Shown: positions 1-64,000 of the stretch, piece by piece
Numbering within the stretch: position 1 is the first letter of the stretch
How the letters are laid out: each line of letters opens with the position of its first letter
Source: Waterburya sp.
GTDB taxonomy: Bacteria > Cyanobacteriota > Cyanobacteriia > Cyanobacteriales > Xenococcaceae
Length of the DNA stretch: 64,000 bases
Direction of reading: 5' to 3'
Assembly (NCBI GenBank): GCA_965217895.1
Contig: CBDCJV010000002.1
Span: 1,088,001 to 1,152,000, forward strand
The notes under the pieces: model-generated
The model's database searches: none
Told to the model about the DNA's origin: nothing
Seen by the model: the letters and a program-made list of their open reading frames with translations, nothing else
Made by a program: the position numbers and the translations under genes

Positions 1-2262
1 GAAAAGATCAATCTCAAACTCAGAGGGATGAGTTGTGCTTCTTGTGCCAGCAGTATCGAAGAAGCGATTAATAATGTGCCTGGAGTGGCGGAATGTAACG
101 TCAACTTTGGTGTCCAACAAGCTGCAATTAAATATAATCCCAGTCAAACCAGCATTGAAGACATTCAAGAGGCAGTAGAAGAGGCAGGATACTCGGCTTA
201 TTCTCTCCAGGAACAAGAGATGGTTACGGGAGAAGACGATCGCGAACAAGCAGCACGTAAAGCCGAATCTCGCGATTTGATTCGTAAAATGATTGTTGGT
301 GGCGTAATTAGCGTCATTTTAATTATTGGTTCTTTACCAATGATGCTGAGATTGAATTCACCTTTTATCCCTGCATGGTTGCACAACCCCTGGCTACAGT
401 TAATTCTAACTGCGCCAGTACAGTTTTGGTGTGGCTACAGGTTTTATGTCGGTGCGTGGAAATCCTTTAAGCGTCATGCTGCAACGATGGATACTCTAAT
501 TGCTTTGGGTACGAGTGCAGCATATTTCTATTCGTTATTCGCTACCATCTTTCCTGGTTTCTTTCTCAGCCAAGGCTTGATGCCAGAAGTTTACTACGAA
601 ACCGCAGCCGTAGTTATCACTTTAATTTTACTAGGGCAGTGGTTTGAGAATCGGGCAAAGGGACAAACCTCAGATGCCATTCGTAAAATGATGGGTTTAC
701 AGGCAAAAGATGCCAGGGTAATTCGTAACGGAAGAGAAATAGATGTTCCCGTTAATGAAGTACAAATTGACGACATCATCTTAGTTCGCCCTGGAGAAAA
801 GATTCCTGTAGACGGGGAAATCATTAGCGGTAATTCCACTATTGATGAAGCGATGGTAACGGGAGAAAGTATTCCCGTTAAAAAGCAAGCAGGGGATGAA
901 GTTATTGGTGCAACTATTAACAAGACAGGTAGTTTTAAATTTAAGGCTACCAGAGTTGGTACGGACACAGTATTAGCGCAGATCGTTCAACTGGTGCAGG
1001 ATGCCCAAGGTTCAAAAGCACCTATACAAAGATTAGCTGACCAAGTAACGGGCTGGTTTGTACCCGTGGTAATTGCGATCGCCATTGCTACTTTTGTCAT
1101 CTGGTTTATTATTATGGGCAATGTGTCTCTGGCTTTGATTACAACAGTTGGGGTGTTAATTATTGCCTGTCCCTGTGCATTAGGTTTGGCTACTCCCACT
1201 TCCGTCATGGTAGGTACTGGTAAAGGTGCAGAAAACGGAATTTTAATTAAAGATGCAGAGAGTTTAGAATTGGCTCATAAACTGCAAACTATTGTCCTCG
1301 ATAAAACTGGCACGATTACGGTCGGAAAACCCACTGTTACCGATTACAATACCGTTAGAAATGTTAGCGATCGCGCAGAATTAAAATTATTACGCTTAGT
1401 CGCAGCAGTCGAACGTAATTCCGAACATCCTTTAGCCGAGGCGGTAGTAAGATACGCCCAGTCACAGGATATTGAACTACCAGAAAGCAATGATTTTGAA
1501 GCAGTAGCAGGTAGCGGAGTACAAGGAACTGTTTCAAATCGCTTAGTACAAATTGGTACTCAACGCTGGATGTCTGAGTTGGGGATCGAAACCGATACTT
1601 TACAACAACAAAAAGACATTTGGGAAGCTGAAGCCAAAACCGTAGTGCTAATTGCCGTAGATGGCGAACTAGAGGGTATTATGGGTATTGCCGATGCGGT
1701 CAAACCTTCTTCCACCGCAGCCGTCAGGGCATTACGTAACTTAGATTTAGAAGTAGTAATGCTGACAGGAGATAATCAAAAAACAGCAGAAGCGATCGCC
1801 CGTCAAGTGGGTGTAGTGAGAGTAGAAGCCGAAGTACGCCCCGACCAAAAAGCAGCCAAGATAAGGGAACTACAGCAGGAAGGTAAAACCGTTGCAATGG
1901 TAGGAGACGGTATTAATGATGCCCCTGCACTAGCTCAAGCGGATGTAGGAATTGCCATTGGTACGGGAACGGATGTGGCGATCGCAGCTAGTGATATTAC
2001 GCTCATTTCGGGAGAGTTACAGGGTATTGTTACGGCAATTGAGTTGAGTAAAGCAACTATGAATAATATTCGTCAAAATCTCTTTTTTGCTTTTATTTAT
2101 AACGTCATTGGTATTCCCATTGCAGCAGGGATCTTGTTTCCTTTGTTTAGCTGGTTGCTCAATCCAATTATTGCAGGAGGGGCGATGGCGTTTAGTTCGG
2201 TTTCGGTCGTAACTAATGCTTTGCGATTACGTAATTTTAGTCCATCAAAATCCAGAATTTAA
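1..2262 (+). CDS. Copper-translocating P1B-type ATPase (CopA/PacS-like); start lies just upstream of the window
   Basis: Frame is open from base 1 ([18 protein letters not shown] motif). Also [29 protein letters not shown] and MAFSS motifs. Confidence 0.95.
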
Positions 2263-2283
2263 GCAAGAATGAAATAATTTATC

Positions 2284-2832
2284 ATGTTGAATAAAAGCAA
2301 AATTATTAGCAGTTTAGCAGGGTTAGGATTTTTGTTGGCTTTAACTCCTAACATTACGCTTGCACAAAAGGTAGAAATGCCCGCTTCGGCGGGTGAACAA
2401 ACTAGCCAATTTCAGAAGCTCGAACAGCCTTTAAGCTTAAAGTTTGCCGTTGCTGTAGGTGGTTTGGGCTTAATAGGTGCAGAACTTTGGTGGTTTATGT
2501 TTAGTAAAAATAAATCCCAAAAAGCCCAGGTTAAACAGGGAATTCAAGAGGTAGATATTGTGGTAGACGGTGGCTATATACCAGATAGAATCGAAGTAAC
2601 TGCTGGCGAACCTGTTAGATTAAACTTTTATCGTCAAGATCCAAGTAGCTGTTTAGAACAGGTATTATTGCCTGACTTTAATAAGGCTCTTGATTTAACT
2701 TTGAACCAAACTACTTCAGTCGAAATCGTGCCAGAAAAACCAGGAGAGTTCACCTTTACCTGTGGGATGAATATGTATCGAGGAATAATTACCGCAAAAA
2801 TTGCCAATTCTGATATACAGAAAATATTATAG
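2284..2832 (+). CDS. Cupredoxin domain-containing membrane protein, partner of the Cu-ATPase
   Basis: N-terminal hydrophobic segments, VDGGYxPxxI and FTCGMNMYRG motifs; directly downstream of the ATPase. Confidence 0.85.
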   Translation: MLNKSKIISSLAGLGFLLALTPNITLAQKVEMPASAGEQTSQFQKLEQPLSLKFAVAVGGLGLIGAELWWFMFSKNKSQKAQVKQGIQEVDIVVDGGYIPDRIEVTAGEPVRLNFYRQDPSSCLEQVLLPDFNKALDLTLNQTTSVEIVPEKPGEFTFTCGMNMYRGIITAKIANSDIQKIL

Positions 2833-3781
2833 TCAGCGATTACTTCACCATGGGCGTTAACAGCTTGGGCAAATGCTTGACAATAAAAGCGTAGGTTAAT
2901 ACACAATGGAATATACTGACAAAGTAGATTCCATGGAAAGAACACGCGAAACACATTCGCGCTGCTATTAACATTAGATTAATAGTAAAATATTTATCAT
3001 CTTCTTTGAGACAATTGATATAAATTATATTTATCTATAAATCTAAAAATATACGTATTATATCTGTGATTTAATTTAAAATTTATAGAATATAAAACTA
3101 TTTTACGTGATTCATTTACTCTCTACTTCAGTAATATTCTGACAAGCAGTCGCGATCGCCTGTGAAATTGCTAAACCTAATGCCGAACCGAGCGTCTCTC
3201 TAGAGCGAGCGTAATTAAATGGTAACAACCACTAAATCTAAAAGTATTAATTATATTACTGTTCTTAGATAATACTTTTTAGGTATTTATTCTTGTCTAA
3301 CGCAAGTCCTTAAATCCTTATAAAACCAAACTTTTGTCTCTACGAATACTAATTGTGCCAAAGTGTAACCTATATTACATTTTGACTTATCTTCATGCTT
3401 AACTTCCTTAAATTCACTGGTGAAAATCCGCCTAAAGTAGGATGCTTTACATAGCTCAAAACAACAATACACTTTTGTAAAAGCGAGTAATCTCATCTAT
3501 TTCTTTTGCAAGTTTGTTGAAGCATTCTTAAGTCATATCAATTGAATTATAGGTAAGGTTGTAATATCTTAACCTTTACTTCGACTGCTATAAATAAATT
3601 TATGTAATGCTGAAACTAAATGCTAATGAAACCAAGCAACATATAAATTTATAGATTATTTGTCATATTTTAAAGTTAATTGATTTGACAGTATGTTGTC
3701 CTTGAATATAGTTTGTTATGCTCTTGCTTTTATTTACACACAAAGAATTTAAACCTTAAATCCAAACGAAATATCTCGCCT

Positions 3782-4792
3782 ATGTCTTTTTCAATGATCG
3801 GAACTCAACGTTCGGGTTCTAATTTGCTGCGCCTAATGCTTAACCAAGTAGATAATGTCGCTGCTCCTCATCCTCCCCATATACTACAACGAATGATGCC
3901 TCTAGTCCCTCACTATGGAGATTTGAGCAATAAAGATTCTTTTTATATGCTGGTTGACGATGTGTGTCGTCTTGTAGAATTAAATCCTGTAACCTGGGAT
4001 GGGGTAATATTAGATAGAGCCAACGTGGCATCTCGTTGTCGAGAACAGTCTTTGATCGCAGTCTTCTTTGCAGTCTACGATGTTTTGGCAGAAACCTGGG
4101 GAGCAAAGCACTGGTGCTGTAAAAGTCTGGCTAATGTTTTTTACCTGCCAGAAATTAATGCCTATAGTCAAGATGCCAAGTTTATCTACCTGTATCGAGA
4201 TGGTAGAGATGTTGCCCTATCTTTTCAAAAAGCGGTAGTTGGGGAAAAGCATATCTATCATATTGCTCAGGGATGGGCAAACGCTCAACGTCGAGCTTTA
4301 CAGATGCGCAGCATTTTAGGTGAAGAGCGTTTTTACAGCATTAGCTATGAGCAACTAGTTGCCGATCCTGAATCTAGTCTGGAAGGTTTATGTGGATTTA
4401 TGGGCGAAAAATATACTCCTGAAATGCTGAATTTTCATCAATCCAACGAAGCCACCAATGCTGCTGCTTCCAGCTCTTTATGGGAAAATGTTACCAAGCC
4501 CATCATGAAGGAAAATATTAAAAAATTTCTCCAACAGTCTACAGATGAAGAGATTATGATCTTTGAACTAGTAGCTGGGGATGTTTTAGATGCTCTTGGT
4601 TATGAGCGAGTTAAAATCGCTTCAGGTAACGAAGCAGCGTTTAGCGATATTGCCATCAAGCAGTTTGATGAAATGAATCAGCACCTCAAGCAGGAAAAAA
4701 GAAAGGAAATGGATCCAGAAGATCTCGAAAGACGCGATCGCCAGGCTAGTTTATTAAAGGAAATTCAAGGTCGTAAATTAGTATCTGTCTAA
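3782..4792 (+). CDS. Sulfotransferase family protein
   Basis: IGTQRSGSNLLR (5'-PSB-like loop), YLYRDGRDVALS (3'-PB) and YEQLVADPE motifs. ATG at 3782 preferred over the upstream TTG. Confidence 0.85.
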   Translation: MSFSMIGTQRSGSNLLRLMLNQVDNVAAPHPPHILQRMMPLVPHYGDLSNKDSFYMLVDDVCRLVELNPVTWDGVILDRANVASRCREQSLIAVFFAVYDVLAETWGAKHWCCKSLANVFYLPEINAYSQDAKFIYLYRDGRDVALSFQKAVVGEKHIYHIAQGWANAQRRALQMRSILGEERFYSISYEQLVADPESSLEGLCGFMGEKYTPEMLNFHQSNEATNAAASSSLWENVTKPIMKENIKKFLQQSTDEEIMIFELVAGDVLDALGYERVKIASGNEAAFSDIAIKQFDEMNQHLKQEKRKEMDPEDLERRDRQASLLKEIQGRKLVSV

Positions 4793-4806
4793 TTTATGTA
4801 TGCAGT

Positions 4807-4853
4807 AGGCAGTAAGATATAAGCTCTATAAATATTCTTATATCTTACTGTCT
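4807..4853. terminator. Long stem-loop between the sulfotransferase and chrA genes (terminator or processing/stability hairpin)
   Basis: GGCAGTAAGATATAAG pairs with CTTATATCTTACTGTC; no clear U-tail. Confidence 0.45.
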
Positions 4854-4936
4854 GCGCTTGTTGCCAAATATCTATAAGCTAATTTTAAATTTGCTTGTAA
4901 GTTTAATCTCTAAAATGCCTAATCTTATCAAAAAGC

Positions 4937-6169
4937 ATGATTGAAAAAGTAGATTTTGAATCCTCTAAATCTCCCCTAAATTCCTCTGCGGTATCCTTAC
5001 CTTATTTATTTGGGAATTTTCTCAAAATTGGTAGTACAGCCTTTGGCGGCTTTATGGCTTTGGTTTCCGTCATCGAAAACATTATGGTGGACAAACGGCA
5101 ACTTCTAACCCATGAAGATATGCTTGATGGGATATCTTTAGCCAGCGTTTTGCCAGGGCCAGTAGCTGCTAACGTGGTAGCTTATGTTGGTTATCGTCTG
5201 CGAGGCGGTATTGGTGCGTTGATTGCAGCTACAGCCGTATTATTGCCTTCTTTTATTTTAGTAGTAGCCTTAACTATATTCTATTTACAGGCAGGAGAAA
5301 TACCTGCTGTTAATAAGGTGTTTGCTGGATTTATTCCTGCGGTAGTAGCAATTATTATCGGTGCCGCAACTCGCATGAGTAAAAAAGCAATTAAAGGCTG
5401 GCGTGAAGTAAGCATCGCTGCCGTTGCTGCTATTTTGCTGAAAACAATTGGTGGATTTTATATTACCCTAATTGTTATTTTGGGGGCAGGATTGGTCGGT
5501 TGGCTTTGCTATCAGGGCAGGGTAAGGAAAACTTTAGCTGCCAATCCCTTACCTCAACAATCTGAGCCTTTAAATATTAAAAGTATAGCTATTCCCCTGG
5601 TTATCTTGGCAGTAATTTTGCTATTTTCTTTGCTACCTTTACCTTTGGGGTCAGATAGCCTAGCTAAAATATTTGCTACTTTTGCGGGGATGAGCTTAAT
5701 GCTCTTTGGAGGGGGTTATGTCTTCATTCCCATGATCCAGGAAGTAGTAGTTAACAACTATCACTGGGTCACTCAAAGCCAGTTCAGTAATGCGATCGCC
5801 ATGGGGCAAATTACTCCCGGACCGATCTTAATTAGTGCAGCATTTATTGGCTATGTAGTCAAAGGAATTGTCGGCGCAGCCGTAGCAACCGTAGCTATCT
5901 TTGCACCTCCTGCCTTGCTGATGGTAACCATGTCTCATTTATTAGATCAGATTAAAAATTCGGTGGTGATCCAGGCGGCTTTAAAAGGTATTCGTCCTGC
6001 TGTAATTGGCATGATTTTTACGGCGGCGATCGTTGTTGCTCAAACTGCACAAATACATTGGGCTAGTTTACTTATTTTTGCTGCATCCCTATTCGCCATT
6101 TGGAAATTACGCCTGGAAGTAGTTTTAATTATTCCTCTGGCAGGATTGGTTGGCTTGTTCCTTTACTAA
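4937..6169 (+). CDS. chrA: Chromate ion transporter (CHR family, long form)
   Basis: Two repeats of the CHR signature (FGG...PGP): AFGGFMAL...LPGP and LFGGGYVFIP...ITPGP. Confidence 0.9.
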   Translation: MIEKVDFESSKSPLNSSAVSLPYLFGNFLKIGSTAFGGFMALVSVIENIMVDKRQLLTHEDMLDGISLASVLPGPVAANVVAYVGYRLRGGIGALIAATAVLLPSFILVVALTIFYLQAGEIPAVNKVFAGFIPAVVAIIIGAATRMSKKAIKGWREVSIAAVAAILLKTIGGFYITLIVILGAGLVGWLCYQGRVRKTLAANPLPQQSEPLNIKSIAIPLVILAVILLFSLLPLPLGSDSLAKIFATFAGMSLMLFGGGYVFIPMIQEVVVNNYHWVTQSQFSNAIAMGQITPGPILISAAFIGYVVKGIVGAAVATVAIFAPPALLMVTMSHLLDQIKNSVVIQAALKGIRPAVIGMIFTAAIVVAQTAQIHWASLLIFAASLFAIWKLRLEVVLIIPLAGLVGLFLY

Positions 6170-6384
6170 ATGCTTGGTGGTTATTAGTATTTAAAAGAAT
6201 AGATAATATCGTGACTAATCCTGCACTACCTATTCTGCCAAAATCTTAATATTCATATTTTTCTAGCATTAGTAAAGATTTATCAGCAACGGATTGAATC
6301 AGCATACAACTCAGATAAATTGCCCACCCTAGCAGAATATTATTAGCTAATAGTAAAATGTGCTGGTTAAGAGATTAGAAAACA

Positions 6385-6471
6385 ATGATGACTAGTAACG
6401 AACTCGATTGGTTAGCAGTATGTGGTTATCTCGGAGTGACACTGTTGGTAATATGGCGCATTTTTAAGTAA
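6385..6471 (+). CDS. Putative 28-aa single-transmembrane small protein (MMTSNELDWLAVCGYLGVTLLVIWRIFK)
   Basis: ATG..TAA ORF below the ORF-track cutoff; hydrophobic core followed by basic residues; no strong RBS. Confidence 0.4.
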   Translation: MMTSNELDWLAVCGYLGVTLLVIWRIFK

Positions 6472-6586
6472 TAAATAGTGTTTTAAATCGCTGGGAAATC
6501 TGTTTTCTTTGCAAAAAACAAAAAGTAAAGTACTCTGATTGTGAATTAGAGATAGTTTTAGACTAAATTTCCTGATTACTGAATAT

Positions 6587-7552
6587 ATGAAACGGATTTT
6601 TATTACTGGCGCAAGTGGTTGTATTGGTCACTACATTAGCGAAGCGTTAATTCAAAATACTAACCACGAACTATATTTGCTAGTCAGAAATCCTGATAAG
6701 CTTCAGTTTGATTATCAAGCTCGTTCAGGAATTCATATTCTCCAGGGAGATATGTGTCGTATTGAAGATTATAGCGACTTGCTGCTTAAAGATATTAACG
6801 TGGCAATTTTGGCTGCGACTGCATGGGGAGGAAAAGGCGAGACTTACGATATTAACGTAGTTAAAACTTTGGAGTTGATTAATCTGCTCAATCCCAAAGT
6901 TTGTGAGCGAGTTATTTATTTTTCTACAGCTAGCATATTAGACCAAAATAACCAGTTGTTATTACAAGCCAATCAATTTGGTCATGATTATATTCGTACT
7001 AAGTATCAATGTTTTGCTCAACTTTCTCAACAAGCGATCGCTGATAAGATTATCACCGTCTTTCCCACTCTAGTTTTTGGAGGCGAAAAAGACAAACCTT
7101 ATTCTCATTTGAGCGCAGGTATTACCGACGTAACTAGATGGATTGGCTTGATTCGCTGGTTTAGCGTCGATGGTAGCTTTCATTTTATCCATGCCAAGGA
7201 TATAGCTGGAGTAATCAGCTATTTAGTTGAGCATCCTGAATTTTATCCGTCACGAAAAAAAGAAAATAGAGAAGTAGACTGCCTGGTAATCGGTAATCCA
7301 GCCATCACCGTAGATCGGGCGATCGCCGATATAGCTCAATATTTTAATAAAAGAACTTATATCCGCTTCCCTCTATACATTTGGCTAGCTAATATTTTTA
7401 TTCAAATTTTTCAGATTCAAATGGACACTTGGAGCCGTTTTTCCCTTGATTATCGCCACTTTACCTACACTAATCCCGTTACTCCCGCTAGCTTCGGTAT
7501 GACTAATTACTGCTCTACTGTAGAAGAATTAATGGCGGTTTCAGGGGTTTAG
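6587..7552 (+). CDS. NAD-dependent epimerase/dehydratase (SDR) family protein
   Basis: N-terminal TGASGCIG Rossmann motif and YxxxK (YIRTK). Confidence 0.8.
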   Translation: MKRIFITGASGCIGHYISEALIQNTNHELYLLVRNPDKLQFDYQARSGIHILQGDMCRIEDYSDLLLKDINVAILAATAWGGKGETYDINVVKTLELINLLNPKVCERVIYFSTASILDQNNQLLLQANQFGHDYIRTKYQCFAQLSQQAIADKIITVFPTLVFGGEKDKPYSHLSAGITDVTRWIGLIRWFSVDGSFHFIHAKDIAGVISYLVEHPEFYPSRKKENREVDCLVIGNPAITVDRAIADIAQYFNKRTYIRFPLYIWLANIFIQIFQIQMDTWSRFSLDYRHFTYTNPVTPASFGMTNYCSTVEELMAVSGV

Positions 7553-7683
7553 AGCATCAACTTTGAATTGATGAACAGAGACAGATGGAGAGGTGGAGGA
7601 GTAGAGGAGATGGAGAAGTATTATCTTTTACCCCAATTACCCAACTACCTCAATTACTCCTCAAAACAATTTTGACGGACTAG

Positions 7684-7782
7684 TATAGCCGTACAAAGTT
7701 AGATTAGGACAAGTTTGTTTGACTGCTCGTAAGTAACAAGTAACAAGTAACAAATGTCCTAATCTTAGTCCTTATTGCTATA
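7684..7782 (-). mobile_element. MITE-like ~100-bp repeat, copy A, with internal TTGTTAC x3
   Basis: TATAGC...AGATTAGGACA and TGTCCTAATCT...GCTATA inverted ends; homologous to 19093-19393, 53955-54052 and 11974-12065. Confidence 0.7.
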
Positions 7783-7843
7783 AATAGTAGGAATGACATC
7801 ACTAATATAAAACTATAGTTTTTTATGTGGACGGGATTGAAAA

Positions 7844-9538
7844 TTAGCTTACGGTTGAAGCCAAAAAATTATCGACTTGGGCAAGCTGATAATCTGGGAT
7901 GCAGTTATGCTCCATATAAAAGCGATATTCATCTTTGGCGCGATCGCATTGTTCTGTAGTCCAGTCACAGTACCTTTGCAGTATATTTGTAATTGTAGGC
8001 AATAAATTCATACCGTAATGACCATTCATTGCCAAAGTGGTACGACGACGCATAATATCTACTAAAGTATGGGCAAATTCTCTTTCGACAGCGTAGACTA
8101 TCTGAGCTTTAATATCTAAGACATTGGGACTTAAAGGCTCACCTAAATCAGGGTTGTCTTTAATTAAAGCCAAAACTTCTAAGGCTCTAGCACCATAAAT
8201 TGAAAATAAATGATAAATAGTATTAGCTGTCAAAGTTGAGTCATATTCTAGAATTGCCTGCTCAACCCGTGAATCGCTAGGCAGAATACACCCAGGCAAA
8301 GGCAGAGAATCGGTTTGACATGGCTTTGGCGATCGCTTTGTACGTTTGAGAATATCATCTACCATTTCTTCGCCGACGTTGCGATAGGTGGTTAACTTGC
8401 CACCAATCAGGGTAAGTAAGTTGTTAACGCCCTCTTTCTTATGATCGAAAATAATATGTTTACGGGTAATGCTACCTGGCTTTTTGCCCTCAGAGTTCGG
8501 TAGAGGACGGACTCCAGAATAAGTAAACTTGATATCATCTCGTCCCAAATTAGCGGTAGGAACAATGCTATTTGTTTCTCTCAACAAATAATCAATTTCT
8601 TCATCATTAGCTTTAATATTTTCGATGTCATCTTTATAAGGTATGTCCGTAGTGCCAATCAAATACATACCTAACCAAGGAACAATAAAGAAAGGACGAC
8701 CATCTGATTTTGCTTCCACGTATAAAGTCGAACCTGGCGCACCAGGAAAGGGATCTACGACAATATGACTTCCTTTTGTACTACCATTTTTCTGAGTATT
8801 ACCAATTGACTTTTTATTTCCCTCTTTACTACCCAATTGACAGACGCGATCGATCCAAGGTCCTGCGGTATTGATTACCATTGCGTTAGCACTACCCGAA
8901 ATGGTAAAGCTTTCTCCCGTCAGCTTATCTTTACAAACAACATCGGTGATACGGGAGTTTTTAAGCGGAAGCTCAGTAACTTCAACATAGTTAAATATGG
9001 TCGCCCCAGCATTTTGCGCCGAGATAATATTTTCCAAGCAAAGACGCTCTGCTAAAGTAACCTGTCCATCATAATATTGTGAACCACCTGCCAAATCATC
9101 ATCATCAAGAGAGCGAAATAGCTGTTTAAACTTTGCTTTGGGTAGCATTCGATGAACGGGTAAAGTCTTATCAAAGCTAAAAATATCGTAAAGAATCATC
9201 CCTGCCCAAATTTTCCAATAGGGACGAGAGCGATCGCGATAAATGGGTATAGTTAACTGAAGAGGAGTAACCAAATGCGGGGCGTTACGCAGCAACACTT
9301 CTCTTTCTTTTAAAGATTCTCTGACTAACGGAAATTCAAAATACTCTAGATAGCGTAAGCCACCGTGAATCAAGCGGGTAGACCAGCTAGAACTACCGCT
9401 AGCAAAATCATTCTTCTCCACCAAGATTGTTTTTAAACCCCGCAAAGCTGCATCTCTCGCCACACCTGCACCATTGATTCCGCCGCCAATAATAATTACG
9501 TCGTAGTCTGTTTGTTGAATTTGAGCAAAATCTCGCAT
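7844..9538 (-). CDS. glpD: FAD-dependent glycerol-3-phosphate dehydrogenase
   Basis: IIGGGINGAGVARDAALRG, STRLIHGGLRYLE, GVRPL and GGKLTTYR motifs. Confidence 0.95.
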   Translation of the reverse strand: MRDFAQIQQTDYDVIIIGGGINGAGVARDAALRGLKTILVEKNDFASGSSSWSTRLIHGGLRYLEYFEFPLVRESLKEREVLLRNAPHLVTPLQLTIPIYRDRSRPYWKIWAGMILYDIFSFDKTLPVHRMLPKAKFKQLFRSLDDDDLAGGSQYYDGQVTLAERLCLENIISAQNAGATIFNYVEVTELPLKNSRITDVVCKDKLTGESFTISGSANAMVINTAGPWIDRVCQLGSKEGNKKSIGNTQKNGSTKGSHIVVDPFPGAPGSTLYVEAKSDGRPFFIVPWLGMYLIGTTDIPYKDDIENIKANDEEIDYLLRETNSIVPTANLGRDDIKFTYSGVRPLPNSEGKKPGSITRKHIIFDHKKEGVNNLLTLIGGKLTTYRNVGEEMVDDILKRTKRSPKPCQTDSLPLPGCILPSDSRVEQAILEYDSTLTANTIYHLFSIYGARALEVLALIKDNPDLGEPLSPNVLDIKAQIVYAVEREFAHTLVDIMRRRTTLAMNGHYGMNLLPTITNILQRYCDWTTEQCDRAKDEYRFYMEHNCIPDYQLAQVDNFLASTVS

Positions 9539-9622
9539 AAAGCAGGTTCTATATAGTTCAATATTGTTAATTAATTACTTATAACTTAACTAAATTAGAA
9601 ATCAAATTCTACATAACATCTT

Positions 9623-10140
9623 TTGACTGCTCACCCGCATGAATGACGGGTGATTCTAGCTATTAGCTTTCAGCTATTAGCTTTTAGCTTTTGATTAAGA
9701 GCATTTATCATTCTAGAAACTTCATTTATCTTATCTGTTAGTAGCTGAGATTTGCTATTATCTAAATATCCTAAATCTCTGGCTATTAATATTTGACACT
9801 TAACTTCACAAGCGCTACCTTGTGCTATGTCTAGAAAACGACTAAATTCTTTATCCCCATTGCGTCCACAGCCCTCGGAAATATTAGATTCAATCGATAC
9901 AGATGCTCTTCTTATTTGATTGGTTAAACCGACCTTTTCATCGGTTGGAAAATCTTTAGTTATTTTGTATAAGTTAACAGTGAAATTATGTGCTTTTTGC
10001 CATACTTTGAGTTGCGTGAAGTCTTGCATTAAATTAAGTATTAACTATTAGTTAATATTGTATACAAAAGCTAAAAGCTAAAAGCTAAGAGCTAACGCAA
10101 AGTCACCTTAGAAGGATGAGGCTTTAAACCCAGAGCGACG
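9623..10140 (-). mobile_element. Putative non-autonomous IS200/IS605-derived element (left and right ends) carrying a four-helix-bundle passenger gene
   Basis: Minus strand begins TTAC|CGTCGCTCTGGGTTTAAAGCCTCATCCTTCTAAGGTGACTTT (left-end-like hairpin) and ends GAATCACCCGTCATTCATGCGGGTGAGCAGTCAA (right-end-like hairpin plus TCAA). No tnpA or tnpB. Confidence 0.6.
9670..10029 (-). CDS. Four helix bundle protein (23S rRNA intervening-sequence protein / Avd-like family)
   Basis: L.VWQKA, FP.DE..GLT.QIRRAS.SI.SNI.EG.GR and F.RFL.IA.GS..E signature. Confidence 0.92.
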   Translation of the reverse strand: MQDFTQLKVWQKAHNFTVNLYKITKDFPTDEKVGLTNQIRRASVSIESNISEGCGRNGDKEFSRFLDIAQGSACEVKCQILIARDLGYLDNSKSQLLTDKINEVSRMINALNQKLKANS

Positions 10141-10258
10141 GTAAGAGCTAACGATTGTTCGCCCCTACCCAAAACTTAATCTGTTGCCAACTTTATTTGA
10201 CTTGGTATAACTACAGACTTTTCTTCAACATTACTCGTACACAATCTATACCCCTAGC

Positions 10259-10286
10259 TTGAACTTCAAAGATAGAATTTTATAAT
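10259..10286 (+). promoter_or_regulatory. Candidate sigma70-type promoter for the MFS-yjdF pair
   Basis: TTGAAC-16 nt-TATAAT, about 80 nt upstream of the MFS ATG. Confidence 0.4.
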
Positions 10287-10367
10287 TGCGATTGGCTGTG
10301 TGCAGCTTGTAATCCTGCTCTAAAAGCATTCAACAAAGATCGAACATTTGCCCCCAAACCAAAATTA

Positions 10368-11549
10368 ATGAAGCGACATAATCCAGATTCATTTTTGATC
10401 AAAGCGACTCTGTTACTAATTAGTACCTTGACTGTCATGGCTGGGGCAGCGATCGCGCCGTCCTTACCAGCAATGGAAAAGCATTTTGCCGATGTGGAGA
10501 ATGCCGAATATTTAGTCAAATTGGCTTTGACTATCCCCGCTTTATTTATTGCCCTTTTTAGCTTCATAGTCGGAATGTCAATCAACAGCATTGGACGTAA
10601 GCCATTGCTGTTGGTTTCAACTTTACTCTTTGCCTGTGCAGGAAGTGCGGGTTTTGTCTTAAATTCCTTATGGGCTATTATCTTGAGCCGAGTCTTAGTT
10701 GGTCTATCGGTAGCGGGAACAATGACTGGGGTAATGACGATTATCAGCGACTACTATCAGGGTCAAAAGCGTGCCAACTTTATGGGTCTACAAGCTGCTT
10801 CTATGGGTTTTGGAGGGATGGTATTTGCGGCCGCTGGAGGAATAAGTGCCGATTTTAACTGGCGTTTTCCTTTTTTAATTTACTTATTGGCTTTTTTCGT
10901 TTTTATTTTAGTAGCGATCGCCATATACGAACCCGAACCAGACAAGATTAGGAATACCAAACGTCAAGCTTTTGTGCTACCCAAAGAATCAATTGGCATA
11001 ATCTATGCTTTAGGACTAATTTATATGGTTGCTTACTATTTAATTTTTGTGCAGCTACCGTTTTATCTACAAGAAATTAGTAATGCCAGCGCAGCCCAAA
11101 GCGGTATAGCCCTGGCGATTTCCACCTTAGCAGGGGCGATCGCCTCTTCTCAATATGGCACGATTAAAAAACATCTCGATTTTAGCAGCATCATAATTAT
11201 TGCCCTGGCATTGACGGCAGTTGGTCAATTTATTATGGGGTTTGGAGACAGCTATCGAATAGAGTTGTGCGGTTTGATCATTGGCGGAGTGGGATTTGGT
11301 CTAATTATGCCTAACTTTAGCAACTGGCTGGCGACTATTATGCCCAATCATCTTCGTGGTCGAGCTTTGGGCGGATTAACCACTTTCTTATTTTTGGGTC
11401 AGTTTATTTCACCAATTATCAGTCAACCGATTATCAAAGTTGTCGGCTTTGCTAATACCTATAGCTTGAGTGCTATTTTACTGCTACAGCTAGCCATAAC
11501 ACTTTTGGTAGTCAAAATTTCCACGGCATTTATCGCCGAGAAAATTTGA
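10368..11549 (+). CDS. Major facilitator superfamily transporter (drug:H+ antiporter-like)
   Basis: About 12 hydrophobic segments; motif A-like G..INSIGRKPLL; WRFPF. Confidence 0.88.
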   Translation: MKRHNPDSFLIKATLLLISTLTVMAGAAIAPSLPAMEKHFADVENAEYLVKLALTIPALFIALFSFIVGMSINSIGRKPLLLVSTLLFACAGSAGFVLNSLWAIILSRVLVGLSVAGTMTGVMTIISDYYQGQKRANFMGLQAASMGFGGMVFAAAGGISADFNWRFPFLIYLLAFFVFILVAIAIYEPEPDKIRNTKRQAFVLPKESIGIIYALGLIYMVAYYLIFVQLPFYLQEISNASAAQSGIALAISTLAGAIASSQYGTIKKHLDFSSIIIIALALTAVGQFIMGFGDSYRIELCGLIIGGVGFGLIMPNFSNWLATIMPNHLRGRALGGLTTFLFLGQFISPIISQPIIKVVGFANTYSLSAILLLQLAITLLVVKISTAFIAEKI

Positions 11550-11559
11550 AATTAGAGAC

Positions 11560-11973
11560 ATGAAACTCTCAATTTTATTTGAATCTCCTTTTTGGATTGC
11601 CTTACTTGAAGAAGAAAGTGACGGTTTGCTGTATGCAGCACGTCATGTTTTTGGTTCCGAACCAAGCTCAGAAAACGTTTATGAATTTATTTTGAGTGGA
11701 GAATACAAAATTTTAGTTGAGAGTATGACAGTAGGCTTACTCGTAAAGCGATCGCGCCAACGCCGTATCAATCCCAAACGTCTGCAACGCCAAATTAGGC
11801 AAGAAAAAGAGCGCTCGGGCATTTCTAATCAATCGCGAGAAGTTATGCGACTTCAGCAAGAGCAAAATAAAAAAGAGCGTGCTTCAGTATCTAAAGAAGA
11901 ACGAGAGACCAAACGCAACTATAAGCGCGAACTAGCCAAAAACAAAAGAAAACAAAAACATCGTGGCAGATAA
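11560..11973 (+). CDS. yjdF: YjdF family (DUF2992) protein
   Basis: MKL.I.F..PFW, R(H)VFG.EP, INPKRLQRQ and C-terminal K.KHRGR match the family as I recall it. Confidence 0.8.
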   Translation: MKLSILFESPFWIALLEEESDGLLYAARHVFGSEPSSENVYEFILSGEYKILVESMTVGLLVKRSRQRRINPKRLQRQIRQEKERSGISNQSREVMRLQQEQNKKERASVSKEERETKRNYKRELAKNKRKQKHRGR

Positions 11974-12065
11974 GACCGCAGTAGGTTAATCGGTTAGCAC
12001 AGAAGATTTAACTGCCCGCAAGTAACGAGTAATGAGTATCTGAATACAAGGCACGTATTGCTTAT
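11974..12065 (-). mobile_element. MITE-like repeat, degenerate copy B
   Basis: Reverse complement AGCAATACGTGCC...TTACTTGCGGGCAGTTAAATCTTCTGTGCTAACCGATTAACCTACTGCG aligns by eye with the copy at 19093-19393. Confidence 0.5.
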
Positions 12066-12477
12066 TTGGGTAGAGGTAAATGGCTATTCATCCTTGCAGA
12101 ATAGTCTAGTCTTACGTATGAACGTTAGAACATTTCGTTAAATACTACTCCCTGCGAGGGGTTACTCCTTGGCTACTTTCGAGCCAATCACCCTCACTGT
12201 GGCGATCTAATCTTGTACGACTATATGTTGTTCGGCGATCAACAAAAAACAGACATAAATTAAGCAGTTTTGAAACCTTTCCTCGTCTCGTTTATAGCTT
12301 TCAAATGCCATACTCAAAACTACAATACTTTAATCGCTTTTGCCGACAGCAATTATTCAAATTTAAAATTTTAGATTTCCCAATTCTCGGCTATGAGCGA
12401 ACCACCTCGATCAATCAAATGTATCTTAGCAAAAGTTTCTTATATAACAACTCTGCTGAACGGAGCAATCAAATAAT

Positions 12478-13659
12478 ATGACAGGACAAACTGTAAATAA
12501 AGGTCGCCTAGCAGTCTCTCTGGCTGCATTGGCTTCGTTGATTCCAGGTCTAGCTGCACTATATTTTTGGCGACTTCAGGCTAACCCACCCGTGGCAACT
12601 ACTGCTCCTGAAGCTGTTCCTGAAGTCCCAGTTGCCAGAAACGTAACTTCTTTGGGTCGTGTTGAACCAAAAGGAGAAGTTATTACAGTTAGCGGAACTG
12701 TTGGCAGTCGCATTAGCCAGTTGTTGGTCGATGAAGGTCAGCAGCTAAAAAAAGGGCAGGCGATCGCTTATTTGGACGATTATGGCGAAAAGCTAGCTGA
12801 TAAAAACCTAGCTGCTAGTCAATTAGAAGACGCTCGTGAGCGTTACAATACCGTCACAAAATATGGCGAAGCTCAAATTGAAGAAGCGATGACTCGCATT
12901 GAGCAGATTAAAATGCCTGAATCTTTTCAAGTTAATGCTCAAAATGCTACGGTCAAGCAGTTATCGGCAGAGTTAGAGACAGTAAAGAAAGATTACGAAC
13001 GCAATAAGTATTTAGTCAAGCAAGGGGCAGTTTCCCAAGAAGTTCTAGATGAAAAAGCAGTCAATTACTTTACCAAAAGAGGCGAACTAGAAAATGCCCA
13101 AGCACAGTTATCACAGTTTACTGAAGCACGCCAATCAAATTTAGGCAATGCTGAAGCCCAACTACAGTCTGCCAAAGCTTCTTTAGCTAAAACTCAAGCT
13201 GAAATTGAAGTCAAGTCCTCACAGAGTAATTTGGAACTAGCCGAAGCAAGTTTAGAGCGTACCATAATTCGCGCACCGCGATCGGGTGAAGTTTTAGACG
13301 TAGTAGCTCGTTCAGGGGAGGTTATTGCAGACAAAGGCATTTTGCAGCTTGGTAATGTCGATCAAATGTATGTGGTTGCAGAAATTTATGAAAGCGATAT
13401 CGGCAAGATTAAACTCGGTCAACAAGCAGTTATTACCGATCCCAGTTTGCCGAGAAAGCTGACAGGTACTGTAGAGCGAATTAGTTCGCAGATCAGTAAA
13501 AAAGACGTTTTAGATACCGATCCTGCTGCCGATACAGATTCGAGGGTAATTGAAGCCAAAATTCGTCTAAATCCTCAAGATAGTTCCGTGGTCGCAGGTT
13601 TGATTAATTTACAGGTTGATGTAGAAATCAAATCAGCCGATGTTGCCATAAAGTCTTAA
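12478..13659 (+). CDS. devB: ABC exporter membrane fusion protein, DevB/HlyD family
   Basis: N-terminal TM segment, LGRVEPKGEV, coiled-coil hairpin, VAEIYESDI and DTDPAADTDSRVIE. Confidence 0.88.
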   Translation: MTGQTVNKGRLAVSLAALASLIPGLAALYFWRLQANPPVATTAPEAVPEVPVARNVTSLGRVEPKGEVITVSGTVGSRISQLLVDEGQQLKKGQAIAYLDDYGEKLADKNLAASQLEDARERYNTVTKYGEAQIEEAMTRIEQIKMPESFQVNAQNATVKQLSAELETVKKDYERNKYLVKQGAVSQEVLDEKAVNYFTKRGELENAQAQLSQFTEARQSNLGNAEAQLQSAKASLAKTQAEIEVKSSQSNLELAEASLERTIIRAPRSGEVLDVVARSGEVIADKGILQLGNVDQMYVVAEIYESDIGKIKLGQQAVITDPSLPRKLTGTVERISSQISKKDVLDTDPAADTDSRVIEAKIRLNPQDSSVVAGLINLQVDVEIKSADVAIKS

Positions 13660-13688
13660 TCCATTCCAGCGTTTTGCTGAATTTTAAT

Positions 13689-14849
13689 ATGCGCAGTCTA
13701 ATTCCACCATTAGCATGGTTGCAATTAACTAGAGAGAAAACTCGTTTATTAGTAGCATTAGCAGGTATTGCCTTTGCAGTAATTTTGATGTTGATGCAGC
13801 TAGGTTTTCGTGATGCTCTATTTGATAGTGCAGTCAGAATACATCATCAATTAAAGAGCGATATATTTATTCTCAACTCCGAGTCTCTTTCTCTGGTTGA
13901 ATTAAAAGAGTTTTCTCAAAGACGCTTATATCAAGCTTTAGGATTACCTGGAGTTGAGTCTGTTAGTCCCATATATATTAGTTACGGTTCTTGGAAAAAT
14001 CCTCAAACGGGAGGAAAACGTAGTCTGATGACTGTTGGCATCGATATTGAGCATAATGTCTTGGACTTGCCCGCAGTTAAGCGAAATTTGCCTGCACTCA
14101 GAGAAGACGACTCAGTTTTATTTGATCGCGCATCGCGACCAGAATTTGGCGATATTGCTAAGTTATTAAAGCAAAAATCTAGGGTCACGGTAGAATTAGA
14201 AAACCGCCGCGTTACCGTAAAAGGTTTGTTTAATCTTGGAGCTTCTTTTGGTTCTGATGGTACTGTAATCACCAGCGATCTCAACTTTATTCGTATTTTT
14301 AATCAACAACGCTCGAAGGGTTTAATCGATATAGGTGCAATATCACTCAAAAAAGGTGCATCAACCGCCCAAACTATTCAACAACTGCAAAAGAGTTTAC
14401 CCCAGGACATTCAAGTATTGTCAAAAGCTCAGTTTATTGAGTTCGAGAAAAATTACTGGCGAGGCAGTACTGCCATTGGCTTTATTTTTACCGTAGGCGC
14501 AATACTGGGTTTTGTTGTTGGTACGGTAATTGTCTACCAAATTCTCTATGCTGACGTTACCGACCAACTAGTTGAGTATGCCACCCTCAAGGCAATAGGC
14601 TATAGCAACCTTTATTTATCTAAACTTGTATTTCAAGAAGCAGTACTGCTTTCTATTCTAGGATTTATTCCTGGATTCGCTGTGTGCTTACAGCTTTATC
14701 AGGGTGCTAGGGAGGGGTCTGGTCTACCTCTGGAGATGACTTTAAAACGAAGCCTAACGGTTTTTTTGCTGACTATACTAATGTGTGCCATTTCAGGATT
14801 AATTGCTATGCGTAAAACTCGCTCTGCCGATCCTGCCGATATTTTTTAA
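13689..14849 (+). CDS. devC: ABC exporter permease, DevC family
   Basis: LAWLQL..EK.RLLVALAGIAFA, EYATLKAIGY and C-terminal ADPADIF. Alternative TTG start at 13674. Confidence 0.92.
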   Translation: MRSLIPPLAWLQLTREKTRLLVALAGIAFAVILMLMQLGFRDALFDSAVRIHHQLKSDIFILNSESLSLVELKEFSQRRLYQALGLPGVESVSPIYISYGSWKNPQTGGKRSLMTVGIDIEHNVLDLPAVKRNLPALREDDSVLFDRASRPEFGDIAKLLKQKSRVTVELENRRVTVKGLFNLGASFGSDGTVITSDLNFIRIFNQQRSKGLIDIGAISLKKGASTAQTIQQLQKSLPQDIQVLSKAQFIEFEKNYWRGSTAIGFIFTVGAILGFVVGTVIVYQILYADVTDQLVEYATLKAIGYSNLYLSKLVFQEAVLLSILGFIPGFAVCLQLYQGAREGSGLPLEMTLKRSLTVFLLTILMCAISGLIAMRKTRSADPADIF

Positions 14850-14853
14850 AACC

Positions 14854-15543
14854 ATGAAATCATCAAAGACAGTTGTGGAGATCGATCGGCTTAACTACCA
14901 TCTCGGCAAGGGGAAGCTACGTAAGCAAATTTTATTTGATATCGATGCCAAGATTGAGCCAGGGGAAATTGTTTTTCTAACTGGTCCTTCAGGTTCGGGT
15001 AAAACTACCTTGCTGACCTTAATTGGAGGATTGCGATCGCCCCAGTCGGGAAGTCTCCAAGTTTTAGGAGAAGAGCTAACTCAGGCATCGTCCAGGCAGC
15101 TAAGATACCTACGTCGCAACATCGGCTATATTTTTCAAACTCACAATTTACTCAATTCTCTGACTGCTCGACAAAACGTACAGATGGCGATGGGTTTACA
15201 TTCAGATATTCCTCGTCGTGAGGGGATTAAAAGAGCCGAAGAAATCTTAACTAAAGTTGGTTTGGGCGAGTTTATTAACGTCCACCCTAATAAGCTTTCG
15301 ATCGGTCAACAACAGCGTGTGGCGATCGCTCGTGCCTTGGCTTCTCACCCCAAAATTGTTCTAGCCGATGAACCTACCGCATCTCTCGATAAGAAATCGG
15401 GTTTGGAGGTGATTGAATTGATGCAGGATTTAGCCAAAAAGCAAAGCTGCACCGTGGTCTTGGTAACTCATGATGTTCGTATTTTCGATTATGCAGATCG
15501 CCGACTCAATCTGGAGGATGGGCGTTTATCAGCAATAGATTGA
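14854..15543 (+). CDS. devA: ABC exporter ATP-binding subunit, DevA family
   Basis: GPSGSGKTT, LSIGQQQRVAIARAL, ADEPT and VTHD motifs; ATG shortly after the devC stop. Confidence 0.92.
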   Translation: MKSSKTVVEIDRLNYHLGKGKLRKQILFDIDAKIEPGEIVFLTGPSGSGKTTLLTLIGGLRSPQSGSLQVLGEELTQASSRQLRYLRRNIGYIFQTHNLLNSLTARQNVQMAMGLHSDIPRREGIKRAEEILTKVGLGEFINVHPNKLSIGQQQRVAIARALASHPKIVLADEPTASLDKKSGLEVIELMQDLAKKQSCTVVLVTHDVRIFDYADRRLNLEDGRLSAID

Positions 15544-15592
15544 CCGTTATTCAGATATTTAAAGCTACAAAAATTACTACAGGAAATTAATC

Positions 15593-17647
15593 ATGGATTA
15601 TAAGGAAAAATTCGCCTGCGCCATTGGTATGTGTTCGGCAATCTTATTTGGTAATAATACTTCAGCTACGGCAGAAAATATCCCGACTGACATTAAAGTC
15701 AAACAGCCAGAGCGATCGCATTCTGGCGTAAAAAGATTACAAACTAATCTCACCATTCCCTTGCTGCCAAATTCACAACAGTTTGCCATAGCCGATCCGC
15801 AGCGATTTTTAACTGCTACTCAATGGCATTTTTTACTGAATAATAAATTATCTCAGCTAACTCAACTGTCAGAGCGACAAAATTCAAAACCCACCCTGCC
15901 ATCAGTTTTGAATCAGGGCGCATTTAGTACTAGTGCCAACGACCTTTTGCTGCTTCCTAGCCAAAGCGATCGCTTATTTGTTGATTCAGAACAGCCTAGT
16001 ATTCAACAAGCCATAGCTACCAATACGGCAGAAGATATACCCACTGAGATAAAAAACGATCAACCAGAGCGATCGCCTTCTAAGGTGAAAAGATTGAAAC
16101 CCGATCTTACTAAGCCCCTGCTGTCGAATTCACAGCAGCTTACCATAGCCGATCCGCAGCAATTTTTAACTGCTACCGAATGGGATTTTTTACCTGCGAG
16201 TGATGAATTATCTCAGTTAACTCCACTCTTTGATCGAGAAGGCTCAAAATCCAACCTGCCAGCAATGTTGAATTTGGGAGCATTTGGCACTAATACCGAC
16301 AATCCCCTACTGCTTCCTAATCAACCCAATCAAGTAACTATTGATTTAGAAAAACCGATTACGCTTAAACAAGCTGTATCGATTGCTCTTAGCAGCAATC
16401 AAGATATAGAAATATCTCGATTGAATATCAATACTGCTTTAGAATTGCTACAGGAAGCTAAAGCAGCCCGCTTTCCTACTTTAGACGCATCAACGGGTTT
16501 TGACAATGCACAAGCTGCTGTTGGCGGCGCTGCTAGTGCTGACGTTAGTACTGGTGCTGCTATTGGTGTAATCGATCAGTCCCAAATATCGAATATTTCC
16601 ACCACGACGAACTCATTTAATAGTTCATTATCCCTCAACTACAATCTCTATACGGGCGGAAGTATTGGAGCAACTATTAATAGTGCCGAAAAACAAGTCC
16701 GCTTGGGGCAGCTAGCTTTACAGCAGACTATTGCCGAGACTAGCTTGCTGGTTGCCACTAATTACTATGATTTACAGGGTGCTAATGCCAATGTAGATAT
16801 CGAACAAGCTGCTGTAGACGATGCTCAACGAACCTTAAAGGATGCCCAGATTCTCGAACGTGCAGGATCGGGTACAAAATTTGAAGTATTACAGGCTAAG
16901 GTAGCACTAGCTCAGGCAAAACAACAATTAAAACTTGAGCAAGCTAATCAAAATATTGCCCAAAGAACCCTAGCGGATACCTTAAATATAGGACAAAAAG
17001 TCCAGCTAAAGGCTGGTGATACGATTCAGATTGCTAATTCGTGGAAACCTTCTTTGCCAAAAAGTATTGTTATGGCATATAAAAATCGCCCTGAAATAAA
17101 ACAATATCTATTAGAGAAAGAAGTCAACATCCAACAGCGTAAAATTGCTTTAGCCGCAAATCGACCTCAGGTTAGCTTGGTTGCTAGCTACAATCTTCAG
17201 GATCAGTTAAATGACAATACAAACATGGCTGATGGCTATTCCGTTGGCGCAAGTGCCAAGTGGGCTTTGTTTGATGGAGGCGTAGCACGAGCTAGAGCTA
17301 GACAGGCAGATACAAATATTCAGATTGACGAGGCACAATTTGCCAATCAACGAGATGCAGTTCGTTTGGAAGTAGAGAACGCCTACTATACCCTCAATGC
17401 TAATCAAGAAAATACAGATACTGCAATCCAAGCAGTTAAACTAGCTGAAGAAAGTTTGAGATTAGCCAGATTAAGGTTTCAGGCAGGGGCTGGCACACAA
17501 ACTGACGTAATTAATGCTCAAGCAGCATTGACTACTGCTCGTGGCGATTTGTTAACCGCCATTATTGACTACAATAAGTCTTATGCCCAAATTCAGAGAG
17601 CCGTGAATAATTTACCTGATTTGCCAGAAATTCAGCAAAAAAGCTAA
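15593..17647 (+). CDS. TolC family outer membrane efflux protein with a duplicated N-terminal region
   Basis: Two OEP repeats (ITLKQAV.IAL..N, YYDLQ, ARLRFQAGAGTQTDVINAQ) and an N-terminal signal-like segment. Confidence 0.88.
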   Translation: MDYKEKFACAIGMCSAILFGNNTSATAENIPTDIKVKQPERSHSGVKRLQTNLTIPLLPNSQQFAIADPQRFLTATQWHFLLNNKLSQLTQLSERQNSKPTLPSVLNQGAFSTSANDLLLLPSQSDRLFVDSEQPSIQQAIATNTAEDIPTEIKNDQPERSPSKVKRLKPDLTKPLLSNSQQLTIADPQQFLTATEWDFLPASDELSQLTPLFDREGSKSNLPAMLNLGAFGTNTDNPLLLPNQPNQVTIDLEKPITLKQAVSIALSSNQDIEISRLNINTALELLQEAKAARFPTLDASTGFDNAQAAVGGAASADVSTGAAIGVIDQSQISNISTTTNSFNSSLSLNYNLYTGGSIGATINSAEKQVRLGQLALQQTIAETSLLVATNYYDLQGANANVDIEQAAVDDAQRTLKDAQILERAGSGTKFEVLQAKVALAQAKQQLKLEQANQNIAQRTLADTLNIGQKVQLKAGDTIQIANSWKPSLPKSIVMAYKNRPEIKQYLLEKEVNIQQRKIALAANRPQVSLVASYNLQDQLNDNTNMADGYSVGASAKWALFDGGVARARARQADTNIQIDEAQFANQRDAVRLEVENAYYTLNANQENTDTAIQAVKLAEESLRLARLRFQAGAGTQTDVINAQAALTTARGDLLTAIIDYNKSYAQIQRAVNNLPDLPEIQQKS
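15668..16357 (+). repeat. Diverged tandem duplication (~357-360 bp, ~119 aa, x2) inside the TolC N-terminus
   Basis: TAENIPTDIK..QPERS..VKRL..L..PLL.NSQQ..IADPQ.FLTAT.W occurs twice, from 15668 and from 16025. Confidence 0.9.
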
Positions 17648-17685
17648 GCAATTAGAGCTTGAATCTAAAAACCTTGAAATGCCGA

Positions 17686-17934
17686 TTATTCTTTCCAATA
17701 GCCAAATTCTGGCTCATAGCAAGTACCATCGAGATCGCTAAGGCGATCGCCTATGTAAGATTGTGCATCAATAATTGCTTGGTTGTAGACACTAGGACAA
17801 ATTTCTTGCAGGCAAAAGTTTAGAAGTAGTGAAGCTTTTAGATCGCCGATCTCTTCGCCCATTTCTGCTTCAAAATATCGTTTGATTGATTCGATTGACT
17901 TTTGTTTTGCTTCTTTTGATAGTTTGAGCGTCAT
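17686..17934 (-). CDS. DUF2164 family protein
   Basis: L.KE.K...I.SIKRYF..E..EEIGDL.A.LLL.F...I.P..YNQAI.DAQ pattern. Confidence 0.8.
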   Translation of the reverse strand: MTLKLSKEAKQKSIESIKRYFEAEMGEEIGDLKASLLLNFCLQEICPSVYNQAIIDAQSYIGDRLSDLDGTCYEPEFGYWKE

Positions 17935-18150
17935 TTTAGACTCGCCATGTTGGACTTCCTTAAATTTTATCTAATGAAGCGTTTACAGCACAAATGCTGA
18001 CCTTAATTGACTCAGCAGTAATGCCTATAATCAAGCGAAGCGATCGCTTTATGCCTTTGGGACAAATTAAATTAGATAGCTCGGTGATACGGTCTAGGAA
18101 TAAGGTCAAGTTTACCGTTAGCTTAGAATGCTTTAAATATCTCAACAAGA

Positions 18151-18957
18151 TTAATTGGGATTAATCTCAGGTGCATGATAAATAGTATTTTGCTCAATAT
18201 TATTGGCTGTCTTTACGGGTAAGAATGTTTTTATGACCGCCGCTTTTTTAGCCTTCGTTTTGCCGATGGGCGGAATTTCTAATAAATCCCTTGCTCCCGT
18301 AGCAGCTTGACCAAAAAACAATAATAGTGCCAAACAATTAAGAACTATATGGATATTGCGCATGGTCAGACTGCGATAGATATCATCTACAATGGCGATC
18401 GAAAAAATCATGAGCAAGGATACAGCAATTCCATAATAGTAATGTGACCAATACCATTCATCAGGTAATCGCCAAACCCCATCTTGTTGACCCAGAATAA
18501 TCAAGCCCATCCCTGTCAAAGTCGCAAAAACACCTCGCCATAGCTTAGGTCTAGCTCGTAGCAGTAGAATCAAAGAAACAATCGTGGCGACAAACAACAA
18601 AATAATCAAAATCGCTTGGGGATTATTCTTTTCCCAAAGTTTGCCTTTAATAAAGCTTTTATAAACAATTGAATAAGCGATCGCAATTAAGGAAACAGTA
18701 ACGACGCTAGGAGCTAGCCAACGACCAACCTGGACGTGTTCTCTTCCCACAACCGCAGGAATTTTGCTCTTGCCTTTTTTGCTTTCTAAGCGACGCTGGC
18801 GAGTTTGCCAGGCAAAATTAGCGACTATGCCTACCATAGGAAAAACAAAGGCAACTACAAGTATCGGGTGAATCAGGGCAACTAAGTCTTCACTGCCAAG
18901 ATTGCTAAAAGCGAGATAGTTTTGATGAACAATTAAAGTCCATGTATAGATATTCAT
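18151..18957 (-). CDS. DUF4079 family membrane protein
   Basis: LIHP...V..VFP..G, QTRQRRL, VGREHVQ.GRWL, SHYYYG and TGARDLLEIP. Confidence 0.8.
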   Translation of the reverse strand: MNIYTWTLIVHQNYLAFSNLGSEDLVALIHPILVVAFVFPMVGIVANFAWQTRQRRLESKKGKSKIPAVVGREHVQVGRWLAPSVVTVSLIAIAYSIVYKSFIKGKLWEKNNPQAILIILLFVATIVSLILLLRARPKLWRGVFATLTGMGLIILGQQDGVWRLPDEWYWSHYYYGIAVSLLMIFSIAIVDDIYRSLTMRNIHIVLNCLALLLFFGQAATGARDLLEIPPIGKTKAKKAAVIKTFLPVKTANNIEQNTIYHAPEINPN

Positions 18958-19092
18958 GATGGTTAAAAATTATGGGTAATTAGTTTAAAGATTTTCAACT
19001 TTCTCTTTAGTAAGTTAAAGCACAATTATGAAAACAGACTGAATTTCTTCTGATTTTAAAATGTGTTAGCGATCCCATTGTCAAGATGTTGA

Positions 19093-19393
19093 TATAGCAA
19101 TACGTACTTATATTAGGACACTTGCTACTTGCTACTTGCTACTTGCTACTTGCTACTTGCTACTTGCTACTTGTTACTTGTTACTTGCTACTTGTTACTT
19201 GTTACTTGCTACTTGCTACTTGCTACTTGCTACTTGCTACTTGCTACTTGCTACTTGCTACTTGTTACTTGTTACTTGCTACTTGCTACTTGCTACTTGT
19301 TACTTGTTACTTGCTACTTGCTACTTGCTACTTGCTACTTGCTACTTACGAGCAATTAAATTTTCTGCCCTAACCAGTCAACGTACTGCGATA
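19093..19393 (+). mobile_element. MITE-like repeat, copy C, with expanded internal heptamer array
   Basis: Flanks TATAGCAATACGTACTTATATTAGGACAC and TTACGAG...TAACCAGTCAACGTACTGCGATA are nearly identical to 53955-54052. Confidence 0.75.
19122..19345 (+). repeat. Short tandem repeat (STRR-type) TTG(C/T)TAC x32
   Basis: 224 nt = 32 in-phase heptamers: 24 TTGCTAC and 8 TTGTTAC. Confidence 0.97.
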
Positions 19394-19562
19394 CTCTTTT
19401 GTCGGACAAACCCATACTCAACTATGTGAGTTCGATGAGTCACAAATCTGCTATTTAAATTTAAAGAAGTTTAAAAACTTAGAGTAAACGGTTGCCGTGT
19501 TTTCTTCTATACCTCAGAATAAGTTAAGGAAAGTAAATTATCTATAGACCAGAGAAAATTGC

Positions 19563-22004
19563 GTGAAAGTAGAAGTAGATACATCGATTAAATTAGTCCC
19601 CGAAGCTACTGGAAAATTATTAGCTTGGGCATCAGGTTTAGAAAGTTCAACCAATACTTATCTAGAACAAACCAAAGCCCTGTCCCGCAAGTTAGGGGCG
19701 TATTATCGACCAGATGGCTTGACTGAAATTGGTTTTTGGGTACCTGGGCTAATTAGAGATGTTCTACACGAGCGAGAAATTTACCTAGAAGTTTTTACGC
19801 CAAGCGAACCTATTGACTGGCAAGAGCAAGAACAAACAATTAAATTTAAACGCGATCGCCTACACTTAGAACAGCAAGGGGAGTTTATCTGGGGCGTAGT
19901 GGCAGGAATGCAGCCAGGAAACCGCGAGCAAGCTGGTTCTTTCTATTGGTTGCGCTACATTGACCGCGCTAAACAACTGCGGACTATTCGCGATTTGGTT
20001 CCTTTCTCCTTGCCCTACGGTATTTTTGCTCCTGCTGAACTATATGACATAGATAGCTTACAGGCTAGTAGACAAGATTTAGATTATTTAGAGCGTACAG
20101 CCAAATCTAACGATCCTAAAATAAAAATTCCTCGCGTTAAAGATCCTAGAAACATTTTACAGATTCATGTGGGAACAGCTTCTTCTGAAGGAACAATTGA
20201 AGGCTTAACCCATATTTATCAAAGGATAATTAATAAAATTAAGACAGGAGAAACTTTAAGCCCCAGCGAACAGAATTATATTGGCTATGATGCGATCGAA
20301 TTGTTACCTACCGAACCAACAATCGAATATCGCGATGAATATAGCCCCGAAAGCGAATTTTTTGCTTTTGTAGGCGAAGAGGACAATCTAATAGAAATTG
20401 AGCTATTTAAACCCAATACTCAAGATTGGGGCTATGATGTACCAATTCTAGGCTCTAGCACCACTAACCCTGCTTTGCTTGGCAGTTTGCGTCCCGATGA
20501 GGTAGTAGATTTTATTGCTACTTTGCACAATTTTCCTGACCATCCTATTCAAGTTATTTACGATCTTGTTTATGGACACGCTGATAACCAAAGCGAACTA
20601 TTAATTGCTCGCGAATTTCTCAAGGGACCAAATATGTATGGTCAGGATCTCAACCATCAGCAACCAATGGTTAGGTCAATTCTCTTAGAAATGCAGCGAC
20701 GTAAAATCGACACAGGGGCTGACGGCATTCGTATTGATGGTGGTCAAGATTTTCGCTTTTTTAACCCTCTTTCAGGTAGGGTTGAACAGGATGATGCTTA
20801 CTTATTAGAGATGAGTAACGTTGTCCAAGAAGTAAAAGGTCACAAGCGACTGCTATTTACAATTTTTGAAGATGGTCGTCCTTGGCCTGATGAAGGCTGG
20901 GAAGAAAAGTCTACCTATCGTGAGTTAATTGAACTCAAGCCAGAGTCGTATCAGTGGGGACCACTAATCTTTGCTCACAATACCCCCAGTCTTAAAGGAT
21001 TTTGGAACAAGAAGTGGTCTAGAGTTATGGAAATCATGACTATGGGCGATCATTGGATTACGGGTTGTGGCAATCATGATACTGTACGACGAGGTAATCA
21101 AATAAATGCCAAAGAAGCAATTAACTGGAATCTAGGGAGAACTCTGCCAGATGTTTTGCACAATGCTTACGATAACCCAGCGGTAACTTTGTGGGTCAAC
21201 TGCTTTAGTCCTGGTTTACCAATGGACTTTATTAATGCTACCATGCACGCTCCTTGGCTGTTTTTCCGTAATACTGATGAACAGTATGGAGTCAAGGTAC
21301 TTTCTGAGGAAGTAGGCTTTTTAGACTGGCAAATTAACCCCAGCCTATATCGACAGTCTCATTGTTTTCCCAGTTTAAAAACTTTGGGATTTAAGCAGCT
21401 AAAACAGTTAAACCAGTTTGGTGCAGCTTTACACCATGCTATGATTCAGCAAAACTATAATTTAGCCGAAGTAGTCGAAGTGCTGCGTGCCTGCACTACT
21501 CCTGAGACTCACTGTATTGATGATTTACCGCCCTGTACGGAGTTGATGCGCGGGGGAATGGTACGTTTTCTGAAAAAACTAGACGAAGACCGTTTAAAGA
21601 GATTTGCGTTGATGTTTATGGAAGATTGCTATCAGGTATGTAATGTCTGTAATTACGAATCTAAAGTTGATAGCTCAAGAGCTAAATTTAACCTTTCTAC
21701 CAGAGAGTTTCGTCATCAAAACCCTTGGCTAGCGCAAAATATTAGCAAAAACGATACTTTCGACAAACTCAAAGATAGTGAAAGAACCATTATTTATGGC
21801 GTTCGGCATAATGACCAAGAACCAGCAGTGGCAATAATCGCTAATTTTGAAGGGGAAACAATTAAGCTAGATGTGTCAAAAATATTAGAAACTGATTTAG
21901 CAGATTGGCAAATTGCGATCGCAACTCCTAACCTGAAAACAGACGATCTGACGAACCTTACTCTCAATAACGGTCAAGGTATATTATTAACTCGATCTGC
22001 ATAA
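19563..22004 (+). CDS. gghA: Glucosylglycerol hydrolase (Slr1670-like, alpha-amylase fold)
   Basis: LGAYYRPDGLTEIGFW, SLPYGIFAPAELYD, WGYDV, DLVYGHADNQ, GADGIRIDGGQDF, FEDGRPWP and GCGNHDT. Confidence 0.88.
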   Translation: MKVEVDTSIKLVPEATGKLLAWASGLESSTNTYLEQTKALSRKLGAYYRPDGLTEIGFWVPGLIRDVLHEREIYLEVFTPSEPIDWQEQEQTIKFKRDRLHLEQQGEFIWGVVAGMQPGNREQAGSFYWLRYIDRAKQLRTIRDLVPFSLPYGIFAPAELYDIDSLQASRQDLDYLERTAKSNDPKIKIPRVKDPRNILQIHVGTASSEGTIEGLTHIYQRIINKIKTGETLSPSEQNYIGYDAIELLPTEPTIEYRDEYSPESEFFAFVGEEDNLIEIELFKPNTQDWGYDVPILGSSTTNPALLGSLRPDEVVDFIATLHNFPDHPIQVIYDLVYGHADNQSELLIAREFLKGPNMYGQDLNHQQPMVRSILLEMQRRKIDTGADGIRIDGGQDFRFFNPLSGRVEQDDAYLLEMSNVVQEVKGHKRLLFTIFEDGRPWPDEGWEEKSTYRELIELKPESYQWGPLIFAHNTPSLKGFWNKKWSRVMEIMTMGDHWITGCGNHDTVRRGNQINAKEAINWNLGRTLPDVLHNAYDNPAVTLWVNCFSPGLPMDFINATMHAPWLFFRNTDEQYGVKVLSEEVGFLDWQINPSLYRQSHCFPSLKTLGFKQLKQLNQFGAALHHAMIQQNYNLAEVVEVLRACTTPETHCIDDLPPCTELMRGGMVRFLKKLDEDRLKRFALMFMEDCYQVCNVCNYESKVDSSRAKFNLSTREFRHQNPWLAQNISKNDTFDKLKDSERTIIYGVRHNDQEPAVAIIANFEGETIKLDVSKILETDLADWQIAIATPNLKTDDLTNLTLNNGQGILLTRSA

Positions 22005-22024
22005 TCGATAAATTAACTGGTTGC

Positions 22025-22084
22025 GGTGGGCAATAAGATTCTTTGCTAAACATTGTATCTTTTTTCGGTTTTTGCCCACCCTAC
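22025..22084. repeat. GTAG-type REP-like inverted repeat (GGTGGGCAA...TTGCCCACCCTAC)
   Basis: 9-bp inverted arms ending in CTAC; a half copy TTGCCCACCCTAG lies at about 6320. Confidence 0.45.
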
Positions 22085-22131
22085 CTAAAACTGCATAATC
22101 AATAACGATATCTAGATTAAAGGCTAAAACA

Positions 22132-25100
22132 ATGAAAGATACTGCCCAGAATCAATCTGTAGTCATCATGACGGGAATGCACCGTTCTGGTACTTCTTTG
22201 ACCGCATCCCTATTGCAGAGTGCTGGAATGTACATTGGCGATCGCCTAATGGGAAGTAATACAGGTAACGTAAAAGGACATTTTGAAGACTTGGATTTTG
22301 TCGATTTTCATCAAAGTGTCTTGCATTCTCAAGGTATTAGTGTCGCAGGCTGGACAAAACATAAGTCGCTAAAGGTTCAGCCGCAATACATGGTTGCGGC
22401 TCAAAATTTGATTTTAGGGAGAAAAGAGCATTCAATTTGGGGCTGGAAAGATCCTCGTACCACTCTATTTTTAGACTTTTGGTCACAGCTAATTCCTGAT
22501 GCCAAATATATCTTTGTTTATCGTTCACCTTGGGAAGTTGTAGACTCCTTATTTCGTCGGGGTGACGTTATTTTTCGGACAAATCCTAATTTTGCTGTTG
22601 GGCAGTGGTGTAATTACAATCAAGCAGTTTTAAATTTTTATCAACAGCACCAAGAGCGATCGTTTTTAATCGGCATTGACAGCGTTATTCAAAATTCAAA
22701 TGACTTTATCGATCTAGTTAGGCAAAAATTTTCGTTAGAATTGCGATCGCCAGAATCTCTTTACGAACCAGCTTTGTTTAATGCTAATAGTAACATTCAC
22801 TATCGCCAGGCTTTAATTACTGAGTTCTTTCCCGAAGCAATAGATCTATACGCTCAACTGCAACAAGTAGATAAAGGCGGTTCAGTCGCCCCCGTGGCAC
22901 AACAGTCGATCGACTTAACTTGTAAATCATGGATTTTGCAAGATTGGAGTGATTTAAAAGGAACAACAAGAGAAAAGCGCAATCTAGAGACAGAGCTAGA
23001 AGAAACTCACCAAAAGCTCCATTCGGCACAGGTAGAACAAGCTCAGGTTCAACATCAGCTAAACCTAAACACAGAACAACTGACAGAGACTCAACAGCAG
23101 CTACAGTCAACTCAAGCAGAGTTAGAACAAACTCACCAAAAGCTCCATTCGGCACAGGTAGAACAAGCTCAGGTTCAACATCAGCTAAACCTAAACACAG
23201 AACAACTGACAGAGACTCAACAGCAGCTACAGTCAACTCAAGCAGAGTTAGAACAAACTCAACAGCAGCTCCACTCGGCACAGGTAGAACAAGCTCAGGT
23301 TCAACATCAGCTAAACCTAACCGCCGAACAATTAACAGAAACTCAACAGCAGCTACAGTCAACTCAACCAAAGCTAGAACAAACTCAACAGCAACTACAG
23401 TCAACTCAAACAGAGCTAGAACAAGCAAAGATAATAGAAGTACAGGTAGTCGGGCAACAGGTTGAAGAACAGTTAAATCAAGCTCAAAAACAGCTACAAA
23501 TATCTCAAATGCAGGCAGAGCAGTTTAAGAGTTTGGTTGTGGCAATGGAAAGTAGTAAATTTTGGAAATTGAGAAGATGGTGGTTTGATTGGAAGCAAAA
23601 AACCAGAATGGGTGCAATAGATACTGTTTATCAAAATTATCTTTTCTCCCTAAACAAAGCTGCTCAAATCCCAACTGCTGTGGCGAATGTAGATACAGAT
23701 ATTCCCGTAAGCGGTGATCCCAAGTATCAAGTCTGGCTGGAGCGCAATTATCCTAAGCCCAATGAGTTGAAAAAAATCCAGGAAAAAAGTTTGGCATTGG
23801 CTTACAAGCCTCTAATCAGCGTGATTGTGCCAGTCTACAATCCTGAAGAAAAATTCTTACGCGAGGCGATCGCCTCGGTAATTGAACAGGCTTATCCCAA
23901 CTGGGAACTATGTTTGGCTGATGACTGTTCGACTAAACCTTATGTCAAGTCAATTTTAGAAGAATATGCAGCGCAAGATAAGCGGATCAAAGTCGTTTTT
24001 CGCCCCCAAAACGGTCATATTTGTCATACTTCTAATTCCGCCTTAGAAATAGCTACGGGAGAATATATTGCCCTATTAGATCACGATGACTTATTGCCAC
24101 CCCATGCTCTAGCCAGAGTTGCAGAACTACTAAATGAACATCCAGAAGCCGACTTTATTTATTCCGATGAAGATAAGATAGACGATAACAACATCTATCA
24201 AAGTCCATTTTTCAAGCCAGATTGGTGTCCCGATTCATTTCTGGCGCGGATGTATACTTGCCATTTGGGAGTTTATCGGCGATCGCTTGTAAACTCAGTT
24301 GGCAACTTCCGAGTCGGCTTTGAAGGTAGCCAAGATTACGATCTGGTGCTGCGAATAACCGAAAAAACTAACAATATCTTTCATATCCCCGATATTCTTT
24401 ATCACTGGCGGATTCATCTTCAGTCAACTGCCTCAGATTCTAACGTTAAACCCTACGCTGCTGATGCTGCTAAAAAGGCGATCGCCCAAGCAATTGAACG
24501 ACGGGGAGAGCCAGGTAAAATTAAGACTCAAGTAAGTTTTCCAGGAGTTTATCAAGTTCGCTATCAGATCAAAGAACAAAAGTTAGTCAGTATTATTATT
24601 CCCACTAAAGATTTAGCGGACACCTTAGACGTTTGCCTCAAGTCTATTTTTGCTCAAACAACCTATTCCAACTACGAAGTTGTTGTAATTGATAACAATA
24701 GCACTGAAGCAAAAACTGCCAAATGTTTGGCAGATTGGCAAAAGCAACAGTTTCAACGCTTTCGCTCTATTCCCTATCATGTACCGTTTAATTATTCGGC
24801 GATCAATAACTATGCCGTTGAGCAAGCTAAAGGGGACTATTTGCTGTTTCTCAATAACGATATAGAAGTAATCACCAAAGGCTGGTTAACAGCGATGGTA
24901 GAACAGGCACAAAGAAAGTCTATTGGGGCAGTAGGTAGCCTGCTGCTTTATCCTGATGACACTATCCAGCACGCAGGAGTAGTGGTGGGCTTAGGTGGTG
25001 TGGCAGGGCATAGCCATAAACATCTTCATGTTTCTCAGCCTGGCTATATGTTTCAGGTAGTTTCTACCAATAATTATTCGGCGGTTACAGGAGCGTGTTT

Positions 25101-25407
25101 AATGTGTCGGCGAGAAGTATTTACAGAAGTGCAGGGCTTTGAAGAAGATCTGGCGATCGCTTTTAATGATGTTGATTTTTGTCTTAAGATTGCCAAGCTA
25201 GGTTACAACAATATCTATCTGCCTCACGTAGTTTTATATCACTATGAGTCCAAAAGTCGAGGATACGAAAACACCCCCGAAAAACAGGCTCGCTTTGCCC
25301 ATGAGGTTAATTATATGAAGCAAAAATGGCAAAAAGTTTGTCTGCACGATCCTTGCTACAGCCCTAATTTGACTAAAAACTACGAAAACTACAGCATCAA
25401 TGTTTAA
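22132..25407 (+). CDS. Multidomain glycosyltransferase: sulfotransferase-like domain, Gln-rich coiled coil and two GT2 domains
   Basis: GMHRSGTS, WGWKDPRT and YRSPWEVVDSL (sulfotransferase); heptad repeats; ISVIVPVYN...LDHDD...YSDEDK and VSIIIPTKD...LNNDIE...AVTGACL...FNDVDFCL (GT2 x2). Confidence 0.9.
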   Translation: MKDTAQNQSVVIMTGMHRSGTSLTASLLQSAGMYIGDRLMGSNTGNVKGHFEDLDFVDFHQSVLHSQGISVAGWTKHKSLKVQPQYMVAAQNLILGRKEHSIWGWKDPRTTLFLDFWSQLIPDAKYIFVYRSPWEVVDSLFRRGDVIFRTNPNFAVGQWCNYNQAVLNFYQQHQERSFLIGIDSVIQNSNDFIDLVRQKFSLELRSPESLYEPALFNANSNIHYRQALITEFFPEAIDLYAQLQQVDKGGSVAPVAQQSIDLTCKSWILQDWSDLKGTTREKRNLETELEETHQKLHSAQVEQAQVQHQLNLNTEQLTETQQQLQSTQAELEQTHQKLHSAQVEQAQVQHQLNLNTEQLTETQQQLQSTQAELEQTQQQLHSAQVEQAQVQHQLNLTAEQLTETQQQLQSTQPKLEQTQQQLQSTQTELEQAKIIEVQVVGQQVEEQLNQAQKQLQISQMQAEQFKSLVVAMESSKFWKLRRWWFDWKQKTRMGAIDTVYQNYLFSLNKAAQIPTAVANVDTDIPVSGDPKYQVWLERNYPKPNELKKIQEKSLALAYKPLISVIVPVYNPEEKFLREAIASVIEQAYPNWELCLADDCSTKPYVKSILEEYAAQDKRIKVVFRPQNGHICHTSNSALEIATGEYIALLDHDDLLPPHALARVAELLNEHPEADFIYSDEDKIDDNNIYQSPFFKPDWCPDSFLARMYTCHLGVYRRSLVNSVGNFRVGFEGSQDYDLVLRITEKTNNIFHIPDILYHWRIHLQSTASDSNVKPYAADAAKKAIAQAIERRGEPGKIKTQVSFPGVYQVRYQIKEQKLVSIIIPTKDLADTLDVCLKSIFAQTTYSNYEVVVIDNNSTEAKTAKCLADWQKQQFQRFRSIPYHVPFNYSAINNYAVEQAKGDYLLFLNNDIEVITKGWLTAMVEQAQRKSIGAVGSLLLYPDDTIQHAGVVVGLGGVAGHSHKHLHVSQPGYMFQVVSTNNYSAVTGACLMCRREVFTEVQGFEEDLAIAFNDVDFCLKIAKLGYNNIYLPHVVLYHYESKSRGYENTPEKQARFAHEVNYMKQKWQKVCLHDPCYSPNLTKNYENYSINV
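22993..23424 (+). repeat. In-frame tandem repeat: 126-bp (42-aa) unit x3 plus a partial unit
   Basis: Units start at 22993, 23119 and 23245; units 1 and 2 differ at 2 of 126 nt. Confidence 0.95.
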
Positions 25408-25497
25408 TAAAGCTGTTAGCTATTAGCCCTAAAAAGTAGCTACCACAATTATGCTCGTAAAACGCCTAATATAGAACATTTAGAGTGATAAACTCAA

Positions 25498-26247
25498 CTA
25501 AGCTCGCTTACGCATTTTACGAGATGGAACTTTTGAGGAGTCTACTTTAGCCACCACCTTACTTAAGGGCAGGATGCGAATGCGACCATCCATTGTATTA
25601 GCTTGATAAACCTTATGATGATTTAGATCCAAAGCAGTCATCCAGCCACTCTTATGATGATATGCTCCTGTCTCAATATCTAGCCAGCCTCTACCTGCTG
25701 CAATCTGTCCTGCCTGCACTCCAGGCAAGGTAAAGGTAATAGTATGACCAGTAATTATTAGTTTTTTAGGAAAAAAGGCTTTATCGCTACTATGAAAGTC
25801 TTCTCTGATCCAGCAAAATTGATCGGCACTTTGTTGGGGCAGAGGAATATTAGGATCAACTCCTGCATGAACTAGCCAGTAATCACCCAAATCTAAGTAT
25901 AAAGGCAGATTTTTGATCCAGTCGATATGCTCTTGAGGAATTTTGCTATCGTAGCTAGCCACCGTAGAATGACCACCACTGTATAACCAACCTTGATACA
26001 GATCGATAGATACTTCTCCACGACCAACTACATCGAGCAGCATTTCTTCGTGGTTGCCTCTCAAGCAAGTATATTGATTACGCATTACAAAGTCCACAAC
26101 CTGCGCGCTTTTGGGACCGCGATCAATTAAATCACCCAAAAAGTACACTTCGTCTTCGCTAGTAGGTGAAATGGAGTCTAGTAATGCAATTAAAGCGTCA
26201 TAGTGTCCATGTACGTCACCAATGACAATTCGGCGATTTGTGGTCAT
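25498..26247 (-). CDS. Metallophosphoesterase, PPP-family Ser/Thr protein phosphatase-like
   Basis: GDVHG, GDLIDRG, RGNHE, VHAG and GHT motifs. Confidence 0.9.
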   Translation of the reverse strand: MTTNRRIVIGDVHGHYDALIALLDSISPTSEDEVYFLGDLIDRGPKSAQVVDFVMRNQYTCLRGNHEEMLLDVVGRGEVSIDLYQGWLYSGGHSTVASYDSKIPQEHIDWIKNLPLYLDLGDYWLVHAGVDPNIPLPQQSADQFCWIREDFHSSDKAFFPKKLIITGHTITFTLPGVQAGQIAAGRGWLDIETGAYHHKSGWMTALDLNHHKVYQANTMDGRIRILPLSKVVAKVDSSKVPSRKMRKRA

Positions 26248-26760
26248 GTTGGCTGTTCTAACGATGTGCATCCTAAAATTACTTTCTGCGACTCAAATGT
26301 TCTATTGATGATAAAAGTAAATTGTTAACTTGTTAGTAAGTATTCCCTAATTATTATCAATAATATGTACATTGAATGATTAATGTTTGTTAGGAATAAA
26401 CATATTGGCAACTCGGCAATCAAGACAATCAACTTTACTAAAGTATAGGAGGACAATAACCAAACGAGTAGTCTTGTCTGGGACAATGACCAAAATAAAA
26501 ATTCTCCAACAGCTATCTAGCCTCGCTTGGATCGCCTCAAGCTATGAAATCTAGACCTATGTTCTACAAGTTACTGTTTTTTTTACACATCGACTTTAAT
26601 ATAAACAGCGGTTACTATAATGTAGCGAAAATCTTAAATAACTTAAAAAATTCAGATTTTTCAAGCTCAATTATGTATTATATACAAATGATATTGGTGG
26701 TTTTTCTGTGAGTTGCAGAGTAATCTGTGACCGTTGGTCAAATTCGAGAAGATAAAGATT

Positions 26761-27558
26761 ATGAATAAGACTGTACGTTCTGTATTGCTAAAGACACCCA
26801 AAGTTTACGATTTTGTACACAACGTTAAGAACAATTATTTCTTAAGTTTCTATTTAAATAAAGTTCATGAACCTGACTTTAATGCCTTTAAGTTAATTTG
26901 CCAAGATCGCCCTCAACTTTTTCTTGATATTGGCGCAAATGTAGGTATGTCTGCATTATCTTTTTTTACTTTAAAACCAAATTCTCAGGTAATTTCCTTT
27001 GAGCCAAATCCGATTAACTATCCTTATTTAGATCGGTTATTAAATAAGTTTAAAAATTTTAAATACATAAAAGTCGGGTTAGGTGATAAACCTGGAGTCA
27101 TTGATTTTTATTATCCTATCTACAATGGAAGAGAGATGACTGCTTTGGGTTCATATGACTACCAAAAAGCCCAAAGCTGGTTAAATCAAGATACTATCTA
27201 CTTTTTTGATGCTGATAAATTAAAGGTGAAAAAAATAACCGTCAATGTTAAAACTCTTGATAGTTTTCAACTGCAGCCAGAATTTATCAAAATAGACGTA
27301 GAAGGGTTTGAATATCAGGTATTGCTTGGCTCTGAGGCAACTATCAGAAATAATCGTCCTATTTTATTAATTGAAGGAGTAGCTAAAGAAGATCGGGTTC
27401 ATAAGTTATTGCAAGATTGGGAATATGACACTTATCAATTTTTTAACAATCAATTCTATTTAGATCAATTTGATTGTGATAACAATTTTTTTATTCCCAG
27501 AGAAAAAACTGAAATAATTCAGTCTCACATAGCCAATACAAACATCATCTCAAAATAA
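26761..27558 (+). CDS. FkbM family methyltransferase
   Basis: FLDIGANVG, SFEPNP and FIKIDVEGFEYQVL.G motifs. Confidence 0.9.
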   Translation: MNKTVRSVLLKTPKVYDFVHNVKNNYFLSFYLNKVHEPDFNAFKLICQDRPQLFLDIGANVGMSALSFFTLKPNSQVISFEPNPINYPYLDRLLNKFKNFKYIKVGLGDKPGVIDFYYPIYNGREMTALGSYDYQKAQSWLNQDTIYFFDADKLKVKKITVNVKTLDSFQLQPEFIKIDVEGFEYQVLLGSEATIRNNRPILLIEGVAKEDRVHKLLQDWEYDTYQFFNNQFYLDQFDCDNNFFIPREKTEIIQSHIANTNIISK

Positions 27559-27574
27559 TGCTCAAACTTCTCTA

Positions 27575-28345
27575 TTAAAAGCTAGAAATAATTTTTAGTA
27601 CTCTTTGGATATCGTCAAACTGCCCAATAATTCGGCGGACAGGTTTTGGTGCAACCCTAACTAAGGTGGGTGTTACTGTTACGTGATGTATTGCTGCCTG
27701 CTCAGGATTTTTGCTGATGTCAATCACTTTTAAAGTATAAGGACTGGCTAAACCCTGTTCTAAAAGCTGATGAATGCTGCTCAAAGTTTTTTCAGCATAA
27801 AAATTATCGCTTTTGATAAATAGGCGGAAAACGTAACTCTCAGAATGCTCTGGGACTATTCTAAGTGTGTTGGAACTTGGATCTGGCAATGTATTATTAA
27901 TTTCTGAAGTCCGATGAGAAGAATATTTGGGGTCAAGGCGAATAATTAGATCTCTTTGTTCCCAAAGCTGGGGAAAATGCGATCTATAGGTTTCAATCAC
28001 TGCGCGATTACAGTGTTCTTCTTGCCAAGGGGCAATCTGCCAACTAGTTGTAGGTTCTAGTCCAAATAATACCTGCAACAAAGGAATAAAACGCTGTACG
28101 GCTGGATAGATCTCAGCGATAGTCTCGATCTGCTGTGACTGAGGATCTAGCCAGCGTTCTACTGTTGCCGTGTATCCAGGCACTAAAAAATGAGGCGAAT
28201 CGACTAATCCCCATTTTTCTTGCAATCCAAGACATAAATGAATATGCCATTGAGTTTGTTTATCTGGATCTATACCGTAAATTAAATCTCCCCCTGGGGT
28301 AAATAAAGCAATACCTTTATAGATGTTGGGCAAAACATTGGTCAT
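27575..28345 (-). CDS. KaiB-domain protein with a long N-terminal extension
   Basis: C-terminal YVFRLFI...YTLKVIDISKNPEQA....V.VTPTLVRV.PKPVRRIIG; N-terminal KGIALFTPGGDLIY. Confidence 0.82.
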   Translation of the reverse strand: MTNVLPNIYKGIALFTPGGDLIYGIDPDKQTQWHIHLCLGLQEKWGLVDSPHFLVPGYTATVERWLDPQSQQIETIAEIYPAVQRFIPLLQVLFGLEPTTSWQIAPWQEEHCNRAVIETYRSHFPQLWEQRDLIIRLDPKYSSHRTSEINNTLPDPSSNTLRIVPEHSESYVFRLFIKSDNFYAEKTLSSIHQLLEQGLASPYTLKVIDISKNPEQAAIHHVTVTPTLVRVAPKPVRRIIGQFDDIQRVLKIISSF

Positions 28346-28486
28346 TTATCACTTATTGTTTCGTTAATATATTCAAATGATAGATTTTGTAGCAGCTATC
28401 TTTTCTGAATACTCTTGATTAACTTTAGTCTTTGACTTTAGTAAAAGCGAGCTTAAATTTCAATGCTAAATGCCAAATGCTAAATG

Positions 28487-29683
28487 TTAGACTCTGCCTC
28501 GAAGCATCATTGCCATTTCGTTAGCCGTGGGAGACATCTCCAGAGCCACCTCTTCAGTAATTCTGCCTTCTTCATAAAGAGAAAATAGTGCTTGATTAGT
28601 GGTAATCATGCCGTCATATTCTCCATTCTGCATTAAGGAATGAATCTCGTCATATTTACCCTGCTTAATATAGTCTTTGACGGTTTCTGTGTTTACCATG
28701 ATGTCATGATACGCTGCTCTTTTTTCATCCGTTGTCCGACATAAGCCTTGGGAAATTACCGCGACTAATGATTCGGAAATAGCAATCCGCATAGCATCCT
28801 GTTCTTCGGCACTATAAAGAGTTAAGATTCTTTCAATGGTTTTGATTGCGCTATTGGTGTGCAGAGTTCCCATAACCAGGTGACCCGTTTGGGCTGCTTT
28901 GAGAGCCGTATTAACCGTTTCACGATCGCGCATCTCCCCGATTAGAATAATATCAGGGTCTTCCCTTAGTGCTGCCTTGAGGGCATTGTCAAACATACGA
29001 GTATTAATACCAACTTCTCGCTGTTTAACTAAAGAACGTTGGCTTTGATGGACAAATTCAATCGGGTCTTCAATGGTAATAATGTGTTTGGCGTGTTCTT
29101 TGTTGATGTAGTCTACCATCGCTGCCATCGTCGTCGATTTACCCGAACCAGTAGGCCCTGTTACCAGAATCAAACCTTTGTGGGCATCAGAAATATCCTG
29201 AAACACAGGGGGCAATCCTAACTGTTCCATGGTCAAAATCTTGAGGGGAATCAGTCGCATTACCAAAGCAGGACCCCGTAAGGTATCAAAAATATTAATC
29301 CTTACCCTGGCAAAGTCATATTGAGTCGCACCATCAAATTCTAGGTCGTGTTTAAATTTGGCTACTTCTTCCTCGGTTAATACTTCATGTATCCAACTCA
29401 TGAACGTATTTAGATCTGTTTTGGGATATTTAGTCAAAGCCATTTCACCGCGATCGCGCATTCGCGGCACTTCATTCACGCCTAAATGTATGTCGGAGCA
29501 TCCTTGTTCGTAGGCTTTTTTGATAATGTATTCTAGAGAAGGTTGACCTGATGCACGTTGGGGTTTGCTCGATCTTATTTGCGCGCTGTGGTTTTCTAGC
29601 TTTGGCTGATTACCCGCCATTCCCAAGGTTGATGGTGGTGGTGGTGGCGGTGGTAATGGTTGCGATCCTAATTTTTGATTCAT
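28487..29683 (-). CDS. pilT: Type IV pilus retraction ATPase, PilT family (PilT2-like, proline-rich N-terminus)
   Basis: GPTGSGKSTT, TIEDPIEF, ALREDPDIILIGEMRD and AAQTGHLVMGTLHTN. Confidence 0.92.
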   Translation of the reverse strand: MNQKLGSQPLPPPPPPPSTLGMAGNQPKLENHSAQIRSSKPQRASGQPSLEYIIKKAYEQGCSDIHLGVNEVPRMRDRGEMALTKYPKTDLNTFMSWIHEVLTEEEVAKFKHDLEFDGATQYDFARVRINIFDTLRGPALVMRLIPLKILTMEQLGLPPVFQDISDAHKGLILVTGPTGSGKSTTMAAMVDYINKEHAKHIITIEDPIEFVHQSQRSLVKQREVGINTRMFDNALKAALREDPDIILIGEMRDRETVNTALKAAQTGHLVMGTLHTNSAIKTIERILTLYSAEEQDAMRIAISESLVAVISQGLCRTTDEKRAAYHDIMVNTETVKDYIKQGKYDEIHSLMQNGEYDGMITTNQALFSLYEEGRITEEVALEMSPTANEMAMMLRGRV

Positions 29684-29867
29684 TTTATGATTGTTATTTG
29701 GAATTGCAGTCTTGGCTACGTTTAGTATGCCCACCACCTTCAATTTTCTAACAAGCCTACAGGCAAAGTAAAAACATTTTAAACTGGTAAAAGACTAAGT
29801 AAATTTAGATAAGCGCGATCGCTCTCTACAATTCAAATTGATTAATAAAAATACTAAATGTTATTTT

Positions 29868-30515
29868 ATGTTGCGTCCAGAACAAAGATCTAAACTAGAT
29901 GATTCTAATGATCTTGCCTTTTATGATTCTCCCCGTTTGGTAACTCATGTAGATCGAGGATTTATCGATCGCCTGACCAATCTTTATCGAGAAAAGCTTC
30001 AGCCAGACACCCGCATTCTTGACTTAATGAGTAGCTGGGTATCTCATTTACCACAGGAGATAAAGTTTGCTCATGTGGAAGGTCATGGCATGAATGAAGA
30101 GGAATTAGCTAAAAATCCGCAGTTAGATCATTATTTTGTCCAAAACCTCAATCAAAACCCCAAATTACCTTTAAAAGATGCCGATTTTGATGGAGTAATA
30201 ATTAGTGTATCGATACAATATTTGCAGTATCCTGAAGCGATTTTATCTGAGATCCAGCGTGTTTTGAAACCCAATGGCGTAGTAATTATCAGCTTTTCTA
30301 ATCGTATGTTTTATCAAAAAGCGATCGCAGCTTGGCGCGATGGCACAGATACGGACAGGGTAAATTTAGTCCAAAAGTATTTTGGGTCAGTTGATGGTTT
30401 TAGCCAACCAGAGGTAATAGTTTATCAGTCTCCTTTGCCTGGGTTTCTCCAAATGCTAGGATTAGCAGGAGGCGATCCTTTTTATGCTGTAGTTGCCTAC
30501 AAATCTAGTAGTTAG
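29868..30515 (+). CDS. Class I SAM-dependent methyltransferase
   Basis: FYD.PRLVTHVD, ILDLMSSWVSHLP, VSIQYL and SFSNRMF. Confidence 0.85.
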   Translation: MLRPEQRSKLDDSNDLAFYDSPRLVTHVDRGFIDRLTNLYREKLQPDTRILDLMSSWVSHLPQEIKFAHVEGHGMNEEELAKNPQLDHYFVQNLNQNPKLPLKDADFDGVIISVSIQYLQYPEAILSEIQRVLKPNGVVIISFSNRMFYQKAIAAWRDGTDTDRVNLVQKYFGSVDGFSQPEVIVYQSPLPGFLQMLGLAGGDPFYAVVAYKSSS

Positions 30516-30525
30516 TAATTAGTAA

Positions 30526-31122
30526 TCACTGGCTGGAAGCTGTAATTTCTTTACCTACAGCCTTATATCTATTCCAGCCTATTTTGGCTCTGGGATCGGG
30601 GAAATCTTTGACAATAACGCCAAGACTAGGCGATCGCTGAAAAGCAACTAATAAAGGAATTTCCTCTTTAAACATAGGCAATTGTTCTTCTTCAAGGAAT
30701 TTTTTGGCATCTTGACTATTTTTAGTGCGGGAGTCTACTTTAGTTAGCAATACCTTATAGTTAGCATCGAGAGTTTTGAGCAACTCCACTGCTTTTACTG
30801 TCGTATCTAAATCTAGGTGATTGGGAGTTGTCGGTAAAATTAACAGATCGCTACCAGCAGCTAAATCTTCTAGTTCTTCAGCTTCAGGTCTGGCTGGAGT
30901 ATCTATAATAATGTGAGTAAATTTTTTAATTAAACCAGGCGCACCTGCTTGGGATGCTACGTAAAAAGGTAGCTTATCTTCTTTTGACCAAACCAAAGCA
31001 GAGCGGTTTTTATCTGCATCAATTAATAATGTTGGTGCTAAGGTCTGGAAATACGCAGCTAAGTGAACTGCAGTTGTAGTTTTTCCTACTCCTCCCTTTA
31101 AAGCAGTAATTGCAATAATCAT
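30526..31122 (-). CDS. ParA/MinD-family ATPase (short ParF-like), with no parB neighbour
   Basis: KGGVGKTT deviant Walker A, LIDAD and IIIDTP. Confidence 0.88.
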   Translation of the reverse strand: MIIAITALKGGVGKTTTAVHLAAYFQTLAPTLLIDADKNRSALVWSKEDKLPFYVASQAGAPGLIKKFTHIIIDTPARPEAEELEDLAAGSDLLILPTTPNHLDLDTTVKAVELLKTLDANYKVLLTKVDSRTKNSQDAKKFLEEEQLPMFKEEIPLLVAFQRSPSLGVIVKDFPDPRAKIGWNRYKAVGKEITASSQ

Positions 31123-31392
31123 TGGCTGCTAATAATATAAATTGATTGGTAAGCGTCGCTGTAGAATCTTCCACCCAGAAAGTATAATTCGTTTGCTTTG
31201 CACTTTACTCTTGCCATGAGGCTACGCAACGGCAGATATTATCCTGCTTGATAGAACGAGAATCATTGTATGTCGTAAGTTTACCTATAAGCGTGTCTTG
31301 CAAGGGCATATATGGCGATACCTGGTATATTTACAAATTTTTTGTTACATTAATTAACACAAATTAATATTGATTTCTCCTGAATTATTTGC

Positions 31393-31422
31393 TCCTCGGT
31401 TAGTCAGCCGAGGATTTTTTTT
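31393..31422 (+). terminator. Rho-independent terminator-like hairpin in a divergent intergenic region
   Basis: TCCTCGGTT-AGTC-AGCCGAGGA followed by T8. Confidence 0.7.
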
Positions 31423-31555
31423 GCAGGCAATTAATCGATAGAGATTGTTACAATTGTCGATCAATAGAATATCAATTAGATTATTCAGTCCTGCTTGACT
31501 TTCTGTTTAATTGCGGTAGCCTACTAATCATGTCTCTGGAGGAAATCAAAACGCC

Positions 31556-33484
31556 GTGTCTTCTGAAATCATGTTAGAGAAACAAGACTCAAAAAGTAAT
31601 CAAGCGATCGCCCAATCATTTTTCGCGGGTGTTGTCAAAGCTACTGGAGGCACGATCTTAGGCATTTCTATGATTACCAGTGCTGTTGCTGCTGGAGGGT
31701 TAGTCGGTTTAGCCTTTAGTTTTCGTAATCTACCAGATGTCAGAGTATTACGTAATTATGTTCCCTCCGAAACTAGCTACATATACGATATTAAGGGCAG
31801 ATTACTAACCAATTTACATGGAGAAGCCCATCGAGAAGTTGTCTCGTTAGACCAGATATCTCCTAATCTTAAATTAGCGGTAGTAGCGATCGAGGACAGT
31901 AATTTTTATCGGCATAATGGACTAAATCCCTACAGTATTGGTCGCGCAGCCCTAGCTAACTATAAAAGAGGTGGTGTATCCGAAGGTGGCTCTACCTTAA
32001 CCATGCAGCTAGTCAAAAATTTATTTCTGACTCGTGAACGTACTTTCAGTCGCAAACTGGCAGAAGCAATTTTAGCCATTAGAGTAGAACAAGTATTTTC
32101 TAAAGACCAAATTTTAGAAATGTATCTCAATAATATCTATTGGGGACATAACAACTACGGCATTGAAACTGCATCAGAAAGCTATTTCAACAAAAGTGCT
32201 TCTGAGTTAAATCTAGCTGAAGCTGCGGTATTGGCGGGCTTAATCCAAGCTCCAGAGCAGTATAGTCCATTTTTAAACTATGCCAATACTAAAGAGAGAC
32301 AAAGAGAAGTTTTGGCACGAATGCGGACTTTAAAATGGATTACTTCAGAACAAGAACAGGCTGCTTTTAAAGCCCCCTTACTAATCGGCAGACCCACTGC
32401 CTGGAGAAAGAGTAAATCTCCCTTTATCACAGAAGAAGTAATTAAAGAATTAGAAGAGCGTTTTGGTAAAGATAAAGTTCTTCAAGGAGGTATTCGAGTC
32501 CAGACCACTATTGACCTAGATTTTCAAAAAATGGCTGAGGAATCTATCAAAGAAAGTCATAATATGTTGGAGCGTTGGGGATTGCGAGCAGATCAGGCTG
32601 CTTTAGTAGCGGTAGATCCTCGCACTCATTTTATTAAAGCATTGGTAGGAGGAGTAGATCACGAATCAAGTCAATTTAACCGTGCGGTTCAGTCTCGTAG
32701 ACAGCCTGGTTCTTCTTTCAAACCATTTGTTTATTACACTGCTTTGGCAAGTGGTAAATACACCCCGCAAACTATAATTGACGATGCTCCTATAAGCTAT
32801 AAAATTCCTGGAGGAATCTACACACCGCAAAATTACGGCGGGAAGACAGATTTTGGAGGCAAGATGTCTCTTTCAAAGGCACTAACTCAATCTCGTAATA
32901 TTCCAGCTGTCAAATTAGGTAAAGCTGTAGGCTTAGAAAAAGTAATCGAAGTTTGTCGTCAGCTAGGAATTAAAAGTCCCATGCAGCCTGTAATTTCACT
33001 GCCTCTAGGCTCGATAGGTGTTACTCCCCTAGAAATGGCCGGAGCTTTTGCCACCTTCGCTAATAATGGCTGGAGTTCTGATACGACCGTAATCCTCCAA
33101 GTTACCGATAGTAAAGGCAATATATTACTAGACAATACCCCTAAACCAAAACAAATATTAGATCCTTGGGCAACCGCCAGCTTAAACTCAATGATGCAAG
33201 GAGTTTTAGAACCAGGAGGAACAGGTTCTAAAGCGAATATTGGTCGCCCAGCAGCAGGAAAAACAGGAACTACCTCTTCCGAGCGAGATGTTTGGTTTGT
33301 CGGCTATGTACCACAGTTAGCTGTTGCGGTTTGGGTCGGCAACGATAACTATCAAAGCATGGGTAAGGGAATAACAGGAGGAGATTATGCTGCTCCTGTA
33401 TGGCGTTCTTTTATGTTGAAAGCGTTAAAAGATGAACCTGTTAAATATTTTCCTCCAGCCTCTGAGTTTGATCGACCTCGATAA
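31556..33484 (+). CDS. Class A penicillin-binding protein (PBP1A family)
   Basis: Transglycosylase motifs EDSNFY.H.G, GGSTLTMQL.KN and RKLAE; transpeptidase motifs SSFK, SRN and KTGT. Confidence 0.95.
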   Translation: MSSEIMLEKQDSKSNQAIAQSFFAGVVKATGGTILGISMITSAVAAGGLVGLAFSFRNLPDVRVLRNYVPSETSYIYDIKGRLLTNLHGEAHREVVSLDQISPNLKLAVVAIEDSNFYRHNGLNPYSIGRAALANYKRGGVSEGGSTLTMQLVKNLFLTRERTFSRKLAEAILAIRVEQVFSKDQILEMYLNNIYWGHNNYGIETASESYFNKSASELNLAEAAVLAGLIQAPEQYSPFLNYANTKERQREVLARMRTLKWITSEQEQAAFKAPLLIGRPTAWRKSKSPFITEEVIKELEERFGKDKVLQGGIRVQTTIDLDFQKMAEESIKESHNMLERWGLRADQAALVAVDPRTHFIKALVGGVDHESSQFNRAVQSRRQPGSSFKPFVYYTALASGKYTPQTIIDDAPISYKIPGGIYTPQNYGGKTDFGGKMSLSKALTQSRNIPAVKLGKAVGLEKVIEVCRQLGIKSPMQPVISLPLGSIGVTPLEMAGAFATFANNGWSSDTTVILQVTDSKGNILLDNTPKPKQILDPWATASLNSMMQGVLEPGGTGSKANIGRPAAGKTGTTSSERDVWFVGYVPQLAVAVWVGNDNYQSMGKGITGGDYAAPVWRSFMLKALKDEPVKYFPPASEFDRPR

Positions 33485-33520
33485 AACGATGAACATCTGT
33501 ACTCAAATCTTTATAGAAAT

Positions 33521-33569
33521 AAAACCTCAGTATTTGTTGGCATCGAGGGCGACAAAATACTGAGGTTTT
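33521..33569. terminator. Bidirectional terminator-like hairpin between convergent genes
   Basis: AAAACCTCAGTATTT...AAATACTGAGGTTTT inverted repeat. Confidence 0.7.
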
Positions 33570-33654
33570 CAGGTTTTAAAGATCAGATTGACGTGATTAA
33601 ACTTCGACTAAAAGCGAAGTCATGAGTCTATTTATTTTCTATGTTCTTAAACTG

Positions 33655-34164
33655 CTAAACTAGACTACAAGAATTACGAAAAAAGGTGCGTAATAAAGCA
33701 GTTGCAGCAACCAGCTTGATTACTTCTAAACTCCAGTAGACTACGTGCATGATTGCCATTGAGCTTGAAGCAGGCTCGCTAGTAGCAAACATATCTAGTG
33801 TCATTCCCATGCTGCTCATCTGGGGTGTAAAAATGTAGGTATAAGCTAGCGAGATTACTAATAAAATAGCTGCAATAAAGATTGATTTGTTGTTGATTTG
33901 GCTTGTTAGACGATAACCGTAACGATAAACCAAACAGCCTGCTAAAACAATTGCTGCGCAAAGTAGTTCTATGTGATTGAAAGTGCCGAAAATCATATAG
34001 CCAGCACTAGCGAAACCTGATTCATTCATCATGCCACTAGTTAGCATTCCTGGAACAATCAAAAAGTCAAAAATCAAACTACCACTAAGCCAAAATCCTA
34101 AAGCAAACATAATTACTGTTGACCAATTTATAGGCTTAGAAATGCGAGAGGAAGAAGCTTCCAT
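33655..34164 (-). CDS. DUF4149-like membrane protein
   Basis: Four hydrophobic helices; LGFWLS.S...D....P, F..AGY..F..FN..E.L and H..YW.LE..K. Confidence 0.7.
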   Translation of the reverse strand: MEASSSRISKPINWSTVIMFALGFWLSGSLIFDFLIVPGMLTSGMMNESGFASAGYMIFGTFNHIELLCAAIVLAGCLVYRYGYRLTSQINNKSIFIAAILLVISLAYTYIFTPQMSSMGMTLDMFATSEPASSSMAIMHVVYWSLEVIKLVAATALLRTFFRNSCSLV

Positions 34165-34243
34165 AATCAAGATAAAAAATATAATTACTTATCTAGCTTA
34201 ACTAATAACTTTCCTGCATCGTATAACAAAAAGTAAAGTCTTT

Positions 34244-34840
34244 TTAAGTTGAGTATTGCTGGACTTCTTTGATGGAAAATAAAGCCTGAAATTTAATTCC
34301 TTGAGATTGATAAAGTTCTCTTCCTCCTTGTTCGCGATCTACTAAAGCCATAATTTGGGTAACATAATATCCCGCGTCCTGCAATCTTTTTACCGCAGTT
34401 AATGCTGAACTTCCTGTAGTTACAACATCTTCTAGAACGACCACTTTTGAGTTTTCCGCTAAAGAAGGGCCTTCTATATAAGCTTTTGTACCGTGTCCTT
34501 TAGGTTCTTTACGAATTATCAATGCAGGAAGAGAAGCATTTTCCCAAGCAGAGACAACACTAACTGCTGACACCATAGGGTCTGCACCGAGAGTAAGACC
34601 TGCTACTGCTGCTGTGTTTTTAGGTAATAATTGGAACAATAAACGACCCAAAGCCAACGCGCCTTCTGCTCTTAGAGTCACTTGTTTACAATTTATATAG
34701 TAAGAGCTTTTAGCTCCTGAAGAAAGCACAAAATCTCCTTCGACATAAGCATATTTAACAATTAAATCCAAAAGCACTTGTCTAAGAGAATCGATATTAG
34801 CCGTAGCCAAAAAGGAATTAGAAGTCTGGTTAGTATTCAT
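34244..34840 (-). CDS. pyrE: Orotate phosphoribosyltransferase
   Basis: GDFVLSSG.KS.YY, IRKEPKGHGT and the PRPP-binding loop VVLEDVVTTGSS. Confidence 0.95.
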   Translation of the reverse strand: MNTNQTSNSFLATANIDSLRQVLLDLIVKYAYVEGDFVLSSGAKSSYYINCKQVTLRAEGALALGRLLFQLLPKNTAAVAGLTLGADPMVSAVSVVSAWENASLPALIIRKEPKGHGTKAYIEGPSLAENSKVVVLEDVVTTGSSALTAVKRLQDAGYYVTQIMALVDREQGGRELYQSQGIKFQALFSIKEVQQYST

Positions 34841-35040
34841 AGGTAATGAGGTGGAAAAGATTTATATGGACTGTTCTTTCAGGAAATCTTCGGCTAGGAT
34901 TGAGCAGAAGTTACAGTTAACTCTGCCGTTAAACAGCAGGGTTATGATTTGTATTCTTTTGTCCTTAAAAGATAAATAGAGTCAAACTTTTACTGTGAAC
35001 GTTGGTTAATTCACAAAATACACAAAATATAAGTAAAGTA

Positions 35041-35400
35041 ATGTCTATTAAGTTTACTAAACTAAGTGCAATCTTAGTAATAGCAGCTATTGCTAGTTTA
35101 TTTTCTATTGAAGCTAAAGCAGAAATGAAACCTCTTGATCGAGCATTTGAAGATGCTTATTTTAAAAAGGGTAAAAATGCTTTTACACAAAGCAGTATTT
35201 TTGGTCAAGCAAATTCTATTTTTGGCTTTACGGGATTTGCAGATCAGCATATCTCAGCCGATGGTAAAGCGGTAGATAATGTTTATAAACAAGGTATGAA
35301 AGCACAGTCAGGGACGGGAATGCGGATGGTAACTAGAGATTTAGTAAATCCCTATGATACTTCTTTGCGTGAAATTCCAAGCTACAGTGCGATCAAATAA
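35041..35400 (+). CDS. Hypothetical secreted protein
   Basis: Signal-peptide-like N-terminus ending AKA; C-terminal TRDL.NPYDTSL. Confidence 0.7.
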   Translation: MSIKFTKLSAILVIAAIASLFSIEAKAEMKPLDRAFEDAYFKKGKNAFTQSSIFGQANSIFGFTGFADQHISADGKAVDNVYKQGMKAQSGTGMRMVTRDLVNPYDTSLREIPSYSAIK

Positions 35401-35504
35401 ATAAAGCTTTTAGGTTTTAGGTTTTAGTAAGGATAAAAATTGGTTAGAAAAAAGAATACTTTCCTTGACCTAATTTTTTCTTTATCTTTCATCCCTTTAA
35501 AAAG

Positions 35505-35577
35505 TCCAGGGTGCAGGAGTTGAACCTGCCTTGCACAAATTATGAGTTTGTTGCCTAAACCGCTCGGCCAACCCTGG
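35505..35577 (-). tRNA. tRNA with CAT anticodon, probably tRNA-Ile2 (lysidine-modified); elongator tRNA-Met not excluded
   Basis: CCAGGGT/ACCCTGG acceptor stem, D arm TGGCCGAGCGGTTTAGGC, anticodon loop CTCATAA and T loop GGTTCAACTCC. CCA is not encoded. Confidence 0.93.
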
Positions 35578-35657
35578 ATATCCATTTTTCTCACGTAGAC
35601 CATTATATTAGTAAGTCTAGTATCTTTGACAACCTATAGCAAAAAAATCGCGATCGC

Positions 35658-35909
35658 ATGAAAATAAGAGTAAATTTTTGGTTAACCATATGTTTATTTC
35701 TGATGATGGTCTTAGCTGGTGTCGCTAGTTCTTATGTTGGCTATTTTATGGGCAGTGAGGCTTTAAAAGTAGTAACTCAGCCAGATATTAATACTGAAGA
35801 CAGCAATCGTAATCAAGATCCTGCTGGTGGTGAATATAAAGGTCTTAAGATTATGAAAGAAAAAGATATTTTAGTTAAGGTATATAATCGGGTTAACCAT
35901 AAAAATTAA
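35658..35909 (+). CDS. Hypothetical small membrane-anchored protein
   Basis: N-terminal TM segment, G.EALK.VTQP motif, clean ATG..TAA. Confidence 0.7.
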   Translation: MKIRVNFWLTICLFLMMVLAGVASSYVGYFMGSEALKVVTQPDINTEDSNRNQDPAGGEYKGLKIMKEKDILVKVYNRVNHKN

Positions 35910-35969
35910 GTGATGAGAGAACTATTGAGGAAATGGGAGCTAGTGTCAACACCCACCATTAGTTAACCA

Positions 35970-37289
35970 ATGGCTGATAAAAATTTATTGTTGACTTTTG
36001 TTGGTGTTTTCTTGCTCATTGCGATCAATGCCTTTTTTGTCACCGCAGAGTTTTCAATTGTTTCGGTTCGTCGTTCTCGGATCAGCAAACTAGTCAAAGA
36101 TGGAGATACCCAGGCTCAAACCGTACAGTCTCTCCAGAGAAGCATAGATCGGCTTTTGTCTACTACTCAATTGGGTATTACTCTTTCTAGTCTGGCTTTA
36201 GGCTGGGTAGGAGAAAGAACGGTTGCAGCGTCCATTATTACTATAACTGAAAGTCTCTCTCTGCCAGCTTACTTAGCAGAAATAATCTCTACCACTGCTG
36301 CTTTACCTCTATCTTTTATTCTCTTGGCATATTTACAAATAGTGCTAGGTGAGCTATGTCCTAAGTCTGTAGCTCTAATGTATCCTGAAAAGCTGTCTCG
36401 GTTTTTTGGACCTCCTAGCGTAGTCATCGCCCGTATTTTCCGCCCTTTTGTGGCTATTTTAAATTTATCTACTCGCTTACTGCTTAAGTTAGTAGGAGTA
36501 AACTATAGTGGCAGAAGCTGGTATGAACAAGTTACCTCAGAAGAGTTACAGCTAATCATCGCTACGGAGAGAGAGTCGGTTGACTTAAAAGCAGCAGAAA
36601 GACAGCTACTTAAAAACGTCTTTGAATTTCGGGATGATACCGCCGAAGAAGTTATGATTCCCCGTACTGATATTCACTTTCTCACTTTGACTACTACTTT
36701 TAGTGAATTACTCCAGACAATTGTTGAGACAGGCTATTCAGGTTATCCCGTTATCGGTGATTCTTTAGATGATATCAAGGGCATTATCCACTACAAAAAA
36801 TTAGCCAAACCTTTGGCACAAGGAAAGCTAGACAAGGATTCTACAATTGAGCCTTGGATTGAACCAGTAAGTTTTATTCCTGAGTCTACTTCTCTAAATG
36901 AACTTTTAGCTTCAATGCAGCGATCGCATCATAAAATGGCAGTAGTTATTGATGAGTTTGGGGGAACTTCTGGCTTAATTACTCTCCATGACTTAGTTGC
37001 TGAGATTGTAGGCGATGCTGGTAATGACCCCGAAACCAGAATCGAACCGATTCAAAAGTTGGATGATAATACTTTTCTCGTTTCAGCGCAAATGAATTTA
37101 GAAGAAGTCAACGAACAGCTAGAGCTAAATCTTCCTTTAGCAAACAATTACAATACCCTGGGAGGATTTTTATTAGAGCAATGGCAAAAAATTCCCCAGC
37201 AGGGAGAAAAGCTGGAGTATGAAAACCTAAGCTTTACTGTGACTGCTGCTGATAGTAATCGGCTTTATCAAATCTTGATTAATCAGTGA
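35970..37289 (+). CDS. Hemolysin family HlyC/CorC (CNNM-CBS-CorC) transporter
   Basis: NAFFV.AEFS, QLGIT, GEL.PKS.A, VMIPR, CBS pair, DEFGGT.G and TLGG. Confidence 0.92.
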   Translation: MADKNLLLTFVGVFLLIAINAFFVTAEFSIVSVRRSRISKLVKDGDTQAQTVQSLQRSIDRLLSTTQLGITLSSLALGWVGERTVAASIITITESLSLPAYLAEIISTTAALPLSFILLAYLQIVLGELCPKSVALMYPEKLSRFFGPPSVVIARIFRPFVAILNLSTRLLLKLVGVNYSGRSWYEQVTSEELQLIIATERESVDLKAAERQLLKNVFEFRDDTAEEVMIPRTDIHFLTLTTTFSELLQTIVETGYSGYPVIGDSLDDIKGIIHYKKLAKPLAQGKLDKDSTIEPWIEPVSFIPESTSLNELLASMQRSHHKMAVVIDEFGGTSGLITLHDLVAEIVGDAGNDPETRIEPIQKLDDNTFLVSAQMNLEEVNEQLELNLPLANNYNTLGGFLLEQWQKIPQQGEKLEYENLSFTVTAADSNRLYQILINQ

Positions 37290-37348
37290 TGCCAAATGCG
37301 AATGAACGGCGAGAAAAAACTTGTTCGTTTATTTAGATACAATAAAAA

Positions 37349-37780
37349 TTACCGATCTTCTTCCCAATCAGGACAACTATCATCCTCCCAACCTGAGGGG
37401 TGCATGGCACAAACTAGCAAGTTGCCATTGTAGCTTTGACCATGGTAGTTAACACAATTAATGCAGGCAGGATTGTTTTGAGCAGAGGGAGCGTGATAAT
37501 CGACGTTAGTAAAGTCATCATCAATAAAATCTTCCCAGTTTTCTCCCAAAGCAGCATCAATTTCTTCACTAGTAACAATCAGCGCGTCAACTAAATCCTC
37601 TAACAGGCTGTCAACTTCTTCGATAATTCCCGATTGAAACTGTTCAAAAAAAGAGCCTAAATTCTCGCTGACTTCTTCCACAACAGATTCTGTGGTTTGG
37701 GCTACATCCACCCAAAATTCTTCCACCTCAGCCGTAGTTTTTTCAATCTGCTTCCACCACTGCTTTTGCCAGTCATCCAT
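37349..37780 (-). CDS. Conserved hypothetical acidic protein with a C-terminal Cys/His cluster
   Basis: PACINC.NYHG..Y.GNLLVCAMHP.G.....CPDWE. Confidence 0.75.
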   Translation of the reverse strand: MDDWQKQWWKQIEKTTAEVEEFWVDVAQTTESVVEEVSENLGSFFEQFQSGIIEEVDSLLEDLVDALIVTSEEIDAALGENWEDFIDDDFTNVDYHAPSAQNNPACINCVNYHGQSYNGNLLVCAMHPSGWEDDSCPDWEEDR

Positions 37781-37831
37781 AGTTAATAATTAATTTAAAT
37801 AAATATTGTTCTGTCAGAATAGCCTATTCTG

Positions 37832-38215
37832 CTACGTCTCTTTTTTCAAACGTCGTAATTCTTCTTGTAATGATTTTACTTGTTGGCGCAGTTTTTGCTG
37901 GCGCAGATCTTCTTTGCTCATACTTTCAGATTGCTCCTCACCTTCGTCCACAATCTCAATCCGACGAGGTTCTCTTTGGTCTGATTTATTACTACCATCA
38001 GAAACCTTTCCCTGTTGAGCCTGCTCGACCATTTCATCAACAAACTTACGAGCTTCTTCGGTACTCATTTCACCGCGCTCAGCCATTTCTTCTGCAAGCT
38101 TCTGTGCTTGAACTCTTAAATCTTTTAATGTATCATTGGCTTTTTCTTGAGCATAAGAAGCAAAACCCACACCCATGTAAAAAGCTTTTTTTGCAATATC
38201 TTCAAAACCTGCCAT
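37832..38215 (-). CDS. Phasin-like coiled-coil hypothetical protein
   Basis: KAFYMGVG.A, E..ERGEM..EEARKFVDEM and EPRRIEI. Confidence 0.75.
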   Translation of the reverse strand: MAGFEDIAKKAFYMGVGFASYAQEKANDTLKDLRVQAQKLAEEMAERGEMSTEEARKFVDEMVEQAQQGKVSDGSNKSDQREPRRIEIVDEGEEQSESMSKEDLRQQKLRQQVKSLQEELRRLKKET

Positions 38216-38370
38216 ATTTAGCTTGTCTCCAAATTTCTGACAACTTACTTTTTAGTGTATATCATCAAATAAATAGCTGAACCATAGGAAAAGTTCGGAA
38301 TTCCGCATTGACGATAATGTAAGACCAAATAAGTAATAGCTATAGTCGGCTAAAGTTTGGTTTTTAAGCT

Positions 38371-38655
38371 TTACACGACAAATTGAATATCTGGTAATAA
38401 TGGATCTTTGACAATGCCAAAACCAGAATAGCCCCAACGTTGCTTTAATCCTATAAGCTGAGTTGGAGATGCTGTTTCTACGGCAAGGTAATTTTTATAT
38501 TCTTGACCGTGGGCATTAATATAGCTAAGTGCATCATAATCGTAATTAAATACCAGTAAATAGCTAATCTCTGCTCCATTTTGGTCTGGCAAACGAGCGA
38601 CCAAATATTTACCATCTTTTTTTGAACGAATTAAATAATTTATTTGTAGTAACAT
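38371..38655 (-). CDS. Conserved hypothetical cyanobacterial protein
   Basis: YLIRS..DG.YL.A, DALSY.N.H and RWG..G.G.V.DPL.P; tightly coupled to the upstream permease gene. Confidence 0.75.
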   Translation of the reverse strand: MLLQINYLIRSKKDGKYLVARLPDQNGAEISYLLVFNYDYDALSYINAHGQEYKNYLAVETASPTQLIGLKQRWGYSGFGIVKDPLLPDIQFVV

Positions 38656-38657
38656 TC

Positions 38658-39707
38658 TTACTTCAAGTCTGCCAATTTTATTTTAGGATCTACCGCTTTT
38701 AAAAGTAAGTCTGCTAATAAATTACCAATAATTAACATAGCTGCTCCCATCATCAAACTCGCCATTACTAAATACTTATCTTGAGCCTGAACCGCCTGTA
38801 AAGTCAAGCGACCTAAACCAGGCCAGTTGAAGAAAAACTCGGCAATAAATGAACCACTAAGTAAACTGGCAAATTCAAAGCCAACAAGAGTAATTAGAGG
38901 ATTAATGGCGTTTCGCAGCGCATGAACATAAATAACCTTATTTTCTGGCAAACCTTTGGCGCGAGCCGTCTGAATATAGTCTTGTCGCAGCACGTCCAAT
39001 AGCTGTCCTCTAGTTAAACGCTGTAGTCCAGCAAAACTAGTGATGCTCAAGGCAATAGTAGGTAAGATCATGTGCCAGCCAATATCGAAGATCTTGCCCA
39101 AAAAAGATAGTTGGTCATGATTGATACTGGTCATGCCGCCTACGGGAAATAAAGGAGACAAAAACTGAGCAATAATCAAAAATATTAAGGCTGTGATAAA
39201 GCTAGGAAACCCTTGCCCAAAGTAACTTAATACCCGTAACACTTTGTCGATTGCCGTATTTTGCTTGACCGCACTCAAAATTCCTAAAGGAATGGCGATC
39301 GCCCAAGTGACAATAATTGATGCCACGGCTAATAAAAGAGTGGCAGGTATACGTTCAAATAACAAAGATTTAACTGAACGAAAATAGACAAAGCTTTCAC
39401 CAAAATCAAACTGAGTGACCACTCGCCACAGCCAACGACCATACTGAACTATGGCTGGCTTGTCTAGCCCAAACTGCTTAGTGAGTTCAGCAATACGCTC
39501 TTGAGTAATTTGGGGATCTTGTTTAAGAATATCTAAATAGTCTCCTGGTGCTAACTCTGTAATTGCAAAGCACAGAGCAGAAGCCAGAAGTAAAGTTAAT
39601 ACTGCTTGCAGCAGCCTTTTAAAGATATATAGGCTAGTTTCGCTATAGATAAAATTTGGGAATAAAGATAATGGCGATCGCCTAGGGACATGATTACTTT
39701 GAGCCAT
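38658..39707 (-). CDS. Peptide/nickel ABC transporter permease (OppB/DppB family)
   Basis: KRLLQA, APGD, FGLDKP..VQY, DFGES, DYIQTARAKGL, HALRNA and FNWPGLG. Confidence 0.93.
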   Translation of the reverse strand: MAQSNHVPRRSPLSLFPNFIYSETSLYIFKRLLQAVLTLLLASALCFAITELAPGDYLDILKQDPQITQERIAELTKQFGLDKPAIVQYGRWLWRVVTQFDFGESFVYFRSVKSLLFERIPATLLLAVASIIVTWAIAIPLGILSAVKQNTAIDKVLRVLSYFGQGFPSFITALIFLIIAQFLSPLFPVGGMTSINHDQLSFLGKIFDIGWHMILPTIALSITSFAGLQRLTRGQLLDVLRQDYIQTARAKGLPENKVIYVHALRNAINPLITLVGFEFASLLSGSFIAEFFFNWPGLGRLTLQAVQAQDKYLVMASLMMGAAMLIIGNLLADLLLKAVDPKIKLADLK

Positions 39708-39751
39708 AGATTTTTAATTAATCCATCACTACAACAATAGCTGGTTAGCAA

Positions 39752-40468
39752 CTAAGCTAAATAGGCTGCAATCCAAAATAAGCTGTCAACTAAAATGGTG
39801 CTTAAGACTGCTCCAGCAAACGCCCACCAGTGTAACTCCATTTTCTTTAAAGACCACCAGCTAACTGCCAGAAGGATATTGACCAGCACGATTGCCCAAC
39901 TTATACCCCAAAGGGTTTGCACCTGAGTTAAGGCTGCCTTAAATATGGGTGAAGCTAAAGCTGGATCTAAATCTACGGTCATTAGCTCGCGCCAGTAGGG
40001 AATGACGTTAACTAGATAAAAATATATATCAGTAATAGCTGTACCTAACAAAGAGCCTAGATAGAAAAAATTGCCAATTTTTCCCCACCCTCGCCAAATA
40101 CACCACAGAGCAAAAGGCAAACCAATAGCTTCAATAGGAAGATGAATTAAAGGCTCGAACCTCAGCCAACCCCAATAAATTGACCCTGCTAACCAACTCC
40201 AGCTAAAGCCGAGGATGATATCTCCCCACCAGCGACTTTGGGGACGCTGATAGAGAAACCAGCCTAATCCAACCCAGAAAAAAGTCAGTAGTAAACTAAT
40301 TTCAGGAAATAGTCTCACAATTGGAGCTTGAAAAAAAACTGGTACTGAAACTAAAAACGAAGCAGTAAAAAATACTCGCCATGCTCTACGCTCCTGATTT
40401 TGTACAGTTAAGCCGAGGATATTAGATGAGTTTAAAGAGGAGCGATCTGAACTAGAAGAGGATATCAC
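39752..40468 (-). CDS. DUF3120 family membrane protein
   Basis: FLVSVPVFFQAP.VR, SW.AGSIYWGWLR.EP..HLP.EAI.LP and FYLGSLLGT..TD.Y. Confidence 0.85.
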   Translation of the reverse strand: MISSSSSDRSSLNSSNILGLTVQNQERRAWRVFFTASFLVSVPVFFQAPIVRLFPEISLLLTFFWVGLGWFLYQRPQSRWWGDIILGFSWSWLAGSIYWGWLRFEPLIHLPIEAIGLPFALWCIWRGWGKIGNFFYLGSLLGTAITDIYFYLVNVIPYWRELMTVDLDPALASPIFKAALTQVQTLWGISWAIVLVNILLAVSWWSLKKMELHWWAFAGAVLSTILVDSLFWIAAYLA

Positions 40469-40711
40469 AGGTAAAAAATAAGTTGCTGGAGTGGACTATT
40501 TCTGATTTTCGTTACGTATATTTACTTTTATTAAAATAACACATTTCTTAATAAAAATGCTGGGGGGGGGGATTAAATTTAAACAAATTTAAGCTTAAAT
40601 ATAATGTTATTATTAATATTAAAAATTAATTTCAAATATTAGGGTTGGGTGAGGTAGTCTAAATAACCTTGCTCTCAATTTCTAAACTATTCAACAGAGG
40701 AAGCAAGAGAA

Positions 40712-40996
40712 ATGTCGATTTATGTCGGTAATCTTAATTATGAGGTTACACCAGAAGACTTACAGTCAGTTTTTGGCGAATATGGGTCTGTCAAGCGCGT
40801 TCATCTTCCCTCAGACCGCGAAACAGGTCGCAAACGAGGTTTTGGCTTTGTAGAGATGGAGACAGACGACCAAGAAACAGCAGCTATTAACACCCTTGAT
40901 GGGGCAGAATGGATGGGGCGTACTTTAAAGGTTAATAAAGCTAGACCTAGAGAATCTAGCGGTAATAATGGTGGTACTCGCAGATTTTCCAATTAA
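40712..40996 (+). CDS. rbp: RRM-type RNA-binding protein (cyanobacterial Rbp)
   Basis: MSIYVGNL (RNP2), RGFGFVEM (RNP1) and LDGAEWMGRTLKVNKARPR. Confidence 0.95.
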   Translation: MSIYVGNLNYEVTPEDLQSVFGEYGSVKRVHLPSDRETGRKRGFGFVEMETDDQETAAINTLDGAEWMGRTLKVNKARPRESSGNNGGTRRFSN

Positions 40997-41293
40997 GGTC
41001 TTTGGCTTTTTTGCGTCTGTATAACTAATTAGTCAACAAGATGTATGGGAAAATCCTCGTATTTAAATTCTTTTTGCTGTCTAAAATTTACTGTAGTAGC
41101 TTGTTTATCTTAAGCTTATTTTAAGATTTGTCCTACTTTTCTTGTATTATAAAATGCTCGACGACTGTTTTAGTCTTAAAGAAGCTACCGCTTATCGCGA
41201 AGCGAAGGCGTGTAAAGTATATCGCTTTGTAGAACATTACTCTTAGTTTATCTTGGCAATTTTGCTTTAAATTAATTATTAAGCCATTCAGCT

Positions 41294-41506
41294 TTAACAA
41301 CGATTAGAAGCATCATGACGGCAGTGGTCGAGATTTTGAATTACAGACTTTCCTCTGTCTATGGCAATTTGCAACGTCGCATAAATTCCTTCAAAACTAA
41401 TAATTGTTCGATCTTGCTCAATAATACTCAATTGATATGAATTTCCTGAGCAATGACAGACAATCAAACTATAGCCATCAATACCCAGTAATGCTTGAAT
41501 TTTCAT
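41294..41506 (-). CDS. Hypothetical small protein
   Basis: ATG at 41506 opens a 70-aa ORF with plausible globular composition; no family recognised. Confidence 0.5.
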   Translation of the reverse strand: MKIQALLGIDGYSLIVCHCSGNSYQLSIIEQDRTIISFEGIYATLQIAIDRGKSVIQNLDHCRHDASNRC

Positions 41507-41680
41507 GACGATTAAAAATGTAGTTTTACTTCCCAACTAATCGTCTTTTATAACTCTAGTTTGTTATTTGTTCAACTTAATTTGAATTAGTTTTTACATC
41601 AACTAAAAGTGTTACAAAATTAAACCGCTTAAAATAAATTGAAATTCAAAAAAAGCTGATTCAATTTTTAATTTAGTATT

Positions 41681-42739
41681 CTATTGATTAGCCATTGGTT
41701 TTTGGCATAATAATAAGCCAAACCATTGTTGCTCATCAGTGTATGTTTGAATCAGATTCAAATTTTGTCCCTTCGCCTCTCCATCAGGCATATTACCTAG
41801 ATACTGTTTCATTTTTTCTAGGTTAAATTTACGGGATATCTCTGTTAATATCTTTTCTCCTTTGTTTAATTTGAGAGTGAGATTAAGATCTTTTAAACTT
41901 ATCAATTGATCTTGTTGAGCGATCAAATACATTTCAATTTGATGTTCATTTGAATTATATATAGCCTGATGTTTAAATAAATCCAGGTTAAAGTTCCCTT
42001 GAAAGCGTTGATTGAGATGTTGCAGCATATTAACATTAAACGCTGCGGTAACGCCTTGAGAATCATTATATGCAGCTTCTAAAATTTCTCTGGGTTTTTG
42101 TAAGTCTATACCTAGTAAAAAATAGTCACCAGGGTTTAAAACTGCGGTAACTTGGTTTATAAAGCGATCGCATATCTTAGCTTCAAAATTGCCAATGCTA
42201 CTGCCCAAAAAGATAATTGTTCGTCTGCCTAATACATAAGAACTTATTTGTTCTAATGCTCGATCGTAAGTAGCAACTTTACCCTGTATTTTTAATTGAG
42301 GATAATTAGCTAATAATTCATAGGCACTATCTTTTAAGATGGTATCACTAACATCAACAGGAGCATAATACAAGCTAGTATTTAAATCTTGATAAGCGTC
42401 TAACAAATAGCGAGTTTTAGTAGAGCTACCACTACCTAACTCAACCAATTCAACAGCCATTGTTTGCTCAACAATTTCAGCAGCATACTGTTTTAAAATA
42501 CTGGCTTCGGTACGGGTAGGATAATATTCTGGTAGCTGGCAAATTTGCTCAAACAATTGAGAGCCTTGGCTATCATAAAAATAACGAGCAGGGATAGATT
42601 TAGGTATATTTCGCAAGCCAGAGATTAAATCTTGGATATCGTTTTTTTCTGCTGTTTTTGCATCTAGTAGATAATCAATTTTTAATCTATCTTCAATAGA
42701 ATTTGACTCATGATTTGTCGAAGGGTAAACAGTTGACAT
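41681..42739 (-). CDS. egtD: L-histidine N-alpha-methyltransferase (ergothioneine biosynthesis)
   Basis: K.IP.RYFYD..GS.LFEQIC.LPEYYPTRTE, ELGSGSSTKT, FLGSSIGN, AYNDSQGVTAAFN and TEISRKF. Confidence 0.93.
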   Translation of the reverse strand: MSTVYPSTNHESNSIEDRLKIDYLLDAKTAEKNDIQDLISGLRNIPKSIPARYFYDSQGSQLFEQICQLPEYYPTRTEASILKQYAAEIVEQTMAVELVELGSGSSTKTRYLLDAYQDLNTSLYYAPVDVSDTILKDSAYELLANYPQLKIQGKVATYDRALEQISSYVLGRRTIIFLGSSIGNFEAKICDRFINQVTAVLNPGDYFLLGIDLQKPREILEAAYNDSQGVTAAFNVNMLQHLNQRFQGNFNLDLFKHQAIYNSNEHQIEMYLIAQQDQLISLKDLNLTLKLNKGEKILTEISRKFNLEKMKQYLGNMPDGEAKGQNLNLIQTYTDEQQWFGLLLCQKPMANQ

Positions 42740-42892
42740 TAATTTTCTAAAATCTAATAAATTTTGGAATCTGAGCGATAGTTTGACAATACAAATGAAC
42801 TATTGCTCAAATTTATTTATACGCTGTAACTTGAAATAATTACCCTATCTTTAATAAGATAAACTTCTTAGACTATACACAATAAAGAGTAA

Positions 42893-44011
<1,119 letters not shown>

Positions 44012-44060
44012 ATCATGCCTGACCGATTTGGTTTGGGGTGAATCAATCAGCAGTAAAAAA

Positions 44061-44094
44061 AGCTTGATATTTATAGCCTTTAAAATATCAAGCT
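44061..44094. terminator. Hairpin downstream of frmA
   Basis: AGCTTGATATTT...AAATATCAAGCT inverted repeat. Confidence 0.45.
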
Positions 44095-44498
44095 CAGAAT
44101 AATTAGCATTTTCAGACAATAGTTGTCTAGTTTAAACTAGGTGACTATTGTTTTGTAAATAATGCCAAGGGAGCTTGGCTTTTTGCTTCCATAAACTGAT
44201 AGTATTTGCAGCCGATAGCAGCAAATACTATAAAAATAAAGATAGCCGAAAATACAGTAGCACGCTCAAACATAGTCTCAAACAATTTGTTTAGCAATAT
44301 CAGTCGTTATATTTAACTATCAGCTATTTTATATAATTTGCCATTGGTTTTTTTACATAACTTTTCTAGCTTGGGCTTTAAGTATTTTCGGTATTTATAT
44401 GTATTGATAGTTATTTTCTCGTAATTATATTTATCACGATCATCAATCTAATTATTTTTAAATTAAACGCTTAAAAAACATGATGTCAAAAATAAAAA

Positions 44499-45929
44499 AT
44501 GAAATATAATCTATTAAAACAATTAAAACTATGTACTAAAAATGAATGGATAAAACAGTATGTAATAGATTCAAACGGCAATATTTATATCAATAATAAA
44601 AATAATAATAGTAGAAATTTATATCAGTTAACCAAGACTAAATTAGCGGAAATATCGTCTTTATTAATTGAGCATAAAAAAACAAAAATATTTATTGTTG
44701 AAACTGAACCAATTAAGTTTTTGGCTGCTTTTTTAGCAGGTGTAATTGCCGAGGTTGATATATTTCTCTGCGATCCTGCATGGCAGCAGCAGGAATGGAG
44801 GCAGGTATTAAAGTTAGTCTCCCCTGACTTGGTATATGGCGATCGCCATACACAAGATTTAATTGTCCAAATAACACCTACGATACAAAATTTAGCAGCT
44901 CAAAAATTTGATTTACCTAAGCAGTCTTTAATTATGATACCGACTGGAGGAACATCTGGTAAAGTTCGTTTTGCTATGCACACCTGGTCAACTTTAACAG
45001 CTTCAGTAAATGCTTTTCAAAATTATTTTAACTGTCAAGAAATAAATTCTTTCTGTACTTTGCCTCTATATCATGTCAGTGGTTTGATGCAGTTTATGCG
45101 CTCGTTTATTACTCAAGGAAAGTTATTGATATGTCCTTATCAAGCAGTTAAAACTCAACCAATTACCGTAATTAATCAATCAGAATATTTTATTTCTTTA
45201 GTTCCAACTCAACTACAGTATTTAATTGAATCTATTCCTGATTGGTTGACTCAGTTCAAAACAGTATTACTAGGTGGCGCACCAACCAGGCGATCGCTTT
45301 TAGAAGACGCTATAACCTACGATATTCCAGTCGCGCTTACCTACGGCATGACAGAAACAGCCTCTGGAATTGTAATCCTAAAACCCGAAGACTTTCTAGC
45401 TGAAAATAACAGTAGCGGTCAAGTTTTACCTCACGCTAAAGTTACTATAGAACCTGAAAATAACCAGTCTTTTAATAATATTGGTTTGGTAAAAATAAAC
45501 TGTGCTTCTTTTTGTTTAGGTTACTATCCCCAGGTTTTTACTCAAGAGTTTATTAGCGACGATCTGGGTTATTTTGATAGCAAAAATTATTTATATCTAC
45601 TAGGTAGAAATAGCCAAAAAATTATTACTGGGGGAGAAAATGTTTTTCCCGCCGAAATTGAAGCTGTAATTTTGGCAACAAAACTAGTCAAAGATGTATG
45701 TGTGGTTGGCATACCAGATAGCAAATGGGGAGAGGTGGTGACGGCTATGTATATTCCCGTAAAGCCAAACCACGATCTACAAATAATTAAGCAGCAAGTC
45801 CAGTCACAGTTGGCTAAATATAAACAACCTAAAAACTGGATTGCCGTTGATAGTTTATTCCGTAATGATAGAGGAAAAGTCAATTATGATAGGATTAAGG
45901 CGATCGCTGAATCAATGATCGATGAATAG
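44499..45929 (+). CDS. menE: 2-succinylbenzoate-CoA ligase (AMP-binding family)
   Basis: IMIPTGGTSG..RFAMHTW, LPLYHVSGLMQ, ISLVPTQL, TYGMTET and IITGGENVFP.E.E. Confidence 0.88.
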   Translation: MKYNLLKQLKLCTKNEWIKQYVIDSNGNIYINNKNNNSRNLYQLTKTKLAEISSLLIEHKKTKIFIVETEPIKFLAAFLAGVIAEVDIFLCDPAWQQQEWRQVLKLVSPDLVYGDRHTQDLIVQITPTIQNLAAQKFDLPKQSLIMIPTGGTSGKVRFAMHTWSTLTASVNAFQNYFNCQEINSFCTLPLYHVSGLMQFMRSFITQGKLLICPYQAVKTQPITVINQSEYFISLVPTQLQYLIESIPDWLTQFKTVLLGGAPTRRSLLEDAITYDIPVALTYGMTETASGIVILKPEDFLAENNSSGQVLPHAKVTIEPENNQSFNNIGLVKINCASFCLGYYPQVFTQEFISDDLGYFDSKNYLYLLGRNSQKIITGGENVFPAEIEAVILATKLVKDVCVVGIPDSKWGEVVTAMYIPVKPNHDLQIIKQQVQSQLAKYKQPKNWIAVDSLFRNDRGKVNYDRIKAIAESMIDE

Positions 45930-45957
45930 TTAGGGACGAACGGCCCTTCGCCCGTAC
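45930..45957. repeat. REP-like palindrome (TAGGGACGAACGGCCCTTCGCCCGTAC)
   Basis: Imperfect GC-rich palindrome right after the menE stop; a half copy GTTCGCCCCTAC lies at 10157-10168. Confidence 0.5.
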
Positions 45958-46019
45958 AATAATCAAGAACCAATTTCACTTAAGCTATAAAGTAGTAACT
46001 AAGCTCTACAGCATTTTTC

Positions 46020-46880
46020 ATGAATATTTGGCAGGCTGATTTTTATCATCTTCCGTCTACAGCAGATCAAGATAGACAATGGGAATTAGTCATTTGCCAG
46101 TCTAATAGCATTGCCTCAGATAATTATGAAGAACAAATAATTTATACAGCACAATGTTCTTCAGCAGATGCCAATGCTGACTGGGTAGAAAAACAAATAT
46201 TGCTAGCAGCAAACGGAAAACTACCTGAGACGATTCAAATCTTTCGTCCCCAATCTCTTGGTCTAATAACTACTGCAAGCTCAAAGTTGGGAATTAAAGT
46301 AGAGGCTACTAGAAACACTAATGTTTTAAAACAAATATTAATCAAAAGACATAAAAATATTCCCAACTATAATCCTTTGGCTTTAGATAAACCACCACCT
46401 CAAGCCTTACCTGAGAGTATCTGGGGAGATGAATGGCAAATAGCCAATATAGCTGCGGGACAGATAGTCGAGCTATTTAGCGATCGCCCTATTCCTATCC
46501 GTAGCGTACCAGAATCATTAACGCCGATCAATTTAGGCATCTCTTCTGACATTCCTATCCCTGGCATAGTTGTCTATGGTGGCAGGAAATCAATGCAGCT
46601 TGCTCGTTGGATAGATCGACAAGTACCCGCTTATGTTGACTACATTCCCACCGAAGTTGGTCAATCTGGAGGCTTTATTTTAGAAACTGGCTTAGCAGAT
46701 CGTTGGATATTTAATACTTTTGAGTCGGCACAGGCTGCTGAGATTGCTAAAGCTTATGAACAAAAAAAGCTAGATAGCAAAGGACTACATTTTTTACTGA
46801 TTCAACCCGATGACTCTGGAATGACAACTACTGCTTTTTGGTTGTTACGTGAATCTAATGGCTACGAAAACCAAAATTAG
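46020..46880 (+). CDS. Tab2/Atab2 family RNA-binding protein
   Basis: IWQADFY, WELVIC, FRPQ, PPPQALPE..WGD.W, LETGL.DRW and GLHFLL.QPDDSG. Confidence 0.9.
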   Translation: MNIWQADFYHLPSTADQDRQWELVICQSNSIASDNYEEQIIYTAQCSSADANADWVEKQILLAANGKLPETIQIFRPQSLGLITTASSKLGIKVEATRNTNVLKQILIKRHKNIPNYNPLALDKPPPQALPESIWGDEWQIANIAAGQIVELFSDRPIPIRSVPESLTPINLGISSDIPIPGIVVYGGRKSMQLARWIDRQVPAYVDYIPTEVGQSGGFILETGLADRWIFNTFESAQAAEIAKAYEQKKLDSKGLHFLLIQPDDSGMTTTAFWLLRESNGYENQN

Positions 46881-46914
46881 AAGCTGAAGTGCTATATAAC
46901 TTTTGGGATGTCAC

Positions 46915-48096
46915 TTAGCTTTGAGAAAGACGCTTTACTGGTGCGCCTCCAAGTAGTTCGTCTGTTTCCATTAAAAGATCGGGAATTTCTTGAGCAAACG
47001 GGCTTGACGCTAAACAAGATTGGAGATTTAGCTGCTTTACTTTATCTGCTTTTGCCCCAGGAAACCAATGACCCGCATTAGTAAGCAAATTATATCGCGC
47101 CTGACCATATTCAGTCATGTCGTAAGCCAAAGCCAAATTACGCAACCATAAAATTATCGGCAGATTAATATTGCCTGGAGTCTCTTCGTAACTAGGTAAA
47201 CCAATTTGCCAATTATCTAGCCAATCTTTGCCCAATACGGCGATCGCTTCTTGTTCTAGACGCTCTACAATAGGTGGTAATATTTCATCTGCGCGATCGA
47301 GTAAAGGTAAAACTTTTAGGTGTTCATCAAAATCTGCTGGATTTGCTGCACCCAAGCTTAGGGTATGCACTTGAGAATGAGACAGGCAAAACAAGTCATT
47401 AAAGACCATCGGGCTAAGGGGTTGGCACAATTCTACTAGCTTGGACGGTGGATTATAAAGATGTCCTCCTTTATCTGATGGGGAAATAATAAATACCCCC
47501 ATATCTTGCCGTTGTGCCGCTTCTATGGCTGACCAATTCCATTGATTGATGTAATACCAGTGCAGATTTACATAGTCAAATTCACCAGTTTCAATCGCTT
47601 TAGTGATGATTTCTGTAGACCCGTGGGTAGAAAAGCCAATGTGTCTGACTTTACCGACCGCCTTCAGTTTTTTGGCTTCGTCAAGACAGCCTCCAGGATC
47701 TACAGCTTGTTGAAATGTTTCTTCATTATTAATCCCGTGGATGCCCAAAAGATCTACATATTCTAATTGGCAAAAGTTAAGAGATTGCTGAAATTGACGA
47801 CGAAATTCTAAAGGATCGGGACTTGGTGATACTTTGGTTTGAAAAATTAACTTTTCTCTGGGAAATTGAGGTAGTATCCGACCCAACTGCATTTCAGAAC
47901 TACCATAACCCCTAGCCGTTTCAATATGATTAATCCCTAGCTCAAATGAACGCTGAATTGTTGCTTCTAGATTGTGCTGATTAGCTGTGGGTATTTGGGA
48001 TTGGGGCAAATCTTGCCACTTATATTGATATCTCATGCCTCCACAGGAGAAAATGGGCATTTGTAACTCTGTACGACCAAATCGCCGATATTGCAT
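46915..48096 (-). CDS. Aldo/keto reductase family protein
   Basis: MQYRRFGRTEL, GINHIETARGYG.SE, G.VRHIGFSTHG and YVNLHWY. Confidence 0.9.
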   Translation of the reverse strand: MQYRRFGRTELQMPIFSCGGMRYQYKWQDLPQSQIPTANQHNLEATIQRSFELGINHIETARGYGSSEMQLGRILPQFPREKLIFQTKVSPSPDPLEFRRQFQQSLNFCQLEYVDLLGIHGINNEETFQQAVDPGGCLDEAKKLKAVGKVRHIGFSTHGSTEIITKAIETGEFDYVNLHWYYINQWNWSAIEAAQRQDMGVFIISPSDKGGHLYNPPSKLVELCQPLSPMVFNDLFCLSHSQVHTLSLGAANPADFDEHLKVLPLLDRADEILPPIVERLEQEAIAVLGKDWLDNWQIGLPSYEETPGNINLPIILWLRNLALAYDMTEYGQARYNLLTNAGHWFPGAKADKVKQLNLQSCLASSPFAQEIPDLLMETDELLGGAPVKRLSQS

Positions 48097-48181
48097 AATC
48101 AAACTATCTTTATTCTTTTAATCTCTATCAGTATTATTTTAGGTATTATTTGCTGATGGCAGGGGCAATCTAGGAAGAAAA

Positions 48182-48868
48182 ATGAAAATATTGTTGGTGG
48201 ATGACGAAACTGAATTAAGCGATCCTTTAAGTAGAATCTTATTACAGGAAGGATATGAGGTAGATATAGCCAATGATGGTGCAGTGGGAATGAAGCTAGC
48301 ATTGCAAAATCAGTATGATTTGCTGATTTTAGATTGGATGCTACCTGATAAATCAGGGTTAGAAATTTGTCGTGAAGTGCGATCGCAATTTTTAGCAACT
48401 CCTGTCCTATTTTTAACGGCTAAAGATACGGTAGACGATCGCGTTGAAGGCTTAGATGCAGGGGCAGATGATTATCTGATGAAGCCTTTTGAGCTTAGGG
48501 AATTATTGGCTAGAGTCCGCGCTTTGCTGCGTCGCTCTAGTTTGGAGCATTCAGGTGATTACCCTAGCGATCGCCTACAAGTAGCAGACATAGAATTAGA
48601 CATCGCCAATCAGGTAGCATATCGCCAAGGCAAGGCGATCGATCTCTCAGAAAAAGAAATTGAACTACTCAAATACTTTATGCTGCACCCCGATCGCTTA
48701 TTAACCCACGCAGAAATCTATAGTTATCTCTGGCAAACAGAAGAAGAACCGAGCAGTAATGTCTTGGCTGCTTTAGTGCGACTGTTACGGCGAAAAATCG
48801 AAATAAAAGGACAGGCACAGTTAATTCATACCGTTTATGGCAAGGGTTATCGTTTTGGTGTTAGCTGA
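48182..48868 (+). CDS. rppA: OmpR-family response regulator (RppA-like)
   Basis: REC domain (LVDDE, LDWMLP, LTAKD, GADDY..KPF) plus winged helix (SSNVLAALVRLLRRKIE...TVYGKGY). The gene symbol is tentative. Confidence 0.85.
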   Translation: MKILLVDDETELSDPLSRILLQEGYEVDIANDGAVGMKLALQNQYDLLILDWMLPDKSGLEICREVRSQFLATPVLFLTAKDTVDDRVEGLDAGADDYLMKPFELRELLARVRALLRRSSLEHSGDYPSDRLQVADIELDIANQVAYRQGKAIDLSEKEIELLKYFMLHPDRLLTHAEIYSYLWQTEEEPSSNVLAALVRLLRRKIEIKGQAQLIHTVYGKGYRFGVS

Positions 48869-48886
48869 AATTTGCAACAAGATCGT

Positions 48887-51094
48887 CTAAGACTGACTAA
48901 TTAGTTGCTCGGCAGATTCACTATCCAATGCTTCAGAGAAGAGATATCCTTGTCCCAACTGACAATTGAAGGTTTGTAAAATTTTTAATTGCCTTAAATT
49001 TTCAACTCCCTCAGCAATTACGTCAATTTTTAAAGTTCTGGCTAAAGAAATAATCATCTTGACAATTTCAAAATTTTCCTTGTCTTTCAACATTCCTTCA
49101 ATAAAAGAGCGATCAATTTTGAGGGTGCTAATGGGAAAACGATTTAGGTACTGCAAGGATGAATAGCCAGTCCCAAAATCATCAATATTAAAATTAATTC
49201 CTCTAGCTTTGATTTGATTAAATAAAGCAATTGTTTCTGGCTGATGATCCATCAGAGTGCTTTCAGTAATTTCTAAATTTAGACAATCACCAGACAACCG
49301 ATTTTTCTTTAAAATTGTCTTTAACTGAGCTAGAAAATTAGGATTTTTGATTTGTTGATTAGTCACATTAACGCTCATTTTTAAATCTGCTGCACCAGGA
49401 TGTTTAAGCTGCCATCTGTGCATTTGACGACAAGCTTCTTCTAAGACCCATTCGCCAATATTAATAATTAGTCCCGTTTCCTCAGCAATATGAATAAATT
49501 TCTCAGGAGACAAGCAACCTTTTGTCGGATGATTCCAGCGCAATAAAGCCTCAAAACCATATAAGACGTTGTTGTCAAAAGAAACAATGGGTTGATAGTG
49601 AAGGGTTAATTCATTTTGCGATAATGCCCGTCGTAAATCATTTTCAATCTCTAATAGTTCTTTAGTCTCGGCATACATTTCTTGGTCAAATACCTCATGT
49701 CTTGCCTTACCTAGAGACTTGGCGCGATACATAGCAATATCTGAATCACGCAAAATTTCTGAACTATCTTGATATTGATTATTGCCCATGACAATGCCAA
49801 TGCTGGCACTAGTAAAGACAGTATGACCTTGAAGGCTAAAAGAGTAGGCTAGCTTAGTTTGAATTCTGCCAGCAATAATATTGCCTTCCTCTATGGTTTC
49901 AACTTGGTCTAGGAGGATAGTAAACTCATCTCCTCCCAAACGAGCAACAAAATCTTGAGAACGAGAACATTCGAGTAAAATTGCGGCGACATTGATTAAT
50001 AGTTCATCGCCAACTAAATGTCCCAAACTATCGTTAACGATTTTAAAGCGGTCTAAATCAATAAACAAAACGGCAAACAGATAATTGGGATCTCTTTTAC
50101 ATTGTTTTAACGCTTCTTCAACTCGTTCAATAAAGGCTGCACGATTAGGCAATTTAGTTAAAGAGTCGTGTTTGGCTTCATAACTTAATTCAGATTCAAC
50201 CTGTTTTCTTTGAGTGATGTCACAGATAATTCCGTCTCGGCGATGAGCCTTGCCAGTTTTATCAAAGATTAAGCGACTGCGTTCCCATACCCAGCGCACT
50301 TCGCCATTGGGTTGAATAATTCTATATTCAAGATCGTTGCTATGATTAAAAGAGCTAGCTAAAGACAACTCAACGCGATCGCGATCTTCAGGATGAATTG
50401 ACTCTAGGCGTAAATCAGGATTATCTAATAATTCTGCCACTGAGCGACCATATACCTGCCGTGCTGCGGGATTGAGAAAAAGCAAATTACTAGTAGTCAC
50501 ATCCGCCGACCAAACTACTTCTTCTAAAGAATTGAGAATACTTTCTAGTCTGGCTTCACTTGCTTGGAAAAGTTGAGTAATTTCCTCGCGCTCTTTAATT
50601 TCATGCTTTAATTCTTGATTGGCTTGTTCTAATTGTGCCGTACGCTCTTGAATCCGCTGCTCTAGTTCGGCGTTGAGCTTTTGTATTTCTCTTTGAGCAA
50701 ACTTAAGTTTTAGCTGGTTATTGATCCGCAATAGTACTTCATTGATTTGAAACGGTTTGTCAATAAAGTCTACTCCACCAGCACTCAAGGCTTTGACTCG
50801 ATCGACAGGATCGTTGCTGGCACTCAAGAAAATGATCGGAATATCTTGAGTAATGCTATTGGCTTTAAGCTGTTCACAAACTTGATAGCCATTTAGTCCC
50901 GGCATAATCAAATCTAGCAAGATTAAATCGGGAATTACTGAATTAGCTACCCTCAATGCCATTTCACCGTTGATTACACCTTTAGCTTCGTAGTTTTCTT
51001 TGGTCAAAGCCTCGGACAGTAGATGAAGATTTTCAGGCTTGTCATCAACGATTAAAATCTTGGCTCTCGTCTGCTTTAAAGTCGAAACGCTCAT
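48887..51094 (-). CDS. REC-PAS-GGDEF-EAL diguanylate cyclase/phosphodiesterase
   Basis: ILIVDD...PDLILLD, IHPEDR (PAS), ARLGGDEF, FEALLRW and DDFGTGYSSL. Confidence 0.95.
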   Translation of the reverse strand: MSVSTLKQTRAKILIVDDKPENLHLLSEALTKENYEAKGVINGEMALRVANSVIPDLILLDLIMPGLNGYQVCEQLKANSITQDIPIIFLSASNDPVDRVKALSAGGVDFIDKPFQINEVLLRINNQLKLKFAQREIQKLNAELEQRIQERTAQLEQANQELKHEIKEREEITQLFQASEARLESILNSLEEVVWSADVTTSNLLFLNPAARQVYGRSVAELLDNPDLRLESIHPEDRDRVELSLASSFNHSNDLEYRIIQPNGEVRWVWERSRLIFDKTGKAHRRDGIICDITQRKQVESELSYEAKHDSLTKLPNRAAFIERVEEALKQCKRDPNYLFAVLFIDLDRFKIVNDSLGHLVGDELLINVAAILLECSRSQDFVARLGGDEFTILLDQVETIEEGNIIAGRIQTKLAYSFSLQGHTVFTSASIGIVMGNNQYQDSSEILRDSDIAMYRAKSLGKARHEVFDQEMYAETKELLEIENDLRRALSQNELTLHYQPIVSFDNNVLYGFEALLRWNHPTKGCLSPEKFIHIAEETGLIINIGEWVLEEACRQMHRWQLKHPGAADLKMSVNVTNQQIKNPNFLAQLKTILKKNRLSGDCLNLEITESTLMDHQPETIALFNQIKARGINFNIDDFGTGYSSLQYLNRFPISTLKIDRSFIEGMLKDKENFEIVKMIISLARTLKIDVIAEGVENLRQLKILQTFNCQLGQGYLFSEALDSESAEQLISQS

Positions 51095-53541
51095 TAGTTA
51101 ACAGATTTAGCTAAATCAATAATTTTGTCACAGCGAAAATGCTCCACTAAAGTTTCTAATCCTTGAGCCAGGGATTCATATTCAGCGGGAATTTCTGTTA
51201 GTAGCTGATGGATTTCCTGGTTATCTACCTTCGTAGCTGCCTCATATAATTGCGATCGCCATTTTAAAGACATCACCGTTAAATCTTCAGCGGTCAAATC
51301 CCGAAGTGATGATTGCTCATAGGTGGAAATTCCTTTACCATCTTCATAAAGATACTCAACTTTTAGATACTGTCCTATTTTTGTTAATAATTCATGGTCA
51401 TGAAATGGTTTACGCATAAAATCATCACATCCAGCAGATAAAACTTCGACTTTTTCTTCCTCAAAAGCACTGGCAGTTAGGGCGATAATAATCGTTTTTT
51501 TGCCTGAAGGCTGGGATTTGATTCGCTTGGTTGCTTCATAGCCATCCATTACGGGCATTCTCATATCCATTAAAATTAGATCGGGATGCCACTCCTGCCA
51601 TTTCGCGATCGCTTCTTGACCATTGCTAGCTTCTTGGACAGCATAACCAATTGTTGTCAGCAATTTTGTTAAGAGCAAGCGACTAGGCGCAACATCATCT
51701 ACGGCTAAAATGCGATATTGTTGCTGACCTGGAACTAAACTGATAATTTTTTTCTCAACCGAACCTATGCTAGTTGTTTCAGGCATTTGTACATCCTTGG
51801 TTCTCACTAAGATATCAAAGTAGAAAACACTTCCTTTGCCTACAGTACTTTTAACCTTAAGCTCTCCTCCCATCAACTCGGCAAATTTATGACAGATAGA
51901 CAAACCTAAGCCTGTTCCTTCATTGGAAATACGTCCTATCTCCGTCTGTTCAAAAGGAGAAAACAGCCGACTCATTTCGATTGGTTCAATACCAGGGCCA
52001 GTATCTTCAACGGCAAAATACAAAGAATAGGTATCAGAGAAAAGAAAGTCAATTTGATTTTCTTTTGATTTATTACTATCGTTTAGCTTAACTACTAATG
52101 TAATTGAACCTTGATTAGTAAATTTGATCGCATTACCCAGCAGGTTAATCATAATCTGACGTAACTTTCCTTCATCAGTAAAAATAAACTGGGGAACATT
52201 GCGGTCTATATTAAAAACTAACGCTAAATTTTTTGCTTTGGCTTTAAGCCTAAGCATTTCTTCTAAGCTACTCAGCATTGTGTATAGGTCAAATTTGGTT
52301 TCGTTAAGGGTAATTTGACCTACTTCTATTTTGGACATTTCTAAAATGTCATTGATTAATCTAAGTAAATGTTCTCCGCTACGGTTAATAATTTTGAGAT
52401 TCTCTTGATGTTCTGACTCTAGTGAAGAATCACGACACATAAGCTGAGTAAAACCCAAAATTGCATTTAGAGGCGTACGCAATTCATGACTCATATTTGC
52501 CAAAAATTTGCTTTTAGCTTTGTTGGCATTTTGTGCCTGTGCTAATGCTGCCTCGGTGTTTTGAATACTATCTTCTAATTGGGCAGTTCTTTGTTCTACT
52601 TTTGTTTCTAATTCTTGGGTAAAGCTTTCTAAAACCTTAACAATATTGCGATTTGTCCGCGCTAAATGGCTAATAATTCGATAAGCTACAAAAACCGTAA
52701 TAGCTAAAATAAATAAGCTACTTAATAATCGATAAATATCAATTTTATTTAAAGATCGTTGATATTGTGCTAAATAATATTCTTCTATTAACTGTAGTTT
52801 TTTATTAAGATCGATTGATTCTATTTGTTTGAATATGCTGTTGATCTCTTGCTTTTGATTAATTAAGGTTTTGCTATAATCAACAAATCCAGTAATAACG
52901 ATTTTATCCTGAGCAAATTCTTCTTGTTTGAGCAAGTTTTCAATTCTAATAATATGTCCTTGAATAGTTGAGCTTAGGTCACTGTTTTGTCCTTGACAAT
53001 ATAAAATAGAGGTACTTAATAAATCATTTACCAAAGACACTAGACTACTATCTGATGGTAGATTATTACCAAGTATTTGCGGATTAGTAGTTAGCTCATT
53101 TTTTAGTTGAGGAATATAAGTACAAGATTGATTTAAGGCGATTTGGTAATTTTCTAATTGTTCAATAAGTTTACTTTTAGAAGCAAGTAGTGCTGATTCA
53201 GTCTCTAATTTACTCTTTAAAATATTTTGCTGTTCTTGATTTAGAAAACTCGGTGTTTCTTGTAGCTTGCTAATTGCTGAATTGGTAAAAGCCCACTGTA
53301 AATCTAGACTATCATCTAATTCTGAGGTTAAATATTTTGACTTTAACAGCTTTTTTTCTAAATCAAATACCTCTTGTCTTGCTGCTTGAATAGCTTGCTG
53401 ATATTCATTTGCTTTTTGTTGGTTCAAGGGCAAACTCTGCTTAATTAAAAAAAACATCAGTAGACTGCTAAATCCGCCAACAATAATATAAAAATATATC
53501 CATAGCGAATCCTGTGGTTTTTTCTGAGAAAATAAACTCAA
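51094..53541 (-). CDS. Hybrid sensor histidine kinase (helical periplasmic sensor, HisKA, HATPase, REC)
   Basis: Two TM segments, FLANMSHELRTPLN, NLLGNAIKFT, DTGPG, GTGLGL and DMRMPVMDG. TTG start is uncertain; the stop overlaps the next ATG. Confidence 0.93.
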   Translation of the reverse strand: MSLFSQKKPQDSLWIYFYIIVGGFSSLLMFFLIKQSLPLNQQKANEYQQAIQAARQEVFDLEKKLLKSKYLTSELDDSLDLQWAFTNSAISKLQETPSFLNQEQQNILKSKLETESALLASKSKLIEQLENYQIALNQSCTYIPQLKNELTTNPQILGNNLPSDSSLVSLVNDLLSTSILYCQGQNSDLSSTIQGHIIRIENLLKQEEFAQDKIVITGFVDYSKTLINQKQEINSIFKQIESIDLNKKLQLIEEYYLAQYQRSLNKIDIYRLLSSLFILAITVFVAYRIISHLARTNRNIVKVLESFTQELETKVEQRTAQLEDSIQNTEAALAQAQNANKAKSKFLANMSHELRTPLNAILGFTQLMCRDSSLESEHQENLKIINRSGEHLLRLINDILEMSKIEVGQITLNETKFDLYTMLSSLEEMLRLKAKAKNLALVFNIDRNVPQFIFTDEGKLRQIMINLLGNAIKFTNQGSITLVVKLNDSNKSKENQIDFLFSDTYSLYFAVEDTGPGIEPIEMSRLFSPFEQTEIGRISNEGTGLGLSICHKFAELMGGELKVKSTVGKGSVFYFDILVRTKDVQMPETTSIGSVEKKIISLVPGQQQYRILAVDDVAPSRLLLTKLLTTIGYAVQEASNGQEAIAKWQEWHPDLILMDMRMPVMDGYEATKRIKSQPSGKKTIIIALTASAFEEEKVEVLSAGCDDFMRKPFHDHELLTKIGQYLKVEYLYEDGKGISTYEQSSLRDLTAEDLTVMSLKWRSQLYEAATKVDNQEIHQLLTEIPAEYESLAQGLETLVEHFRCDKIIDLAKSVN

Positions 53542-53954
53542 AATTTGTTTCCTAACTAGTGACTAAACTTTGATAATACTTTGATGGTCTATTTACTTAA
53601 TTAATAATGAGTTACCAAAAAACAGAACAATCAAAGTCACAGATTACTCCGCCACGTTCGATATAAACAGACTAAGCTTGCTGTGACCGTCGAGCAATTT
53701 TCTACTATCGAAAAATAGTAATTTTTAAATATGTTAAATCTAGTACTAAGAAAATATACTTTGATTTATAGGTGATCTACAAAATAACCTTTGCTATTAA
53801 CAAGTGTAAATACGGGAATTCTCGGAAATTAAAACCATTGAAGACTTATAACAATTAATATACGAATTCGTTTAGAGCGATCGCACTGGCTCAAGTTAAG
53901 GCTGCGATCGCTAATCTACTAGCAAAAGCACTAGCATTACTTAGATTTTGCAGA

Positions 53955-54052
53955 TAAAGCAATACGTACTTATATTAGGACACTTGTTACTTGTTACTTG
54001 TTACTTACGAGAAGTTCATTTTTCTGTCATAACCAGTCAATGTAATGCGATA
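53955..54052 (+). mobile_element. MITE-like repeat, copy D, with internal TTGTTAC x3
   Basis: AGCAATACGTACTTATATTAGGACACTTG is identical to copy C; 3' end TAACCAGTCAATGTAATGCGATA. Confidence 0.75.
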
Positions 54053-54170
54053 AATAGCTGTACAGGAATTAAATAAAATGCAACAAGTCTATAAAAGCTA
54101 TAGGGTTTTAACCGACAATTTTATCAGGGTGAACTGAGTTGGAATAATATCCTCAAATGTTGTACCTCAA

Positions 54171-55067
54171 CTATTTCTCCTCAAAATGAAAATGCTGCTT
54201 AAAAAACTCAGTAAATAGTCCGATCTTAGTATTCAAATGTCGATTTAAAGGATAGATAAGACAAAGAGAAATTGCTGGTGGTTGATAGTCGGGTAAGACG
54301 ATTTTCAGAGTTTCTGCTTCTAGTTCTTGTTTAATAATAAAGGTGGGCAACAGAGCAATACCTAAACCTTTAACGGCTGCATCTTTTAATACCTCGCCAT
54401 TATTAGAACAAAATACGCCCTTAACTGTCACCCGATACTCTTGCTTATTGTTAATTAATTGCCATTGGTTTCCTGTTACTATCTGCCCATAATGCAGACA
54501 GGAATGCTCCCTTAACTCTAAAGGATGATTGGGTAGTCCACGGCGGTTGAGATAGCCACCAGAAGCACAAAGAACTCTAGATATAGGAGCGATCGCCTGA
54601 CATACTAGGCTGGAAGATGTCTCAGGTTGGGAGATTCTAATGGTTAGATCGTATCCTTCGGCAATTGGATCGATAAAGCGATCGTCTAGAGTTAACTGTA
54701 CCTGCAAATCTGGGTATTGAGCCATAAATTTGGCGATCGCCTTGCCTAAATGTAAAGTACCAAAGGACATCGGCGCATTAATTTTTAGCGTTCCTTTTGG
54801 TTCTGTTTGTAGCTGCGATACGGCAATTTCTGCTGTTTCCACCTCCGCTAATATATTGACGCATCGTTCATAAAAAGCTAGCCCTGTGGGTGTGGGATTA
54901 ACCTGACGGGTGCTGCGCTGTAGTAGCTGTACTTTTAATTCATTTTCTAAGTTGATTACTAGCTTATTTACAGTTGAACGGGATACGTTCATCTTTCTCG
55001 CAGCAGCAGCAAAGCCACCTGAGCGTACTACTTGAGCAAAGGCTTCCATACTGGCAAACTTATCCAT
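54171..55067 (-). CDS. LysR family transcriptional regulator, divergent from pirin
   Basis: [27 protein letters not shown] and a CrgA-like substrate-binding domain. Confidence 0.93.
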
Positions 55068-55173
55068 AGATTGTAGAAAAAATAGATACAATACGTCCAT
55101 TAAATATCATATTGTCTTTTATTTTAAGCTGATTCATAATATTTATATAAGCTTAAAAAGGAGGTCAAACCAG

Positions 55174-55878
55174 ATGATTACTATTCGTCCTCAAGCAGAA
55201 AGGGGTACAGCCAACTTTAGCTGGCTAGATAGCAAACATAGCTTTTCTTTTGGCAACTATTACGATCCACAACAGATGGGTTTTGCCAGCTTACGAGTAA
55301 TCAATGAAGACAAAATAATACCAGGTAAAGGTTTTGGTACTCACGGACATCAAGACATGGAAATTATCTCTTATGTCCTCTCAGGAGAATTGGCACATAA
55401 AGATAGTATGGGCAATGGTTCAATAATTCGCCCAGGAAACGTGCAGCGAATGTCCGCGGGGACAGGGGTTAGGCACAGCGAATTTAATGCTTCAGACACC
55501 GAGCCTGTTCATTTGTTACAAATCTGGATTATGCCAGAGCAAAGAAGCTTAAAACCTAGCTATGAAGAAAAAAACTTTGCCCCTGAAGCAAAACAAGGCA
55601 AACTAAAATTGGTAGGTTCAAAAGATGGGCGAGACAACTCCGTAACTATTCATCAAGATGTAGATCTTTATTTAGCTAGCTTAACTTCTAGCGATCGCTT
55701 AATTCACGAAATCAAAAATGACCGTGTAGCTTGGCTACAGGTAGCAAAAGGAGCAGTGTTGCTAAACGAAAAACTACTCCAGGCTGGAGATGGTGCTGCC
55801 ATCACTGATGAAACTAAAATTGCGATCGCTGGAAATGATCGAGACAGTGAAGTATTACTGTTTGATATGGCAAGGTAA
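55174..55878 (+). CDS. Pirin family protein (YhhW-like)
   Basis: WLDS.HSFSF..YYDP, LRVINED, GFGTH.H.DMEI, MSAGTGV.HSE and LQIWI.P. Confidence 0.95.
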   Translation: MITIRPQAERGTANFSWLDSKHSFSFGNYYDPQQMGFASLRVINEDKIIPGKGFGTHGHQDMEIISYVLSGELAHKDSMGNGSIIRPGNVQRMSAGTGVRHSEFNASDTEPVHLLQIWIMPEQRSLKPSYEEKNFAPEAKQGKLKLVGSKDGRDNSVTIHQDVDLYLASLTSSDRLIHEIKNDRVAWLQVAKGAVLLNEKLLQAGDGAAITDETKIAIAGNDRDSEVLLFDMAR

Positions 55879-55942
55879 ACGAAGATAATTACTTTTTCTT
55901 TTACCCGTTGCCTTTTCAATACTATTTCATTTAAGCTCACAT

Positions 55943-56839
55943 TTAAGGTATGGGGGGAAGTTCTGATTTCCCCTCTGTTGGTGAATCCTTAAAATTAGAA
56001 ACCATCTCCTGTATTTGCGGATTGTTCAAAAACTTGCGGGTATCTTCAATTAACTTTTCTCCCCAAAGGTTGTCTTGTAAAAATTGAATATCTGCATAGC
56101 GATTATCAATTGCTAAAGCTGCCTTACCCAATTCAATCCCTTTTTTGACATCTCCCTCGGTAAACAGAGCTACAGCCAAAGCTAGTTGAGGCTCTGGCTG
56201 TTTGCCGTCTACTTTAAGTACAGACTGCCATTTCTCAATTGCTTTTTCGCGATCGCCTTGTTCGTATTCTACCAAACCCACATTATTCAGTGCAGGCCAA
56301 AAAGTTGCTTCTTGAGCAAAAGCTGTTTCATAGGATTCGATTGCTTGGTCAAACTCAGATAATTTGAGGTAGGTATTACCCAAATCAAATAATGCTTCTG
56401 GGGAATTTTGCTTTATTTTTAAGCCTGCTTCTAGCTTATCTCTGGCTGCTTCATAATCACCTTGCTGAAAATAAGCATTACCCAAACTAAATAAAATACC
56501 TTCTTCTTCTTTTGGGGCAAGAGCTTCCGCCTTTTCTAAAGCTTTTACACCTTTGTTAAGCTTTTTTTCTTGAACATACAGACTTCCAAGAATAAACCAG
56601 GTTTCGTAGTTGCCAGAAGCTAACTGAGTCGCTAATTCGGCTCTAGGTAATGCTAGGTCGTACTGTTGAAAGCGAATTAGCTGTACTGCGTCTTGAAGCA
56701 GCTGTAGCCCCTGTGCTTCTAGTTTTCCAGAATCTAGCTTGGGTATATATGGTAGTACGGCTTGTCCTCTAACTGGCAAAGATATACTAGTAATGCCAGC
56801 GCAAGCTATCAAAGAAATCAACCAGTTAAGTTTAGACAC
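55943..56839 (-). CDS. Tetratricopeptide repeat protein with signal peptide
   Basis: Several TPR-like units (W..LG..Y, LGNAY, LGNTY, NNVGLVEY); GTG start. Confidence 0.85.
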   Translation of the reverse strand: MSKLNWLISLIACAGITSISLPVRGQAVLPYIPKLDSGKLEAQGLQLLQDAVQLIRFQQYDLALPRAELATQLASGNYETWFILGSLYVQEKKLNKGVKALEKAEALAPKEEEGILFSLGNAYFQQGDYEAARDKLEAGLKIKQNSPEALFDLGNTYLKLSEFDQAIESYETAFAQEATFWPALNNVGLVEYEQGDREKAIEKWQSVLKVDGKQPEPQLALAVALFTEGDVKKGIELGKAALAIDNRYADIQFLQDNLWGEKLIEDTRKFLNNPQIQEMVSNFKDSPTEGKSELPPIP

Positions 56840-57069
56840 AGTAATATTTCAATTTATAAGTTCTTAATATTCACAAGTTACTTCATTGTCTAGCAGAACG
56901 GCAAATTTTCTCCAGACTTTTATAGTTAATTGAATAATCAAAGCCCCTGCAAATCATAATTTATAAATATTTTAATAGACCTCTGACTTAAATATACGCC
57001 TTTTAAATCTGAGTTATGAAAATATCTTGCGTCTAATGCAAATTAGCGGTTTAATTTGTTTCTTAGGAG

Positions 57070-58788
57070 TTAATAATTAAAACTATCTTCTAAGCGATCG
57101 AGCATTAAATCATCAGAACTAGGATTACGCCACAGTTGGTTTAATCCACTAGCGGGCATTGTTAAATATAAAATGTCTTGAGGCTGCAAGGATATTTCTA
57201 ATAATTGCCAATTATGTAAGGTTTGATTTTTTCTTTCTAAGTATAAAGGCACAAAATCTCCTTTAATTGCTGCGGTTTCCACAGTCTGACCGAAGAATGG
57301 ATGTCTTGGCGTAATCATGGTTGCCAAAGCTACCCAGAGCAAATCTTGAGTCATCCCATTGCCTAAAATTCTGCCTCCTAAAGCTGCTGCTGCAAAGGAA
57401 TAGGTGGCAAGCTCTACAGGAGACAAAACATGGTCAAATTCAAATACCTCCTGCATTGATTGAGCAAACTGAGGATCGCCACTACGCACTACGGTTTTGA
57501 TGTACGGCGACAATGCTTTGGCAGTAAGACTAATCTCTAGGTTGGCTGTATCATGACTAGTAATGGCAATTAAACTGGTAGCGCGTTTGATGTTGACTGC
57601 CTTGAGAGTTGAGGGCATACTAGCATCTTCTATAATTACGGGAATGCCTCTAGAACGGGCAGAACGCAAAAAACGGTTATTTGGATCGGATTCGATCACT
57701 ACTACTTCGTGTCCCTGGGCATGAAGTTGATGGGCTACCTTGATTCCTAATCCACCTAAACCACAGACAATATGGTGATTTTGCCGAGGAATTCTAGCTG
57801 CATCTAATGTTTGCCGAAAACGACTACCCAAAACAAAATCATTGATCAAAGCGTAACAGATACCAATTACTCCCGCACCAACAATCATCATGATTGCCGT
57901 AAAAACCTTGATATAATTAGAACCTGATTCAGCAACTTCTTCTTTTCCTCCTGCGCCAGTAATCATGCCCACAGAAAAATAAAGCGCATCAGCTAGGGAA
58001 ATCTGTTGATTAACGCTGACGTAAATTAGGGTGGCAATAAAAATCACCGTTAATAAAGCAAGGCTGACTAAAGTTACGGGACGAGCATAATGCTGATAAC
58101 GAGGAAGATTTAAAATTGCTTTTAATATTTTTTTCTGCCAAGATCGACGTTTGGTGACAACATTGGGTTTTGTGCCGACGATTAAGCGATCGCCTAACTG
58201 TAGACGACTACCCTGTTTGACTGCCGAAACTAAATCTGTTTCTCCTTTGACGGGCAGGTAGTAAATCAGCATACGGTTGGGGTTATCCCAGAGTTCATTT
58301 AGTTTTATACCTAACCAGGGATGATCGAGATCGATAATTTCTTCTTGTATGGGCCAAGTACGATTAAATAACTGTAGTTGACCAATAGCTTTATTACCCA
58401 AGGCTGCAAAGGTGAACAGTGGGGCAGAAAGAGCAGCCACGCTCATTGTAAAGTGATCTGGTAAGGTCAAATCCAGGCGATCGCCTAGAGTATGATTTAA
58501 AAGGCGATTGATAATTCTAATCTGGGGATTTAAAACTCTCGCCTGGGTCAAAATAGCTAAGTTTAAGGCATCATCATCATTAACTAAAACTAAAGTCGTG
58601 GCGTGTCTAATTCCTGCTTGAATTAGGGTGGTGTTGTTGCGTGGGTCGCCAACAATAATTTGTTTACTGGGAAACCTATCTACTGGACGTTCACTAACGG
58701 CTACGACTTCTGCACCTTGTTGTTTTAACAAACTGTATATTTTAGAACCAGTACGCCCTAAGCCACAAACAATAATCTTGGGTTGCAT
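57070..58788 (-). CDS. Potassium channel family protein with TrkA-N (RCK) domains
   Basis: Two IVCGLG..G motifs and a channel segment DALYFSVGMITGAGG. Confidence 0.88.
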   Translation of the reverse strand: MQPKIIVCGLGRTGSKIYSLLKQQGAEVVAVSERPVDRFPSKQIIVGDPRNNTTLIQAGIRHATTLVLVNDDDALNLAILTQARVLNPQIRIINRLLNHTLGDRLDLTLPDHFTMSVAALSAPLFTFAALGNKAIGQLQLFNRTWPIQEEIIDLDHPWLGIKLNELWDNPNRMLIYYLPVKGETDLVSAVKQGSRLQLGDRLIVGTKPNVVTKRRSWQKKILKAILNLPRYQHYARPVTLVSLALLTVIFIATLIYVSVNQQISLADALYFSVGMITGAGGKEEVAESGSNYIKVFTAIMMIVGAGVIGICYALINDFVLGSRFRQTLDAARIPRQNHHIVCGLGGLGIKVAHQLHAQGHEVVVIESDPNNRFLRSARSRGIPVIIEDASMPSTLKAVNIKRATSLIAITSHDTANLEISLTAKALSPYIKTVVRSGDPQFAQSMQEVFEFDHVLSPVELATYSFAAAALGGRILGNGMTQDLLWVALATMITPRHPFFGQTVETAAIKGDFVPLYLERKNQTLHNWQLLEISLQPQDILYLTMPASGLNQLWRNPSSDDLMLDRLEDSFNY

Positions 58789-59364
58789 AAGCTTTTTCGT
58801 AGAGCATGGGAATGTATTTGCTCTGACTATAATTAATTGTCTTTAACTATGAATGCTCTTGCTGTATACCTGCACACTTTCTTAAGAGATGTGGTAAACA
58901 GCTATTGGATGAACGAGAACAATAGCTTGATTCAGGTCAAGCGTGAAATTTACAAGCCCCTTGCACAAATGTAGTGGAAACAAGGGATGGAATAGCGATC
59001 GCTTATTTTATATAACGTCAGTTCGACGAAAGCTTGGAAAGAAAAAAAGGCTGAGACATAAACTCGTATTAAAGCATAGTTCGAGTATCTCAGCGTTTTG
59101 ATCAGCGTATATGCGGAAATGCGCCTTTGTGTTGCACTTGCTAACGGCGACTCACCGCTAGTTACATGATGACATCAGCATTAAATCTAGTTTTTTCCCT
59201 TTCTTACCTCGTTAATTTTTACTGGTACGAGGACAGTTTGGGTTTCAACGCTAGCAACAGCTATTAAACTTACTAGCAATAGACCGATTAAAAACATAAT
59301 GATTATTCTCTTAGTTTAGTGTTCAGTGTTGGCTTTAAATTGAGATTGGAGTGATATCTTAATT

Positions 59365-59402
59365 AAAAAGCGTCTCTATTATTTAGAAGAGACGCTTTTT
59401 TC
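59365..59402 (-). terminator. psbA terminator (bidirectional hairpin)
   Basis: AAAAAGCGTCTCT...AGAGACGCTTTTT, about 45 nt past the psbA stop. Confidence 0.8.
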
Positions 59403-59444
59403 AGACCTTATTCAAGATTTAAGGTTTTGTTAGTGACTTTAACC

Positions 59445-60527
59445 TTAACCGTTGATAGCAGGAGCAGTTAGTGCTACAGGAGCAATATCGCCACTGGCTA
59501 AGTCAAGCGGGAAGTTGTGAGCGTTACGTTCGTGCATGACCTCAAAACCTAGGTTGGCTCGGTTCAAGATGTCTGCCCATGTGTTGACTACACGACCCTG
59601 TGAATCCATTACCGACTGGTTGAAGTTAAATCCATTCAGGTTGAACGCCATGGTGGATATTCCCATTGCTGTGAACCAGATGCCGATTACTGGCCATGCT
59701 CCTAAGAAGAAGTGCAAGGCACGTGAGTTGTTGAAACTTGCGTACTGGAAGATTAGACGACCGAAGTAGCCGTGGGCTGCGACGATGTTGTATGTTTCTT
59801 CTTCTTGTCCGAATTTGTAGCCGTAGTTTTGTGATTCGCTTTCGGTTGTTTCACGTACCAAGGATGATGTTACCAACGAACCGTGCATGGCAGAGAATAA
59901 TGCTCCACCGAATACTCCTGCTACTCCTAACATGTGGAACGGGTGCATCAGGATGTTGTGTTCTGCTTGGAAGACTAACATGAAGTTGAATGTTCCAGAG
60001 ATACCCAGCGGCATACCATCAGAGAATGAACCTTGTCCTAGGGGATAGATTAGAAATACTGCTGTGGCTGCTGATACTGGTGCTGAGTAGGCTACACATA
60101 TCCAAGGACGCATTCCTAATCTGAATGATAGTTCCCACTGACGACCCAGGTATGAGAATACGCCGATCAGGAAGTGAAAGATTATCAGTTGGTATGGTCC
60201 ACCGTTATATAACCATTCGTCAAGTGATGCTGCTTCCCAAATTGGGTAGAAGTGAAGACCAATTGCATTGGAGCTAGGTACTACTGCACCTGAGATGATG
60301 TTGTTTCCGTATAGTAGCGAACCTGCTACAGGTTCACGGATGCCGTCGATGTCTACAGGGGGTGCTGCGACGAAGGCGATTAGGAAACAGGTTGTTGCTG
60401 CTAGGAGTGTCGGGATCATTAGGACTCCAAACCAACCGACATAGATGCGGTTGTTGGTGCTGGTGATCCACTGACAGAACCTTTCCCAGCTATTCTGGGT
60501 TTGGGTTTGTTGTAAAGTGGTTGTCAT
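59445..60527 (-). CDS. psbA: Photosystem II reaction centre D1 protein, standard form with Gln130
   Basis: Full 360-aa D1; Mn-cluster ligands D170, E189, H332, E333, D342 and A344 present. Confidence 0.99.
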
Positions 60528-60621
60528 TTGTGTTTATGATTGCGTGTATATGTATTTAATGTTCTATTTCTAGAACCAGATGGAAACGAGAAAAATAATG
60601 TGTTTCTTCATCCATGTAACC

Positions 60622-60660
60622 AATATAGCTAAGTATTAATACTTTGTCAAGTTATGTAAC
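60622..60660 (-). promoter_or_regulatory. psbA promoter (-35 TTGACA, 17 nt, -10 TATATT) with an overlapping HLR1/RpaB-like direct repeat
   Basis: Minus strand reads GTTACATA-AC-TTGACAAA GTATTAATACTTAGC TATATT. Confidence 0.7.
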
Positions 60661-60798
60661 AATATTCTTGACTATATCTATCAGAAGTTATACATAATTT
60701 ATCGCTCTAAGCTTGTAACAGATAACTTCACTGCTACAACTATCACAAATAAATATGCCTACGTCTGAAGGATAGACTAAAAAAGACCTAATAAAAAT

Positions 60799-62604
60799 TT
60801 GACTAATCGAAGACGACTACAAGAAATTCTGATTAATACTCCCTTGCTACTGCGCTTAGTGTGGCAAGCTACTCCAGTTTATTTATTTCTATCTTTAGCG
60901 GTGACAGGATTTCAATCTCTAGTACCTGCCCTGATGCTATTAGTTGATAAAGCGATTGTCGATCTGGTAATTGCTAACTGGGGTAATACTAATTTTGCTT
61001 GGCGACCTTTAATTGTATTAGTAATGATAAGGTTCGGGATTGGTTTATTAGCAGCCGTCTTAAATCAGGTCAATCTCTATGTAGCGCAGATCTTTAACGA
61101 TCGCCTGATGCTCCATACGAAATATATTTTATTGGAAAAGTCTGCCCAGCTAGATCTAGCTCATTTTGAATCTTCGGAATTTTATGACACTTTAAGTCGC
61201 GCCGAAAATAGCGGTAGTAATTATCCCGTTCAGGTTATTAAGCTGCTTACTAGTTTGTTTGGTCAGGCAATTACTTTAGTTAGCTTGTTGGGGCTGCTAC
61301 TGGAGTTCAATCTAGCAATTGTTCCTTTACTATTTTTTACAGCTTTGCCTTCATTTTGGACTAGCATTGTCTATTCTGGTAGGCGTTTTTGGATGGTACG
61401 GCTAGAAACGGAAAGCGGGCGACTGTCAGATTATATTCAGCGCGTTTTAACCAATCCTAATTTTGCTAAAGAAGTGCGACTATTTAACTTAGGCGGGCAT
61501 TTATTGAGCCAGTGGATTGCAATCCGTCAGGACTTTAACAGAAAATCAGCAGCGATCGCCTCTGAATATGCCAGAATGCGAGGTTTATCAGGAATATTTG
61601 TAAACGCTGGTTTTTATATCGCCTATGGCTGGACTCTGGTGCAAACAATTAACGCCAAAATCACCGTAGGTGACTTTACTATGTATACAGGAGCATTTAG
61701 TCAAGCACAGCAGCTATTGCCTGCTATTCTCGAAAATTTGGCAAAAATATATGAATCTAATCTTTATGTCTCCCAATACTTTGAATTTTTAGACCTTAAG
61801 CCAGAAATAACTAATATTCCTCGTCCTAAACCTTTTCCTCAACTAATTAAACAAGGATTATCAATTAAAAATGTATCCTTTACTTATCCAGGAGCAACCG
61901 CGCCTACACTACGCAATCTAGATTTGCAGGTTAACCCAGGAGAAAGTATTGCACTTGTTGGTTTAAATGGCGCAGGAAAAACCACTTTGCTGAAGCTTCT
62001 TACTAGGCTATACGACGTAGATTCAGGCATAATTACGATTGATGGCATACCCCTCTGGCAATTTAAGCTATCGGAACTGCATTCCAACATTGGTGTCCTC
62101 AATCAAGACTTTGCTCGTTATCAGCTAAGTGCTAGGGACAACATTGGTTTTGGCAACTTAAAAGAACGAGAAAACCAGTTACGTATTGAAGAAGCTGCGC
62201 TAAATTCTGGGGCGGATCGGGTAGTGAAAGCTCTTAGTGATGCCTATGAAACCCGTTTGGGAAAGATGTTCAAAGGTGGAGTGGATCTCTCAGGGGGACA
62301 ATGGCAAAAAATTGGCATGGCACGAGCGTTTATGACCGATGCACCTATCTTAATTTTAGATGAACCTACTGCTGCCCTAGATGCGATCGCAGAGTATGAA
62401 TTGTTTGAAAAATTCCGAACTTTAACCGCAGGCAAAATGACCTTTTTTGTCAGCCATCGTTTTTCAACGGTACAGCTAGCCGATCGCATTGTAGTCTTAG
62501 AAAATAGTCGTATTATTGAAGTCGGATCTCATCAAGAACTAATGGCAAACAACGGACTATATGCCGAGATGTTTAGCCTCCAAGCCTCAAGCTACACAAT
62601 GTAA
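60799..62604 (+). CDS. ABC transporter, fused permease and ATP-binding domains
   Basis: TM domain, GLNGAGKTT, LSGGQWQK, LDEPTAALD and SHRFSTV; TTG start. Confidence 0.92.
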   Translation: MTNRRRLQEILINTPLLLRLVWQATPVYLFLSLAVTGFQSLVPALMLLVDKAIVDLVIANWGNTNFAWRPLIVLVMIRFGIGLLAAVLNQVNLYVAQIFNDRLMLHTKYILLEKSAQLDLAHFESSEFYDTLSRAENSGSNYPVQVIKLLTSLFGQAITLVSLLGLLLEFNLAIVPLLFFTALPSFWTSIVYSGRRFWMVRLETESGRLSDYIQRVLTNPNFAKEVRLFNLGGHLLSQWIAIRQDFNRKSAAIASEYARMRGLSGIFVNAGFYIAYGWTLVQTINAKITVGDFTMYTGAFSQAQQLLPAILENLAKIYESNLYVSQYFEFLDLKPEITNIPRPKPFPQLIKQGLSIKNVSFTYPGATAPTLRNLDLQVNPGESIALVGLNGAGKTTLLKLLTRLYDVDSGIITIDGIPLWQFKLSELHSNIGVLNQDFARYQLSARDNIGFGNLKERENQLRIEEAALNSGADRVVKALSDAYETRLGKMFKGGVDLSGGQWQKIGMARAFMTDAPILILDEPTAALDAIAEYELFEKFRTLTAGKMTFFVSHRFSTVQLADRIVVLENSRIIEVGSHQELMANNGLYAEMFSLQASSYTM

Positions 62605-62857
62605 CTTGCTCAATTGCTCGGCAATTATTAGTCACAGATTACTCTATGATTTTGACCTCAACTTAACTGTCTATTTTCAAGACAGGTCTATTTTATTAAG
62701 CTTTACTTAACAAAGCTAGAATACGTTTGGTGTGAATTAAAACTTGCTTTTAGGATAGCTTTGGTTATGGAAATATTAGCTTTTTCGAGTTGCAGGAAAA
62801 CAAACACGCCTCCTAACCTATCCTATAAAAGGTGATGAATTTTCACGTAGTTTTCTA

Positions 62858-62940
62858 AAGCTAATAGCAGGCTTTGGAAAGCCTCGCCTGCACAAAGTGC
62901 AGTCGGCGAACTCCAGTTCGCGCTGATAGCTAATAGCTAA
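62858..62940. repeat. ATAGCTA heptamer array interrupted by GC-rich micro-hairpins (SDR-like)
   Basis: AAGCTAATAGC[AGGCTTTGGAAAGCCT CGCCTGCACAAAGTGCAGTCG GCGAACTCCAGTTCGCGC]TGATAGCTAATAGCTAA. Confidence 0.55.
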
Positions 62941-62967
62941 AAACTAGTAAATTAGAGCGAAGCTAAT

Positions 62968-63471
62968 TCACACTAAGCTCAGAATACCTAGTATTACAGC
63001 GATTAATGCAAGAGCAAACCAGATAAACTGATTGTCTTGGCTATCAGTTGGTGATGTTTCAAAATCTTCTTGTTTAGATAAATTTTTAGCCGTCTGCCTT
63101 TTAGCCGCAACATAACGAGATGCACCTGGGTCGGTGTCAGCCAAATCAGGAATCTCACTCATCCATTCTCTAGGTCGCTCAAGCCTAGGAGCTTTGATAA
63201 TATAGAGAATACGCTGTGCCTGTTCGCGGGTTTTAAGGTTGGGATGGGTAATTAGTTTTTCACATAAAGCGATCGCATCACTAATTTGATTAGTAGCCTG
63301 ATAAGCAGTAACCAGCCAAATTTGAGCCTCTCCTCCTTGGCGAGAATTGCCTGAGACTAATTCTTGTGCAGCTTCTAAATGCTGGATACTGAGGCGATAC
63401 TGTCCTCTTTCTAAAGCTAGTTTTCCTGCTTCGTATTCTTGATGAAACTTTTCTGAATTATACACCGTCAC
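62968..63471 (-). CDS. TPR-like conserved hypothetical protein with a C-terminal TM anchor
   Basis: Y..G..A.ERG.YR.S, GGEAQIWLVTAYQA and AP.L.RP.EW..EIPDL. Confidence 0.8.
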   Translation of the reverse strand: MTVYNSEKFHQEYEAGKLALERGQYRLSIQHLEAAQELVSGNSRQGGEAQIWLVTAYQATNQISDAIALCEKLITHPNLKTREQAQRILYIIKAPRLERPREWMSEIPDLADTDPGASRYVAAKRQTAKNLSKQEDFETSPTDSQDNQFIWFALALIAVILGILSLV

Positions 63472-63571
63472 TTTAAATATATTGTGGAAATTACTTAGAT
63501 TTATTATTAAATAATACCAAGTCGCAAAGTAATGAAAAGGCTCGTATCAATACTCTTGCCTTGTTATACAA

Positions 63572-64000
63572 TCATTTAAAATCAATCAAAGGACCGTAAG
63601 GAACTATGCCACTAGGATTAATATGAGGATGGCTTTGATAGTAATGCAGTTTGATATGCTCTAAGTTGCAGGTATCTTGAACTCCAGGATATTGATAAAT
63701 TTTCGTTAAATAGTGCCATAAATTAGGATAATCCCAAATATGGCGGAGATTGCACTTAAAATGTACATAATAAACTGCATCAAAGCGAAATAAGGTAGTG
63801 AACATACAGATATCTGCTTCAGTTAAAGTATCCCCACAAAGATATTGTTGTTTTGCTAGTACATCTTCCCAATAATCTAAGGCTGCGAACAATTCTTTAA
63901 CTGCTTCCTCATAAGCCTCTTGGGATTTAGCAAATCCAGCTTTGTAAACGCCATTATTAATTGGATCGTAAATGTCATCGATCGCCCGATCTATTCTCTC
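63572..64000 (-). CDS. Glutathione S-transferase, glutathionyl-hydroquinone reductase (YqjG/ECM4) family; 5' part lies outside the window
   Basis: Frame is open to the window end: IY..INNGVYKAGFA.SQ.AY, TL.RFD.VY..HFKCN and YYQSH..INPSGIVP.GP. Confidence 0.92.
   Translation of the reverse strand, partial: ERIDRAIDDIYDPINNGVYKAGFAKSQEAYEEAVKELFAALDYWEDVLAKQQYLCGDTLTEADICMFTTLFRFDAVYYVHFKCNLRHIWDYPNLWHYLTKIYQYPGVQDTCNLEHIKLHYYQSHPHINPSGIVPYGPLIDFK

What the first reader, a model, noticed from the sequence alone, without database searches (positions are those of the whole stretch)
9623..10140. Four-helix-bundle (IVS/Avd-like) gene packaged between IS200/IS605-type ends, without tnpA or tnpB
On the minus strand the order is: TTAC; a left-end-like segment with hairpin (CTGGGTTTAAAGCCTCATCCTTCTAAGGTGACTTT); a heptamer array; the 119-aa four-helix-bundle ORF; a second heptamer array; then GAATCACCCGTCATTCATGCGGGTGAGCAGTCAA (seen). 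IS200/IS605 elements insert 3' of a tetra/pentanucleotide (TTAC for IS608), have subterminal hairpins and end in TCAA or TCAC. Their right end is also the 3' part of the TnpB guide-RNA scaffold (established). The ORF sits where, and in the orientation that, tnpB would. This looks like a ~520-bp non-autonomous Y1-mobilised cassette carrying a protein family otherwise known from 23S rRNA intervening sequences and related to DGR Avd. It offers a possible mechanism for the scattered distribution of these genes (inference). This is the best candidate for an undescribed system in the window.
Basis: partly seen in the sequence, partly recalled or inferred. Interest (0 to 1): 0.8.

Follow-up and report, generated by a model that had tools for sequence, protein, structure and literature searches.

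The report
IS605-ended mini-transposon carrying four-helix-bundle gene
A small gene of unknown function, bracketed by mirror-image 7-base repeats, sits between intact IS605-type transposon ends with no transposase gene; gene-less copies of the same shell are strain-specific insertions in this cyanobacterium and relatives carry the gene in such shells, so the gene likely hitchhikes when a transposase is supplied from elsewhere.

Summary
Observation confirmed. The 518-nt unit (10140-9623, minus strand) has IS608-type geometry: TTAC target, AAAG guide at +16..19, GAAT guide, hairpin, AG, TCAA. It holds a TIGR02436 gene between inverted heptamer arms. It belongs to a genus-wide family of gene-less miniatures (PATE-like); three have empty sites without duplication in relatives. 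Relatives hold tnpA+tnpB elements with like ends; this genome has no IS200/IS605 TnpA over the cut-off.

It is not a one-off: 8 of 34 loci of this gene's sub-clade abut IS605 ends (5 both ends; 2 in this orientation, 3 inverted), against 0 of 57 others, all at unrelated sites. But the arms belong to the gene family (63 of 93 loci). The same sub-clade also sits in TIR-type miniatures, and no near-identical gene-bearing copies were found. IS605 shells are one vehicle, not the general cause of the scattered distribution. The tnpB-position and guide-RNA ideas are not supported.

This scan noted such genes in IS200-type and other shells on other DNA (unchecked notes); my paper searches found no description. 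New variant of a known kind; transposition of the gene-bearing form is inferred.

The parts
10141..10144 (-). Target tetranucleotide TTAC (left cleavage site, outside the element)
   Evidence: retained unduplicated at empty sites of sister miniatures; IS608 CL (PMC5934647)
10096..10140 (-). Left end: 15 nt, guide AAAG (10125-10122, +16..+19), imperfect hairpin (about 10119-10103)
   Evidence: scores 42.2 bits on a model built only from gene-less miniatures; fold
10066..10095 (-). 5' heptamer arm (TTAGCT(C/T) type)
   Evidence: (I1-I4, D8)
10030..10065 (-). AT-rich leader that opens with a 9-10 nt motif shared by the sub-clade (possible -10 box; not called as a promoter)
   Evidence: motif in 13 of 31 sub-clade leaders, 0 of 72 others; promoter scan negative here
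9670..10029 (-). 119-aa four-helix-bundle gene (TIGR02436 / PF05635, S23p-type), intact
   Evidence: PDB 2gsc E 3e-20; below the Avd cut-offs (NF033474 27.6 vs 80; PF22296 29.8 vs 40)
9657..9693 (-). 3' heptamer arm, inverted copy of the 5' arm; overlaps the last codons and the stop
   Evidence: I1, I2; arms pair in the predicted DNA fold
9623..9656 (-). Right end: guide GAAT (-34), hairpin 9652-9632, AG at the hairpin foot, terminal TCAA
   Evidence: 30.9 bits on a model from gene-less miniatures; same 34 nt in a gene-less miniature of G023 (L173)
9616..9622 (-). 7-nt 3' flank that follows the target position in the empty allele of G023; a rearrangement breakpoint lies just beyond

Best explanation
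This is a transposase-less IS605-group element whose interior is a heptamer-armed four-helix-bundle gene cassette, likely captured by such shells several times and likely moved as a unit by a TnpA supplied in trans. Shown: IS608-type ends; a genus-wide family of gene-less shells with the same ends and inner heptamer arms; insertion of three shells 3' of TTAC without duplication; autonomous tnpA+tnpB elements with like ends in relatives; the same gene sub-clade inside such ends at eight unrelated sites, in both orientations. Established for the family: TnpA excises the top strand as a single-stranded circle and pastes it 3' of the target chosen by the AAAG guide (PMC3201880, PMC5027513). Inferred: arm-to-arm recombination swaps or flips the cargo between shells that share a heptamer type; pairing of the arms brings both ends together on single-stranded DNA, which would favour such shells; the gene is a passenger and not the mobilising enzyme; the element is dormant here because no TnpA is left.
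For: Geometry (against PMC3201880, PMC5934647). Empty sites of three gene-less copies and three near-identical copies at separate sites. 11 of 14 right-end hits in the genome have a heptamer array within 45 nt, against 3.1% of random places; 20 of 26 left-end loci across the genus do. L357 carries tnpA (NF033573, 129 bits) and tnpB (NF040570, 314 bits) between like ends. 8 of 34 sub-clade loci against 0 of 57 others abut these ends; their flanks share no tblastx match. The label needs 5 changes on a quick tree, at least 4 forced by starred branches. The sister of enclosed L035 sits in a TIR-type shell. G023 shows the 7 nt that follow TCAA directly after the target position.
Against: No two near-identical gene-bearing copies were found (63-88% amino-acid identity to the focal protein), so recent transposition of the gene-bearing form is not shown. 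Of the five two-ended copies only this one is canonical at both ends with an intact gene. The focal empty site rests on 7 nt and a one-base difference in the target (TGAC in G023), beside a rearrangement. The genome has no IS200/IS605 TnpA over the cut-off. No autonomous element with exactly this left end was found among 70 of 267 tnpA matches examined. The tree is a quick one on 119 columns, and kin are not independent.
Confidence: 0.55

Rival explanations
1. Resident gene-less shells were inserted first, and the armed cassette entered them later by recombination between matching heptamer arms or by its own insertion route; the gene-bearing form never transposes.
For: Gene-less shells are far more common (at least 9 complete ones in this genome). 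The arms belong to the gene family whether or not IS ends are present (63 of 93). No multi-copy gene-bearing element was found. L040 has a left end on both sides, as recombination between two shells would give. PATEs are known targets of other small elements (PMC3119063).
Against: Sister genes L038 and L041 share the same arm-to-right-end junction at unrelated sites; L037 and L078 share the inverted layout at unrelated sites. No gene-less shell was seen at the focal site in G023, G020 or G019.
Confidence: 0.25
2. One ancestral event replaced tnpA/tnpB by the armed cassette; the gene-bearing element is the founder, and the gene-less shells are its internal deletions, with arms changing in concert and ends often lost.
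For: All 7 end-bearing genus loci fall in one 26-row sub-clade. A leader-like motif lies between the arms of 7 of 33 gene-less shells (1 of 33 reversed; 1.3% in shuffles). Truncated gene-bearing shells exist (L209/L296 and L319).
Against: At least 4 gains or losses are forced. Shells carry several unrelated heptamer types that match arms of other gene sub-clades. A gene of another sub-family in this genome also abuts a left-end stub. The 7 motif-bearing shells are kin, and the motif begins with arm-like letters.
Confidence: 0.15
3. The right end serves as an RNA-guide scaffold and the four-helix-bundle protein stands in for TnpB as an RNA-binding effector.
For: The right end resembles that of tnpB-bearing elements; in 2 of 5 two-ended copies the ORF lies upstream of it in the same sense.
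Against: 3 of 5 copies are inverted; the arm abuts GAAT, leaving only the terminal hairpin; no Rfam family at the gathering score; most members of the gene family lack these ends.
Confidence: 0.04

Closest known systems
PATEs, palindrome-associated transposable elements (Haloquadratum; PMC3119063, passages read; PMC4810608, passages read)
   Same: IS605-type ends, subterminal hairpins, no terminal inverted repeats, no target duplication, no transposase, strain-specific insertions, often hit by other small elements; mobile in lineages where tnpA is missing or broken.
   Different: [quoted passage not shown]
IS608 / IS605 group of IS200/IS605 (PMC3201880, PMC5934647, PMC5027513; passages read)
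   Same: TTAC target 19 nt before the left hairpin, AAAG and GAAT guides, AG at the foot of the right hairpin, terminal TCAA.
   Different: No tnpA or tnpB; right tail 9 nt instead of 10. PMC10691335 (passages read) says these elements were not known to carry cargo genes and reports rare cargo beside tnpB, not in place of both genes.
ORF-bearing 23S rRNA intervening sequences, S23p (PMC4990558; abstract and introduction read); XCC0516, PDB 2gsc
   Same: [quoted passage not shown]
   Different: Not in rRNA; lies between glpD and an MFS gene, inside transposon ends; RNase III processing not tested.
Mobile insertion cassettes (MIC; recalled, and named in scan notes; search listing only)
   Same: Passenger gene between IS ends without a transposase.
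   Different: The MICs I recall use DDE-type inverted-repeat ends; this one uses single-strand Y1 ends.
DGR accessory protein Avd
   Same: Weak profile similarity (NF033474 E 2.8e-6; PF22296 E 8.7e-7).
   Different: Far below both cut-offs; no reverse transcriptase among the neighbouring ORFs listed.

Membership tests
IS200/IS605 (IS605 group) ends | Left end: target tetranucleotide, guide 16-19 nt inside, subterminal hairpin | tested here: met
   TTAC, AAAG at +16..19, hairpin match IS608 (PMC3201880, PMC5934647)
IS200/IS605 (IS605 group) ends | Right end: GAAT guide, hairpin, AG, terminal TCAA | tested here: met
   guide at -33 to -36 in 18 ends, stems with changes on both sides at stem positions 2, 3 and 5
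IS200/IS605 (IS605 group) ends | Insertion 3' of the target with no duplication | tested here: met
   Three gene-less copies have empty sites: one exact in two genomes, two with slightly diverged 3' flanks; focal site probable
IS200/IS605 (IS605 group) ends | Ends shared with an element that encodes Y1 TnpA | tested here: met
   L357, L152, L153: similar, not identical; none in this genome
Autonomous IS605 or IS1341-type element | Encodes tnpA and/or tnpB | tested here: not met
   Only ORF is TIGR02436
IS200/IS605 (IS605 group) ends | TnpA-dependent single-strand excision and circle formation | not testable with these tools
   Needs a cleavage or junction assay; contigs cannot show rare circles
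PATE | IS605-type ends, no transposase, no duplication, multi-copy | tested here: met
   Met by the gene-less relatives and, for ends and lack of transposase, by the focal element
PATE | Encodes no protein | tested here: not met
   Intact 119-aa gene; 42 synonymous vs 11 non-synonymous codon differences against L075
TIGR02436 / PF05635 four-helix-bundle proteins | Profile score over the curated cut-off | tested here: met
   131.8 vs 24; 139.7 vs 33.8
23S rRNA intervening sequence | Located within an rRNA gene | tested here: not met
   Flanked by glpD and an MFS gene; no rRNA match
DGR Avd | Score over the Avd cut-off | tested here: not met
   27.6 vs 80; 29.8 vs 40
OMEGA (TnpB guide RNA locus) | Full guide-RNA scaffold upstream of the right end, expressed as a small RNA | tested here: inconclusive
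   Only the terminal hairpin remains; expression could not be examined

The most novel reading that the evidence does not exclude
The heptamer-armed four-helix-bundle module is a selfish unit that spreads by being exchanged, through its arms, into the empty shells of unrelated transposon families (IS605 single-strand ends and TIR-type ends in this one sub-clade), with the Avd-like protein binding the arm hairpin and helping capture or transposition. The armed gene-less miniatures and part of the 535 heptamer arrays of this genome are then its debris.
Probability: 0.2. Interest if true: 0.8.

Novelty: new variant of a known kind. Interest (0 to 1): 0.52.

Why it matters
IS200/IS605 elements were described as nearly free of cargo (PMC10691335), and their miniature forms as non-coding (PMC3119063, PMC4810608). 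Here single-strand transposon ends enclose a passenger gene in place of both tnpA and tnpB, repeatedly within one genus. It gives a concrete, assayable route by which the unexplained S23p-type genes and their heptamer arms can spread; PMC4679880 notes that no transfer mechanism is evident for such heptamer repeats. The element has canonical ends and a candidate transposase (L357), so the idea can be tested with standard IS608 assays. It does not reveal what the protein does, and it covers only a minority of the family's loci.

Tried and rejected
Plasmid blastn with each end: no informative match. Rfam: nothing at gathering score. Promoter and terminator scan: 3 promoter-like sites vs 3.3 expected, none on the leader; no terminator. 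The genome's single tnpB has ends that did not match the models; its single Y1 hit is a truncated gene with RAYT-like motifs (label from PMC6006769 passages and recall), so neither is taken as the partner. Exact left-end pattern: 2 of 151 genomes of the order, both of this genus; 16 of 39 in the genus with 2 mismatches. Empty-site searches: flanks of one miniature map to separate places in relatives, another found nothing; enclosed copies L037 and L035 map to empty intergenic regions here but are too diverged for a junction. Degenerate right ends suspected by eye at L031, L211, L212 scored under 5 bits and are not counted. Sequencing runs: no RNA holder listed; contigs showed no joint that skips exactly the element, and contigs drop rare variants. 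The careful tree did not finish; the quick one was used. Four papers asked for by recalled identifiers were not held, so two IS reviews and a paper on small cyanobacterial repeats were not seen and may bear on novelty. No structure prediction was run, since a solved relative exists. No supplements were read.

Full report
Setting. The window is G000:C2:1088001-1152000 of a 5.3-Mb genome. The closest named records of the protein are cyanobacterial, several titled Pleurocapsa. The element lies between a glycerol-3-phosphate dehydrogenase gene (7844-9538, minus) and an MFS gene (10368-11549, plus).

Observation. All parts are present as described. The unit from 10140 to 9623 is 518 nt. The ORF is a TIGR02436 / PF05635 protein with a solved relative, XCC0516, and it scores far below the Avd cut-offs. 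The two arrays are inverted copies and pair in the predicted single-strand fold. The ends repeat IS608 geometry as given in PMC3201880 and PMC5934647 (passages read): TTAC, AAAG at +16..19, hairpin; GAAT, hairpin, AG, TCAA. Stems of 18 right ends pair in 83 of 90 cells, with changes on both sides. A strict geometry rule gives 4 pairs in the chromosome and 0 in one random control.

The shell is a family. Profile searches of the genome gave 30 left-end and 18 right-end hits at E up to 10. I picked 18 left ends by hand; 17 print TTAC or TTAT at the target position, and the eighteenth was a coordinate slip that shows TTAC. The models contain TTAC, so this count is partly circular. At least 9 are complete gene-less shells of about 110-290 nt, and three are near-identical. 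The non-circular evidence is empty sites: for the copy at C2:4907896-4908100, G019 and G017 join TTAC directly to the 3' flank; two further copies show the same in G023 with slightly diverged flanks. Two other attempts gave no junction. The family is genus-wide: a right-end pattern occurs in 11 of 39 genomes and a left-end pattern in 16 of 39, with 0 control hits, but in only 2 of 151 genomes of the order. Heptamer arms are part of it: 11 of 14 right-end hits have an array within 45 nt against 3.1% at random, and 20 of 26 left-end loci do.

Transposase. This genome has no IS200/IS605 TnpA over the cut-off, only a truncated RAYT-like gene, and one tnpB with other ends. In the genus 27 of 39 genomes have TnpA over the cut-off. 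I examined 70 of 267 matches; L357, L152 and L153 carry tnpA and tnpB between ends like these. L357's right end is the closest. None has exactly the focal left end.

The cargo. I examined 98 of 194 PF05635 matches in the genus. After dropping 5 with short flanks, 63 of 93 have inverted heptamer arms, against 0 of 500 random places. So arms plus gene form a unit that exists without IS ends. Seven of the 98 abut IS605 ends; all lie in one 26-row sub-clade but need 5 changes, at least 4 forced (quick tree). With models built only from gene-less shells, and 9 loci added, 8 of 34 sub-clade loci scored 11 bits or more beside an arm, against 0 of 57 others (best 2.8). Five have both ends: this one and L213 in the same orientation, L035, L037 and L078 inverted. 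Their flanks are unrelated. Three more cases lie outside that count: two truncated genes (L209/L296, L319) and a split gene of another sub-family in this genome, so the restriction to one sub-clade is not absolute. The same sub-clade also sits in TIR-type miniatures (both sides in 3, one side in 5 of 107 loci). None of 9 loci from 8 other genomes of the phylum had these ends.

The focal site. G023 matches the 5' flank and continues, after TGAC, with the same 7 nt that follow TCAA here. That fits insertion without duplication, but a rearrangement breakpoint follows at once, so the junction is short.

How it most likely works. Shown are the ends, the shell family, its insertion rule, the like-ended autonomous elements and the repeated enclosure. 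From the family's known chemistry, TnpA would peel the top strand off as a circle and paste it 3' of TTAC (PMC3201880, PMC5027513; passages read). I infer that shells and cassettes with matching heptamer arms exchange or flip their interiors by recombination, that arm pairing brings the ends together, and that the protein is a passenger. Against this: no near-identical gene-bearing copies, decayed ends in the other four two-ended copies, and no TnpA in this genome. The main rival is that the cassette entered shells already in place and never moved with them (0.25). A single gene-bearing founder (0.15) has some support from a leader-like motif in 7 of 33 gene-less shells. A guide-RNA role is unlikely (0.04).

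Comparison and novelty. It works like a PATE (PMC3119063, PMC4810608; passages read) but fails the non-coding criterion; it is not an rRNA intervening sequence (PMC4990558; abstract and introduction read) and not an Avd. PMC10691335 (passages read) calls cargo in these elements rare. Ten full-text searches (listings) turned up no description of this gene between IS605 ends; PMC4679880 (passages read) has no mention of the gene family, and PMC3542288 and PMC6006769 (passages read) describe cyanobacterial miniatures and Y1 classes without it. Subscription reviews and ISfinder were not seen. This scan has noted armed cassettes many times and such genes inside IS200-type, ISL3, IS66 and ISKra4-like ends on other DNA; these are unchecked notes, one marked as partly fallen, and I tested none of those loci.

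Verdict. A real, non-autonomous IS605-group element with a passenger gene: new variant of a known kind, interest 0.52.

Noticed in passing
window 9616-9622; G000:C2:2538296-2538655; L061-L063: A rearrangement breakpoint lies 7-8 nt beyond the right end. In G023, G019, G020 and G017 glpD follows a different gene (likely ggpS, by recall); here that gene lies about 1.44 Mb away and glpD follows the cassette in the same direction.
   Followed up: partly
G000:C2, 29 paired hits, e.g. 650272-650477, 952603-952800, 1208788-1208998; L039, L080, L077: A second miniature family with 17-nt terminal inverted repeats and apparent target duplications, many with heptamer arrays inside. Its ends flank the same gene sub-clade on both sides in 3 and on one side in 5 of 107 loci; L039 has an empty site on contig C1. 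The parent transposase was not identified.
   Followed up: partly
G000:C2:5147530-5156767: A four-helix-bundle gene of another sub-family is split by a 9-kb island of integrase-like genes; a left-end stub abuts its 3' arm.
   Followed up: partly
L007/L074 (G001:C83) and L213: Group II intron-like insertions (reverse-transcriptase ORF in L007): one inside the enclosed gene, one inside the right-end hairpin.
   Followed up: no
window 10141-10168: The target TTAC is the last four bases of a GTAG-type palindrome; its last 12 nt before the C repeat the start of the 5' arm (direct repeat D11), unlike the G023 allele.
   Followed up: no
G000:C2 whole: 535 period-7 arrays against 3 of period 5 and 39 of period 8; only 12 inverted pairs under a strict threshold.
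   Followed up: partly
G000:C2:3012375-3012716: Closest paralogue (75% identity) has inverted arms of another heptamer type, no IS605 ends and an in-frame TGA.
   Followed up: yes
L180, L182, L258 flanks: Several gene-less miniatures also lie near synteny breaks relative to close genomes.
   Followed up: no
window 9616 (run X2): A contig of a run that holds this stretch continues into the relatives' upstream sequence, so that sample seems to hold a second strain or allele with the ancestral layout.
   Followed up: no
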